DNA of 64,000 bases from Microthyrium microscopicum. Lineage: Eukaryota. Numbering within the stretch: position 1 is the stretch's first letter; every line of letters starts with the position of its first letter. Below, one piece after another: positions 1-64,000 of this stretch. Where the stretch lies: contig MU004231.1 in assembly GCA_010405405.1 (NCBI GenBank), positions 3,956,884 to 4,020,883 of the forward strand. The letters run 5' to 3'. The notes under the pieces are model-generated. The model had not been told where the DNA came from, searched no databases, and saw only the letters and a program-made list of their open reading frames with translations. The position numbers and the translations under genes were made by a program.

Positions 1-1923
1 TGAAGATCGCTCAAGAGCAGATTTGGGAGCAGGAGGTATTCGTGCTGGCGGCTTCTTGCGTGGACTTGTCATTCGAAAAGGTTCTGATGCTGTGCCCTTG
101 TCTGGTGATAGTAAAGACAATGTCCGAGTATGCTTTGAACCACTGAAAACTTTTCGACCGGAGGATCGTACACCTGACATTAAAGATTTCCGTCGTTCCA
201 TTTCTCGCTGCAACCATTGTTGTGAGCCGTCGACATCATCATCAGACACGTCAACGAGAGGAAAGCTGGTGTCTAAAGGCTTGAGTTGAAGTCCTCTCCG
301 TGATTCCTGTCGCTTTTTGTACATTTCTTGGCTCGCCCAGCGCTTCTTGAGTTTGTTTAGCTCTTGTTCAGCGCGACGAAGTTCTTCTGTGAGCTCCAGA
401 ACGCGTCGTTCTTGATGAGCCAGTACCGTCAAGAAGTTGCCCTCCGTCGGAGCAGCAAGAACTTCTGGTGAAAGTATTGGACTCGCGTGCCATGAAGGAG
501 GTCGAGAAGGACGGTTCGTGGCAGGCTGAATAGGAAAGTTGAGGGACAATCGTTTTGAAAGACGATCGGTGGAAAAATTGGCTGGCTCTCGAGTTGGAGA
601 TGTGATAAAGTCGTCGTTTGTAAGAGTAGCTGATGAAGGAGCATTGAAGGTAAGGGGAGAATCGCCTATCCGTTCCAATGGTATTGGGTGAATAGGACTA
701 TTGGGGCCTCCAGCATTCAGTATGTCGTCAACGCTGACGGGATGAGTGAGAGTTAGCCGTCGGGGAGAGGTCCGCCGGGACCAGATGCTTTCGTCGGTCA
801 TGACGTCTCTGAGTTCCTCGTCTTGTAGCTCGTCGCGTTCGTCGTCCGCAAGCTCAGCGGCAGTAGGTGTGCGCACCAGCTCCCGTCTCTGGCGTCGACG
901 ACCTCCTCTGAAGAAATCGGGACTTGATAAAGACTGAATTTGCGTATCGGTCAAAAAGTCATGATTATTTTGGGTAAGGGAATGGACAGGAGTGGTGAAA
1001 TTGTTTTGCGTGGTGTTGTTTGGGCCAGCCGTCAATAGTAATCTCTCGTTATGAGGCTCGCAGCCATCCCCTGTCGTTGCTTCTATTGAGCGCGGCTCAC
1101 GGACGAATAGAACCACTGCGCGCAGGGATGCCCCTAGTTGCGAAAGAGCAGCTAGTGGCGGCAAACGAGAGCAGGTAGCAACCAGTTGAGCCAATGAGGT
1201 GCGCAAACACACGAGGTAAACTCGTGTCTGTGGGAGAATTAGACGCGCCACGCAATAGCAGCCGAGGCAGCTAAATGTCGCGACTCCCAATCCAATGCCC
1301 AGTCCAAGACTCGAGACAAAAAGTCTGTTGCGTGCAAGAGCTTGCGAATCGACATTGTTGAGCATGAGCGATGAAGCTGCGGAAGCCAGTTTGGAAGGTT
1401 GAGAGAGACTGGCCCAAGGCATGCGAAGCATCAAGGCTAGCCGTTGGCGCACATTTGTTGATGCGAATGTGGCAGCGAAGGTTTCGCTGGTGATTTTCCG
1501 GAATGAAAGAGACAGTGATGGTGTTTTACTTTGCTGAGCACCTGCTCCAGCTTGAGTGAGATAGGAAGTTGTTGTAAGGCTGAAGGAGGGTAGGAATGCA
1601 GATTCTGAGCTGGTGGAGGCAATTGACAATATTGACAATCGATTATCTAGCCTTGTTTGTTGGTCTGCAGGTAAAGGGGGATCAGTGAGAGTGAGGGGCG
1701 TTGCCTGGGCGAGCAAACGTAAATTGTCCGCGAATTCTTGTGTTGATCTTTTGCTGAAATTCTCGTCGCCTGGATCTTGATGTTGAGAGGTAGATGGTTG
1801 AAATGATGATGCATGCTGCGGGGGTTGTCTTTCCTTTGTCTCTTCATTTTGTCTGAGATCTCGACTTCTCGAGGTCACTTCATCCTCTTTTTCAGCCTCT
1901 TCTGACATGGGATCGCGCCCCAT
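1..1923 (-). CDS. Conserved fungal hypothetical protein (DUF4048-like, coiled-coil); 3' end runs off the window
   Basis: Hand translation gives a stop-free minus-strand frame from ATG 1923 (alternative ATG 1908) to base 1; it is absent from the ORF track because no stop lies in the window. It contains KRLSLNFPIQP, FLTVLAHQERRVLELTEELRRAEQELNKLKKRW and RKVFSGSKHTRTLSLLSP, motifs I recall from this fungal family. The true start is uncertain. Confidence 0.75.
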   Translation of the reverse strand, partial: MGRDPMSEEAEKEDEVTSRSRDLRQNEETKERQPPQHASSFQPSTSQHQDPGDENFSKRSTQEFADNLRLLAQATPLTLTDPPLPADQQTRLDNRLSILSIASTSSESAFLPSFSLTTTSYLTQAGAGAQQSKTPSLSLSFRKITSETFAATFASTNVRQRLALMLRMPWASLSQPSKLASAASSLMLNNVDSQALARNRLFVSSLGLGIGLGVATFSCLGCYCVARLILPQTRVYLVCLRTSLAQLVATCSRLPPLAALSQLGASLRAVVLFVREPRSIEATTGDGCEPHNERLLLTAGPNNTTQNNFTTPVHSLTQNNHDFLTDTQIQSLSSPDFFRGGRRRQRRELVRTPTAAELADDERDELQDEELRDVMTDESIWSRRTSPRRLTLTHPVSVDDILNAGGPNSPIHPIPLERIGDSPLTFNAPSSATLTNDDFITSPTREPANFSTDRLSKRLSLNFPIQPATNRPSRPPSWHASPILSPEVLAAPTEGNFLTVLAHQERRVLELTEELRRAEQELNKLKKRWASQEMYKKRQESRRGLQLKPLDTSFPLVDVSDDDVDGSQQWLQREMERRKSLMSGVRSSGRKVFSGSKHTRTLSLLSPDKGTASEPFRMTSPRKKPPARIPPAPKSALERSS

Positions 1924-3547
1924 TTTTTTATTTTCCCCTCAACACCACCTCTCAGTCGTCCGCTTCTCGATGTGTCGTACAATGGAGGCTGTATTGCCTG
2001 GTTGAGTAACCAGCAGTCCCTGTCCAGGCTGTCCGATTCTTCTCGTTTTCTACAGTCATCCATCAAATCAACCTTCTCGCTTTTCACTTTTGACCAGCTC
2101 CCTTGCCCCTGTTTGCGTTGTCGTGTCGCGTCAATCGGATGTTGGATGTTTGATTTGGTTGTCTGGTCGTTGGCTCGTTGCACTGTAGGGAAAGTCCAGT
2201 CGCACCAGGCGATTTCTCAACAGTATATCCTTCCAATTGCGCTGTTCGATGCTTCCAGGTTTCCCGCCTTTTGGTGAAGTAGTTGCAATGTACAAGATCC
2301 AATTGAGTTGTTGTGTCTCGCCAACCATGCCAATCGTTCTTGCGGGTCTCCTTTTCCTTTTCCAAAATCTTCTTTCATTCCAAACAGGCAATCGTAGATC
2401 GTACGGTATGTCACTCTCTCCATCGGCGGAGACCGCCAGCTTTACAAAGGTAGTCTTTGAAAATTCCCCTGTACATTCCGCAAGGATTGAGCTGTGCAAA
2501 TAAACTGGTCTTCATATAATAACTAATATACTATCCACTCAATTGGCTCTGCAAACAAACTATCCCTGCCCTTCTAGCTTTCGGCCGGTCTTCCTTTGGT
2601 CTGTTTCTCCCGGCGCAAACTCCCAAAGTTAACTGGTTCCGTTTGGCCTGCCATCATATGTACCGCTCTTCTCCCCAAATGCAGTAGAGTTGACCAGAGG
2701 GTTACTTTGCCTCATGCCATTTCCGCGAACCGAGAAACTGCTTTATACTTGCTATCCTTACTCCATAAGGTCGCGGTCCGCAATCCGGGGGTGCGCATGG
2801 TTCTCCAAAGTATTTCATTACTTGCTGAGCCGCTATTCGAGTCATTAGTCTAGAATAATCTCCGCCGTTGAATCGTAGTTTTACCGATCAAAGTTATTTC
2901 ATTGACCAATTGCATCGAGAAAAATTGTTCCTCACATGTACTTTGTAAAGTATTTGCCTGCTGAAAGTCCAAATTGACTATGCCACGTTACTCCATAGTA
3001 TCACAGACCCTTGAAATATATTGATCTGCTATAGGGTACGGACGAGAGAAATGAACCTACACGTGGATGTCTTCAAAGCTACTCTAGGCAATGAGGCACA
3101 GCATGTCATAGGGCAGTTCTACAACAATCTTTTGCATGGTGGCAGCGACTATCAATGATTCGAGGCTGTGAAAAAGCGTCACTGGGAGATCAGATCCATG
3201 ATTGGATGCAGATATTTATCAAGTCTTGCGCAGATCAAAACTCATAAATGTCACGATATGGATGATTTAAGCGCGCACGCTGGAGAAGGAACGACTTTAG
3301 TGTGAGGCAATTCTAAAGTCGATTCAATCATATAATACATTCCAGCCGCATCGTGGCTCCTTCGCCAAGGCCACTTCAGATGTCAAAATAGAAACAGTAA
3401 CATGAACTCAATATACATGATCTGTCGACATGTGTTAAGCATTGACCTACTCCGACCCAATAGTTCGTGCGACCTGTCAGTCTCAAGCTCGTGGTTCTTT
3501 CTTCATACTACAGATATGTGCGTAACTCTTCGCTACAGCTCCAGTGC

Positions 3548-4685
3548 TTATAGCTCGCTCTTCTCGTCACTTGCACCACCAAGCTTAGTGCCCTTGAACT
3601 TTTGAAGAATGTTGATGCGGCTGGTGAAATCATCAAGCTTTTCAGGAGCAGTCTTGCCCTTCTTGATAATTCCAGTCAAACGAGCCAACTCCTTCTCAAC
3701 ATACGCAGAGTTTTCGCCAACCTTGTTCGCAACCTTGACATAGTATTCAGCGTACTTGCCCTTCTCAGATTTGGCGGCAGCAACTACATCGTCGTATGTG
3801 CTGCTGCCAGCATCGAGGATCTTCTGGATGGCAGAGTCGATTGTGGAGATGGTACCAGCGAGGATGTTGAGTCCACCACCTGGTGCGCGGAATGTGCCTG
3901 CTTCCTTATTGACGAATTCGATGAGGTCGGATTCGCTTCGTCCGCCGTTATAGGGTGATGGGTTGGTCTTGCCGGCGGCGAACCATTTGAGGGTTGGGAA
4001 TCCGGTGATTCCTTGTTCTTCGGCGATCTTCTTGGAGTCTGGCGACTCGGCGTCAACCTTGGCGATGACGACTGATGGCTCGTTGGCAAAGTCGATGGCT
4101 AGTTGTTCCCAGGTAGGCGCAAGCGATTTGCAGTCTAGAAACCATTAGCATATGCAGCACATAAAGAGGATAATATAACGTACGGCCACACCACGGGGCA
4201 GTGAAAGCAACGAGAACGTTCTTCTCGTTTCCAATCGTCTCGTTGAACGACTTGTCGTTGAGCATCTCAACTTTGCTTGGCGCCTTGCCTGATCGCATCT
4301 TCAAGCCCGTTTTCTCTGTAATAAAGCTGGATAGAGCATCGAGATCTCGGCCACCATTATAGTCCTCAACTTTCTCTCCGTCAAACCATTTTAGTGTTGG
4401 GAAGCCTTGGACGCCATAGCGAGATCCAAGCTCCTTGTGGTTGTCGGCGTCCACCTTGGCGATGGAGACCTTGTTCTTTGCATATTGAAATCCTTGGGCG
4501 AGTTCTTCGTATATAGGTGCGAGATTCTTGCAATGCCCACACCAGGGAGCAAAGAACTCGATGAGTTTTGGTTGTGGTTCGGCGAGGATGGTATCGAAGT
4601 TGTCGGTTGTGAGTTCGAGGACTGCTTCTGCGGCGGCGGTAGCGACGGCAGCAAGGCCGAAGATTAGGGGTATTATTCGTGTCAT
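3548..4685 (-). CDS. tigA: Protein disulfide isomerase, TigA/ERp38 type (two thioredoxin domains plus C-terminal helical domain)
   Basis: Signal peptide and two WCGHCK sites, the second split by intron 4135-4183 (GTACGT...GCTAAT...CTAG). C-terminus is ...GASDEKSEL*, an ER-retention-like tail. Confidence 0.93.
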
Positions 4686-5798
4686 AATGGATGTTGGGTA
4701 TGTGAGGACAATTCAGGAGGAATTTGGATGTGGAGAGATGATGGGATGTTGAAGTTGGAGATTTTGAAACTATTTTAAGCCGTCAACGTTTCAACATGCA
4801 CGCGCTTGCCAGTTGCCACTCCGACTTTCACCTGGCCACGTTTCCTTAACAACCTCCTTCCTTCCTTAGAAATCAACCTCAACCTCACTCGGTGATTACT
4901 AAATGTTGAAGGCGCCTTTTCTGATATTTGATCCTTTTGTCTATTTCTAGTTTCGCCATTTATATTCCCTGGTAGCTGTAACAGCAGGTCTGCCCAAACA
5001 AGCTTCGACCGGATGTTAAACAGAGCAGCGATATGAAGGCTAACCGCACAAAGTATCAAGATGGAGTACCCTTTCGTCATGCGTATGTCCGCGCCACTGA
5101 TTATATTTGATGCGCTTTCTCGATCTCATAGGTATATGGCTGAGTCTTACCTCATTTGCATGGCGAAGACCACTTTCCTCTCTACATTTCGTCACTTAGA
5201 TAAACTTACCATGTTTCAACTCGAGACTTACGATTGTTGCTTACGACCAACAGGGGACGTATTCTTAATACGACTATCTCTCTGAATATATAATTTACAA
5301 CAATCCTTACTGTAGCTGAAAAGGAGAAATCTGATGTCTGATATGCGTGTATTCTGCTGGTTGATACATGATATCTGATTGGTCACTTAAGAAGCAACGC
5401 ATTTCTATTGGTCACTTCAATAGCAAGCACTTGTACACCCTAAGCAATTTTCATGTTGCTCGCATGGTTTGTTCTTGAGAGCTTTTCTTTCGAGACTCAG
5501 CTATGTTCGTTCTATCCTCCGCGGAGATTCGTGGTGGTATGAAATATCTTTAGGTACAGAAACGAGAGCCCATTGGTCAATTGCGGCGCAATGGTTCATA
5601 TATCTTGAGCTTCTACTAATGTCAACAATTTTGACTGCCGGGCGGATTGCAGATCTCAGGAGCTTCCAGAGGTATAAAGACTTGGCCATTTCCCTTCAAC
5701 TTGATGTTGTTACTCTTATCACTTCCAACGTCTTCCGTTCTTACCAACTTATCTCCATTCACAGCTATCAACGCAAGCGTCTCTCGCAAATCATCACA

Positions 5799-6524
5799 AT
5801 GGGATCTATGCCAGAGAACCATCTTACTCCGGAACACGCTACTATCTCCCCAGCAATCCTATACTGGGGTACACCAGTCGTTCTCGTGTCTACCGAAAAT
5901 GAGGATCTCAGCTTCAACATAGCCCCAATATCTTCAGCCTGGTGGCTCGGAAATCGCTGTATGCTCGGCTTGCTATCTGTCTCTCACACCACCAAGAACC
6001 TCCTCCGGACCAAACAATGCGTCCTCAACCTCCCATCAGACGATATGACAGACAAAGTCAACGCACTGGCACGAACCACTGGCTCGAAAGAGATCCTGAC
6101 TGCGACAGCGATTGAACCACTCTATTACTTCAAGAAGTCAAACGGATATCAATATGTTAAGGACAAATTTAGTCATGCAAATTTGACGCCGGTGAAGTCA
6201 GACATAGTGAGGCCGGCTAGAGCTATGGAATGTCCTGTGCAGATGGAGGGAGAGCTTGTTGGGGTGCATGAGATGATGCAAGACGTCGAAGGAGAAGTCC
6301 TTTTCGCGATGGAGATCAAAGTGTTGAGGACTCACGTTCATGAAAACATCAGGAAATCTGGGACCAAAAATCGAATCGATACTGATAAGTGGCGTCCTAT
6401 GATTATGAGCTTTTCAGAGCTCTATGGATTGAAGGCGAAGAAGGCGGACGAGTCAGAGCTAGCAGAGATGGAAGAGGAAGCGTATAGGGGCTTCTCAAAT
6501 CCGGCTGAAGTCGATTTGATGTAA
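5799..6524 (+). CDS. Flavin reductase-like FMN-binding split-barrel protein (DIM6/NTAB family)
   Basis: ISPAILYWGTPVVLVSTENED, NIAPISSAWWLG, CVLNLPSD, ECPVQMEGEL and IDTDKWRPMIMSF motifs; intronless. The likely start is ATG 5799 rather than the upstream TTG used by the ORF track. Confidence 0.85.
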   Translation: MGSMPENHLTPEHATISPAILYWGTPVVLVSTENEDLSFNIAPISSAWWLGNRCMLGLLSVSHTTKNLLRTKQCVLNLPSDDMTDKVNALARTTGSKEILTATAIEPLYYFKKSNGYQYVKDKFSHANLTPVKSDIVRPARAMECPVQMEGELVGVHEMMQDVEGEVLFAMEIKVLRTHVHENIRKSGTKNRIDTDKWRPMIMSFSELYGLKAKKADESELAEMEEEAYRGFSNPAEVDLM

Positions 6525-7222
6525 TGAAAGTGTACTTGCAGGAAAAAATGTAGAATTTGGCATTCAAACTGACAAGCTTTCTTCGAGCTGGCGATATTGG
6601 ATATATACAACACTCTAGAAACTGACACTTCAGTGTACACTGTCACAAGATTCACAAGGACAGAACAAGAATAAGTGCACTATTTCAAAAATTGAAAAGG
6701 ACTTGCTTGCTCAGAAGGCTAAACAAACTCAACTTTCAGACTCATGGCTCTCTGCAGAGAAGGGACAGCAGGTTCATGCCATCGTGCAATAACAATCGCA
6801 GGCGCTCATTACCAAATCTGGACCAGAAGCACTGCTTGGAGCTCTCGGTTGCCTCAGAAACTACCATCATATAACTTAGTCTAGTCGTAGGTCATCGCGT
6901 ACTGAAATGCGAAAGTCAACACGGGGTACACTCTGTCTGACATGATCTTTTCTCTATTGAAGTTCTTGAAGCCTATGTGAAGTTGTGACTGCCGGCATTC
7001 GAGCATTGAAGTACTCACAACGACCTCAAGCATACACAAGATCGGCACTAATGTGGCGCTTGTTAAGCGTTTTAGCCTTTACTCTGAAGGACGAATAGCC
7101 AATTATTTGAATATAAACCCGCCAACCACGCCAGCTTCCAGCCTCGTTACCCTTTTCATCCAACCACTCAACGGCGATTGGCGTCTGACCGGCCCGCACC
7201 TTGGGGAGTCGGGTTCTCATTC

Positions 7223-7300
7223 GGCGATTGTTAAGTGGCCTCAGCTAATTCTGAGGTGGCCCCAGAAGGATCTTAGGTGGCCTTAGCCGCCGTTATCTAA
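7223..7300 (+). repeat. Left terminal inverted repeat of the MULE
   Basis: GGCGATTGTTAAGTGGCCTCAGCTAATTCTGAGG...; reverse complement of 10284-10361 except for two C/T differences. Confidence 0.95.
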
Positions 7301-7503
7301 ACGATTATCCACCAATCCTGTATCGATCTAACCTTAAGTGGCCTTAGTCTAACCTAATATAGTAACATCTTGAAAAATAAAAATAGATTACTGCTAAGCC
7401 TTACTTCTAACTTTACATCTAACTTTATATCCTTAATTACCATTACTACTACTATAACTACTACTTCTTTATAATATAATTACTTAACTACGAACTAACC
7501 AAA

Positions 7504-10022
7504 ATGGACCAATTTAACGTTCCTTATATCCCTAACCTTCCCTCTACTAGCGTTATTTATCCTACTTGGTAGGAAGGCCTTGACGCTATCTACGCCTATA
7601 GCGAAATCTACGGATATTGTGTTAAACGAAAGCGTAGTTCTTCCTCTGAATTGAACCCTAATAACGTGTATGTTTGGTGTACTAAAGCTGGCGAACTTTC
7701 TTACCGTGGAGATACCTTTTGTAATATTAAAAGCGTAAGAGCTCATTGCCCTTATAACTGTTGAATTACACGAAGTAAGAATAAAGCTCTTTTAGGATGG
7801 ATTATTAATTATTAAGGCACCTATTATGACTATCCTGCAGTACAAACAGACACTACTTACGCTACTATTTGATCGTAGGCTTAGGAAGCTCTAGGAATCT
7901 ACGACGAAGTTACTACTTTGTCTTTAAATAAGAGGACGTTATTAAGCAAGATAATGGCAACCCTTTAGCGCAAATATCCTGACCTTGTAATCATTATTTA
8001 GGACATCTACAACATAAGAAGCCTTAACAAGATAATTCGACTTGCTAGACGCACCTTAATTGATGTTATAGTAGCTGAATTATGCACGTACCCTAAATTT
8101 ATATATAAAATCTAAGTACGCCAAAATAAGCTCGTGAGCCTGTTATTGGTATCTAAATAGTCCATCAAGCTTTATTAAACTCATCCTGATATCTTACTCT
8201 TTAATTCAATATACTAAACTAACGAATATAAGATGCTAATGTTCTACATCGGTATAGCGATGGTAATAAATAAATACTTTAGCATGGCGTTTGTATATAT
8301 AACGGGTAAAGATAAAGTATAATATTAGTAGGCGCTAGAAGCGTTTAACGAGAAGGTTCAACTAGGAATTCCTCTCCTAAATGTCGTCCTTATAGACCAC
8401 TGCCTGGCGCTGAAGAACGCCCTTATGACGTTAATTCCTAGTCCTTAATTAATATGCTAATACTACTATAAAGAGGCTATTCGTCTTCATATTAAGACAT
8501 GTTGGAATCGTCTTTGGTATCTTAAGGATCCTGTAGGAAGGGCTATCGCTACGTAGACTTAGGAATTAGCCTATGAGCTATAGTTAAAGGTAGCCAAAAT
8601 CCCCCTACTATTAGAGTTAATTTACTAATAAATTTGCAGGTTCTTTACGCTTTAATAGAGCCTAAACTAGACGCCGCGTAGGAATATCTCAATACTACAT
8701 TAAAAGTGGACGGTAAAGGTCTCCGCTTTATATTATATCTTAAGAAGACCTAGATACCGTGGAAATATTAACTCTATAACGCCTACATCTTTAGAGTCCG
8801 CTATTTAGGTATAAAAATAATCTCTTTGCTAGAAGGATTACATAATGCTATTAAAGAATAGATTTAAAAGAATAGTAATCTTCTCTCTATCCTAGATGCT
8901 TTAGAGGACGCTATTAAGGCTTAACATAAACGACTAAAAGATACTATAGGCTATGAGGCTAAATACGCGCTATATAATCTACTACTATGGTATCTTCCTA
9001 TTATGTTAAGAATATTCTACTACTTCGTTAGTAACTACGCTCTAGATTTAATAAAGAAGCAATATCTTAAGTATAAAAACGAGGAATCTAGATAAGTCGA
9101 ACGTATAGAGTGCTCTTTAACCTTTACTACTACTATAGGGTTACTATATAGTTACACTATTAGGCTAAAGCTTGCTAAAGACCCCTATTGGGTTCTTAAT
9201 AAGGCTAACATTAATCCTTACTAGTTTTACGATTAATTTAAGTCTAGTAGAGGGTTAAATCGTTCTCCACAATATTCTATTAGTTAAGATCTACCGCCTA
9301 AAGCTACGCTAGGAATTTAGCCTTTAGATATTGTTTGTAGTAGTAGACGTTCTTAAGTATCTTAGCCTAGCGCTTAGCCTGATTGACGCCTATAGGCTTT
9401 AATAGGTCGAATACTATCTTATACTAAGCTTTAGCCTGTTCTATCGCTAGTGATGGTTGATGCGGCGGCTATAGTAGCTACGGCGTCTTAAGAATTCATT
9501 AATATTAAAGATTTAGATGCTAAAGTTATATAGACTCGCGCTATAGAGCGGTAGCTACTACTAGAAGCTGTAGAAGTAATAGATCTTACAGAATTAGGCC
9601 CTTCTTTACGACTTTAGCTAGATTTAAGCCCGTGACCTTCTCTAGCTAAACGCTAACGCCAAAACACTACCCTTCCTGTTTGACCTTTACCTAAACGAGT
9701 AGCAAGTAAACGTGCTGTGGCTTCGTTAAAGAAGGTGCTTTAGATCAAAGTAGACTATTAGGCTACGCGGATTTAGGAGCTAGAACGCTATTAGGCTAAG
9801 CGAGAGCGCTATTAGGCTAATTTTAAAGAACGTCTTGCTAGAGCTGAAGCTGTAGCTATGGAGGCCTAAATTATGGCTTTAATAGCTACTACTACCCTTA
9901 AGATAACGACCTATGAAGGAATTACTACTGCTATAACTACTCGCGCGCTAATTTAACTAACTAGAGGCTCAAATAAGAGAGGAAAGAGGCCTATTTGGCG
10001 GCATCTAGGTGGACGTTCTTGA
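7504..10022 (+). pseudogene. MULE transposase pseudogene (FAR1-like N-terminus, MULE DDE domain, SWIM finger)
   Basis: The frame from ATG 7504 has many TAA/TAG stops. HPDILLF[N=D]S[I=T]Y[*=Q]TNEYKM[L=P]MF at ~8182 matches the MULE D-x-T-Y-x-T-N motif. VVL[I=T]DHCLALKNAL lies at ~8383, and SWIM-like ECSLTFTTTIGL[L=P][Y=C]S[Y=H] at ~9108 is brought in frame by a 50-nt intron at 8590-8639. The 3' end is approximate. Confidence 0.85.
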
Positions 10023-10283
10023 AGATAGTTTAATACTAAGAATCCACGTAAAGATTGCATATAAATTGGCTACGAAATACGCATATTATCTTTAGTAGTA
10101 GCTAGTAGGTCTAAATCTCTCTAGGGGCCTAATTTGGGTGCAAAATTAGTGTTTTTAAAGTTAATAATCTGTACGCGCCCTTTAGGCGTTAACATAATAT
10201 AATAACCTGATTTTGAGCAATATTTAACCACCGCTGGGGCCACCTTAGATCCACAGTTGATTTCCTATTTGGGTTTAGATCCA

Positions 10284-10361
10284 TTGGATAACGGCGGCTG
10301 AGGCCACCTAAGATCCTTCTGGGGCCACCTCAGAATTAGCTGAGGCCACTTAACAATCGCC
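10284..10361 (-). repeat. Right terminal inverted repeat of the MULE
   Basis: ...CCTCAGAATTAGCTGAGGCCACTTAACAATCGCC, immediately followed by the TSD copy TTCTCATTC. Confidence 0.95.
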
Positions 10362-10637
10362 TTCTCATTCCTATCGCGCTACTGCATATTTGTCTCTCGA
10401 TCAGCAGCGCCGCTCAGTCCAATTTGTCGAAAAGTACAGCTGCTTTGCGCTATTTTGTTGCTTGCACAGTGCATAAGGACCTGACTTGAAAGTATCCTAC
10501 CATGTTCTTTCTACGAAGTTCTTCATGATCTTGCTAAAAGCGACTGCTCGGCTGCTTTCAGGTAAGCCCATGGAGGAGTCCGTAGCTTTTCGTCGATCAA
10601 ATTTGTGCTGAGACAGCATTAAACTTCTACTCAGACC

Positions 10638-12446
10638 ATGAACTCTGAACTACCGTTCAAGGAGGTATCTGTGGGATACACTACGACTACAAGTCAAGAT
10701 GAAGAAAGTGTTGTGAAAGAGTCTCCAGCGAACCCGGGAGCAGAGCCGACCACATTGCTCGGAGTTCGTATTTCTGTTCAGACTGTGCCTAAACCTTGCT
10801 GATCGTGTTCTGGAATAGCGATACATCAATTTGCCGTCCGTTATCAACTTTGAGCTTTGCACTCAAGCAGCCTGGGAGACCATTGCAATCACCTTCCAAT
10901 TCTCATTGCTCAATGGCGGTCCCGCTTCTATGGTTTATGGTGGCATCATTGCCGGGTTTGGAGCGAGTGCTGTCGCCATATCGTTGGCTGAAATGGCATC
11001 CATGTGAGTAGGGAAGAATCCTTCCGAACCTTATATGCTAATTGTCCCAGGGACCCGGCAGTCGGTGCACAGTACAGATGGTCTGCCAATTTTGCTCCGG
11101 CAGCTCCCAGATTTTGGGGTCTCATACAAGGCAAATTTCACTGCTAATTGTCTCGGCAAAATAGCTAACTCTTGTAGGATGGTTGACAGTAGCAGCATGG
11201 ATATTCACCACTGCAGCCGGTCCAGCTAGTCTCGCCAATATTGTTGAGGCTCTTATCATCTTCAACAATGATAGTTATGTGCCAGAACGGTGGCATGTAG
11301 CATTACTAATGTGGTTCTTCATACTGGTGCCATTCGTTCTTAACTTGTGGCTAAGAAAAGTTTTGAATGCCCTTGAATCACTAGGCGGCATCATACATGT
11401 TATATTCTTCATAGTTAACATTATTGTGCTTTCTGTACTGGCTCGCAGAAGCACTACCGATTTCGTGTTCAAGACTCTTACACACGACATAAGTGGGTGG
11501 ACAAATCCTGGGGTAGCATTTGGACTTGGCCTCTTAACTATGACTTTTCCACTCGGAGGTTGGTAATATCATATAGGTTCTTGAAGACCCTGCTAATCAT
11601 ATACTCAATAGGAGCGGATGGTATTCTGCACATGGCTGATGAAATCAAGTCGGTTCGAACTCGGATGCCGATTTCCATCATCTCAGCAACCGTGTCAAAT
11701 GCGATTCTTCAGTTTGCCTTCACCATATGCCTCCTATTCACCATTGGAGATGTTGACGCTGTGACGAACACTACCACTGGATTACCAATTGTCGAAGTCT
11801 ACTACCTTGCTACGGGATCAAAAGCTGCCTCTACCTTTTTAGTGGTTATGATGTTCATAGTTGTCCTGGTCGGCACCTCCAACAGCTTTGCATCAGTAAC
11901 ACGACTTACATGGTCCTTTGCGCGAGACAAGGGCCTCCCATTCTCCAGCTTCTTCTCGCAGGTAAGTTATGTCCGACAAATGATCTTCCGTTCCGTTCTC
12001 ACAAGATCTAGTTACATCCCAAGTTCCATATCCCGTTCAACTCTCTGGCACTGATCTCGTTTATCTGCTTTATTCTCTCACTGATCTACATTGGCTCGTC
12101 CACTGCGTACAACGCTATCATATCCCTTTCTGCCATGGGTTTACACATCTCCTACTTTTTCCCAATCTTCTTCTTTTCTTTGCGCAAGATACGCGGCCCG
12201 CGTCTGGCGTTTGGACCATTTAGCTTGCCTCGGTGGGGTCTTCCTATCAATCTCTTTGCGCTATCGTACTTGATTTTCGTCATCATTTGGATGCCGTTCC
12301 CTGCCGTACGACCAGTTACGGGAGAGACGATGAATTATGCAGGTCCACTGTTTGGGGCCATTGTACTAGGCGCATTGTTGGATTGGTTTATAAGTGGAAG
12401 AAAGCGATTCCAGATCCCCGTTGCAAGACGTATCGCAGAGGACTAA
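10638..12446 (+). CDS. Amino acid/choline (APC superfamily, HNM1/UGA4-like) permease; about five introns
   Basis: Spliced exons give LLNGGPASMVYG, SLAEMASM, GAQYRWS, HMADEIK and RLTWSFARDKGLPFS, with many transmembrane segments. Introns at approximately 10764-10818, 11004-11050, 11131-11177, 11559-11611 and 11962-12011. Confidence 0.9.
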
Positions 12447-12662
12447 TTACATCTACCTAAGTTATAGAGCCTTCATAGAGTGATACTCTGGAGACGCACT
12501 AATGAAAGTATTTCCCAAAAACTTGAAAGCACGATTGCACATGTACTGGCACCAAGCAATATCGGTGTCTTGAATTCGTATATCAAATGGTTGCAATTCA
12601 GCAAGAGATACCATAACTTTGGGAGTAGGATCATAACGAAAACTGTAAAAACCCAAACACCA

Positions 12663-14285
12663 TCACTTCTTCGGAAACGGACTCGACCCATACGCAACCA
12701 CCTTCTTCGCCTTCTTGATACCATAGTCCCGTCCCTTCAAGAACCACACCGCCAAACCTGGCAACTTATAATCATACAGTACACCCACTCCTCCCCATCG
12801 CGTAATCGGACACAACTCCGTCACCCGTTCATCCGGCTCAAACCACACATCCTGCAACGCCTCCAACTTATCCTCCCCTCCCCCATACGGATTCTGGACC
12901 CGAATTTCCCACTCCCACAAATCATTCCGTAGATTATGCAGCAGCACCGGCACCGCGGCCCACACATCCAGAATATTCTTGCGATCGTATGCACAACAGC
13001 TACCGATCGCATAAACGCGGTCGCCAGCCCGCGGCACACGCATAAACTGCGGCTCCACGACGACATAACCTGTCGCATCAAGTAGATTCTCTGGCAAAAA
13101 AGCCGTATTGGGCGAGGTCCCTGTCGCCGCAATGAACAGATCGCACGAGATCGTCAACTCATCTGACAGCACACAGCGTGTGTTGCGTGACGGAAGTTCT
13201 TGTGCGGAAATTAGTCGGACGTTGTGCATGATATGTACGCCCAATGCTTTCAGCATTTTCTCTGCCTTTTCGCCTAGATCCTCATCAAGGTTTGGCAGTA
13301 GTCGTTCCGAGCCGGAGATAAGCGTGATATTTAGCGGTTCTGTGTTCGGCTTGTTAGTTCCATCGGGTGTGGCTGCGGCGGCAGGCGCATTGTCCTTGCG
13401 TATAAGCGAGTGCAGTTTATTGCAGACTGATTGCTTTGGGTTCGAACCGGGTGCTTTCTTGCGTTTGGCGCGGTTCACGAATGTGGCGATTTGGCCTGCA
13501 CATTCGACGCCGGATGCACCGCCGCCGACAATGATGATGCTAGATGCTGTGACGAGACCGGCGCGGAACGTATCGAGGGCCTCGATTGTGCGTTCATGCT
13601 GGCCATGCAGGCTCAAGAGATCCGAATGTGCGGCCGAGCCGGTGGCAATGATGAGGGCATGAAAGTCCAACACTTTTGGACCTGGAGGTTCTTCGACTTT
13701 GGTGGTGAAAGCTTTTGCGGCTGGCCCAGAGTTTGGGATCACGTCAATGTCGATAGTGCGCTGGTGAAAGTCGACGCTGATAGCCTCGCCTTGGATGAAT
13801 TCGAATACTTCTTCGGGATACATTTCGAAGGAGGGAAGGAAGGGGACGAATGCCCGTTTGTTGGGACAGAGTTTGGCGGAACATATTGCACGTGGCCCGG
13901 CAATGTTCCAGTAGAGATGTGTGTTTGGCGCTACTAGTATTACTTTATATTTGGGTGATGTTTTTGTTGTGCCGAGTGTATGTATGATTTTCTGGAGGAA
14001 TTGATGGGCGACTGACAGCCTGTGAGTAGTGAGTAAAGTTACAAGCTTTTATTAGTACTTGTAGGGAAGATTCCTGGTTATGTCGCAATGTAAAGCTTTC
14101 GTATGAATCGTCAAGGACAGCCATCCGGCGCAAACACTGCACCCACAAGGACAGAAATGTGATTTCATGCAAGTTTCTTCCTCATGGGTAGCATTTGGTG
14201 GTGACAAGAATATTTATGGAAATACTTACCCAGCATATGATCCTCCGAGAATAACAATTTTTGCTGGTCCGCGAGCTGGCTTCAT
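12663..14285 (-). CDS. AIF/AMID-like FAD-dependent pyridine nucleotide-disulfide oxidoreductase
   Basis: Exon 1 MKPARGPAKIVILGGSYAG is joined across intron 14020-14229 to LSVAHQFL...HLYWNIAGPRA. Also HALIIATGS, IIIVGGGASGVECAG and RVYAIGS motifs. Confidence 0.88.
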
Positions 14286-16596
14286 TCTCAATCGCCTTGC
14301 TGTAAAGCTTCATGCAACGCGACATGGCAAGAAGATGGAGATTTGGTCTTTTGAGAATTGAAGTTCATTCTTCTAAAGATACACTAAGCCATTAATGAGA
14401 GGAATGAGGAATGCAAGGAGTCATTCCAGACTCTTTGTTGATAACCCTGAAGCTTTTTTCACCAAAACCGAGAACAGACAAAGTTTGAATCATCAGAAGC
14501 TTAATTTTGCCTTTGGTTGCAAGCCCCAATCGAATCTAGAAACCAATCGCTCTAGTTGCAAACACCGAAAAGCCAGAAATCCAAAATCAGGTGGTCTATA
14601 GTCGCAAGGATATGATCGCACTGCAAGGAGGTTGTTGAGCGGTATTCGTGTACAAGAACGCTGACTGTGACAGTTGCTGGCTATGTAGCCGATTCCAAAC
14701 CCCACATTTTATCTAAACGTAAGCTATCAGTTATTTAAGCCCTCAAAAATCGAAAATACGAGAGTGTACTGACCTTCCGAAACTCCGTTGGACGAGGCAA
14801 TTCCACTATAGTTGTGCTAGACATATGAAACCACCTTCCCCACGTTAGCGCAGGAATTCAGGACAGGAAGTCGGCCTTACCATTGTGCTATTAGGTTGAA
14901 AATTCTTTTGAACCGGACTTGGCGGTGGTTGAGGAGGCAGTGGTTTGGGGGATGGTGGGTCCTCCGCTTCAAGCTGTCTAGCTGAAGTTTTGATGATCAA
15001 ATGGCACGGTTTGGCCTGATCGTGTTTCCGGTTGGGTCGTCGTGTTTGATAGATACTCGAAGCCATGGTTGGTGTTGTTTGAGCAATAGTTGATGCGCTC
15101 AGATTGGGGGTTATTGTGTACACGGAGATGGATGGAAAGGAGGACGGTGGAACTGAATATTTTTGAATCTAATTGTGTGAGACTGAAGGGCGGCGGGAGT
15201 TTGTTCAGTTGGGAGACCAGGCGAAGATTTGAGTCCAGGAACTAGACTTAAGTACACGCTGGACGCCGCTACTGAATTGAGTAATTGAGTTGTTGAGGCA
15301 TGGAAGTTGCCGGATTGATGCCATAGGAGGACAAACAGAAGCGGATAGGAAATGCCAGATATGGACAATTACAGCGAATATCAAGATGTCAAGAGGAGAC
15401 AGTGCAATGATGCAAAGGGAAACAAGACGGAAAGAAGCTTCAAATTGAGCAAGAGGGAGCACAAACAACATGATACCGATGGTTTCAAAAGTGGGTACTC
15501 CATAGCAATACAGTTAGGTATTGGGTTTTGCTTATTGGTCAGGTTTGATGTTCTGATCAACGAGATTCCTGCTGAATGATTCTTACATCTCGCGATCTTG
15601 ATGCGATAAGACTACGGGAAAAGACGCAGGCGTGTTAGTTTTCTCTTCAACAATTCAGCAGTCGATACGAAGTCTCGCCTTAAAGCAGCGTCATCCTGAA
15701 GCGAACGAGGCGAAGAACAAGTCATCTTTCAGAGGCCGCCCATTCAACTAGTGGAGTCGCGATAGAGTGTTGGCATGAAGTTGATGCCCAAGTTATATCA
15801 CAACCGTTTGCTCGTGAAATCCATGATATCGGGTAGGTGCCGACCAGGCAATCGGATTGACAAACACGGGGATTAAGCGGAACATGTCTCGCGGAGACAC
15901 GGAATTGTGGGTGAAGGTAATGTTGGGCAGCCAATGGAAGGCTTTAGGAAGATTGACGGCAATGGAAGACTCGCATGAAAACCTAGGCTTGTATTTCGTG
16001 CTGATAAGTAGGATCGTAAAGGTGGATGTGACGAAGCACAGAGAGACACGTCGAACGAGAGCTAGAGCCTTGCTTGTTGGCAGTTTTGAGGCTGGTAAGA
16101 GGTGGAAGCGGATAGTAATTGATAGAGGTAGGATGATTCATAAGGTCACTGCAGCTTGATAACAAAAAATGAAGTGTATATTTTCGCTTTCGACTGGGTG
16201 AAGTTGATGTTGTAGAATCAGAAGTTCAGTACACATCCATGCTTCAAATGTTCTTTGAGAGATTTCGGTCCGACACTTCGGCCCGAAAGCAGCAACTTGC
16301 ACCCATTGAAGTGAGTGCCAAGCATCAGAGCTTCAACATTCAACATTCAACTTGAACTTTCGCCGATCAACCCTTCATCTTCTCCATATCCCTCAACACA
16401 ATCATCTACCTCTGACACTTACGCACGCCAGTTGTCATATCGCCCTGCTTGCTTCTTGGACATGACAGCCCTCAACTAGCCGGAAACTATTCCACAACCC
16501 CGGATTCTCTCCACCTCTTCTCGCCTTTCGGCGCGTTCGGCGACGCCGCGAATTGTCACATCTCTCGAATCGGTACAACGCTGCGCCCCGTCGACC

Positions 16597-17961
16597 ATGT
16601 CATCCTTGTGGAATCCAGATAACATACGAGATGTCGGTGAGTCGGTTGGGCTTGGGCATCTTAACAAGGACGTTGTCGAACACTTGGCACGCGACGTTGA
16701 CTATCGAATTGCCCAAGTATTGGAGCAATCCCTCAAGTTCATGAGGCAATCCAAACGGACTACCTTGCACACTTTTGACATATCACAAGCGCTTAGAGCT
16801 CTGGATATCGAACCACTTTTCGGGTATGAGTCGACCCGGCCTTTACGGTTTGGAGAAGCATCACTTGGTCCAGGCCAGCCACTTTACTACTTGGAAGATG
16901 AGGAAGTCGATTTTGAAAGGCTGATAAATGCACCCCTCCCAAAGGTTCCCCGAGAAGTGACATATACGGCGCATTGGCTCGCTCTAGAAGGTGTTCAGCC
17001 ATCCATAGCGCAAAATCCGGCCGCTACTGATTCTAGACACCAAGAATTATTACCCAAGGGCCCAAATGCAAACCCAAACCTCGCAGCTGTAAGCGGTCAA
17101 GATGGAGCCTCGGTAAAGCCGCTTGTGAAACATATCCTGTCATCGGAAATCCAGCTCTACTTTGAGCGCATAACTACGGCAATATTAGACGAGAACAGTG
17201 AAGAGACCCGCAACGCTGCATTCAACTCCTTGCGAACCGATCCTGGATTGCACCAATTAGTCCCATACTTTGTCCAGTTTGTTGCTGACAAGGTTACACA
17301 TCACACCAAAGACCTCTTCACTCTACGACAAATGCTTCAACTTACACACGCCCTGCTTCAAAACACAACCCTCTACATTGAACCTTATATTGGAGCAATG
17401 GTTCCTTCAGTGCTCACTTGCCTGGTAGGAAAACAAATTGGAAGTGCTCAGGACCCGATTAGCAAATTTGAAGTCCGAGATCTGGCTGCGTCACTAATCA
17501 TCGAGATTGCGCGCAAACATTCCAAATCATCGACTACTCTCAAAGCGCGATTGGCGCGTACACTCCTCAAAGCGTTCCTGGATCCTAATAGATCCTTGGG
17601 AGCACATTATGGTGCTTTGATGGCCCTGCATGGTATTATTGGTACTGACGGGATCAATTTGACAATACTACCAAATCTCAAGACGTATGATTCTCTGCTG
17701 GTGGAAGGACTGAATGATGAGAACAAGAAAGAGGAAGCTGGAATGGTGGTTCTCGCAATTCTACGACTGATTGATCTCTGTGCTCGGGATTTGCCAGGTG
17801 CCCATGGAATGAATGGCATATCAAATGGAGATTCGGATCTCAAACAGTCGTTGGAGGCCAGGGTCGGATCAGTGATTGCTACAAAGCTGGTGGAATTGTC
17901 ACAGAAGGGTGATATCTTGTCGATAAAACTGGCACAGCAGATTGAACCTGCAGAAACATGA
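16597..17961 (+). CDS. TAF6: TFIID/SAGA subunit TAF6
   Basis: N-terminal histone H4-like fold (LARDVDYRIAQVLEQSLKFMRQSKRTTL), TAHWLALEGVQPSI, and LRTDPGLHQLVPYF in the HEAT region. Confidence 0.96.
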   Translation: MSSLWNPDNIRDVGESVGLGHLNKDVVEHLARDVDYRIAQVLEQSLKFMRQSKRTTLHTFDISQALRALDIEPLFGYESTRPLRFGEASLGPGQPLYYLEDEEVDFERLINAPLPKVPREVTYTAHWLALEGVQPSIAQNPAATDSRHQELLPKGPNANPNLAAVSGQDGASVKPLVKHILSSEIQLYFERITTAILDENSEETRNAAFNSLRTDPGLHQLVPYFVQFVADKVTHHTKDLFTLRQMLQLTHALLQNTTLYIEPYIGAMVPSVLTCLVGKQIGSAQDPISKFEVRDLAASLIIEIARKHSKSSTTLKARLARTLLKAFLDPNRSLGAHYGALMALHGIIGTDGINLTILPNLKTYDSLLVEGLNDENKKEEAGMVVLAILRLIDLCARDLPGAHGMNGISNGDSDLKQSLEARVGSVIATKLVELSQKGDILSIKLAQQIEPAET

Positions 17962-19252
17962 CGAGGTTGTTTTGGTGTTATGGTTGGAAAATAGATATCC
18001 CACATGTCAGGCACATTTTTTTAATGCATGTTAATGAAGGAATTGACAACTCATGAGTTTAATCTGTGAATGATGTGGTATAAATTGCATCAATTGCAAT
18101 TGATGAGTTGTTTGACCAACGCTTTGGGCTGTGCTCAAGATCTCTTCGCTTTCTCCTCCGAGTGTTTAGATTCTCCACACTCTTTTGTCTTTGAGCAAGT
18201 CCACAACAGCTGTCAGACCATGGTTCATGGCCAGATTGGGCTGCATGATGGACGCCGGATCAATGATGGCAGCGAATGCAAGACACGATAGCCAATCGAT
18301 TAAACATTGAGCTAAGCCCGGCCTAGCGGGTGGTTCCTTCCTTGTTGCATGATGCCTCATGAACCAAAGGCAAGTGCGATGCAGCCTTGACGCGCGCTTC
18401 AAGACCGTTGTTTCCTTCCTAGACGACAGCACCACCAAGTAAACTGCAACACCTACAATCTCTATACTCATAGGAGGGTTCTAGGATTCGAGACACGGTG
18501 AGGTTACCACTAAAGAATAATTTCGATCGTAGCTAGCACTTGGGTCAGTGTTCACACGGTGTGTACACGGTTCAATCGCCGTCATTACTGCCTTGTTCGC
18601 GTGGTTCTTGCCAAAAGAGCGCGGTCAGGGTGGGCACACGGTGAGAGTACCACTTTTTGGATCCCGCAGACCACGTATGAGTAGTTTGCATCTTTTTCAA
18701 CTTCTCCCAAAGTATTATTATTTCTATCCGCATCGCACTCTGCGAGGTGGCACTGTCAGCGTGACCTTTTCCGCAACGCAACATCACGGGCCCAAAACAC
18801 GCCACACGCGTCGGTTTCCATGGAGACAGCTTGCGCATTGACAACATCAGGGGCATCCAGCAACCAAACTTGATCCCGCCACAACCACCTTCAAGCTTCG
18901 CCTGAAAAACCAACCAAAGTCCCGCTCACAGGGTTCTGGGATTCCTTCTTCTTGATCACTGGTGAATTTACTGCTGGCCCTGTCTTCTAAAATTCCTCTT
19001 GCATTGAGCTTGCTTCGGCCCAAGTCTGCATTGAAGACGACAACCACCTCACGACAGCAATTCATCCCAGCTCATCCTCCATTGTTCAGACGTTGCATTG
19101 CCATTGAGACATATCGCATTGCATTACGCTACTACTCCTTTGTTCCTGACTCGAAAGCAACCCCAATTTAGGTCACAGGAACCGGACTCTACCATTATCT
19201 CAGTCCGGCAGCCATCATCGAATAAAGTCATATACCTTTGTCGACCTTTGCA

Positions 19253-21636
19253 ATGGCTGACAACTATACCATGCTCGAAGAGCTCGGAAGTGGGAGTTTT
19301 GGGGTCGTATACAAAGCTAAAGACAAGACTACAGGAGAACTAGTCGCTATCAAACATGTTTGTCTCACCCCCACCTCTCAAATATAGCTGAGCCTAACAA
19401 TTCACAGATCGATCTCGAAGGTAGTGATGACGATATCAGAGAAATACAACAAGAAATCTCCTTACTGAGTACATGTGCGAGTCAATATGTTACTCAATAC
19501 AAAGCCAGCTTTGTACGTGGAGTGAAGCTATGGATTGTCATGGAATACCTGGGTGGTGGTTCATGTTTAGATCTGGTATGTCCTTCATTGTCCTCCGGTT
19601 CTGATGTAGTCTTAACCGTTGTATAGCTCAAACCCGGCGCTTTTCCCGAATCGCATATTGCTGTCGTATGCCGCGAACTCCTTCAAGGTCTTGACTACCT
19701 TCACCAATCTGGCAAAATCCATCGGGATATCAAAGCTGCCAACGTTCTTTTATCACATACCGGTCGCGTAAAAATTGCTGATTTCGGCGTCGCAGCCCAA
19801 TTGACAAACATCAAATCACAGCGAATGACATTTGTGGGAACACCATTCTGGATGGCCCCAGAAGTTATTCAAGAATCTGGATATGATTTCAAGGCAGACA
19901 TTTGGTCATTGGGGATTACAGCTATGGAAATGGCAAACGCGGAACCTCCAAATGCTGCCATTCATCCCATGAAGGTCCTATTCCACATTCCCAAGAACCC
20001 TCCTCCTCGACTCGAAGGGCCTTTTACAAAGGATTTCAAGGATTTCATCGCGCAGTGTTTGGTGAAAGATCCTGACAGGCGCCCTACGGCCAAGGAACTT
20101 CTGAAGCACCGCTTCATTCGAAATGCGGGACGGATTGATATTTTGCAAGACCTGATCCGTCGATCACGACGGTGGGACGCCAGGGAGGATAAGAATGCGC
20201 ACCCCAAGTACTATGAGGAGACATTGAAAGACCTGTCCCCCCAAGTTGAGCAAGAAGAATGGATCTTTGACACAGTCAAGCCGGCTGCTCCTGCTCATGC
20301 CACTATCAAGCGACGGAGACTAGAAAGAATACCATCCGATGCCTCCGATTGCACCAACCCGTACGCCAGTATAGCCCCTGGTACCCGTTTACGTGAATTG
20401 GATCCTCAGGAAGCACCGCTCCACAGCGAGTCTCCTGCTCCCAAGCCTGTATCGAGGAAGAGTGGTGGTGGAGACAGAAGACGGTCATCTGGTATGCGCA
20501 AGACTTCTGGTCAAAACTCCACACGACGAGTCAGTGGGAATAAGACTCCCCTGGGACTGGATATGTCATTTGGCAACTCACCATCGACTGTTCGTCAATT
20601 CCGACGTGTGTCATCTGGCGGTCATGCCAAGCAGTCGGAACAACCTGAAGAGATACCTGTACTTGAAGACATGACAGAGTGTAGGCCACCTCGTCAGCCT
20701 CTATCAAAAACACCCTCTTCAGCATCGACTCTGGTTGGTGATGAAAATGCTCCTCCTACACGCAACAATCCACAAGCCCGCAGTCCGTCAAAACAGAAGC
20801 AAGGCGCACAAAGAGTCAGTATGAGCCAGGCAGAATCACAACCACCAATCCCGATCGTACCGATAGCAGTTACCAAAGAGTCGCTCCTAGGACGACGCGC
20901 TTATACCAAGGTCATTGACTCAGCCATCAGTGAGAACTTAGCTCAGACAGCCGAATCAGGCAAACGCGAAGCCCTCGCTCGTCTTGCAACCTCCTGGCAA
21001 GTTCTAGACCGCGTTGACCCCGAAGGAGAATTCCTTTTCCTCCGCAGTCTTATTGACGGTCTCCGCGAAGAGCCCAAGCTCGCCGCGGCACTCGGTCTCT
21101 CTCCTGCATCGAAACCTGATCTTGGTATAAGCACCAGCGGTCTCGGCCTTATCAGCGCAAACTCAAGCTTTGCTAGCGGCATCACCATGGTTGACACACC
21201 CGTCTCCATCCCGTCCACACCCACCAAACAGCCCGCACACTCCCGCTCTCCATCAAAACCATCTAACGCGCGCTCGCCCTCGAAACCATCGACAGCTATG
21301 CCACCACCTCCTCCACCGTCACAACCGCGACACGCACGCAACTCCTCGCACCAACCATTCAATCAACCATCCGCCGCAAAGGTCAGCCCACCATCAACGA
21401 ACCACAGTCCGGCAAAACCGCGTCTCGTGCTGGCGCAGAATAACCCACATCTCAAATCACATCATCGCCGTCGTCAAAGCGCCATAGTTGGCGGTGCGAT
21501 TGACGTGGAACGACTAGAAGAACATGAAAACCTCATATCTTCTTTTGCGCCACACAGCGATGCCAACGGGCTCACAGATGTCCTCTATGGGCGCTGGGTG
21601 GAAGGTCTAAAAAGTCGATGGGGCATGGCTGGGTGA
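19253..21636 (+). CDS. sid1: STE20/GCK-family Ser/Thr kinase, Sid1/SepL-like
   Basis: [22 protein letters not shown]...VAIKH, intron 19358-19407, [17 protein letters not shown], intron 19576-19626, then [14 protein letters not shown] and [11 protein letters not shown], followed by a long S/P-rich tail. The ortholog name comes from recalled similarity. Confidence 0.88.
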
Positions 21637-22306
21637 AGAGTAGTGTGTGTACACGATTAAAAGTTATTTGTCCTTGTTTCCATGCATACGGATACATTTG
21701 CTGGTCAAAAATGGCCAAAGCGCATTTTCTTGAGGCGTCTTGCATTGCAGAGCCAGTTTTCTTCTCGGCGCCATAAAGTTCAAGCTTGTTTTTTGTCAGT
21801 GTCTGTCTCCAGAGGTGGAGATAGCTCGAGGATGGTTGGGAGCTTTCTTGTTGATGTAGACTTACGTTTAGATGCTGATGTCGTGGGTGGTCTTGGGGTG
21901 GCGTCTTGGTTCTGGGCGGTTGGGGCCTGTGTGAATAGTAGTAGTGTAATAACAAGGCTGACATATTACTTGACTTTACCTTGCTCTGATTATGTGGTTG
22001 CAACATTTGATCTTATACCAAATTCCTCAATTACTCCCGGCATCAACGCGGGGGTCGAATTACGGAAACCAGGGGGCTATCGAGCACAATGGCGTTCGAA
22101 TTGTTACTTTTGGTCGCTGGTGTTGGTCCATACCTCTTACATCTCAGGAGTCATGAGTTAGAACTGCAGTATTTTCCGTCTCGCTAGCTTATCAACAAAA
22201 GGCTCTAATCAATCAACACTGCAGCGTCAATTTCACTTCGTTACGTCTATGTATCTCAATTTGCCGTAACAGTATTCAGGAAACGCGTTAGTTACATTCA
22301 GAAGCC

Positions 22307-23659
22307 ATGACCGAGTCTCAGAAAGATCTCGCGCTGGGCGTCGAGATACCTGACATTGAGGTTACTAGTGGCCACAATTTTATCAAATACACCTGCAATG
22401 GACGAGGACTTGCAACTGATGGAGCTTACTTTCAGGCTGACTTATCAGATTTCCTTCCTGTCATACGCAAAAATCCGCAAGCCAACAAGACCTATTCCAG
22501 CCTCTCACATAAACGGGACCGTGCTTGGTGGCGCGCCCAATGCTCCTTTCGTGGCCTTCCAATTCGGGGTAACATCACAGAAATGCAAGCGCGGCTAAGA
22601 GCTGGGCCGACTTCCATGACCAGCGAGCTTGTCAAGTTGGAGGAAAAGTCCAAAGCCGGATGGAACGCCAAAGCGGAAGTACTTCGCGCAGAGGCACGAC
22701 AGAAACGTCAGGAACAAGAGCATTTGGAAGAACAGAAACGTATCGCGGAGGAGCGAAATCTTCTTAAAGTCTGTACGGATCGCTTGAAGGCCATCTTCGG
22801 CCCTGAAACAAGAGAGGGACATGTGTTCAAGGAGAATTGTCGTGGCGTCGATAAAGCAGCAAAGAGTCTGGGGCTTCATTTCAAGTGGATTGCTGCACCA
22901 GCGGTTTCTGGAGACTTGGACTGGGAAGCTGAATGGATCATCGTTGCGCCAAGTTCAGACCGAGTGGATATCACGGACTTCGCTGTCCAAAAATGGGCAG
23001 ACAATAGGAATTACTGTCAATTGCAAGCCCATTTACTGCTAGTGGAGGGGAGACAAATTGCAGCTCTAGCCTCAGAAGCGAAAAGAAGCTCCTTGGCTGC
23101 TGCTCATGCTGCCATTTCCGTTATGGACGGGGACTGGGATATTACCGGTATATGGAAGATAAATTGCAGTGATTCGGGCTACGAAGATGAGCTACAAAGT
23201 GATCAGTTGAGTCTCCGAATACACCGGATTACTGGAACCAAAGTGTCGCAGTTGTTTGCAGAATTTGACTTTGGACTCTTCAATGGCTTTTTCCGGTTTG
23301 AGGATCCTGGGACACATGCAATTTCAAAGCACGATATATGGGACAAACGCGAGAGGCTGGCATGGGATCGATATCTCATCCCGCTAAAGACGAAGCCATC
23401 GCATAGGTTTCCAGACTGGAGATTTCGCTGGAAAGGTAGGGGGGATCCGGAGGCAACTATTGAATACGATCCCGAGCAGAACGATTGCTCGATGAGATTT
23501 GGCGAAGAAGGAGGTGTGTTGTCGGGAACCTTTGAATATAATTCTACCCGCATCAATTTTGCTGGTGCAAAGATTGGGACCATCAGTGATGCTGAGACAG
23601 CAGCGATATCTATCGACCGAGAGTGGAACTCCTATAACAACACCGAACATGACACTTAG
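22307..23659 (+). CDS. Hypothetical protein (450 aa): WWRAQCSFRGL N-terminal motif, central coiled coil, beta-rich C-terminal domain
   Basis: Long intronless ORF. The WDITGIWKI...FAEFDFG...FRWKGR pattern resembles an uncharacterised fungal family. Confidence 0.75.
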   Translation: MTESQKDLALGVEIPDIEVTSGHNFIKYTCNGRGLATDGAYFQADLSDFLPVIRKNPQANKTYSSLSHKRDRAWWRAQCSFRGLPIRGNITEMQARLRAGPTSMTSELVKLEEKSKAGWNAKAEVLRAEARQKRQEQEHLEEQKRIAEERNLLKVCTDRLKAIFGPETREGHVFKENCRGVDKAAKSLGLHFKWIAAPAVSGDLDWEAEWIIVAPSSDRVDITDFAVQKWADNRNYCQLQAHLLLVEGRQIAALASEAKRSSLAAAHAAISVMDGDWDITGIWKINCSDSGYEDELQSDQLSLRIHRITGTKVSQLFAEFDFGLFNGFFRFEDPGTHAISKHDIWDKRERLAWDRYLIPLKTKPSHRFPDWRFRWKGRGDPEATIEYDPEQNDCSMRFGEEGGVLSGTFEYNSTRINFAGAKIGTISDAETAAISIDREWNSYNNTEHDT

Positions 23660-24165
23660 GCAATCCAACATAGAGGATTCAACGTTATCTTAGAGTTTTG
23701 CTCTATGCCGGAACCTGCTCATCCAGTGGCTGTTTGCACATATGCCACTTGACAGCAGCAACCAGATCAAGGCCATCATTGCGAAAAGGCCTGTCAGCAA
23801 GGAAGAAACTTGGCTATGGAGTAGAAGTTCCCGCGATATCTTCTTGCTGCAGCAAGGCTGATCACTACGTCCTTGCGAAGACGATGTGAGCTACAAAGCA
23901 AAGTGCGCCAGATACGCATGATGATTCAAGAGTTAAGAACAAACCATAGATCTGAGGTTATTTGCGGTAAACCATTGCATTGGATATAATTGACACTTTC
24001 TCTTTTTGTTATAGCAATAACTTGAAGTAGATCCCCTTTTTTGACTGATATGATCAACTTTAAAGCCGTACATGATATAAGGCCTTAACGTAGGCTTGTC
24101 AAGTGCTTCAAAGCCTACAGAAAGTTATCTCGCTCGAGAAGAGGGACATGACACTACATTAAGCC

Positions 24166-24654
24166 TTAGTTAGGCAGAGTTCCGCATCGCCACGAGCTGA
24201 TAGTATCATCCCAGCCTCGAGGCCGAAGATCTCGTAAGTCATCATTATCATTAACTGTGACCGTCCCGAGTAAAACGCTGCAGCCGTAATCCCTAGAAAA
24301 GAGTAAGTTTGGACTTGCGCTGAGACATGATTATGAAAACAGGTTGACAGCATACCTGTACAGTTGGCAAGACCAAGTTTCAGTCGCTTCTACTGAACTG
24401 GTCACATCGTTCCAGCCGGGCGGAACCCAATCTACAGATTGTTATCCTCTAGAAGTCTATTATTCTACGTGTAAAGTTGGTGAACACCTACTACAAACCC
24501 CTGGGGCGAAGGGGAACCATTGGCAATTCTTGAGTCCAGGATCTCTGCATAATCGGAAATACTTGGGACCCGGCTCTTGTTGGCCTTCGATTCCGATCAT
24601 TTAAAGTGCAAAGACGACGATTATGGGAAGCTGGAGCATGAATTTCAATGCCAT
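24166..24654 (-). pseudogene. Beta/gamma-crystallin-like small secreted Cys-rich protein, copy 1 (premature TAA at codon 18)
   Basis: Exons 24654-24492, 24431-24356 and 24292-24166 give MALKFMLQLPIIVVFAL*MIGIEGQQEPGPKYFRLCRDPGLKNCQWFPFAPGVCNWVPPGWNDVTSSVEATETWSCQLYRDYGCSVLLGTVTVNDNDDLRDLRPRGWDDTISSWRCGTLPN. Confidence 0.8.
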
Positions 24655-25385
24655 GTTTTTGGGCTTGATTGTGAGAAGTATGGAAAGGTGGAAGGATGGA
24701 AGGATGGGATATTGAATGAGTTGCTAAGTTTGTAGAGTGAGAGAAGATGACTTAAGCAAACGGGCCCTTTTATAGTTCTGTAGGATTGAACTCTGCCTAT
24801 ATGAGGCTATATCTAAGCTTTAAGTTTCTTTGTGAATTCCTCATATTCAATAGATTGGTATAACAATACGGCATACTCTGTACCTTAATCGTTACCTAGA
24901 CACTGGTTCAGTACGATCAATTAGAACCTTTCACAGCCATTACTCATGGGGAACTTTTGTGCCGCTTATGAGTCTTAGTATATATCGTTATATGCGCTGA
25001 CCAAAATGTTAAACAGCACACTACTATTCTTGGTCAACACACACTCCCCTTTCCGATCAATTTGATGAGTAACTAAGGTAATTCGTAGCAGGACCTAAGT
25101 TAACCTCGGAATCAACGCTCGGTCAGTGCTTCGATTGATCAAGGCCTATAGGCTGGCAACAGATCCGAAGATACAGGTAGATACAATACATTCATTCTCT
25201 CACAGCTATACTATCACCTCGTCTCCTCTGCACGAAAAGCTGTATCAAAGAGGACCTAAGTTTAGTGACACAGCAGTACATGGTCTCGACATAGTTCTTC
25301 CGGAGTCTATCATAATGTTTCGTGTAGCAGTATGGGTGGCCCAAACCAGCATCACTTAGTCCCGAGGATACCTCCAGGACATCGT

Positions 25386-25843
25386 TTAGTGTTCTTCATA
25401 TATAAAGTCGCACATAATGGAGCTGATGACATCGTTCCAGCCAAGACCAGCGATGTCGCTTATTGGCTCAGTGAAGGAACCTAATGGTGTTCGACAACTG
25501 TAATCCCTAGACTCCACATTAGCTTTCCACCAACACTTTTGGATCGCGCAACATACTTATACACCTCGCACACAGCACCCGATTCAATTACGATTGAGCT
25601 AATCGCATCGTTCAGTTCATCTGGCACATCAACTACAGGGTGTTACCGACTCAAGTAAATGTGATTTGATTGCGTTAATTGGCACTTACAACAATCATCT
25701 GAAGCTATGTTCCATTCTTCACAGTTTTGAAAGCCGGCATCTATGCAACACTTGATTCTTGGCCCCAATTGAGCATCGATATTAATGATTGAAATGGCAA
25801 CTACGAGGAACATGACCATGGAGGAGCAAAATTTGGAAGGCAT
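25386..25843 (-). CDS. Beta/gamma-crystallin-like small secreted Cys-rich protein, copy 2 (116 aa)
   Basis: Exons 25843-25690, 25632-25557 and 25506-25386 give MPSKFCSSMVMFLVVAISIINIDAQLGPRIKCCIDAGFQNCEEWNIASDDCFDVPDELNDAISSIVIESGAVCEVYKDYSCRTPLGSFTEPISDIAGLGWNDVISSIMCDFIYEEH; both introns are GT-AG. Confidence 0.87.
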
Positions 25844-26777
25844 GTTCAACGTCAGGAAAGTGTTTTGTGCTCAGGTTCCAGTTGGGATTTCCCTTCAAAG
25901 TTATATCTTGTCAGCTGCTACTGTTTTGTTTCTAGGTCTAACATGCTGGATTGTTTGTGTGACGGACTAACACAATATGATATGTTTAAATTCGGTCATG
26001 TCTAAGCCGCTGGATCTGTAGCCTCTGGAAACCCTGTGATACAACTTTCAACATGTCAGTGGCCCTTGTAATTACAATGACCAGGTGACGCAAGAGAAAA
26101 GCCCAATAGCCTGTTACTTTGCGCTTCTTGGTCGTAGACTTGTAAGCTTCTTTTGTCTCAAAATCACCAATAACAACCTGGTTTCTAGCCTAACTAAGCA
26201 TCTGAGTATCCAAGTATCTGCTTGATAAAGCTCCGACGAGGGCTTTCTACAATTATGAGCACTTGAGCAGTCTTTCATTCTCCTCATGTAAGTACCTAGC
26301 TCTACTTTGCAGGTTATACCTGTCGCACAAAGTGCTGGCAACTAATTTGATACTACTCTGTAACTGTCACACGTTCCCACATAGTACCAACGAAATTAGA
26401 GAAGTATTTTGTCTAACCTTGACCTACGATAGTTATTGAAAATGTAACTTCGATAATAGTTCCGTAATTTCAACCCTCCGAACCGCTCACTGGCAGTGGG
26501 AACAGAAACATGTTGTGTACGGAGAGCCTGAGTTATGGTGAGTAGTCCAACAACTCATCAAACAGAATTTGGGACTAGAGGAGATTTTCAATTCTCTCAC
26601 AGCTATAGATTCAACTTAATTCTCTTCCCAGGCTACAGAATCAAGATAGAAGTTGCAGTGACCCAGAAAGTTATGAATTTGAACTTGATTCTCGGCAGAT
26701 TTCACTGTAGTCTACTAGAAATCAAAGGTCTCAGTGAGTAATAACAGGTTTTCACTAGAAGGTAGCGCATGCGTCTA

Positions 26778-27243
26778 TCAATTTCGCGCTTGAGGAAGAT
26801 CTTTGCAGCCAAATGAGCTGATTGAATCATTCTCATCAGTGCCAGTGAGGTCTGCTACTTCTCCCACAGCCCAGCCAAAGGATCCCTGACATTCAAAATC
26901 CCTTAATAGCAGAATTTAGCAATACGAATGTACCCTATAATAATGTGTCTGGAACCTACTTGAACTTTTCACAAGCGACACCTGGCTCTACTTCGAATGA
27001 GCTGATCACGTCGTTCCATCCCTCTGGCACATCAACTGAAGAGGTCAATTAGTCAACGTTCTTCTCTGGTTAAATTCATGAAGGCTTACCGCAAGTATCT
27101 AGAGGTATGGTCCATAGCATACAATTTTTAAAGTCGACGTCTTTGCAAATATCCAAGTGTGGCCCAACTGCAAGATCTTGACCTTTGCTAACCATCACCA
27201 AGATGGCAAGTACGGCGATCGTAGAGAATATTTTGGAAGACAT
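26778..27243 (-). CDS. Beta/gamma-crystallin-like small secreted Cys-rich protein, copy 3 (117 aa)
   Basis: Exons 27243-27090, 27035-26960 and 26901-26778 give MSSKIFSTIAVLAILVMVSKGQDLAVGPHLDICKDVDFKNCMLWTIPLDTCVDVPEGWNDVISSFEVEPGVACEKFKDFECQGSFGWAVGEVADLTGTDENDSISSFGCKDLPQARN. A TATA-like CTATAAA lies about 100 bp upstream. Confidence 0.87.
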
Positions 27244-28287
27244 GCCGATTGTTGTTGTGCAGAAAGAGGGTTCGATAGATAAATTATGGGAGTAATTCAC
27301 TCCGAACGCAACAGCGATAGCGCGAGTTTGCTCTTCCATTTATAGTTCCCTTTCTCCAACTGCTGCCGTTAACTTCCTCCGAAATTCATCTTCGAACGCT
27401 TTGTGTGACAGTATTTCCCAGCATGGGTTTTGTGCCACTCCTCACTCGTGGACTACTACTTTTTGGAAACCTACAGACAGTGATAGAGTACATCCATGAT
27501 CAATCTAATGCTTCTTGTTATCATAACCTTGCAACCCAGGCGGAAATTGATGAAGTCTTAAACCTTATGGTCTCGCTAAGGCTGATAGGTAAGCTATTTT
27601 TGTGTTTGGATCATTAGTAACGAATCATGCATCGTTGAGCAATGTTATACATGCGTTCTAGCTTGTACCATTCATACTAGGCACCTAAGTAGCGTAGCTC
27701 AAGAACAGCGCATCTCGCAACTTACGATCGGGTCCATGAATGGGCAGTCTGATTGAAGTTTGGTAGCGTATCAAAAGGTGGGATAGATAACAGTACAATA
27801 TTGATAGGAAGCAAGTAGCAGAACTGGAATCACAAATCGCTAGTATTGCTCAACGAAATGCTCCAATATTTTCCAAACCATGATCTCGTTCTTAGAACTC
27901 TAACTGGACTAGTTTACGAAGGAATCCCGATCTTTACGAAGGCGCAGTAAACATCAGCGATCGACTTAAGCTTACTTAAAATATAGGGCTTGTAATAGGT
28001 CGAGTGGATATGCCTTCCCGCGGCATACCGATTCATCTCTCTCATCAAATCATTTTCTCTTGCACCTAGATAACCTCTAAGTACCTAGCTCATAAGACAT
28101 CCCGATTGCTTTCTACAATCACAGGTTTCACAACTGCTAACAACTAAGCTCGAGAGTCACAGAGTGTTAGTTACGAATTACGAATTTTTACGACTCCCAC
28201 AAGTAGGGCCATCGACGACATCATAGCTCTTGACCAACGGTCCAACAAGCTCTGTTCTACTCAACTATCAGCATCTACCACTAGCCT

Positions 28288-28788
28288 ATGGCAACCAAAA
28301 TGGCCGCCGTCGACACTCGCTCTCGTCCCATTTACCACGCCAACTGTCATTGCGGTTCGGTACAGATTACTGCCAAGATTCTATCTTTGGCAGAGTATCC
28401 TGTGTGCGACTGCAATTGTTCCATTTGCACCAAAAATGGCTATCTGCTGGTGTATCCCAAGCGGGAAGATTTCAAGATCACCGCTGGCGCCGAATCACTG
28501 AGTCAGTACCTTTTTGGGCTGAAGAACAAGCCGCATAACTTTTGCAAGCTATGTGGCACAAGCATGTTTATTGATTTCAGCCAAAGTGACGTGGAAAGCC
28601 AACGGGAGCATATCGCACTAAACGTAGGTCAAGGCTACACACGAGATTGATGTAAGCTGACGAAGGTTTAGGCCAGGACTATTGTTGATATTGAAGAAAT
28701 TATGGACACATTGAAGAGGAACAAGTTTGACGGAAAGCGAGAGCTGGGGCCGGTGTATGAAGCTCCAACGCCGGCTAAGGGTACATGA
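28288..28788 (+). CDS. GFA/CENP-V (Mss4-like) Zn-binding protein, 150 aa
   Basis: CHCG, CDCNCSICTKNGYL and HNFCKLCGTS motifs; intron 28624-28671. Confidence 0.9.
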
Positions 28789-29202
28789 GCACACAATGTA
28801 GGGTAAACTTTCTCCTAACATCAATAAAACCTGTCTGTCAGGTGTTTATATCAGGACATCAGATCATAGCTCCTGGGTGCGGATGTAGTCGAAAAGGAGA
28901 GTAGCGACTGAGCTCGCGACAGGCTCACAAAACAACTCGCTCCCTCCCTTCAACAGCAATGTTCACCAGCTGCGACGCCTTGCTACTAACTTATTCATTA
29001 CAAAGTACTTTCCTCCTAAATCGGCAGCCGTCCATTCTGCATCTACCAGGATGAGAACTGAGGCATTCCTTCCCTATAAAACGGGAGAGGATATTCGTAG
29101 TTGATAGGAGCCCACCCGTGATTTGTCCATCATTAAGTTTAATTCGTGAATATTCTGCTTTTATTTGCTCTACTTAACTCTATGAGGGTGCCATAGTACC
29201 GA

Positions 29203-30004
29203 TTAGGCACTACCAGTCATTATCTGGGTCAAATAGTCTATCGCTTTTTGGGCATCGCCATTTCCAGTGTAAGCAAAATGCCCACCTGTGAGTTGAAGTT
29301 CTCCGTGACAAACGCCATCATCCTAGCCAAGGTTAGTAGGAAGACGTTAAGCAGTATTAGAAATTACCTCAAGGCAATAGGTGCGAAATTTGTCTTTTGG
29401 CCAGCCAGTGATGGTCGCAGACGACTGTTGGTTTTTTGTATCGCCAAAGAGTACACCTCCAACGATGGACGATTTAACATCAGCTGGGAGCGCTGGAATA
29501 ACATTATGCATAAGAGCAGCTCCTTGGCTATCGCGTTATATTAGTATAACTTCACGGTTCACCAAATTTCGCGACTACACACCTGTATCCCATAAACGTG
29601 AGCTTTGCCTTGGGGCACTTGGTATGTACGTCGGTGAAAGTCTTTACACCGGCCTCAATACAAGTATCACAGCTACCCTTCTCCTTGAAGTTATCACCGA
29701 TCGCGGCAGGATAGCCTGGTGCGTTGATGCCCTGGCAGTCGAATTTATCGGCCAGCTTAGTTTTGAGGGCACTGCATAGCATGGGGCCGACTGTAATCCC
29801 CTAGTCACAGCTGATTAGTTTAAAAGAACATTAAAAGCGATACAAAATACTCACGACATTGCCGGGCTCCATTGATCCTCTTGCAACGACAAGGACCGCA
29901 TCAGGACATTTCTCACCAAGGCTGTAAGACGTGGGGCCGCGACTACTGCTTTGGGGAAGCGCGGCGGCCATGCCAGCGAGAGTGATGACACCTGTGATCT
30001 TCAT
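29203..30004 (-). CDS. Cutinase (CE5), secreted
   Basis: Signal peptide, ARGSMEPGNVG, GYS|QGA nucleophile elbow split by an intron, VLFGD, CLEDDGVC and GHFAY (Ser-Asp-His triad). Introns at 29801-29854, 29528-29582 and 29323-29367. Confidence 0.93.
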
Positions 30005-30732
30005 AGTGTTGGATTTTAAACGAGTGACTGTGGGATAGAATATCTAGGCACCAGAGAACAACGCAGCGGGACGGGGTTATAATTACTGTTGGCCAAGAAT
30101 CTTTAAATATAGCGGCCGCGATCGCGATATTACTCAATTCTAGAAGCTCTAACGGAACTAGCCATAAGGACCAAGGGGTGCATTGATACACACCACTCAT
30201 TGGATACGGGACAGACCGCGCTCACCGAATAGAATATGATCGGTAGATCACTTAATCAGACAGGGAGTCAAAACACATTTCTTATGATCCAGATCTGGAC
30301 GCATTTGCGCATTTATGGAGATGGCCAGTGCCTTTAAAGAAGTTAACAGGGAGTTTCTCATGGCCTTAGCTCGATATGAATGATCTATACGGCTATATCG
30401 TTTAAATGAATATTCTTGGGACTGCTGGTTGGAACGGGACTTCAAAACGCCGACCATAGTGAGCCCTCTACAGCCTTGTTGTGCACGACGAGAATAACAT
30501 TTCTAGGCAAGCATCGCTATGATTAAAGCGAGATAATGATTGTGATGTATTGCTAAAGGAATCAATCCCCTCTGAGATAGGCATTTCATACATTGTTTTT
30601 ATCATTTGCCAAATATCTTCCACCGGTCAAAGACACAGATCCAGAGCATAACAGCCTTGGAGGTCATAAAAGTCATAAAACGACACTAAAGAAGTCAATT
30701 TTCCATACCAAAGCCGACATACAAACACATTT

Positions 30733-33700
30733 CTAGTTCGAGTCATTCTCCTTCACCTGATCTTTTTCTCCTGCAGAATTCGGATCACTGCGAAAACATT
30801 AGCACACATCAGACTATCATTGGGATCAAGACTTACTCAACAGTCAACTTCTTCCAATCTGCCCAAGTGTATTTGGACATTGTCGTTTCATCATCTCTCA
30901 CGTTGCCTTCTTCAGGAGTACCACTTCGTAGAGTGCTTAGATGGCGATCGAATTTGCTGGCTACTGTAATGACATGCTTGAGATGCTCATAGGACATGTC
31001 TTTACCTTGGAATTGTGCCAATTGGCGAGCTGTTGTGATAGCATTACGGATTTGGCGACCATTCATCTCATGATCGGCCAAAATGCTGATATAGCCCTCG
31101 ACATCGTAGTAATCGATGTTGCTTTCTCCCAGGCCCTTGAGGCGATTGAAGAAGTTGGCCCAGATTTGGCTACGCTGAGGCCGGTTAAGTGGCTCGTAGT
31201 GAAGTGCCAATTGGATACGTGACTTGAAGGCTTCGTCAAAGGTACCGACGCGATTAGACGTCAAGAGAAGGATGCCGTCGTAGTATTCAAGGACACGCAG
31301 AAAGACAGAAACGAGTGCATTTCGTTGCAAGTCGTTCAGTGTTCGTTGCTCGAGGAACACATCAGCTTCGTCGAGGAGCACAACGGCTCCCCAGATCCGG
31401 CCAAGGTAGAGGACACTCTCCAAGTATTTCTCCACTTCTTGGGCCTGCGTGCCAATATCACCACAGGTTACACGGAAGAGAGGCTTTTCAGCCAATTCAG
31501 CGACAGACTCAGCCGTGAAAGTCTTACCTGTTCCGGGACCACCATGAAGGAGCATGACCAAGCCATTACCTTTGTTGGAAATGAGATCAGTGCTCTTCTC
31601 AGCAGCAATCTGGTTGGTGACCAACGCCTGGACGAGATCTTTGGTTCCAGCTTCGACAACGAGATGTTCAAAGGCAAGCTTGTTCCAAACAACCTCACAG
31701 ATGCGATCAACCTCCATATCAACCCACTTCTTGCGTCGCAGATTGTATCCAACGATGCTAGTGGGCATCAGATAGCATTTAGGCGCGTCTGGTGCTTCGT
31801 CCATCTTCATGATCTTTTCCGGAATGTAGGCACGCTCGACCACACGTTTCGCAATAGCCGAGTCTGGATGGAGCTGGCGATAAGTGGCATAGTCAATCAT
31901 GTATCGTTCACCAGTACCCAATGCAGCCTCCTCGCCTTCCTCCTGGTAGGAAACTAGCTTCTTGACACGGCAGCTCCAGAAGGTCTTGCCACGCTTTTCT
32001 AGCTTCTTGCGGATAGATTCGTCTGCAAAGCGGAGAGGGAAGGCGTTTAGTTCGGTGATCTTGACCTCTTCATCGCCCTTCTCGACGCGCAGTTCAAAGT
32101 CAACAAATGTTGTAGCTTTGAAGAAGTCGCCATCAAAGCCATAGCCCCAAGCAGTGACGAACCACATATGCAGTGGCGCTTTGCTGCCTTCACCGTCATT
32201 GTTCTTGAAGCTGTCCCATTTTTCTTTGACGGCGCTCACGCTCTTAGTTCGTGTCCAGCTGGTTGATAGGAAAGCTTGGTAGGCACCGCTTTCTTTGCGG
32301 ACGACGACATCACTAGGTCGAACGAGGTATTGCATGACGTCCTTTGTGACCATGCCGGACTGGAAGAGCGCATCAGCCTTTTCATACTCGGCAAGGTAAT
32401 TCTCTTCGATCCAACCAGTGAGCAGGGTCATGAGCTCTTGATGTCTCGGCTCCAAATCATCAAAAGCATTGGGCTTGCGATACCTATACCAGAAGAGGTA
32501 AGGAGCTTTGATCGGATTCATTAGATTGTTCATCTCGGGAAAGTCATCCCGGAAGTTTTCCTGGAGGTCAGAGAACTCTTCTGCTGCATCGATCATTTCG
32601 TCGGTTTCGAGCCTGATAGTTTCATACTCGGGTTTGGGCTCCGGAAGAGCAGCGCCCTGTCGTTCGGCCTTTTTGTTGTCCTCGTCAAGCGGATCCTTGG
32701 AATAATCACGCTCAATGTAAAAGACAATGTCTTTGTGGTTCTGTAGATACCGATCTTGGGAAGTGATGGGCAACTGGCCTTTGAGTCTGAACTCATCATC
32801 TCCACGAAGCTCCCAAGTCGGCGGCTCAAGATATGTCATAGAGTCACCCTCAATCCTATGAAACACCTGAAACCTCGGTGGCTTCTTTGTAATGCCATGT
32901 GTATCCTTGAGGTCATCATTCTCTTCTTCTAGCTTACGGATCCTCTCCATAAGCCGATCAACTTTGGCTTCGTCCACTGGCTTCTTGCTACCAGTCTTGA
33001 TCTGATTCGTGTCAGGAATGCCCAAGCATACATTTTCTACAGAGCGTATTGGCATGGATACTAGTAGCAAACGCTTCAAGGCATCCAGTACAGAAATGCT
33101 CCAGCTTGGAAATAACTTACTGGTGCACCCAGCGCTCCAAATTGCTGTGGAGGAGGTGGGGGTGGCATTGCCTGGGGATAGCCACCACCCATTGGCATAG
33201 GCGGAGGCGGTCCTCTATAAGGAGGATTATTCATACCCGGTGGTGGTGGTGGTGGAGGCCCACCCATATTCGGTCCTGGAGGCGGAGCGTAGTTAGGATG
33301 GCCTAACATATATAAGTAAAAGGTCTAGCAAGAAGACAAGAGTCTACTCGGAGGTTCATCAGATGCATACCATATGCTTGTCGAGCCTGCAATAAGCGTT
33401 TCTTATTCTGCTGTTCCAAGAGCATGAGCTGCATATGGTGGTCCTGAAGAGCATTGCTCTGTGGGCTTCCATCTGGACCCAAAGGAGCATTACCTGGAGG
33501 AGGTGGGCCGCCATGATAAGGCGGTACACCTGGAGGGGGCCCACCGTATGGGTTCCCCATCATTTTCTTGCCCTTCTTCTGCGGTGGCATTCCTGGCGGC
33601 ATATTGCCTGGCGGTGGTGTGTTCTTGTTGTCATCCGCAGCAGGATCGCGGAGTGCCATGAGCTTCTCTTTCTCAAAGTTGCTGGCTGCTGTAGTGTCCC

Positions 33701-34230
33701 GGGAGATGGTGATGTTCTTGAGCAAGTCTTCCGCTTTGTTGTCGACTTTCTCAGCCGGGGGTGGTGGTGGACCGCCCATCATCATGTTCATAGGGGGTGG
33801 TGGACCACCTTGAAATGGTGGAGGAGGGGGGTGCATGATGGCTGAAAGTTGTTAGTTTATATCATCAGAAGAGGCATTTGGAAAAGAAAGGTCTATGAGA
33901 AGAGCGTGACATACGCATTCCTGCTGGTGGAGGTGGTGGTCTACCAATGTGTTAGTATCAGAGTACTTGAGGCTGTAAGTTTACAAGGTGCTTCGATTGA
34001 TAGTATGATTTACTGTTATACAACGGCAAGTCATAAAATCAATGAATACATGTTTCAATACATATTGTTAAAGTGTCTTCTTACGGAATAAATCCTCGAT
34101 CTCTGGACCGTCGACGCTGATTCCGATATCCAGCGTCAGAGTCGGAACCCGAATCAGTCCCATAAGTAGGCCGAGAGCGATATCTTCGAGGCCGGGGCGA
34201 AGGTGAGCGGGTGCTAGACCTAGAATCCAT
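30733..34230 (-). CDS. Fungal AAA+ ATPase with a long Pro/Gly/Met-rich N-terminus; multi-exon
   Basis: Main exon 30836-~33000 has Walker A GGPGTGKT, Walker B LLDEAD and FDEAFKSRI. Upstream Pro-rich exons join in frame from ATG 34230 (MDSRSSTRSPSPRPRR). The last exon ends at 30733. The splice near 33000-33120 is uncertain. Confidence 0.85.
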
Positions 34231-35041
34231 CGTTGTCGAGTTATACAAAGTCAATAGCTGAGCCTAGTAGCAAACAACTGGAGGAGCAGTGTTTCGGTCC
34301 AAGAAGAAAGTAGCAGGATATGAAGAAGTATTGCTAGTCTGAAGAAAGACAAAACCACGCTTCTGAGATCTTACTTCCAAAACTCCAAGAAAGTCATCTT
34401 CTTTATCAATTATCAGACAGCTGAGCTCGAATGCTTACCCCGCTGTTTCCGGTGTATGTAAATGTCCCAATTGGGGCACGAAGGCTGTGTTGCCTTGCAG
34501 CTGCCTGCTCGTGCATCCTCACAACAATCAATTGTTATGCAGGCCAAGTATGACTGGACCACAGGACTATGTACCCAATGAGATCCCTATTGCTAGCGGG
34601 ATTTACTTTAGGCCGGACGTGGCAGACATTGGCATTCGAATGGGATATGGCATCTTGAAACAAGAAAGGCAAGGTAATTGGCGTGGCTCCCTACGTGCTT
34701 AAATGCGTATCAGGATAGCCTATCCGATAGGAGGTACTGAGACGATTTTAGAGATAAGGCTGTGAGATTTAGCTTGCCAGTATGAGGAGAAAAAGAATGA
34801 AAAGAAATAACGAGTGTATAATATGCTATATGACATATTTTCTAAAGCGCTCATACCAATTGTGCAAGAGGTTGTACCTGAAGATTTTCATTTCCCAACA
34901 GGCCCGAACAAACCGAACCATAACGCCATCACTGCAATCGTTCATTGTTATAGCGACAATGTCGCCCTGTTACACAACTATTGTACATCGCATCTGCCAA
35001 ATCTTGGTAGATTGGACATCAATTCGACAAGCTTGAATGAC

Positions 35042-36242
35042 TTATTCATTGCATGGCTTCTTCTCCTCCACTTCCTCATAAAGAGGTGGAGCCTCCGAAT
35101 ATGACTCTTCAGTAAAGACGCCCTTCTCAGAATCGTGATGAGCCTCGGCATCTTCCTCGCTAAGAGCGATCGGTTGATAGCTAGCCTGTCTACGGCGGAG
35201 CTTGATCCAGACCAAAGCGATAGCAGTGCCAACCAGCATACCAATCAAGTATGTGATCATACCAGCAAGGATGCCGATGAGGACTGGAATTACGACCACA
35301 AGGAGAACGCGGGCTACATTGTGCATAAAACGGTGCATCTTGTGATGACGATGACCATGAGGTTTAGCATGGTGGTGATGAGGACGGTGATGAGGACGAG
35401 TGTGGGTAGCGTTATCATGTCCATGATGAGGCTTCTTGTGATGTGGTCGATGAGGCCGCTTTCCATGATGCATCTGCATGCCGGGTTGTCCCTTCTTGCC
35501 ACATCCATGACCGTGCATTTTGGTGCGCATCGTTTCGAGTCTATCGGCGACAATCGCACGCCACTTGCATAGTAATGGCCAGTTGCGGCATTCCTTTTGA
35601 GACGCTTTAGGGCTCGCTGGTTTATCTGATGCCTCTGCCTTGACGATGAGTAGATCGCCACGGGTTGTTTCTACGGCAGTAATGAGTAGCTCGGGAACGC
35701 GAACTGCCTTTTGCTCGATAGCATGAATTCGAAGACTGAGGTTGAGAACTCGCTCCAAGTTGTTTTTGGAGGTACGAATGCCCTTGGATTCGAAAGACCA
35801 TGCAGTAAGTCGTACGGAATGTGCGGGAGTAGCAAGTCTTGCTGGAGATCTAAGCTGTTCCATCGACATGTCGGCCGGAACTTGCAGAACTTCCGGGTGG
35901 ACAAGGTTCATTACGGGTGGGTAGAATGGAATGCCGTTCAATTCGAGAGTCTGGGAGTTTGAGCCTACGGATATATTGGCAACCTAAATGCTAGAGTCAG
36001 TACCTATTGGGAAGCCAAGGATGTGGAGGATTAGATACCAAGTAGTTCTCGTTCTGGGTCCAAGATAGACCGTCTTTGCCAAACTGAGCGAGAGGACAGC
36101 CTGGGCAAGGAATGCGGACTATCTGAGCAAAGGGATCAACCCCAAAACCTGTAGCAGCCATGGTGACGTCTGGAGGTATCATGATAGCATTTGCGCCGGA
36201 AGCGATCACGGCAGTAGCCAAAAGGCCGTATGGGGAAAACAT
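35042..36242 (-). CDS. Conserved fungal membrane protein with signal peptide, His-rich segment, C-terminal TM region and PPxY tail
   Basis: MFSPYGLLATAVIASGANA signal, IPCPGCP, one intron at ~35984-36038, ECRNWPLLCKWRA, a His-rich tract, hydrophobic IPVLIGILAGMITYLIGMLVG and EAPPLYEE. Confidence 0.85.
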
Positions 36243-36686
36243 GATGGATGTATGCAGGCTAGAAACGGGAAATGGAGAAATTGAAAGACAAGATACAGCA
36301 AAGAATTTAGTTGAAGAAGAGGATGAGATTACAGAGTGGCGGTTGAGGGGGGAGGGTGATAGGTAAAAGGTAGGAGGAAGTGTTGGGTTGATTAACTGAT
36401 GATCAATGATGTACCGGATATAACTGACACGCAATGCGGCGGAAGTCCACCCCCGCAAGCGGAAAGTATCCTGCTCTTAGAGCACCACTGCGGAATTAGC
36501 AAAACGGAATACCCCTGCACGCCTTGGTAGGTGCGGCCTCCTTTGACATTTTGATGTTGACTTTCGAACATATGAAGATTATCAGAACTTCAACGTCAAA
36601 ACACAATCATTACTATCGCCTACCTAAATCGTGTCTCGCCTACCTATGTTTATCCAATAATTTGACCTTCTTCAGTTTTTCCATTG

Positions 36687-38194
36687 ATGCGACACTTCAA
36701 GCGGCTTACCGCTGGCCGGCGAGCATTCCCAATCCCAATATGCTCCCTTACATCTCCCATAGCTCGCAACTTCTCAATATCTACACGACTACAAGGTTAG
36801 CTTTATGTCTGTTGCACTACGCTGATTACTTTGACTAATGCGCTTAGTCTACTTTCCTCCGCCTTTTGACCCGACTCCATCCCCTGAACTAGACCAGCTC
36901 CTCGATACCATCCGTCACAAAATACTTCTTCCGCGCCACCTTGACTCATCCCAGAGAAAACTAGTCCAGAGAGCAGAAAATCATGCTTACTTGGCTAAAG
37001 AAGATGTTCGTGTAGCCATTGGTGGTCAGGAGATGCGACTGGTTCCTTTCAACTTTTCCACCGATGGGGTGTCTGTTGGCCAATCCCTCAACCAAGCTCT
37101 TGTCTTATCCGAAAGCACTGGCGACTTTTCTTTTTGGTCAAATCTTTTGAAAGGGGCCAGATCTGCCAAATTGCTTGTTGCTCAGTCTCTGCGTGAAAGA
37201 TTAGCGTTCACAGCCGCCAAAAAACAGCAACTTCCAATTGTTATGCAGCTTCTCGAAAATGCGGAGAAAACCAGCTACCCTATCACTCCACGACTACTTA
37301 TAAAGCTCTTCACTTTCTGCAGAGATAGTGCTATATTTGGCGCCGATGCCTTACGGTTAGCGGAACGAGATACCTCCAATGACTTCACAAAGGAGTCTAT
37401 CCAATCCATGGTCGAGGAAGCAGACAATCAAGTTTCAGTTGTAGCAGACCGCCCTGAATTGGCTCCTTATCGCGCCAAAGCTTTGAAAGAAGGGCTGAGA
37501 CTATCAAATGCCTTCAACCTACTAGTCACGCAGCCATTTCACCAAAAAGCGCTGCGCGAGAAAGACGTATGGAAATCTGGACTACTATCTGACCCTTTGG
37601 ATGATCCTCTATTGCTTGCTCTTCCCCTTGAGCTTCAATCTCGCCTCGAACAGGATTCATCTATCTTGGAAATGTCGCAGACGAGCAACGAAGTCGTTTC
37701 CGGTTCCGAAAATAATGCACCACCCCGCCCCTCGCCCAGTGCTTCTGAAGTCGCTACCAAAATGGATCTCGCACTTGTCAAGAGACCGATTCAAGCTGTA
37801 AGTCTGCCACAATTTCAAGAATCCCTAGACTGACATATAATTCCAGCCTGATCTCGGCGCGGTAGATCCCTCGGAAATCAGAGGACGATGTTCAAACTTT
37901 CCTAATTATGCCTACTTAATCCTTTCAAGCCTTCAAAGGGCACAAAAGGTTATTGATGATGCCGAGCTTCGCAGTAGACTTCAAATTCATGAACAGGCTG
38001 TACATGAAGCTCTAGGGACATTTTATAGGTCGGTACCCTCAACTCACGAAAAAATCGTTGCTCGCCCGATGTGGGACGACATAGTTGAGAAGGGTGGAGA
38101 CCTTGACTTTCCACTCCAATACAAGTTTAGAACCTTGCAACGTCAACATAAGGTATATAATTATGGAAAAGAGCAAGGTGAACCTTCAAGCTGA
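36687..38194 (+). CDS. Hypothetical protein with an Arg-rich mitochondrial-type presequence
   Basis: Exon 1 MRHFKRLTAGRRAFPIP...RNFSISTRLQ, intron ~36796-36848, main exon SPELDQLLDTIRHKILLPRHL..., intron ~37798-37846, last exon PDLGAVDP... The end coordinate is uncertain. Confidence 0.7.
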
Positions 38195-38477
38195 TCCCGG
38201 ATCCCATAATCCTTCTGGTAACATATTCGGAGGTTAGTACTGTAAGATAGTATCTACACACTTGTCTATTCATTGCAATGCATACAATCAATATCATGAT
38301 AGACATGTATCCTGTAAGTCGGTACTTATTAACCGTATCGAGAGAGTTAGCTACCAACGAATGCCGCAAAGTTGATGATAGACGGTTCAACACCATATCA
38401 TTCATTCATTCATTATATACAGTGATGCTGATAGGATACAGCTAACTCTCCTGTCGCATGCACAATCTTGGAGACGT

Positions 38478-40547
38478 CTACTCAAAACACATTGGACGAA
38501 CCGCACTTTCCTCCCAAGCTTCGCCATACATGATCCCATGCACATAGGCCTCTCCGACCAACATCCAAGTCTCCGGCCCACCCTGTCTTACTACATACGG
38601 AACGCTTCTCCTCACCACAAACGGCACCTTTCCACCTTCCAACAGGACGATCTCATCACCCATCTGCGCCAATCCAGGTAATAATGCCACCCTACCTGAC
38701 GCTGTCTTGCCCATCTTACGACAATTAGTAATTCCCGGCACCACCAAGTCGCTGATCGCAGCCTCTCCGCACTGTACACGCACAAAGCTCTCCACATCCG
38801 ACAAGATCCCACTCAACCGCTCCAGTGCACTGAAGACGTTTCGACTCTGCACCTGCCGCCCAAACGTCAAACGTCTATATGGTGCTAGCGGCTTGACGTA
38901 GTCGGTCGCAAAGTCACCTTTGCAGATCTCATACGTCGCTTTCGTCATACCGCCGTGCATTGTCTGCCAGTAAACTTGGAGCATGGATTCGTGGGTAAAA
39001 TATTTCTTGCGGCTACGTGCGCGTATAACGTGCTCCCAGCTGGCGAAGGTGTTACGTACCCGCTGGCTGTATTCGCTTGCGTCCTCGTCTTCATTTCGGT
39101 GTCTCATTGTATGGCCAACAGACGTTATGGTATCGATGCGTGTGCCGCGCAGCTGGAGGATGGCTGGATTTGTGGTCGGCTGCAGAATGGTGGTGGAACC
39201 GCGAGTAGCGGCAAATTGAGGAACGTCGGGGGTGAAGAGTACGTTTGGATGGTCCTCAAGGACGACCTTATCCAGGCGTGTAATGGGATCCGATGTGCTG
39301 AGCTCGCTCAGGTCAGGAACCCAGGTTGGCATGGAAGCATCGGTACTATCTTCAGCGGTTCGATGAACGACACTGAGAACGTCAAGGTTGCCGTACCGCG
39401 CAATATGATCGACAACGAAGCGCTTGTAGACTTCTTCAGCTGGAAGGAGATAGTCCGGTGTGCCCAAAACTCCAGCCTCTCCTCGCTCTTCCGCCAGTCC
39501 TATCAACGCAAAAACTTTGTCCCTAGAATCCGTCGCAAGTGTTGCGCCCGCTCTCGCAACCAACTGTAGCAACTGCGGCGTGATGCCCAATGCCACCTCC
39601 TCTTTCGTTGGCTGAATCAGCAGGTCTGCAAAATACCGCCCTGTCATGACCGCCTGACTCTGGCTATAGGTGACCAGATTCCCCCAGATCTCGCTCGTCA
39701 CCGTCACAAAGTCCTGCCAATTGACCCATCGTCTCCCACACAACAACAGCGCTCTCGGCGCCAGCGCCAACTCCTGTATGATCCACACTCGCCTGAACCA
39801 TGGCCTCTCAAAGATGCTGAAGATGCAATGCAACACCCAGCTATTCCTCAACGGAAACCCATACCGGATCAACATATCGTCCGTCAAATGCCTCAGCCGC
39901 TCCCCATCCCTCGCCATCTGCTTCTTTCGAATCGCTGCGAGCACTCTCGGGACCGTATCCATACCCAGATCCGTCATGGTACTACTCGGGCCCAACCACG
40001 CAATCACACCCTTACAACTACGATAGATATCTCGCATCAACTGCACCTGTGCATTGCGTTCCTCCACATCCTGCTGATTAATACACACCGCATCCGCCCA
40101 GATAGTCCTCACGCCATCTACCCGTCTTAGATGCTTTAGCGCCCCTTGTAGACTCTTCGTAATGCTTATGACGCCTTCGTTTTCAATCACCAGCTTTTGG
40201 TCAAAGACAGGGGGTCCCCAGCAGTAGCTGATTGCTTCGTAGTCGGGCTTTTCAGCCAGATCGACGGTCCGTATGCGGCAAGTCAGGGCAGCGGAGTCTT
40301 TGGGCTTGGGGAGAAGTTCGATTACGCGTATTAGCGTGGTGCCAGCGTAGGTGGGGAGCGGTTTGTATTGGTAGCCATTGCGAGGTTTGCTGTCGGCTCT
40401 GTTATCAGCTTTGCTGTCTGGGGATTCGTATGTTGGTGGAGGAGTGGAGGGTGGTGTGGAGAGGAGGACTGCTTTTGCTCTGAGTGTTGGTTTTTCGCTT
40501 AGTGTCTGGTCTGAGTTGGTTCGGGGGAGTACTTTGAATGTCGCCAT
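38478..40547 (-). CDS. Heterokaryon incompatibility HET-domain protein (HET-6-like)
   Basis: YEAISYCWG, IWADAVCINQQDVEERNAQVQLMRDIY, WFRRVWIIQE, ATDSRDKVFAL, PTWVPD and LVGEAYVHGIMYGE. Confidence 0.93.
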   Translation of the reverse strand: MATFKVLPRTNSDQTLSEKPTLRAKAVLLSTPPSTPPPTYESPDSKADNRADSKPRNGYQYKPLPTYAGTTLIRVIELLPKPKDSAALTCRIRTVDLAEKPDYEAISYCWGPPVFDQKLVIENEGVISITKSLQGALKHLRRVDGVRTIWADAVCINQQDVEERNAQVQLMRDIYRSCKGVIAWLGPSSTMTDLGMDTVPRVLAAIRKKQMARDGERLRHLTDDMLIRYGFPLRNSWVLHCIFSIFERPWFRRVWIIQELALAPRALLLCGRRWVNWQDFVTVTSEIWGNLVTYSQSQAVMTGRYFADLLIQPTKEEVALGITPQLLQLVARAGATLATDSRDKVFALIGLAEERGEAGVLGTPDYLLPAEEVYKRFVVDHIARYGNLDVLSVVHRTAEDSTDASMPTWVPDLSELSTSDPITRLDKVVLEDHPNVLFTPDVPQFAATRGSTTILQPTTNPAILQLRGTRIDTITSVGHTMRHRNEDEDASEYSQRVRNTFASWEHVIRARSRKKYFTHESMLQVYWQTMHGGMTKATYEICKGDFATDYVKPLAPYRRLTFGRQVQSRNVFSALERLSGILSDVESFVRVQCGEAAISDLVVPGITNCRKMGKTASGRVALLPGLAQMGDEIVLLEGGKVPFVVRRSVPYVVRQGGPETWMLVGEAYVHGIMYGEAWEESAVRPMCFE

Positions 40548-43500
40548 GATTCTAAGGTATGATGAACGACAGTGGGATGGCTAGAAAGTTGTAATGCATT
40601 CATTGTGATATTTAACAGCTCATCGATGCTGAAGTATATGCTACATTGGAGGTTGCAACGTTGAAACATCCCTGCCCCGATAGATGAATTGTTAATATAT
40701 AAACATCCCAAAGGAATGATCCTCTGCTACATATATCAGGGCAAAGAGGCCGCTTTAGTTCTGTGGGGGATTTGATGATGGTAGGCATCTCCCTTATTGA
40801 AGGAGATGATACACGGGCCTAGTTGTAAGAACTTCATTTTCTTAACCACTGACGAGACGAGTATGTATACGAATCATATCGTAGTCAATGGAAAGGTCAA
40901 GAGACTTGGTAGGGTTTGAGCTGCATTCAAAGTTGTTTCCTGAGGAACGAGAAACGTTACTTGTGGTAGCCAAGTACAAAACCTTCTGATCCTACGGAAG
41001 GGCAGTCCAAACCTCGATAATAGTCTTGAAAGTGCTAAGACGAAATGTTCACTGACTGATTTCGAGTTGAAAAGTTAGTCATTAGAAACGACTGCTATTC
41101 TTGAGGAGAAGTAAATCGACAGAAGGCTTACCTACCAGGTTCAGATTGTGCTTGTCTTGATCGGTCAAGGTATTTTTGCTTTTGGACATCGAAATGAGGA
41201 ACACTAGGAATAAGATCAGATCATGTTCGGAGATTTAAAATGCTTCTAAATTTGCTTTTTTCGTTCTTCCCGCTTCAGCCCTACAGGGGAGCACTGTTGG
41301 TGGAGGTGGATATCTGGAATCTCGTTCATGAATGAGGATGACTGTTTACTACTTATCCGTCGGTATTATGGAATTAACAATGAAGGCCAGCGTAAAGTGC
41401 TAGAAAAGTCACAAACTATTTTGGTTCTCATTGCCATAGAAAAAATTTGAGGGTGACTCTCCTGTTTGTGAAACCAGGACTCATTGGATCCGAACAGCCC
41501 GAGGATCCGAACAGTTGCACCACTTTTATAAAAGGGACTGTCTCTTTATTGCCTTTATTGTTGACTTTTGCAGGTTTCTGTCATCAAAGTGAAATGGCAC
41601 GCCTTATGATGCCACAAGTTGGCAAGCTCGATCAAAGCGCGTCTATAGGCGGAAACCCCCGAGGCGGCTGATGGCGTCTACGCCGCCTCGCTTCCCATCG
41701 CCTCTTCCGAAGAACTGGGTAAGCCGTTGAGAGTTGGCTCAAGAACACGGGAGCAAGTCGCGACGGGGACAAGAGTTCGCAAAGGAGCAAAGCAATGGCC
41801 AGAAAGAGGCACGGAATACTTCCCCGATTCTTCAAAAACACGCAGCATCTCCTACTCGCCAGCTCGAGGTCTACCGTGAGGATGTGGAAATAAGATTCGG
41901 AATGTTCGGCTACTGCGTAGCACAGAAGGGTTCTTTGTGTCTCGATGCCAAGAAGGTTGCGCATTGTTTTGTCGAGAGCTCATGTTGACTGGTTCAGGAG
42001 TTCAAGCATCCCACACCATCTTCATGAGATGGATGCTTTGTGTTATGTTGTTGACGCCGCGTAATTGAATTGGCTCAATCAGTCCGACTAGGTTCAGTGA
42101 GCAGTCACACTGATTGATAACAACTCAAATTCTCCTCGATTGGTCCCCGATCGTGAGATTGTTGGTTCCTGACTTCAGAATCCATATTGGGCCGACTTCT
42201 CTCTTGGTGCTGAGCTACCAGCTACGTACCTAGGTACGGGAGCGAAGTCAGTTTCCGAAAGTAGACTGAGAAATGACATTTGACAGCCCAAGTAACACAA
42301 CCACTCCACGCTTCCTGCTTCACAAATCACTAGTCAAGATAATAAATAATCGACCAGTAATCACGATAGAAATCTTATCTAGGGACCGCTACGGACGTCG
42401 GAGACAAGTCTCTTACGCTAAAAAATGTTGAACTCTCAAACGGCTCAAAACGTTGGCGTCTGACCAGTAAGGCGACGCTATAAGGCTGCGACGATGGTTC
42501 CAAGAAATAGGTGTAAGGCTGTCAAATTTAAGAAATCTGCCGGACTCTTTTAGATTCAAGACGGCTCCCGCTGATCGGCGGCGGCCCCGCGAAAACAAGG
42601 TTTTATAAGCCACATTTAAAGAGTTGTCGAATTCACAATTTCACACTCATCTGGTAGGATGGATGTTCATATTGTCGTCAGTTGTTCTCGTCTGATAGAT
42701 AATTACGTGATATGCTTGCACTTTTCACCCTAACTGGATATTTTGCCAAGCTTAAGGCTGATAAGAGCGGGATGTTTTCTGTGGCGGCCTTGCCATCTTG
42801 GGGTCGGATATTGGGTGGCGTTTAAGCTGTGGAGAGCCTCAACATGTCCCATAGTGGAGAATATAGTACGCAGTAAGGCTTGAACATGATAGGATGTTAG
42901 TTTTTAAACAAGTTGAATCTGTTATATTGCTCAAATATGTTTCTCTGTGGTTGATGTAGAGTTTTACATTGTTACTAGGGAGCCTGTAGATGATCAGATT
43001 CATTCACCTGTTAGTTGAATAATGGCCAGGTTGTGGAAATGTATACGGGGAAGGCAGTTGCTTGCGAGCTTTAATTGTCACAGGGAGCAGTAATATAGAC
43101 AGATCCAAAGATATGGCTGATCGAGGATGCCAAACTGAAACTTCTAATGGTCAAATTTATTAAATCGATACCATTATTCCAAGGTAAGTCGATTAATACA
43201 CCAGGCAAGGCTATAGCAAAGTCAATGTCAGTAGGAATTTGGTCGATCAAACCGTCAACGTGTTTCCTTATTGAAACTTTCTTGCACGTTTTGCGAGCCA
43301 TGCATTTGGGCTCTGGATGATCTGCAGAAAGGTATCTCACAAAACTGCCTATCATTCCGTCCATGGAATCCTAGGTACTAGATGAAGTATGTGGTAGTAC
43401 GACAATTGTTGATTGGAGTTCTGCCCATTTGGGAGTAGGAGGCGAGTATCAAACGGTTGGATCTTCTTCATGTTGTTTGTGCACGAGCTTGAAGCGGCCA

Positions 43501-45552
43501 TTGCTTTTGGTAGAAGGCTGTCTGAGGACGACTCTTCCGAAGCCTCTTGTATTCCTCGGGTAGATGAACATCCATTTCGCGCCGTACGGAAGCTGCAAAA
43601 GAGTAGTCAGGTCCTCAAATAGCAATAAGCGCATAGCAGAGAAGGATCCGTTGGTCAAGTTTTCCGGTCGCGGTTGCGGTTGTAACCCACCATTCTACAG
43701 ACATTTAAATGATATGCTTTGTAAAAGATGGAGAAAATAGCTCTAAGCAGTGATCTAGCGGCTAAGGCTAACCAACTGTTGGGCGCTTTACTGCTTAAGT
43801 ATAGCGCAAAGTCCAATGATAGAAGAGCAACTGCACTGCGCCCCTCGTTTCTTGCATCTCTGATTGAACGAGACGAGTTGGACCTGCAGCGCAATGCAGC
43901 GCCTCCCTTCAAATGCTTCCCTGATTTAGCATCACTGCGCAGTTCCATCCATCTGTTGGATAATTGGATTGTTCGGACGGCACCTGTACCGATTTGGATT
44001 GGGCTTGTCGCTTGTTGGCCCGATTTGAATGCTACCTTCTCTTCTAACAGATGCATTCCAGTTCCAAGGCACTTTTGCACTGTGAGTCTGAGGGAGCGAC
44101 ATGATCATGACCAATGAGCATAGCTTATTCGGTTCATCAAGCCGCTTCCATGCAGTCTTTCTAGGCTAGCTCTTCCAAACAAAAGGGTGTTGGCTCGTTG
44201 GGGGATTTTTTGATCTTTGACAGCCAACAGACGCCAAAGGCGCAGCCTCTTCGCGACCTCCCCACTGACCATCGTTGTCCTAGTTCTCAAATCTGGACAA
44301 GTGACAATGGATACAAGTAAGAGCTACGCAGAGTACTAGTACTAGGAAAGCCTGCCTTGCTTACTGCTTGTACACCCTTCACCTTTAATCCTCCACCTAC
44401 CCCAGAACTCTCTCCCCATAGGGAATTAATATTACTACTTTTCGAATTGCGTGTAGCATGCTAAGCTATATCCCTAGCTTACTACATGATTGACAGGCGA
44501 GCTGGCTGCAAGCAAATCTTGAAACTGCTCCCCGCGACAGGTTTCCAAAACGACGTGTAAATCGACACAACATTACACAAGTCAGCATCACCAGGAGCAA
44601 AGAATCAGAGTCTTTTCTAGGCCACTGTGCGACTGGTTACAACAGCCGAACTATAGCAACAGCAACGTTTCTTCTGTGCGAGAAGGAACGACGGAGATAA
44701 TCTCGCTATTATTTCGTGGTTGCATGTTTTCCACGACTCAACACCAACTTGAGGTCACAACGCCACATTATTTACCAACTGCGATATCTTAAAGCAGCAA
44801 CCCAACAACCGACAATAGGCGAAAGCTAAAGGCTCCAGATTAGGCATTGGCCATTGGCTACACTTAGCTATTCCTGGTCGACAAAGTGACAGGCGTTGCA
44901 AACAAACCTGGTGGTTTTAGGGTCATCTGTACTTGAAACCCAGCTTGAGGCATCGCTTGCTTTGAACCGAATCAGTGTCCAACATCTTCATTGTCAACTG
45001 GATGCACCAAACCCTGCGAATCTTCCACCCCCCACTGAGAACCGAACCGTGATCTGCCCCAAGAGCCTTGAGCAAGAGCCTTTTCTGAGTATCTGCAATA
45101 TACTGCCTTGGTCTTGTTGGACGCTAGTCTTTTCGAAGCTCCATTGGATTCATATATTCCCCAGCGCCGCATCATCTCTCTCTGGCCCGACTCTATATTG
45201 CCTCTTCATATATTGCAAAGACCTAAATCCCACCCTCCTTTTTAGTCTTCCTCACCTCTTCATTCCCTTTCCAACCTTGCTCCCTCATTTTCCAGCCATA
45301 CTTTTTGTGGTATTGCTGTACAACCTCACCAAAAGCCACCAATACTTCTCTCCCGTCTGCTGCGCCAGTATACGCAGCTACTTCCCGGTACGATTGACGG
45401 TATCACAAGAGGCGCACCAACCCCACCGCCCTTCGCGTCTTCCGTTGCTCTGCAAGATACTATTATTATTACTCTTCATCTCCGACCTCCCGGATCCTCG
45501 AGGTCCTTCCCAGCAATCCTGATCCTTGACTTCGACTCTCCGCTCATTCATC

Positions 45553-46653
45553 ATGGCAACAGTGACCCACTCAGTCACGACTGTCACTTCACAAAACATG
45601 AATCACCAGTTCCAAAACTGGTCCTTTGAAAAGGCCATGGTTGAGGCACAGCAACGAAGCCCAAGCGAATCATCATCAGCGGACTTTTTCGATGCTGAAG
45701 ACAAAATGAGAATTCCTCCAACCATGGGCGATTTCAAGAGAACATTGGAAGAACAACGGACACCAATCACCCTAGACGAACGATACATGTCATCTGAAGA
45801 GCAATTGTCTCCGGCAGAGCATGACGGAGAAGAATCAGATATGGCAGACGATACTTCGATCTACGAAACTGAAACTTTCAAGGTTGCAACATGTGATATG
45901 GCTGTTGCAATCTGTATCATATCAGTTGGAAGAGCAAAGGTGGTTGATGTACCAATTCCGTCTTTGACATCCTCTCCTACAATTTCTAGCGAAATAGAGC
46001 GACCGATTCGCTCCGACTCAATTACGAAGCCATTCTCAGCCATCCCACGAAAGGCAATTTTTCTACAGGAACAGAAACTTCGAACTCGACACTCTGCTAG
46101 CTCATTCGCACGTCTCTCCACACCAGTCACTTCAGATCTGGGCTCACAAACTGATATTCAAACTTCACTGAACGAAACACCTTCCCGGCGAAACTCAATA
46201 TTCTTCCGAAACTTCACTGCAAACTCATCATTCGCTCCAAAACCACTTGCTCATACCTCAACCTTACCTTCCTTCCTGGGCCAAGATCCATACGAAGCTA
46301 TTGCAAAGCCACGCCAACAGCATTCTCGGATCCGCAATCTCTCTCAAAAGATTGGTCGTTTTGCCATGTATGGTCCATCAGGCAAGCCAGACTCAGCAGA
46401 TTCCATCGATGCTCCAGTTTCCAAACTACGAAAACTCTCAACAAGTACTGGTTCAAAACGATCATCTCTTGAACCATCACGGCCTTTGACACCACAAGTT
46501 TCGAGTGCACCAAAACGAAAGATGATTGCAAGAGGTGCAGACGAACGAGCTCCACCAATTGAGATTCCACCATGTCCGTATGATCTGGACGAAGACGGCG
46601 AGTTGCTTACTCTCGACCGAATGCTACGACGGAAAAGCCTAGTCGCGATCTAA
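45553..46653 (+). CDS. Ser/Thr/Pro-rich hypothetical protein
   Basis: Long intronless ORF; conserved-looking islands AVAICIISVGRAKVVDVP, SFLGQDPY and KMIARGADERAPPIEIPPCP. Confidence 0.75.
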   Translation: MATVTHSVTTVTSQNMNHQFQNWSFEKAMVEAQQRSPSESSSADFFDAEDKMRIPPTMGDFKRTLEEQRTPITLDERYMSSEEQLSPAEHDGEESDMADDTSIYETETFKVATCDMAVAICIISVGRAKVVDVPIPSLTSSPTISSEIERPIRSDSITKPFSAIPRKAIFLQEQKLRTRHSASSFARLSTPVTSDLGSQTDIQTSLNETPSRRNSIFFRNFTANSSFAPKPLAHTSTLPSFLGQDPYEAIAKPRQQHSRIRNLSQKIGRFAMYGPSGKPDSADSIDAPVSKLRKLSTSTGSKRSSLEPSRPLTPQVSSAPKRKMIARGADERAPPIEIPPCPYDLDEDGELLTLDRMLRRKSLVAI

Positions 46654-48665
46654 TCAACCTTTTCGGTTCTGGATCAGTGGCTACTGATATTTTGTTTAAT
46701 GGTTCTTGCGATTTTTTACGAACAGGATGATACCCACTAGTAACTCTCTTTACTACTACCTCTAGAATGAGATGATTTTATGACTCTACTCTTTTCTTCT
46801 TCCATGCGTGATCCTTTTCGTTGACTTCTAGTGCCGAGTGCCGTAAGCTCATCAATTCAAAGTCGCCTAATTACATAGATGAATAGCACGGCAATCTTAT
46901 ACCCTCCTATAAACAAACGCACCAATCAACCCTACTTCCACCTATTACCTTCTACAAGTATACTCCGCCCAGCTTCCCTAAATCCCACATGCTTATTCCT
47001 CTTCTCCACAGGAATATAGGATCCGCAGCATTGACGAAGAAGCCCTCAATGCAAACCTCCTCCCCGCCACTGGCACTTGCCTCTCGCCATCTGAATGCGT
47101 TGTCTTTTTTCATTCCCAACCCTTCCTCAGCCTCCCCTCCAACCGTCCCGCACCTTGCGTCATTTATCCTAGATCTTTTGGCACTTGGTGAATGGCTCTA
47201 TCAGGGTTTAACGAGTTCTAGGCCGTTAAAGCGGGAAAGCAAGGATTAGCTACTGCGAAACTCCTTGCGACATGCTTGATGTTTGGCAAGGGGTTTCAGG
47301 CCTGCACGTTGCGACCGTTTGCACTAGTGTCCTCGTTGCGCTGCACGGCATGGACAGAAATTCATACAATTTGCCCCAAACTTCATCTCTTCAGCAAGTG
47401 GGGTATAAGGGCGGGGCTTTGATTATTGCCATTGTGGTTTATTACTGTTCATAGCGGTTGTGTGTGGTTTATTTTCGCCTTTCGCCGCCTTGCAGACTAC
47501 ACACCTTCGCTATGCCTCCAGGCTTTGATAGCAGAGCTATTAAGGCGCATGGTTTATCTATATTTTCCTTGCGCAATGCAGAGCTAGAAGCACTCCCCCT
47601 CTTTTGATCGACGTACCTGCCGATGGAACGTGGTTCAACGTTGGTGGTGTCGGAGTTGTATGCAGCATCACATGGTGGGATGCGCGATACATCGTCGGCG
47701 GATCACGACAGTTGAGTTGTGCTCACGCAATGCAGGGACGGTTGTTCTGGAAGATTTTTTTCGTTTTGGTGTTTTGCATGTGCATCTGAGATTCCGATGA
47801 TTCAAAGTTGTTGTGCAAGATCAAGTGGCGTCATATTTGGTTTCTTGGATGGGTGGATCAGATGTGTTGCTGGGCGGTGTGCTTCAAGGAAGTGTCTTGC
47901 AGCACATTGATGGATTGAGGCAGGAGGAAGGATGTTGAACCAAAATAGTATTTTAGCCTAGATTTAGCCTGGGCACTAGAAGGATTGGGAGGATACATGA
48001 TTTTGTGCATATTCTACTTCCTAAGTACTAGTAGAGAAGATAATTGTTATCAGTACCTACACTTATAAGTCGAGACGGTTTTCGTTCACCACTTCCCTTC
48101 CACATCAGCTAATTATCACTTCTAATTTAGTACTTTCTATTGACGCATACCATGACTTACAAAACAATCTATAGTTTCACTGCTGTCAATATTCAACTTG
48201 GACTTCGATACACATTATTGTATATCAGGACCACTCAGATACAGTCAGCAAGAAATTGAACCGTACTTCTCACTTAATTTACTCGATATCAATCTGAAGT
48301 AGAAGCTATTATGATCTAAAAGAAAAGCCCAGACAGCAGTGCAAGTCTGTTCTAGACTTAGAAATAGCCAGTGTCTCTGGTTCAAATATCACTGGGCTGA
48401 ACTTGCTGTCAACAACGCCACGCCACACTCAAGTGCCAGGCATACAAAGGGCATACATTTCGCGGGCTTTTCAGAGACGTATTGAGTGATTATAGCAGGT
48501 CTGTGTCGCAATATTTATCTACGTCTTGACATAAGTTGATGATTGCGGTTGAGAAAATGCCCAAGGCAGATTTTGGAAGGCGGTGCTATGGGTGGCACCT
48601 ATAAAGTAATATGAGCGGCGAAGCAAGAAATCGGTGCTACAAAAGCCCAATATATACCTCTCTGA

Positions 48666-49370
48666 ATGGATAGTATATTTAAAACACTATTATTGAAACG
48701 ACTACACTTACTGATTATGTCCTTATGCTTCTTGGAAGCCTTTAGACAGTGGCAGAGCGGGAAGATTACAGTTGACGAGTACTTGGATCATATTGTACCC
48801 CATTGTCGAGGGCAATGGCTTGGTCCTGATCACGAACAAGACGAAGATGGGTTTGGGTCAAACTGGTTCGAATTAGAAAATGAGGACTTGTTCGGATTCT
48901 CCATATGGCGATGGACCAAACACATGGAGTCTACTCAGGGTAAGTCTGTGACGATCTAGTATGTGACTGGTCAAATTAACATCAACCCAGACATAGTACC
49001 TTTCAAAAAGGCTTTCAAGGCATATTTTGACCGCGATATGAAAGAGCTTCACGACCAGATCAGCCTACTCAGGCCCGCCGACGCTAAAAGCGTCCGGAGT
49101 TCGTTGGCTATTATTGCTCTTAGGGATGAGCGTGCAGATGTTGTCAAGTATTGTCTGGATGAAGGCTTCAATTGGAATAGCTGGTTTCTTGATGCTGCCA
49201 ACAGTTATGAGAAAATCAACAAAAAGACGGATATCACGAAGATTTTGCACGAGTCGCAATTCCGCGTAGACTGGCCATGGCCTATTCCCAAGCCGAAAAG
49301 ATCCGCCAAAAAGGGGGAGATAGATTTTGCGGCATTCGACTACGGTGGCAGATACGCTGTCAACTGGTGA
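48666..49370 (+). CDS. Hypothetical protein, at least two exons
   Basis: ORFs 48666-48959 and 48963-49370 join via a GTAAGT...CCCAG intron at ~48940-48990. The start is uncertain and a further 5' intron is possible. Confidence 0.6.
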
Positions 49371-49641
49371 TACATTGAATGACTGCCAATGTCTATACCC
49401 TCAATTCATGGCAGTGGGAGTGTGCAGTGACGGGCTGAGGTTCTGAAAGGTCGAGTAGGGGTCGGACTACGTAGGTCACGTTCGTTTCGCGATATATTTG
49501 TCAGAGAGCCAGAATGATATTGATACATGATTTTCCAAACCCAGAGACACAATGTGCAGTTCGGATAAGGGTGAGTCCATGTTATTGGGCTGTGATAGAA
49601 GGCACGGAAGGGTACTCTAAAGTACTAAACAAAGGAGCCTA

Positions 49642-49863
49642 CCGTAGCTAATCCTGCATCTGCAACATTAGCTAGCCTGTTTGGGTTAGCCTTGATGCCC
49701 AAATTTAGTGATTCCGATCACTGATTTTAGGCGACCCTACCTAACACGATCTGAGTTCCGGAGTGGAGGGTCCCCTAAAGTTAGTGAGGAGAATCACTAA
49801 ATTTGGGAATCGAGGCTAGCCCAAACAGGCTAGCTAATGTTGCAGATGCAGGATTAGCTACCG
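49642..49863. mobile_element. MITE (Tc1/mariner-pogo type), 222-bp fold-back element
   Basis: TA on both sides (49640-41 and 49864-65). Arms C(C/G)GTAGCTAATCCTGCATCTGCAACATTAGCTAGCCTGTTTGGG... pair near-perfectly over ~70 bp and imperfectly to ~100 bp; no coding capacity. Confidence 0.88.
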
Positions 49864-50161
49864 TAGAATATTTTTGAATTCTGAAACATATGAGCCTGTG
49901 GCTGAGGGGATTTTGAAACCTTTCAGCCTCAAACCCAGCGTTTAGCGAACCAATTGAATATGGACAATTGGATCTAGGTATTGCTGCGCCTCACCTCCCG
50001 CCAACAGGAGTGACTGGCTCGCTGGCCCCCATTTAACTAATCGTCAGTCGGTGAGATCATACATTGAAGCACATGCCTATATAGGTATATAGGATACAAA
50101 TCTCCAATTGTTAAATTCAAGATTGACAGACCAATAACGAAAAGCCTACCAAACTCTCAAA

Positions 50162-51114
50162 ATGGCACAACAGAATTTCCCACCTCTTCCGTTCAAATAC
50201 CTCAAAGGCCAATTGTTACAAGCCGGACTGTTTGGCCCTCAGTATCTGGGTATGGATACAAAAACTGGAGAGTTTATTATGTGCGAGGAAGCCGATAAAC
50301 AAGCTACTGGCAGCAGCAAACTCGATATTGCAAAACTCAAGGAATTGATGGATCGGAAGCTGAAGCACCCCAACCTTTTCGAATACGTCGGAGTTGAAGA
50401 AACCAATGACACCATTAAAATTTTCGGCAGCTATCTGCCTGGCGGAACAATGAGAAACCTTGTACAGAACAATGGCAAACTCTCTGAAAAGCTTGTGGTG
50501 GCCTTTATCAAGCCTGTTCTTCTGGGCATGAAAGTCCTCAGCGACCACGGCGTGTCATATACTGTTGACTTGAACAATATATGGATCGATGCTTCAGGCG
50601 CCATCAGACTCGACTACCTCAACGCCGCAAAAGCAGAATCAGCCGAGAAAACTTCGGAGCCACTCGATGAGAAGCCACTATACAAGGTCGCCGCCGGCAT
50701 GGCCCACGGATTGAGCTTCCTTGAAAAGGAGAACGACAAAGCAGGCGAGGGGACTTCTCTGTCGAACGAAGATGCACCTGCAGGCAATTCGTACCTCAGC
50801 ACAGATGCGTTGAACTTTTTGCATCTTGTGAGATTCTCGTAAGTCGCAACCTCCTCGATCATGTATAAGCCAAGCGCTGACTTGCTAGTGAATCAAACAA
50901 CAAGCTGAACTTGGATGAGTTGCTAGAACACCCATTTCTGAGTTCTATCGACGAAGACTGGCAGCTGGTTGAGTCTGAAGAGTATCAAGAGCTGCGCGGT
51001 GCTCAGGCATCTGTCGCAGAGTCTGACCCGCTTGATCAGCCGAGTCAATCGAAGGTCGAGAGGAATGTGCCAAACTTGCAACAGCCAGTATCTCGTTTAG
51101 CACGGGATTGGTGA
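50162..51114 (+). CDS. Kinase-like protein (STE11/BCK1 MAPKKK-derived), probable pseudokinase, 300 aa
   Basis: FKYLKGQLLQAGLFGPQYLGMDTKTGEF, LKHPNLFEYVG, YLPGGTMRNLVQNNGKL and LSTDALNFL...DELLEHPFL; intron 50839-50888. Catalytic motifs are degenerate. Confidence 0.78.
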
Positions 51115-51474
51115 TATGTTCATTCGTAGCCATGTGAGTTCGATTTGGTAGAATAGAGTAACCTGGATAATTCCAAATATGAAAGCAATGATCTACATTT
51201 CTGATGACCTGTTTTGATCACGGGACTCGGTCTGCGTCGTATTTTCGAGCTTGAGCATTTGAAACTATCATAGTTGAGGGGTTTGAGATCGAATGCTGGA
51301 ATGTCGGGTGAACAGGTGAGGCAAGCAATGAGAAAACCTTGAAATTCTGGAGTCAACCCCGCGTGCCAAAATTGGGAAGTGGGTCGTTCGAACTCCGGTA
51401 CCATACTGTTGCTGTCCAAACTCATTCCATCTCACAGTCCGTAGTCCTTTTCGGTGCTGGAATTATATTCTGAC

Positions 51475-52293
51475 ATGGAAGACTCATTGAATGACGAGTT
51501 GACGTCAATTAATTCCATATATGGAGATGGAACACTTGTTCAAACAACGCCGAATAGCCGCACCTGCACCCTTAAACTTCCATCATATTCTGCTGCCACA
51601 CTGCGTATAGAGTTTGCAGAGAATTACCCGGAAGTCCCACCATCAATCCTAGGGACTGAAAGCGTGGCAAACGACGCACCAAAAGGCACAGGAACACGCC
51701 TCGTGGAGCTAACGCGCGAGGTACTTGGCCGAGTGTACCAACCCGGTGAAGCCTGTCTCTACGATCTTATTGAAGAGATTGGACCTTTACTAGCAGAGAC
51801 TGAGCAGATTGATGCTTCTGAGCGGCAAAAGGAGGCAGACATCGTGGAACAGCCATCCATAAATCAACCTGTCGACATAGGCCCAGAGCCACCATGGATC
51901 GTAGCGCCGCCAATTACCGAGAAGAAATCGGTGTTTCTTGGTCGTGTAGCGATGGTGCATTCGCCGGCTCAAGCAAAGCAATACCTACAGCATCTTCTTG
52001 CGACGGATAAGAAGGCATCAAAGGCCACTCATAACATCGTCGCCTGGCGGATACACGGGGACGCGGGCGCGAGTTTCCAGGATTGCGATGATGATGGCGA
52101 GACGGCCGCAGGCGGGCGGATCCTTCATTTGATGCAGCTAATGGACGTTTGGGACGTAATGGTAGTGGTTACGCGGTGGTATGGCGGCATTTTGCTAGGA
52201 CCGGACAGATTCAGAGTCATCAATAACGCAGCGCGTGATGCACTTCAGCTTGGTGGATGTGCGAAAGATGGTGGGAAGAAGGGTAGACGATGA
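51475..52293 (+). CDS. YIH1: IMPACT/Yih1 (RWD + UPF0029), Gcn2 regulator
   Basis: DELTSINSIYG RWD start, TEKKSVF, KATHNIVAWR, DCDDDGETAAGGRILHL and TRWYGGILLGPDRF. Confidence 0.94.
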   Translation: MEDSLNDELTSINSIYGDGTLVQTTPNSRTCTLKLPSYSAATLRIEFAENYPEVPPSILGTESVANDAPKGTGTRLVELTREVLGRVYQPGEACLYDLIEEIGPLLAETEQIDASERQKEADIVEQPSINQPVDIGPEPPWIVAPPITEKKSVFLGRVAMVHSPAQAKQYLQHLLATDKKASKATHNIVAWRIHGDAGASFQDCDDDGETAAGGRILHLMQLMDVWDVMVVVTRWYGGILLGPDRFRVINNAARDALQLGGCAKDGGKKGRR

Positions 52294-52319
52294 GGGTTTC
52301 ATTGACGGAATATGTCCGA

Positions 52320-53402
52320 TCAGTCGACTAGAAACGGCAGTTTCCAGTCGTTCGAAGTCCCTGAATGCCTCCCAACATTCAACTTGTGCCATTCGAGCAA
52401 TTCGTTTAGTTGTGGAATAGAGTCCTGAGCGCCGGGTCTTTGTACCGCCCAAGCAGCGGCGTCCTGGCCAAATTGAATGGCTGTTTCAAGAAATTGCCAT
52501 TCATTGGTATAGCTTTTCTTGTCGCCTCGAGCTAACCAAGAGGCGAATGCGCCAACAAATGTGTCTCCGGCTGCAGTAGTATCCACAACCTTTTCAACTT
52601 CTGTGGCTGCAAGTATGGCTGTATGGATCTCTCCGTCTTCTTTTTTTGCATAATAGACTCCTCGGCCACCCAGAGTTATGATAACTCCGGAATTAACGTA
52701 CTCCAAAAGAGTCGTTGCTTGATCTGTCAGCGAAGGGTTTGCTGGTGACGAATCTTTCTCCCCAAGCTCTCTCGCATAGAATTGGCCCTCCGTCTCATTC
52801 ACCACGAGGTAGTCAACAAACTTGAAGGTCTCCTTTGGTAGGGGTATGGTTGGAGAAGGATTGAGGATAGTTTTTGTCCTATTTTGACCAGTCTTCAACC
52901 TTGATGCTCGTTTCAAATGACCCAGGACCGTTTCTACAGGACATTCTAGCTGACAGAGCAGAACTTTTCCATAGTCAAACTCGTCTGCAAGCTGGTCTGC
53001 AGTTACAACTTCCTGATTGGCGCCCGACACAACCATTATCCTATTCTCTCCGGTCTCTTTTTCTACTGTGATAGTAGCTGTGCCGGTTCCCGCTGACGAT
53101 ACTTCTTTCACAAATTCGACATCCACTCCAGATTTTTGGAGACCTTCTTTGAGACGCACCCCGAAATCGTCGCAGCCAACAGCTCCAATCATTTGCACAC
53201 CAGCTGTCCGTCTTTCATCAGGATGGAATTGAGTCAGACGAGCGGCTGCAACAGCTTGATTAGCACCTTTTCCACCGCAGCCAGTCGAAAACGATTCAGC
53301 TAGAACGGTTTCTCCAGGGCCTGGGACTTTGTTCGTTACGGTCACCATATCCATATTTAGAGAACCCAGAATGGTGATGGCTGGTCGCTTTGATTGCACC
53401 AT
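52320..53402 (-). CDS. RBK1: Ribokinase (PfkB family)
   Basis: GSLNMD, GGKGANQAVAAARL, LNPSP, VNETE, ITLGGRG and VVDTTAAGDTFVG; likely start is ATG 53402. Confidence 0.94.
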   Translation of the reverse strand: MVQSKRPAITILGSLNMDMVTVTNKVPGPGETVLAESFSTGCGGKGANQAVAAARLTQFHPDERRTAGVQMIGAVGCDDFGVRLKEGLQKSGVDVEFVKEVSSAGTGTATITVEKETGENRIMVVSGANQEVVTADQLADEFDYGKVLLCQLECPVETVLGHLKRASRLKTGQNRTKTILNPSPTIPLPKETFKFVDYLVVNETEGQFYARELGEKDSSPANPSLTDQATTLLEYVNSGVIITLGGRGVYYAKKEDGEIHTAILAATEVEKVVDTTAAGDTFVGAFASWLARGDKKSYTNEWQFLETAIQFGQDAAAWAVQRPGAQDSIPQLNELLEWHKLNVGRHSGTSNDWKLPFLVD

Positions 53403-53696
53403 CTTGGATGAGAAGGATTTGATACGGAAGCAATCAGGAGCTATGAACACCAATATGCAGTCGGGTTGTCCAGTACTACTCCTGTAGGGGAATGAAGTTG
53501 TTAGGAGGACGTGAAGGGTTGAAGCTAAAAGTCGCGAAAGTTGAAGAGGCTGAAAAAGCTCGGGCCCTGACTTGCAAGGATGGTTGTCCTAATAATTAGA
53601 GCCACCTTTTACATCTCCAAAGCTCAATACCACCATTCGCATCGCCAACCTTAGCCAACTCATGTTCTCTCACATTGCAAAGGTCCAACTATCACT

Positions 53697-54529
53697 ATGC
53701 ATTCGGCTCTAGTAAGAGTCCAGAATACCTTTGGTTTCTTCACCACCGTCGCATCCTTTGTCGCTTTCTTCATCGCCCTCTCCGCCATCGTAACTCCTCA
53801 AACACCCAAAGCCGATCTCACATTACGAAATGTCCAAGTGTACATATTTCCTTCGCGCAAACACTTTATCCATACTAATCAGTCTACAGCGCTCGCGGTC
53901 GCCCGCACTACTACAGCAGCAAACATGAAGAATACGCCCACATCCGCTTCAACCTTGACATGGGTAATCACCACCACTCCCTCCACCTTCTTTCCAACTA
54001 ACCAACCATTCCAGATCTCCGCTCCCTCTTCACCTGGAACACCAAGCAGGTCTTCGCCTATGTGACGGCCACCTATCCCTCCACCTCCCCTAACGAACCC
54101 CCCTCCCGCGCAATAATCTGGGACGCCATTCTCCCTGGCAAACTCGAGCCCTGGCACCAAAATCAATACATCCACCCAGGCCCGCCTCCAATTCCCAAGG
54201 GTCGTCGACGAGCGCCTCCCGCGGGACGGATCTATGCGCTCAAGGAAACACCGGGAAAGCTGAGACTAAAGGGTCAGAAGCCAAAGTACGTGATCACGGA
54301 CCATACGGGCAAGATCAGCAGCCGCAGCAACGTTACGTTAGAATTGGGTTTCAATGTACAGCCGTGGGTGGGTGCGCTGTTGTGGAGTAGGCCGTTTGAT
54401 CTGGGGATGTGGAAGACTACGGAGGGTGGGAAGAGTGAAGCGTTTGACTTTCCAGCCATCAAGGGGGAGAAACCGCCTGGGTTGGATACAGTTCGTGGTG
54501 GAGAAGGAAACCGAGGGAAACCTGCGTAG
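53697..54529 (+). CDS. SPC3: Signal peptidase complex subunit SPC3/SPC22
   Basis: [56 protein letters not shown] and [10 protein letters not shown]; introns at ~53840-53889 and ~53963-54014. Confidence 0.92.
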
Positions 54530-54855
54530 AGGAGTCGGATGAGGATGTATGTTATAGGAGTTTAGCCTGTGTTTGGGCATGTCTGTATTGCATAGGTCAT
54601 GGTACGTTTTTTATCACGGTTCAATTGCGTGTCACTACTACGAGAAAGAGCACGGTGATGACTATGTTTTGTTTGATTATGTTGGTATGGTAAAATACAA
54701 AAAGCTCATGTAAGTGAGCCCCTTCAAAGTCAGAAACGCCAGACGCCCAGCTCATCGACTCCGTGGAGGATGGCTAACACCAGCTTTTAATTCATGCTAT
54801 CCCGCGAGAATGAATGTGTGTTCCAAGACTCGTCAATGTCGATGGAGGAGCTGGC

Positions 54856-55047
54856 CTATCGCATTGTCATCCAGGCGAAGGTGGCTTCGATGTTTAGTTG
54901 GCGATCTCGTCGCAGTTGTTGGTCGAGGATGGCCTTGGCTTGTTGGTTCTTCTGCTTGGTTCGCAGAAGGCTCTTGATGGAGGAGAAGGAGCTCATGCTG
55001 CGCACAGAGGCGGCGTCGCTGGTCTTTTTGGAGAAGCGTCTGAACAT
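54856..55047 (-). CDS. Small (63 aa) basic hypothetical protein
   Basis: ATG in good context, TATA-like site ~190 bp upstream, and a DAASVRSMSSFSSIKSLL...EATFAWMTMR pattern resembling a recurrent family of tiny ascomycete proteins. Confidence 0.6.
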   Translation of the reverse strand: MFRRFSKKTSDAASVRSMSSFSSIKSLLRTKQKNQQAKAILDQQLRRDRQLNIEATFAWMTMR

Positions 55048-56789
55048 TCTGGTTGATTTGGATAGTTGACTACGGTATGGTTATTTACTGCAAAGTTATA
55101 TGCTGGGGTGTACAATGTCATACTGTTCTTGTTTGCGTGGAGTAGTTGAATCTGGAATGATCTGGATTAGATCAAGTTCGCAATACGAGAGTAATGTGAG
55201 AGATGAGGAGGAGTATGTTGTGGAGCAGGATGGTTTATATGCTAGGGAGCTGAGACTAAGTGAAGTTATGTTGAGCAATTGAGGGCGTCCGAAGGAATAC
55301 TGTGATAGTGAATTTGATATCAGAAACTACGACCATAGGCTCCCATCCCCCGCAGCCTTATATAGTGTGTAACGCGGGAAGAATGGCAATGGTGACAGGT
55401 TACTACTGCCTTGTATGACCCAATCCCCTCTTACTGCCGCGCTTGGTAAACCCAACCCATTGAGCTTTTTCATTCTGCGAGGCTGTTCAGAACCAAGCTT
55501 GGGAAGGCTGTAGCGAGTTTGTAGTTCGTGTTATGCAGCTTCGGTGACTCAAAGCGACTTGCATCGATACTACTGGTGAGAAATCCCCTTCTTGGCGTGG
55601 GTTCGTTCAACATTCAAGCCGGGGTTGTGGAACAAGGCAGATCATGCACGCTGTTCACCACATGCGCATGCTATTAACTCAGTTGTACCTGTAGGGCGCG
55701 ACGAAAACTAGCATAGCTAGCTCTGAAGTTCGCTTGCAAATGGTATTATCAAGCATGCAGAAAAAGAGAAGTTGCCTTGCTAGAGAATCCTTTTCGCTCA
55801 ATGGTGTTTGCGGTGTCTAATGTGGAAAGCTTTGCGTGTGGGTACTGGATGACTGCGGTGTCCAACTCTACCCGTGCTACGCGGCTGTGTACTCTTTTGC
55901 GCCGTTGATATATCCATTGACTTTTAACGTGTCTCGATGAGCCTAGTCCATTGACGCATGGCACGCAAACACAGTCTTCTTTGAGCAGTAATACACTCAT
56001 TGGCAAGTATTACCCCATTCGTGACTGGTGCCTATCAGCCACGCAAAATGATATGGGTGGAGATGGGCCTTTCGACCTAGACATTAGTCAGTATAAGCAC
56101 GTCTAGACTCGCTTCTTAGTTAGCAATAAGGCAGCAACAGGAATTTAGCAAGGAATAGAGTCAAGAATAGCTTAGCTTTGCTGCAAGTTGGCGACAAGTT
56201 CGTGACAATTGACGTCCCTTTTGACTGTCGGCAGGGTGGTCTAAATAAGGCTTAGCGGCATGAAGGTTGCTATCAAGGCTATCTTGGGACAACTTGTCAA
56301 CCCGTCGATTGAATCAACTTCGCTTCTCCTACTCAAGCCTAAACTTCCAATGTACTGAAATACGCTCGCGCGATAACGTTTGATCTCTGAAGGTGCTATG
56401 TCACACGAAGAAGTCTTCAAGTGCTGAATGTAACGTCCTTGGTAACTCAAGCTAGAATATACCATCGCCTTACTTCACCACCGAATGAGCGCTCAGGTGA
56501 ATGGTCTCCATTCCGAGAGAGTCCTACTCGATATGAACTAGTGTCTTGTCTCGCGACTTGTTCACACACATATATTGTTGACCAATATCCAGAGAGGGAA
56601 GAGCTAGGCGTTCACGTCGACAGACATGAGGTTGTTGTACTAAAATTTATTTGAAAATATATTCACTATATACAGCGATGTTGTGTAACTTAATATGGTG
56701 CTCTTACCCATATCTTTTCTTTTCATACACACCTTCCTTCTCAGGCTTGCTACGATGACTCTCCCACTTCCTACACGGCAGGAAAGCAT

Positions 56790-57305
56790 TTAGTTAAAAG
56801 CAGCCACACCCTTGGCAATAGAAGCCGAGATCTTGCCCGCCTGGCTCTCACCGATACTCTTCGCAGCAGCTGGCAACTTGGAAACAATGGCCTTGGCCAA
56901 CGCGTCCGCTGCTGTCTTTTGGTTGTTGAGCTGTGTCTTGACAGTAGCCACCTCGTTGACCTTGGCAATAATGGCCTTCTTTTCAATCAAGTCGGTGATC
57001 GTCTTATCTGTCTTGCTGGTCAAGGTGTTGGCAGCGGTTGAAATGCTTATCGCGTCCGTTAGGGGTACTTCGGCGGCACTGCCAATCTTTCCGGTGGCTG
57101 CTGTGATGGCTTTGGCGACGGCTTCGGACTTGCTTACGAGATCTTTGGCGGCTGTTGCTGCGTTTGCGTCTGTGAGGCCGGTGATGGCAGTGTCGAGGGT
57201 GTCGAGGGCAGCTCCGATGGAGGTCATCTCGCCGGTGATAATGGCGGCGCCTTGGGCGTAGGTGCCCGCAGCGAGAGTGAAGACGAGGAGGTTCTTGAGT
57301 TGCAT
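56790..57305 (-). CDS. Hydrophobic surface binding protein A (HsbA)/Mp1-like secreted helical protein
   Basis: Signal peptide, Ala/Thr-rich amphipathic helices, LIEKKAII, LAKAIVSKLP and a C-terminal KGVAAFN. Confidence 0.88.
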   Translation of the reverse strand: MQLKNLLVFTLAAGTYAQGAAIITGEMTSIGAALDTLDTAITGLTDANAATAAKDLVSKSEAVAKAITAATGKIGSAAEVPLTDAISISTAANTLTSKTDKTITDLIEKKAIIAKVNEVATVKTQLNNQKTAADALAKAIVSKLPAAAKSIGESQAGKISASIAKGVAAFN

Positions 57306-60120
57306 GTTGATGGATTGGAATATGAGATATTAAATGTAGATGTTAAGTTGGTGTTTGCTGTGCAGGATGGTTGAGGTGAAACTGACGATGGAGTGGTCAT
57401 GTTGACATGCTCGGCACTCTTGTACTTATACTAATACTCATAATGGTCAATAGTCTCTCACATGTCTGTTGCCCCAGGATATACCGAGCCTCGACAGAGG
57501 GGTTGGATGATGTGATGCAAACGATATGCTTCGCCAGTGAACTAATTTGGGCTTTTCAGACAGACCCCATGAGCCGACCTCCTATAGGGCTGCTGAGAGC
57601 TGCAATAGCACACGTAGATTTTGACGTCAATACTGCAGCTCCCAATGTATTGTTATTTTGCAGTAGCGCTTTTCACTTCCCCGGAGCTGTCAACTGACTA
57701 TCAAATGATGTAAATTTTCAAGAAATGTTCGTGGGGAAATCTGGGGAAAGGCAAAGATCGGGATTACTTGTCGACGATCCAGCAAGCAAGCTGGGACTTG
57801 CTGGTAAGCACTTGAACTGCTGCGGAATTGTAACGCGCGAAGACTAGAATAAACCCTATGGCAACTTCACTAGTCTATGGATGTTGACAAACTCCAATAT
57901 AACTGAAGCGATCAACAGGAGAACATCACGTTAGTCTCCACAACATAGGTCTGTAAGTGCGTCATGTGTAGATATAAGGTAGCTTTCGTACGAAATTCAC
58001 ATGTAATGAGCAATATTTGAGGCAATTGAGATTCACAACTCACAAGAAATCAAGAAATTAGTAGGTCATGCTCAATATTCTTGCTGGGTAAAGACTTGAT
58101 GCCGCGCAGAATCATTGCCAAAAAGTCAAAATGAAGCCCTGGCGTCTCAATAAAGACCAAGAATCAGGGTCAGCGCTAAATTCAAGTCTAACACTCAGAA
58201 CTGTTACAATCCGCGCGTATCCCACAATCGATTTGTATAGGGCTGCGCACAATTGGTAGGGTCGCCTGCATTGATATCGTGCAGTATTCGGAAACCTACA
58301 ACTAACTTCAACGGAAAGGTTTGTAGATACACAAGCAGGTCAATAGGCCCGAGGTTTTGTAATTCATAGCCAAAGGCCTGGTATTTCGCCAGGTCCCTTA
58401 AAAGTTAAAATTCGATATCTGGAACTCGATTCGTGTTTGCTGGATTATATAACGTCTAGCAAGGAATATTGGTTAACATCCTGTTTGATTGAGCTTAAGG
58501 CATGCCTTCTCATGCTTTAAAGGTCACATCGGATTACCCAAGTTCCTCTGCGGTGTCCATTCAGTTTACTCATACTGACGAAAAGGTCACAGAAGCCAAA
58601 AAGTGTCAGCAACCAGAACGAGACCTTGTAAAATATCGAGATGTTTCATAGAACTTTGAGTGTAATCATAGGCAGCAACCACCTAGCTACCTCGCGATGT
58701 TCTGACAGCACTGACATAGTCAAAGTGTCTATAGAGTATCTGTGCTGCTGTGCTGCTCCACGTGTGTGGATTGTCTGCCGTATTTAGACCACTGAGATAA
58801 CTCTGGTCTGGGCTTTGTTTATCAAATTCGAAAAGGACGAGGAAGTTTCCAATTTTCAGAGAAGTTCCAATGGCTCAATTGACTCGACCGAGATTTACCA
58901 GATGGCCGAGAGACTCACTCCGAATAATTCAGTGCCTCCCTCACGAAAGGCTTCCTTGCTGCTTGTCACCCTTCGCCATATATGAGCACCATATGAACTC
59001 CGAAGAAGATCAAGAAGCAATAGACGTTATCCTCTTGCACCGCCGTTTGATATCTGGATGCCGAAGACGAACGCTCAGGCACGGAAAATGCAGAGGGGTT
59101 CTCACATCGAAGCGGTTCAATATTGAGGGAACATAACTTATGGAGACTGTTGCGTGCGTTAGATATTTGTTCGTATCGAGTGTCCGAATCTCGAAAAGAA
59201 CAGAGCTAGCGAATATGCGGTGAGCACTTGGAGTGTCCAGCCCGGGGTGAAACGCATGTATCTTGATCATTGCATAGCCAGGCTTAGTTTGCGCGCTATC
59301 GTTTTGAAGGTCTGCAATCGTGACTTCGTCGCCGTTCGTCCCCATCAACAATACCTTTCAATCCATCACAGGCCCCGCCTCAACTATGAAATGGGTATAC
59401 CAAATACCCCAGCCAATCAGGTTCAGGCTCAGCCTTATAGAGTGCACGAGAATAAGTGTTTATTGGAATATGTCCGCTCCTGTTGCGAAGGAAATTTGAA
59501 GAGGCTTGACAATCAGTTTGATTGTTTGTTGATTTTGAGAAATTTGTATTGCCAATAGAGACTCCACGAAGGAAGACATTATATTCGAAGACACTTGACC
59601 AGTGCACTGCAGGAGCAGTTGTAGTGTACTCAGCCAGAGGTTCGTATATCGAGTTGTCAATGATACTAGGCTTGAATCTCTCAATGCCACGTCCAAGATT
59701 GCAATTGTTCTCACAGCTTTGATAGTGTTTGCGGCTCATTTAATTTATTTAATTGGCTTAATCTCAGAACCCATTTAGAGCTAACATAAGCGGGGCTTGC
59801 GACATAGTCTATGATTTCCTTTTAATGATAGGGATTTATGAGCTTCGAAAATATATGAAATGCAGGTCGGGAAATGGGCTAAGTAGCATCACTTTACAAG
59901 TAGTCCTTTGCCTGAGTAGAGACGGTGGAGGAACTGTGAATCACCAAATATGCCCAAATTTAAGCCCTGATCATCTTTTCAGAGTGTCTTACAACTGATT
60001 TAGTATAGTTCGGAACAGATTGTGGTTCTCGGGGGCTACTCTTTCTGTTAAGTACTTCCTCAGATACAGCAGTCATTGTGAAACTAGTACTCTCGGTCAC
60101 TACGGAGTCTATCGTCAATC

Positions 60121-63100
60121 ATGTTAAGCTTACTATCGTTAATTTTACAGGTTTATTGCTTTCAAGCGCTTTTCTTGGCCGTCTCAGGTACGGCTATTTT
60201 CAACATCTCCAGCCCTCGGTCTAGCCAAGACACGACAAGAGTTCTGGCAACAAGTTCTTTCAAAGATATTTCTACTTCCCAGATCAACTCTGCCAAGAAA
60301 CTGGTACAGAAAGAGCTGGTAGAGTGGTCCAAGTACAATGCATACCGGTTCGAAAATCCCCGAGGTAACAGGCTGGGTTCTAGAGCGAAGACTCAATCTC
60401 AATCCTCTAAGATAGTGATACCGAATGTCCCAATCATTACCGGAGAGATTGCTGAAGCGGCTGCGCTGCTGGCTGAACTCGAATCTCATGAAACATTGAA
60501 TAGTTCGGTCATCAAAACCCAATATGCGAAGCGGCAGATTTCACGATTTTGGCTAGAAGATATGCAGCATCTAGGGACCCTACCATATGGAAATGACAAG
60601 AATTATCGCACGTTTCGAAATGTTCGAGACTTTGGTGCTAAAGGGGATGGAATTACTGTGAGACTCCCTTCCATGAGCTGCTAAGTCATATCGTGATTTC
60701 TGTTACAGAATCCCGTGAAAAATAGCCATAACTAATACAATTGGTAGGACGATACAAAAGCCATTAATGAAGCTATGCAACAAGGCAATCGATGCGGAGA
60801 AAAATGCTATGGCTCAACCACCAAGAATGCTATTGTTTATTTTCCTAGTGGCACATACCTTATTAGCTCACAAATCAATTCTTATTATGGAACGCAGATG
60901 ATCGGAAATGTAAGCTAGACGAGTTGTACTGGTTTGTAACAATGGACACTAACGCAACCACAGCCTAATAGAAAACCTATATTGAAAGCAGCTGGGTCAT
61001 TTGTTGGTCTTGGTTTGATATCAACTGATGTCTACACGGGCGGAGGAATTGGCTCGGATGGACAGGATCAAGAATGGTATATTAATACTGTAAGTACCCA
61101 AGAATATTGATCTAGGCGCCAATTGACCGTCAAGGCAAACTTCTACCGTCAAATTCGCAACTTTGTCATTGACATAAGATCTGCAACTAGACAAGACGCT
61201 GGAGTTGCAGGTCTTCATTACCAAGTCGCTCAGGCAACAAGTCTTTTCAACGTCGACTTCGTGGGCTCTGAAGACCCCAACACACAGCAGATTCATCTTT
61301 ACGCTGAAAATGGTAGTGGTGGTTTCATGAGCGATATCACCTTCCACGGCGGCGCTTACGGTATCAAAGGAGGCAATCAGCAGTTCACGTCTCAGAGAAT
61401 CACTTTTACCAACGTCCGAACTGCAGTTTTTATGTTTTGGAACTGGGGCTGGTAAGTTTTGGAGAGAGCTTTGCTCTGTATCCAGATCATTTTTGCGTGT
61501 TATACTAACTAATCAAGGACCTGGAAGAGTATCAAGGTGATCAATTGCCGGACAGGATTCAATCTCACATCTGAAAATGGCGTTGACAGGAATACTGGCT
61601 CAGTCGTGATCCAGGATTCGGTCTTCGAAAACGTCCAAAGTGCCATCGTCACTTTTTTGCCCAACGATAATGTCAAGCAAAACAACACGAATATCGCTTT
61701 AGATAATATTGCGTTCAGGAATACAAAGGCTGCTGTAGAGGACAAAAGTGGACTACGATGGCTGGAAGGATCTGTCTCTAATATCGACACCTGGACACGA
61801 GGATCAACGTACTTGGATTCGCCATCCAAAAACTTCTTGATTGGAAAGACTTTTGCCACAAAACGTCCATCAGGCTTAGTTGGCGGTGATTCGCAGGGAC
61901 TACCTAAGCCTAAATTCTTTGAGCGGAAAAGACCACAATACGAGAATCTGCCTGCTTCCCAATTTGTGAGCGTCAAGCAAAATGGACTAAAAGGTACTCA
62001 TGATCGACGGGAATCGGAAAATATATACTAAAATCTCCAGGTGACGGTGTAACAGACGATACTAAAGCTTTCCAATCCGTTCTTGATCGGTTCTCCAATT
62101 CCAACAAGGTTATATTTATCGATACTGGGAGCTACATACTGACAGATACTATCAAAATACCACCGGGGACACGAATTGTCGGTGAATTATGGCCACAAAT
62201 GATTGCTTCAGGGGTAAAGTTCAATTCAGAACTGACCCCCAAGCCGTTATTTCAGGTTGGCCAACCTGGTCAGAAAGGCGTGGTGGAGTTGCAAGACCTC
62301 ATTTTCTCTAGCAAAGGTCCAACAGCCGGATTGATTCATGTTGAATGGAACATCGAAGCCTCATCTCCAGGAGCCGCTGGAATGTGGGACTGTCATGTTC
62401 AAGCCGGCGGAAGCGATGCTTCACAATTGACATCTAGACAGTGCCCTGAATCTATCTCTGGAAAAGCTGATCCCAGATGTAAAGCAGGATCTCTCATGTT
62501 TCATCTAACACCATCTGGATCAGTCTATCTAGAAAACGTTTGGCTTTGGGTGTCGGATCATGATCTTGACGATGCAGATCTGAATGATCCAAACAACCCC
62601 ATGCCCAAGACCAACGTTTTCGTAGCTCGTGGTCTGCTAGTGGAAAGCAACAAACCATCTTGGTTCTATGGCACTGCATCAGAGCATTCTGTATTCTACC
62701 AGTACTCTTTTCAGAACGCCCACAACGTACATGCTGGCATGATTCAGACAGAATCACCGTATTACCAACCTTTTCCACGTGCGCCTGCCCCGTTCCAATC
62801 TACAGTTGGTAACTTTCCAGGGGACCCAAACTATGCTGACTGCGTGAGGCAGCAAAACAAAGCCGGTTGCGACTCTTCATGGGCAGTGAGAATCTCGAAT
62901 TCATCAGATATATCATTTGCAGGAGCTGGCCTTTACAGCTTTTTCAATGGGTATTCAGAGACGTGTATCGATAGCCGGACATGCCAGAGATCGCTTGTAT
63001 CACTGGAAAATAATGGAGCCGGAATCCAATTTCTGAATTTAATCACTATAGGAGCAAAGTCGATGATCACAACGCCTCATGGAGAAGTGTCTGCGGACGA

Positions 63101-63170
63101 AAATGGCTCAGCAATGCATCATCCCCTCTGGAGTCATATATCAGTTTACAGGCCAAGGCCAGACAGGTAG
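60121..63170 (+). CDS. GH55 exo-beta-1,3-glucanase (pectate lyase 3-like beta-helix); five introns
   Basis: Signal peptide, FRNVRDFGAKGDGIT|DDTKAIN, VYFPSGTYL, NFYRQIRNF, LHYQVAQATSL, second KG|DGVTDDT repeat, WLWVSDHDLD, GTASEH and MIQTESPYYQP (catalytic Glu motif). Confidence 0.93.
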
Positions 63171-63605
63171 ACTACTGTATCATAGACATGCTCATACAAA
63201 CTGTAATTGGTATCCTATTAGGAAATCATGATTCAAGATTTCCCAATCTACTACAATTGATTCATACAAGAAAGATGGCGCTGTGGGAGTCACCAACAAC
63301 ACTGAATGCACAATGTGACTTATCCATCTACGTTATACCCCCATCTACGTATCATCTCATGATTTACGTGAGCCGCATTGCCTATACTCGGCAGTCTCGA
63401 TGTCGAAGTGAGGAGCTAGGGTCTTTATGTGTTCCATTCTTAGTGTATTAAGTTCTTCCCTATATTAAAACCTATCCGTATATGAGCTTTTAACACACAG
63501 CTATATACTGCCGTCCGGAATTTTCAAGATCAAGATTTCTAATACGCCTCAAGTTCTTTCCTCAACAGCATCGTGATCTTGTTCTACCCATCAGCACCAC
63601 TCAAT

Positions 63606-64000
63606 ATGACAGTCTCCAAAGCTCTCGTACAATGGCTCGTGAGCATCCTATTCATACCAGCCATTTTTGCCCAAGGATTCAATCTCACAGCCCTAACGGC
63701 AGTGAGCGGCGTATCGGTATTCCAGTGCTGGCAATTAAAGGATTCTCCAGGCAAACTGAATGCGAACGGAATTGTCCAATGGCCGATTGGTAACGCTGCC
63801 AACATGGACATGTCATTCATGCCAAAGAATTTGGTGATTAGCGCTAGTAAACCCAAGGTTCCGATGTAATAGTGACTTCTACCATTTGCCGAGCTCTGCT
63901 GATGAACACTTCTAGACTCTCATTTATGCTGTCTGGGCTACTGCACGTAACCATAGCAAACACAACAACGGATGTGTATATCAGAGGGGGAAAATATGGA
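63606..64000 (+). CDS. Small secreted protein (cupin-like fungal family); 3' end runs off the window
   Basis: Signal peptide, FNLTALTAVSGVSVFQCWQL, intron ~63866-63916, then LSFMLSGLLHVTI...YIRGGKYG. Confidence 0.75.

Follow-up and report, generated by a model that had tools for sequence, protein, structure and literature searches.

Spherulin 3a of Physarum polycephalum (1hdf, 1ag4), which of the described proteins stands closest to those discussed here, is an intracellular stress or encystment protein that is dimeric and is made without a signal peptide. A fungal beta/gamma-crystallin, the abundant perithecial protein (APP) of Neurospora crassa (5z6e, 5z6d), is linked to fruiting bodies. The same double Greek-key fold class also takes in WmKT, SKLP, MiAMP1 and SMPI, among which WmKT and MiAMP1 are basic and none, to our knowledge, carries a calcium motif. 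Crystallin-like secreted proteins have already been described in fungi and, in the parts of these reports drawn on here, those of plant-pathogenic species often form lineage-specific families (10.1101/127746, PMC10462633, PMC9447291, PMC13525658).

Where among these systems does a group of small genes in Microthyrium microscopicum belong? The 64-kb window considered here, that is the whole stretch of DNA that was analysed, contains three small, neighbouring, paralogous genes on the minus strand at 24166-27243. That their structures have been read correctly and that they encode crystallins is almost certain. What such proteins would do outside the cell is a matter on which several readings compete.

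Structure of the gene array

The gene models, which were read from the sequence (Table 1), bear out the architecture that a first-pass annotation of this DNA had proposed, namely three same-strand genes of 116-121 codons with two introns at identical positions and in identical phases in every copy (intron 1 in phase 1, intron 2 in phase 2), a middle exon of 76 nt throughout and a first exon of 154 nt in copies 2 and 3. All six introns have GT..AG ends, and their lengths lie between 50 and 63 nt. Each encoded protein begins with what, judged by eye, is a signal peptide, in which an N-terminal Lys is followed by about 14 hydrophobic residues. The claim of six aligned Cys residues holds in that six do align across all three copies, although the mature part of copy 2 has seven, with one more in its signal peptide.

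The similarity among the three copies is far above chance. Inside the window tblastn matches copy 3 with copy 2 at E 2.4e-11, copy 2 with copy 1 at E 8.6e-7 and copy 3 with copy 1 at E 2.5e-5, and identity between paralogues across the domain runs from 33/88 to 29/86. A count on the alignment also returned the figure given earlier for exon 2, where copies 2 and 3 are identical at 13 of 26 residues. With regard to further copies, no other tblastn match with E < 0.06 was found inside the 64-kb window. About 2 kb from the array, and on the same strand, there is a cutinase gene.

Table 1. Positions of the array features within the 64-kb window
Feature	Position	Strand	Details
Copy 3 gene	26778..27243	-	117 aa; exons 27243-27090 (154 nt), 27035-26960 (76 nt), 26901-26778 (124 nt); model from sequence
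Copy 3 introns	27089-27036 (54 nt), 26959-26902 (58 nt)	-	
Copy 3 first N/D-N/D-x-x-S/T-S motif, NDVISS	27001..27018	-	in the 76-nt middle exon; aligns with spherulin 3a NDvvSS
Copy 3 second N/D-N/D-x-x-S/T-S motif, NDSISS	26812..26829 (approximate to within a codon)	-	in exon 3; aligns with spherulin 3a NDaiSS
Copy 2 gene	25386..25843	-	116 aa; exons 25843-25690 (154 nt), 25632-25557 (76 nt), 25506-25386 (121 nt); model from sequence
Copy 2 introns	25689-25633 (57 nt), 25556-25507 (50 nt)	-	
Copy 1	24166..24654	-	121 codons, one of them an internal stop; exons 24654-24492 (163 nt), 24431-24356 (76 nt), 24292-24166 (127 nt); model from sequence
Copy 1 introns	24491-24432 (60 nt), 24355-24293 (63 nt)	-	
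Copy 1 in-frame TAA	24601..24603	-	codon 18 of 121, in the signal-peptide region; read directly from sequence

Annotation and transcript evidence

The models of copies 3 and 2 are identical to the M. microscopicum proteins KAF2673826.1 (BT63DRAFT_410780) and KAF2673825.1 (BT63DRAFT_451880), respectively. The description of the genes as hidden is thus wrong for these two, which are already public in GenBank, and may hold for copy 1, for which no public protein was found: a search with its exon 3 as query returned 12 candidates and none at E<=1, which is weak evidence of a missing annotation. Both public entries are carried as hypothetical proteins.

Transcripts are represented by X1, a single sequencing run that we take to contain cDNA. 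Because its cover of the region is incomplete, X1 does not represent genomic DNA of M. microscopicum. A 293-nt contig from this run is joined exactly over both introns of copy 3, skipping 27036-27089 and 26902-26959 with CT..AC ends on the plus strand, so that a comparison of the predicted junctions with transcripts, as had been suggested, finds both of them bridged in this copy. A further contig, of 220 nt (24432-24651), runs through exon 1 and the unspliced intron 1 of copy 1 with 0 differences, the TAA included. Over copy 2 and over exons 2-3 of copy 1 no X1 cover was seen, which is uninformative on their expression. Copy 3 is transcribed and spliced, and copies 2 and 3 look intact.

The premature stop in copy 1

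Copy 1 keeps all six Cys and both calcium-type motifs, and its branch in the tree has a length of 2.05 compared with 0.73 and 0.97 for the other two copies. Because the in-frame TAA sits inside the signal peptide, this unannotated paralogue is probably a pseudogene, most likely one of young age, and it documents turnover within the array. It may still be expressed, given the X1 contig over its exon 1 and unspliced intron 1, and the stop could be specific to the sequenced strain. The first-pass description makes no mention of the internal TAA. A cryptic intron that excises the stop was considered and rejected, since only non-consensus GT sites are available, the X1 contig is colinear at this place and the signal peptide would lose its hydrophobic core.

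Homology to the beta/gamma-crystallins

The identification of the proteins as beta/gamma-crystallins, made in the first place from a repeat pattern, is upheld both by sequence homology and by predicted structures. With copy 3 as a phmmer query against PDB sequences, spherulin 3a is matched at E 0.003 and is aligned from the first motif through the second. Against 1.84 billion representatives the search yields 110 matches at E<=1e-3, among them proteins with several domains, whose E values run from 2.4e-11 to 1.8e-10. A Pfam scan of 41 of the 110 places PF00030 (Crystall) in 14 and PF03995 in 22 (E<=0.01), and direct matches to PF00030-bearing proteins reach E 2.4e-11. A profile built from 55 small relatives and run against PDB sequences finds spherulin 3a (E 1e-10), flavollin (5e-8), Protein S (8e-6) and betaB2-crystallin (1.8e-4); at E<=1 it matches 38 sequences, of which 35 are crystallin-fold proteins.

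Pfam families are absent from the copy 2 and copy 3 proteins even at E<=10, the gathering scores of PF00030, PF08964 and PF03995 not being reached, and a scan of single exons as well as whole proteins gives no family, its sole row being a sub-threshold DUF5654 (E 0.095). Among the 55 relatives (E<=0.01) PF03995 Inhibitor_I36 is found in 10 (best E 1.5e-7) and PF08964 in 2, and 45 are without a match. The absent Pfam match represents a gap in model coverage and does not contradict the homology shown by the searches above.

The classical Y/F-x-x-x-x-Y/F-x-G signature is degenerate in the window proteins. When it is written as Y/F/W-x-x-x-x-Y/F-x-G, Cys takes the place of the first aromatic residue of motif 1 and of the second aromatic residue of motif 2, a substitution shared by 52 of the 55 relatives at the former position and by all 55 at the latter, and the Gly gives way to Asn in the first motif of copy 3 and to Thr in the second motif of copy 2. 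The signature Ser is kept (S64 in 53/55 and S106 in 49/55 relatives), as is Gly83 of motif 2 in 47/55. An hhalign comparison of the family's first and second Greek keys aligns just 12 columns around WND-x-ISS (P 1.8e-8), and beyond these columns the internal repeat can be seen only in the predicted fold.

Predicted structure

For copies 3 and 2 AlphaFold gives pLDDT values of 89.4 and 88.5, respectively, which rise above 95 over the domain, and the layout of strands is the same in both models. The leading Foldseek matches of both models are 1hdf, 1nps and 5z6e, with spherulin 3a (1hdf) at the top (E 1.0e-5 for copy 2); at E<=1e-3 there are 18 matches for copy 3 and 23 for copy 2, all of them crystallins among the matches listed. 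VIA-align gives Z 12.7 for 3hzb (rmsd 1.7, 81 aligned), 12.5 for 1hdf (rmsd 1.9, 85 aligned), 12.2 for 1nps, 12.0 for 3snz and 11.4 for 2bv2. Structure prediction followed by Foldseek, which had been put forward as a check, thus recovers the double Greek-key fold for copies 2 and 3, and the models support a single beta/gamma-crystallin domain in which two Greek-key motifs make up an eight-stranded beta-sandwich.

The comparators that the first-pass annotation had chosen are less apt, as WmKT, SKLP and MiAMP1 are distant members of the fold, with Z 4.7-6.1 against 12.0-12.7 for the Ca2+-binding crystallins flavollin, spherulin 3a, Protein S and clostrillin. The individual VIA-align values are 6.1 for MiAMP1 (1c01), 5.7 for WmKT (1wkt), 4.9 for AFP1 of S. 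tendae (1gh5) and 4.7 for SKLP (1f53). In the family-profile search of PDB sequences none of WmKT, SKLP and MiAMP1 is matched at E<=1, and SMPI is matched neither at E<=1 in that search nor among the best 50 VIA-align matches; a relationship to any of them may still exist.

Calcium motifs, cysteines and charge

The Ca2+ motif N/D-N/D-x-x-S/T-S, as defined in the part of 10.1101/127746 drawn on here, is found in canonical form in each repeat of every copy, in agreement with the two-fold internal repeat noticed earlier. Besides the two motifs of copy 3 in Table 1, there are NDAISS and NDVISS in copy 2 and NDVTSS and DDTISS in copy 1. Among the 55 relatives motif 1 is present in 38, motif 2 in 39 and both in 30, and the aromatic residue right before each motif is highly conserved (50/55 and 45/55). 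To judge from the motifs, the balance tips towards Ca2+ binding by the putative double-clamp sites.

All six Cys are present in 47 of the 55 relatives, and presumably they form three disulfides. The domain is strongly acidic, with a net charge of -12.2 in copy 3 and -14.2 in copy 2, and the relatives have a median pI of 4.62, which falls below 5 in 39/55 and exceeds 8 in 4/55.

Family distribution, duplication and selection

The family spans Ascomycota, Basidiomycota and Mortierellaceae, and its members are found in pathogens such as Colletotrichum, Pyricularia, Drepanopeziza and Metarhizium, among other fungi. Some relatives already go by the name 'Beta/gamma crystallin' in databases. A partial literature search found no paper giving a functional characterisation of this six-Cys, Ca-motif fungal subfamily.

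In the tree copies 2 and 3 group as sisters (SH-aLRT 94), and a tree that holds all three copies together lies 25 lnL units above the free quick tree (p-AU 0.846). Between copies 3 and 2 the NG86 dN/dS comes to 0.54/1.11, or about 0.5, and dS is 2.6 between copies 3 and 1 and undefined between copies 2 and 1. Saturation of dS between paralogues means that a selection test is not possible on these pairs. The term 'diversifying', which had been attached to the family, finds no backing here, there being no sign of positive selection in the one ratio and saturation in the other pairs.

Interpretation of the locus

Taken as a whole, the locus is on balance likely to be a tandem array of secreted Ca2+-type crystallins with an extracellular role, in which copy 1 is a pseudogene. 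The array would have arisen by local tandem duplication in M. microscopicum, each gene giving rise to a small secreted protein with a single beta/gamma-crystallin domain. This domain would belong to a pan-fungal, functionally uncharacterised subfamily that combines the microbial 'double-clamp' Ca2+ motif in both Greek keys with six conserved Cys. After cleavage of the signal peptide the acidic domain would be oxidised in the secretory pathway and would then bind Ca2+ at both motif sites, and outside the cell it may serve as a stable Ca2+-dependent protein associated with the wall or another surface, or else as a stress-protective one. The structural or protective nature of this extracellular role is proposed tentatively and fits the proteins to which the domain is most closely related, spherulin 3a, Protein S and APP of Neurospora.

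An unlikely alternative is that the proteins are secreted antimicrobials or inhibitors which act like WmKT, SKLP, SMPI or MiAMP1 and which diversify in conflict with competitors. They are small, Cys-rich and predicted to be secreted, they have the general fold class in common with MiAMP1, WmKT, AFP1 and SKLP, the Inhibitor_I36 family is matched by 10 of their 55 relatives, and the paralogues have diverged to the low domain identities given above. However, the Z values of these comparators are only about half those of the Ca2+-binding crystallins, PF03995 is not matched by the window proteins themselves, and the dN/dS of 0.49 for copies 3 and 2 gives no sign of positive selection. The net charge of -12 to -14 is also set against the basic WmKT and MiAMP1, and the window proteins do not have the look of a cationic killer toxin. 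Ecp4, Ecp7, CfCE44 and CfCE72 of C. fulvum are proposed, in the portion of the source used here, to be crystallin-like with possible antimicrobial roles, but the same portion states that they lack the Ca motif, which the window proteins keep (10.1101/127746).

It is less likely again, and indeed improbable, that the array encodes plant-interaction effectors of the crystallin-like orphan class, which would be released on the leaf surface or within the leaf tissue and would manipulate the host. The cutinase gene close by on the same strand would suit such a role. The family, however, occurs just as much in soil saprobes, wood decayers, Mortierellaceae and an insect pathogen, which argues for a general fungal function, and M. 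microscopicum is a saprobe on dead leaves. On the side of effectors the literature, as far as the excerpts used here extend, offers a 'Crystallin' orphan candidate effector family in >80% of species surveyed (PMC10462633), a gamma-crystallin-like cluster of 18 secreted proteins in M. oryzae (PMC9447291), a gamma-crystallin cluster of Z. passerinii that is enriched for predicted effectors (PMC13525658) and the leaf-surface lifestyle of the fungus itself (10.1101/2020.03.13.989582). This effector-type enrichment of crystallin-like proteins, taken with the family members in pathogens, makes a role in interaction with other organisms possible. Nevertheless, the effector or antimicrobial role originally assigned to the array is not supported for very acidic proteins of a leaf-surface fly-speck fungus that is no known pathogen, and the more specific 'diversifying antimicrobial effector' is unsupported because of the charge of -12/-14 and a dN/dS of about 0.5 with saturated dS.

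The idea that the array is an artefact of chance ORFs or mis-joined exons, for which the absent Pfam matches and nothing else can be cited, has next to no probability and is refuted for copies 2 and 3, given a spliced X1 contig that fits the predicted junctions exactly, 110 homologues at E<=1e-3, confident structure models (pLDDT 89.4 and 88.5) and identical models in the public annotation.

Significance

The secreted crystallins of this array are a real and fairly ordinary finding, new members of a recognised fungal class, because two of the genes are annotated, one is interrupted by a premature stop and the family occurs widely among fungi. A more precise name can be given to this family, that of secreted, six-Cys, Ca-motif-bearing single-domain crystallins whose nearest relatives are spherulin 3a and Protein S and not the killer toxins. 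As Pfam models miss 45 of the 55 relatives, a dedicated family model would improve the annotation of fungal secretomes; beyond annotation the finding has little weight.

A more far-reaching and rather doubtful proposal is that these proteins represent a distinct pan-fungal clade outside Pfam, of secreted crystallins that are both disulfide-locked and Ca2+-binding, which would form a bridge from the Ca2+-binding microbial crystallins to the Cys-rich killer-toxin and Ecp4 types that are devoid of the Ca motif. If this were true, the clade might have an extracellular function of its own, for instance Ca2+-dependent binding of fungal or plant surface polymers.

Comparison with known systems

Spherulin 3a is likewise a one-domain protein, its beta/gamma-crystallin domain being about 100 aa long. 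In sequence it is the best match (E 0.003 with a single sequence, 1e-10 with the profile), and it is also the top Foldseek match of both models, with Z 12.5, and both of its NDxxSS motifs align with those of the window proteins. It differs in being without the six-Cys pattern: in the profile alignment the positions of the family's Cys are taken by Y, F and other residues.

The Ca2+-binding crystallins flavollin (3hzb), Protein S (1nps/1prs), clostrillin (3i9h/3snz), M-crystallin (3hz2) and the Ciona protein (2bv2) share the fold, with Z 11.2-12.7 over 80-85 residues. The bacterial, archaeal and Ciona proteins also share the N/D-N/D-x-x-S/T-S type of motif and are reached by the family profile at E 5e-8 to 0.01. 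These proteins have no conserved disulfides and are mostly parts of larger proteins, whereas the fungal family is a stand-alone, secreted six-Cys domain. The Foldseek E values of Neurospora APP are 5.4e-5 with the copy 3 model and 1.9e-5 with that of copy 2, and its VIA-align Z is 10.7, but it has two domains in about 200 aa, is not Cys-rich and shows marginal sequence similarity (profile E 0.43).

WmKT, SKLP, MiAMP1 and SMPI/PF03995 resemble the window proteins in fold class and in being disulfide-rich and secreted. The structural scores, which are those of WmKT, SKLP and MiAMP1, are much weaker, and the window proteins are acidic and have no PF03995 match. Similar in general appearance are C. 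fulvum Ecp4, Ecp7, CfCE44 and CfCE72 (10.1101/127746), M. oryzae cluster 14 (PMC9447291) and the 'Crystallin' orphan effectors (PMC10462633), which in the sections of these papers relied on here are likewise small, secreted and Cys-rich with a predicted crystallin fold. As they are described there, the C. fulvum proteins lack N/D-N/D-X-X-S/T-S and have the Cys spacing of MiAMP1 (10.1101/127746), and by this description they are set apart from the window proteins, which carry the motif in both repeats.

Gene models, neighbourhood and transcripts

The array of three minus-strand genes, copies 1, 2 and 3, is real, and consists of tandem, predicted-secreted single-domain beta/gamma-crystallins, of which two are intact and one is a probable pseudogene. 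When the exons are reassembled from the minus strand their lengths are those proposed in the first-pass annotation, as is the count of 13 identical residues among the 26 across exon 2 of copies 2 and 3, and all six introns are of the GT..AG type and 50-63 nt long, the first splitting a codon after base 1 and the second after base 2 in every copy. A tblastn search of the 64-kb window with each spliced protein recovered the other two loci (E 2.4e-11, 8.6e-7 and 2.5e-5) and no further match at E < 0.06, and the pattern aromatic/Leu/Gly-N/D-N/D-x-hydrophobic-S/T-S has 7 sites in a six-frame scan of the window, 6 of them inside the three copies. Long ORFs are absent from the ~7 kb (23.7-30.8 kb) in which the array is located, an interval that also contains a GFA-domain gene and a cutinase gene and has a 455-aa ORF and an AAA ATPase at its flanks. 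The cutinase gene has a signal-peptide-like start near 30000, placing another secreted product near the array, and the string GAACTATAAA is common to the TATA-like boxes of copies 3 and 1.

Features of the array and its surroundings (window positions; exons of copies 1-3 joined by coordinates)
Feature	Position	Strand	Details
Copy 3	27243-27090, 27035-26960, 26901-26778	minus	exons of 154, 76, 124 nt; 117 aa
Copy 2	25843-25690, 25632-25557, 25506-25386	minus	exons of 154, 76, 121 nt; 116 aa
Copy 1	24654-24492, 24431-24356, 24292-24166	minus	exons of 163, 76, 127 nt; 121 codons
TATA-like box, copy 3	27339-27344	minus	~100 nt upstream of start codon; consensus match only
TATA-like box, copy 2	25901-25906	minus	~60 nt upstream of start codon; consensus match only
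TATA-like box, copy 1	24767-24774	minus	~120 nt upstream of start codon; consensus match only
Cutinase gene	29347-30043	minus	intron-split; PF01083, E 4.3e-11 and 2.1e-7 on two exon pieces
GFA domain gene	28285-28650	plus	glutathione-dependent formaldehyde-activating, CENP-V type; PF04828, E 6.9e-10
455-aa open frame	22292-23659	plus	adjoins array; no Pfam family at E<=0.001

What is the evidence that these models are transcribed? The sequencing run X1 has 15% of the sampled words in common with the region, and three of its contigs are placed there. One of these, 293 nt in length, spans 26852-27256, and its joints omit exactly 26902-26959 and 27036-27089, the two predicted copy-3 introns, with the ends of both omitted sequences reading CT..AC on the plus strand. 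Since X1 is patchy over the region and contains this intron-less form of copy 3 it must hold cDNA, and copy 3 is therefore transcribed and spliced as predicted. Another contig (27256-27480, 225 nt) lies upstream of the copy-3 start codon, abutting the spliced contig at 27256; it may reflect a long 5' UTR, a start further upstream or transcription of the opposite strand. It reaches past the TATA-like box of copy 3.

Copy 1 is the probable pseudogene, carrying an in-frame TAA at 24603-24601 (minus strand), which is codon 18 and falls in the middle of the putative signal peptide; the copy is otherwise intact in its splice sites, six cysteines and both Ca-type motifs. The stop is confirmed in a second library by the remaining X1 contig (24432-24651, 220 nt, 0 differences), which comprises copy-1 exon 1 with the entire intron 1, so that copy 1 appears in X1 at most as an unspliced transcript. 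An ATG directly follows the TAA, and a product starting there would be without a signal peptide. The genes had been described as hidden, which probably holds for copy 1 alone: the copy 3 product is identical to GenBank KAF2673826.1 (BT63DRAFT_410780) of Microthyrium microscopicum and the copy 2 model to KAF2673825.1 (BT63DRAFT_451880), whereas a search for longer proteins with exon 3 of copy 1 as query gave no match, and the in-frame stop codon would explain why this copy is unannotated.

Homology and predicted fold

As judged from sequence comparison, the beta/gamma-crystallin homology of the copies is clear, despite Pfam giving no family for either their exons or the full-length proteins. 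With copy 3 as the query, phmmer matches spherulin 3a among PDB sequences (E 0.003, the alignment being bounded by the two NDxxSS motifs), and finds 110 matches at E<=1e-3 among 1.84 billion representatives. Besides itself the top match is copy 2 (E 3.8e-16, 36% identity), followed by proteins of several domains (E 2.4e-11 to 1.8e-10), and a Pfam scan of 41 of the 110 (E<=0.01) gave PF00030 Crystall in 14, PF03995 in 22, no family in 18 and unrelated families in 1. An alignment, A1, was made of the 55 matches of <=175 aa with a single matched stretch, leaving out 55 longer or multi-stretch matches, and its profile matches spherulin 3a over the whole domain among PDB sequences (1e-10), as well as flavollin (5e-8), Protein S (8e-6), clostrillin (3.6e-5) and betaB2-crystallin (1.8e-4), with crystallin-fold proteins accounting for 35 of the 38 matches at E<=1.

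Of the 55 A1 sequences, 52, 52, 54, 52, 55 and 52 have the successive cysteines and 47 have all six. Among the residues that these cysteines replace are the first aromatic in the hairpin signature of motif 1 and the second aromatic in that of motif 2. Six aligned cysteines had been proposed for the copies, and these are indeed present, although copy 2 has an extra one beside the first conserved cysteine and another in the signal peptide.

The AlphaFold models of copies 3 and 2, which used the homologue alignments as input, have pLDDT values of 89.4 and 88.5, rising above 95 over residues 30-110, and their top Foldseek ranks are 1hdf, 1nps, 5z6e, 3hz2 and 3hzb. VIA-align, a Foldseek-independent search of 48,161 chains, returns Z scores of 12.0-12.7 for flavollin, spherulin 3a, Protein S and clostrillin, 11.4 for Ciona crystallin, about 10-11 for lens crystallins, 10.7 for Neurospora APP, 6.1 for MiAMP1, 5.7 for WmKT, 4.9 for S. 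tendae AFP1 and 4.7 for SKLP. The crystallin fold suggested in the first-pass annotation is borne out by the models, both structure searches and the profile matches; MiAMP1, WmKT and SKLP, which it had named as relatives, prove to be distant, the near ones being Ca2+-binding microbial crystallins. The copy 2 protein is named 'Extracellular membrane protein CFEM domain-containing protein' in UniRef, a Pfam scan of it at E<=0.01 finds no family, CFEM included, and the name looks wrong given the predicted crystallin fold.

Duplication and distribution

Copies 2 and 3 are sisters in the tree (SH-aLRT 94) and the copy 1 branch is long (2.05 versus 0.73 and 0.97), while a tree forcing the three copies together is 25 log-likelihood units better than a quick free search (p-AU 0.846); local tandem duplication is consistent with the tree and with the common exon-intron layout. 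Domain identity is 33/88 between copies 3 and 2, and 29/86 for both pairs with copy 1. The array had been called diversifying, and no evidence of such selection was found, with NG86 dN/dS at 0.54/1.11 in the comparison of copy 3 with copy 2 and saturation in the remaining pairs; as paralogues the copies are too old to test for it.

The family is widespread in fungi and uncharacterised, yet already partly recognised. The window itself is from a fungus, Microthyrium microscopicum, which is placed in the Microthyriales (Dothideomycetes) and is apparently one of the leaf-surface fly-speck fungi. From 30 representatives looked up 29 were named, all of them fungal, and members occur in Dothideomycetes (Periconia, Tothia, Trematosphaeria, Melanomma), Sordariomycetes (Metarhizium, Colletotrichum, Pyricularia, Microdochium and others), Leotiomycetes (Pseudogymnoascus, Drepanopeziza), Agaricomycetes (Mycena, Psilocybe, Pterulicium, Ceratobasidium and others) and Mortierellaceae. 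Alongside copy 3 the ESM Atlas has fungal clusters of 187, 102, 80 and 57 members. 'Beta/gamma crystallin' names are already on 3 representatives and 1 cluster member, the others being hypothetical proteins. Secreted crystallin-like proteins are an acknowledged fungal class (10.1101/127746, PMC10462633, PMC9447291, PMC13525658), and a search of the accessible literature found no functional study of the six-Cys, Ca-motif fungal subfamily.

Calcium motif, charge and known systems

What might these proteins do? The most likely reading is of a disulfide-stabilised domain that would act outside the cell and bind Ca2+. The Ca-type motif, N/D-N/D-x-x-S/T-S, is found in both Greek keys of all three copies, and in A1 is intact in the first key of 38/55, the second of 39/55 and both of 30/55. 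An aromatic residue directly precedes it in 50/55 at the first site (copy-3 residue 58) and 45/55 at the second (residue 100), the exceptions including Glu in copy 3 at the second site and Leu in copy 2 at the first. The mature domains of copies 3 and 2 have net charges of -12.2 and -14.2, and the A1 family has a median pI of 4.62 (below 5 in 39/55, above 8 in 4/55), the acidity of the copies being compatible with a putative Ca2+-binding protein.

An antimicrobial or effector role, as put forward in the first-pass annotation, is possible, but is favoured neither by this charge, nor by the closest relatives, nor by the selection signal. WmKT and MiAMP1 are basic proteins, the opposite of the acidic copies 2 and 3. 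According to 10.1101/127746, microbial members bind Ca2+ through N/D-N/D-x-x-S/T-S, a double-clamp motif that is lacking in Ecp4, Ecp7, CfCE44 and CfCE72, which are crystallin-like effectors of C. fulvum; copies 1-3, in contrast, have it in both keys.
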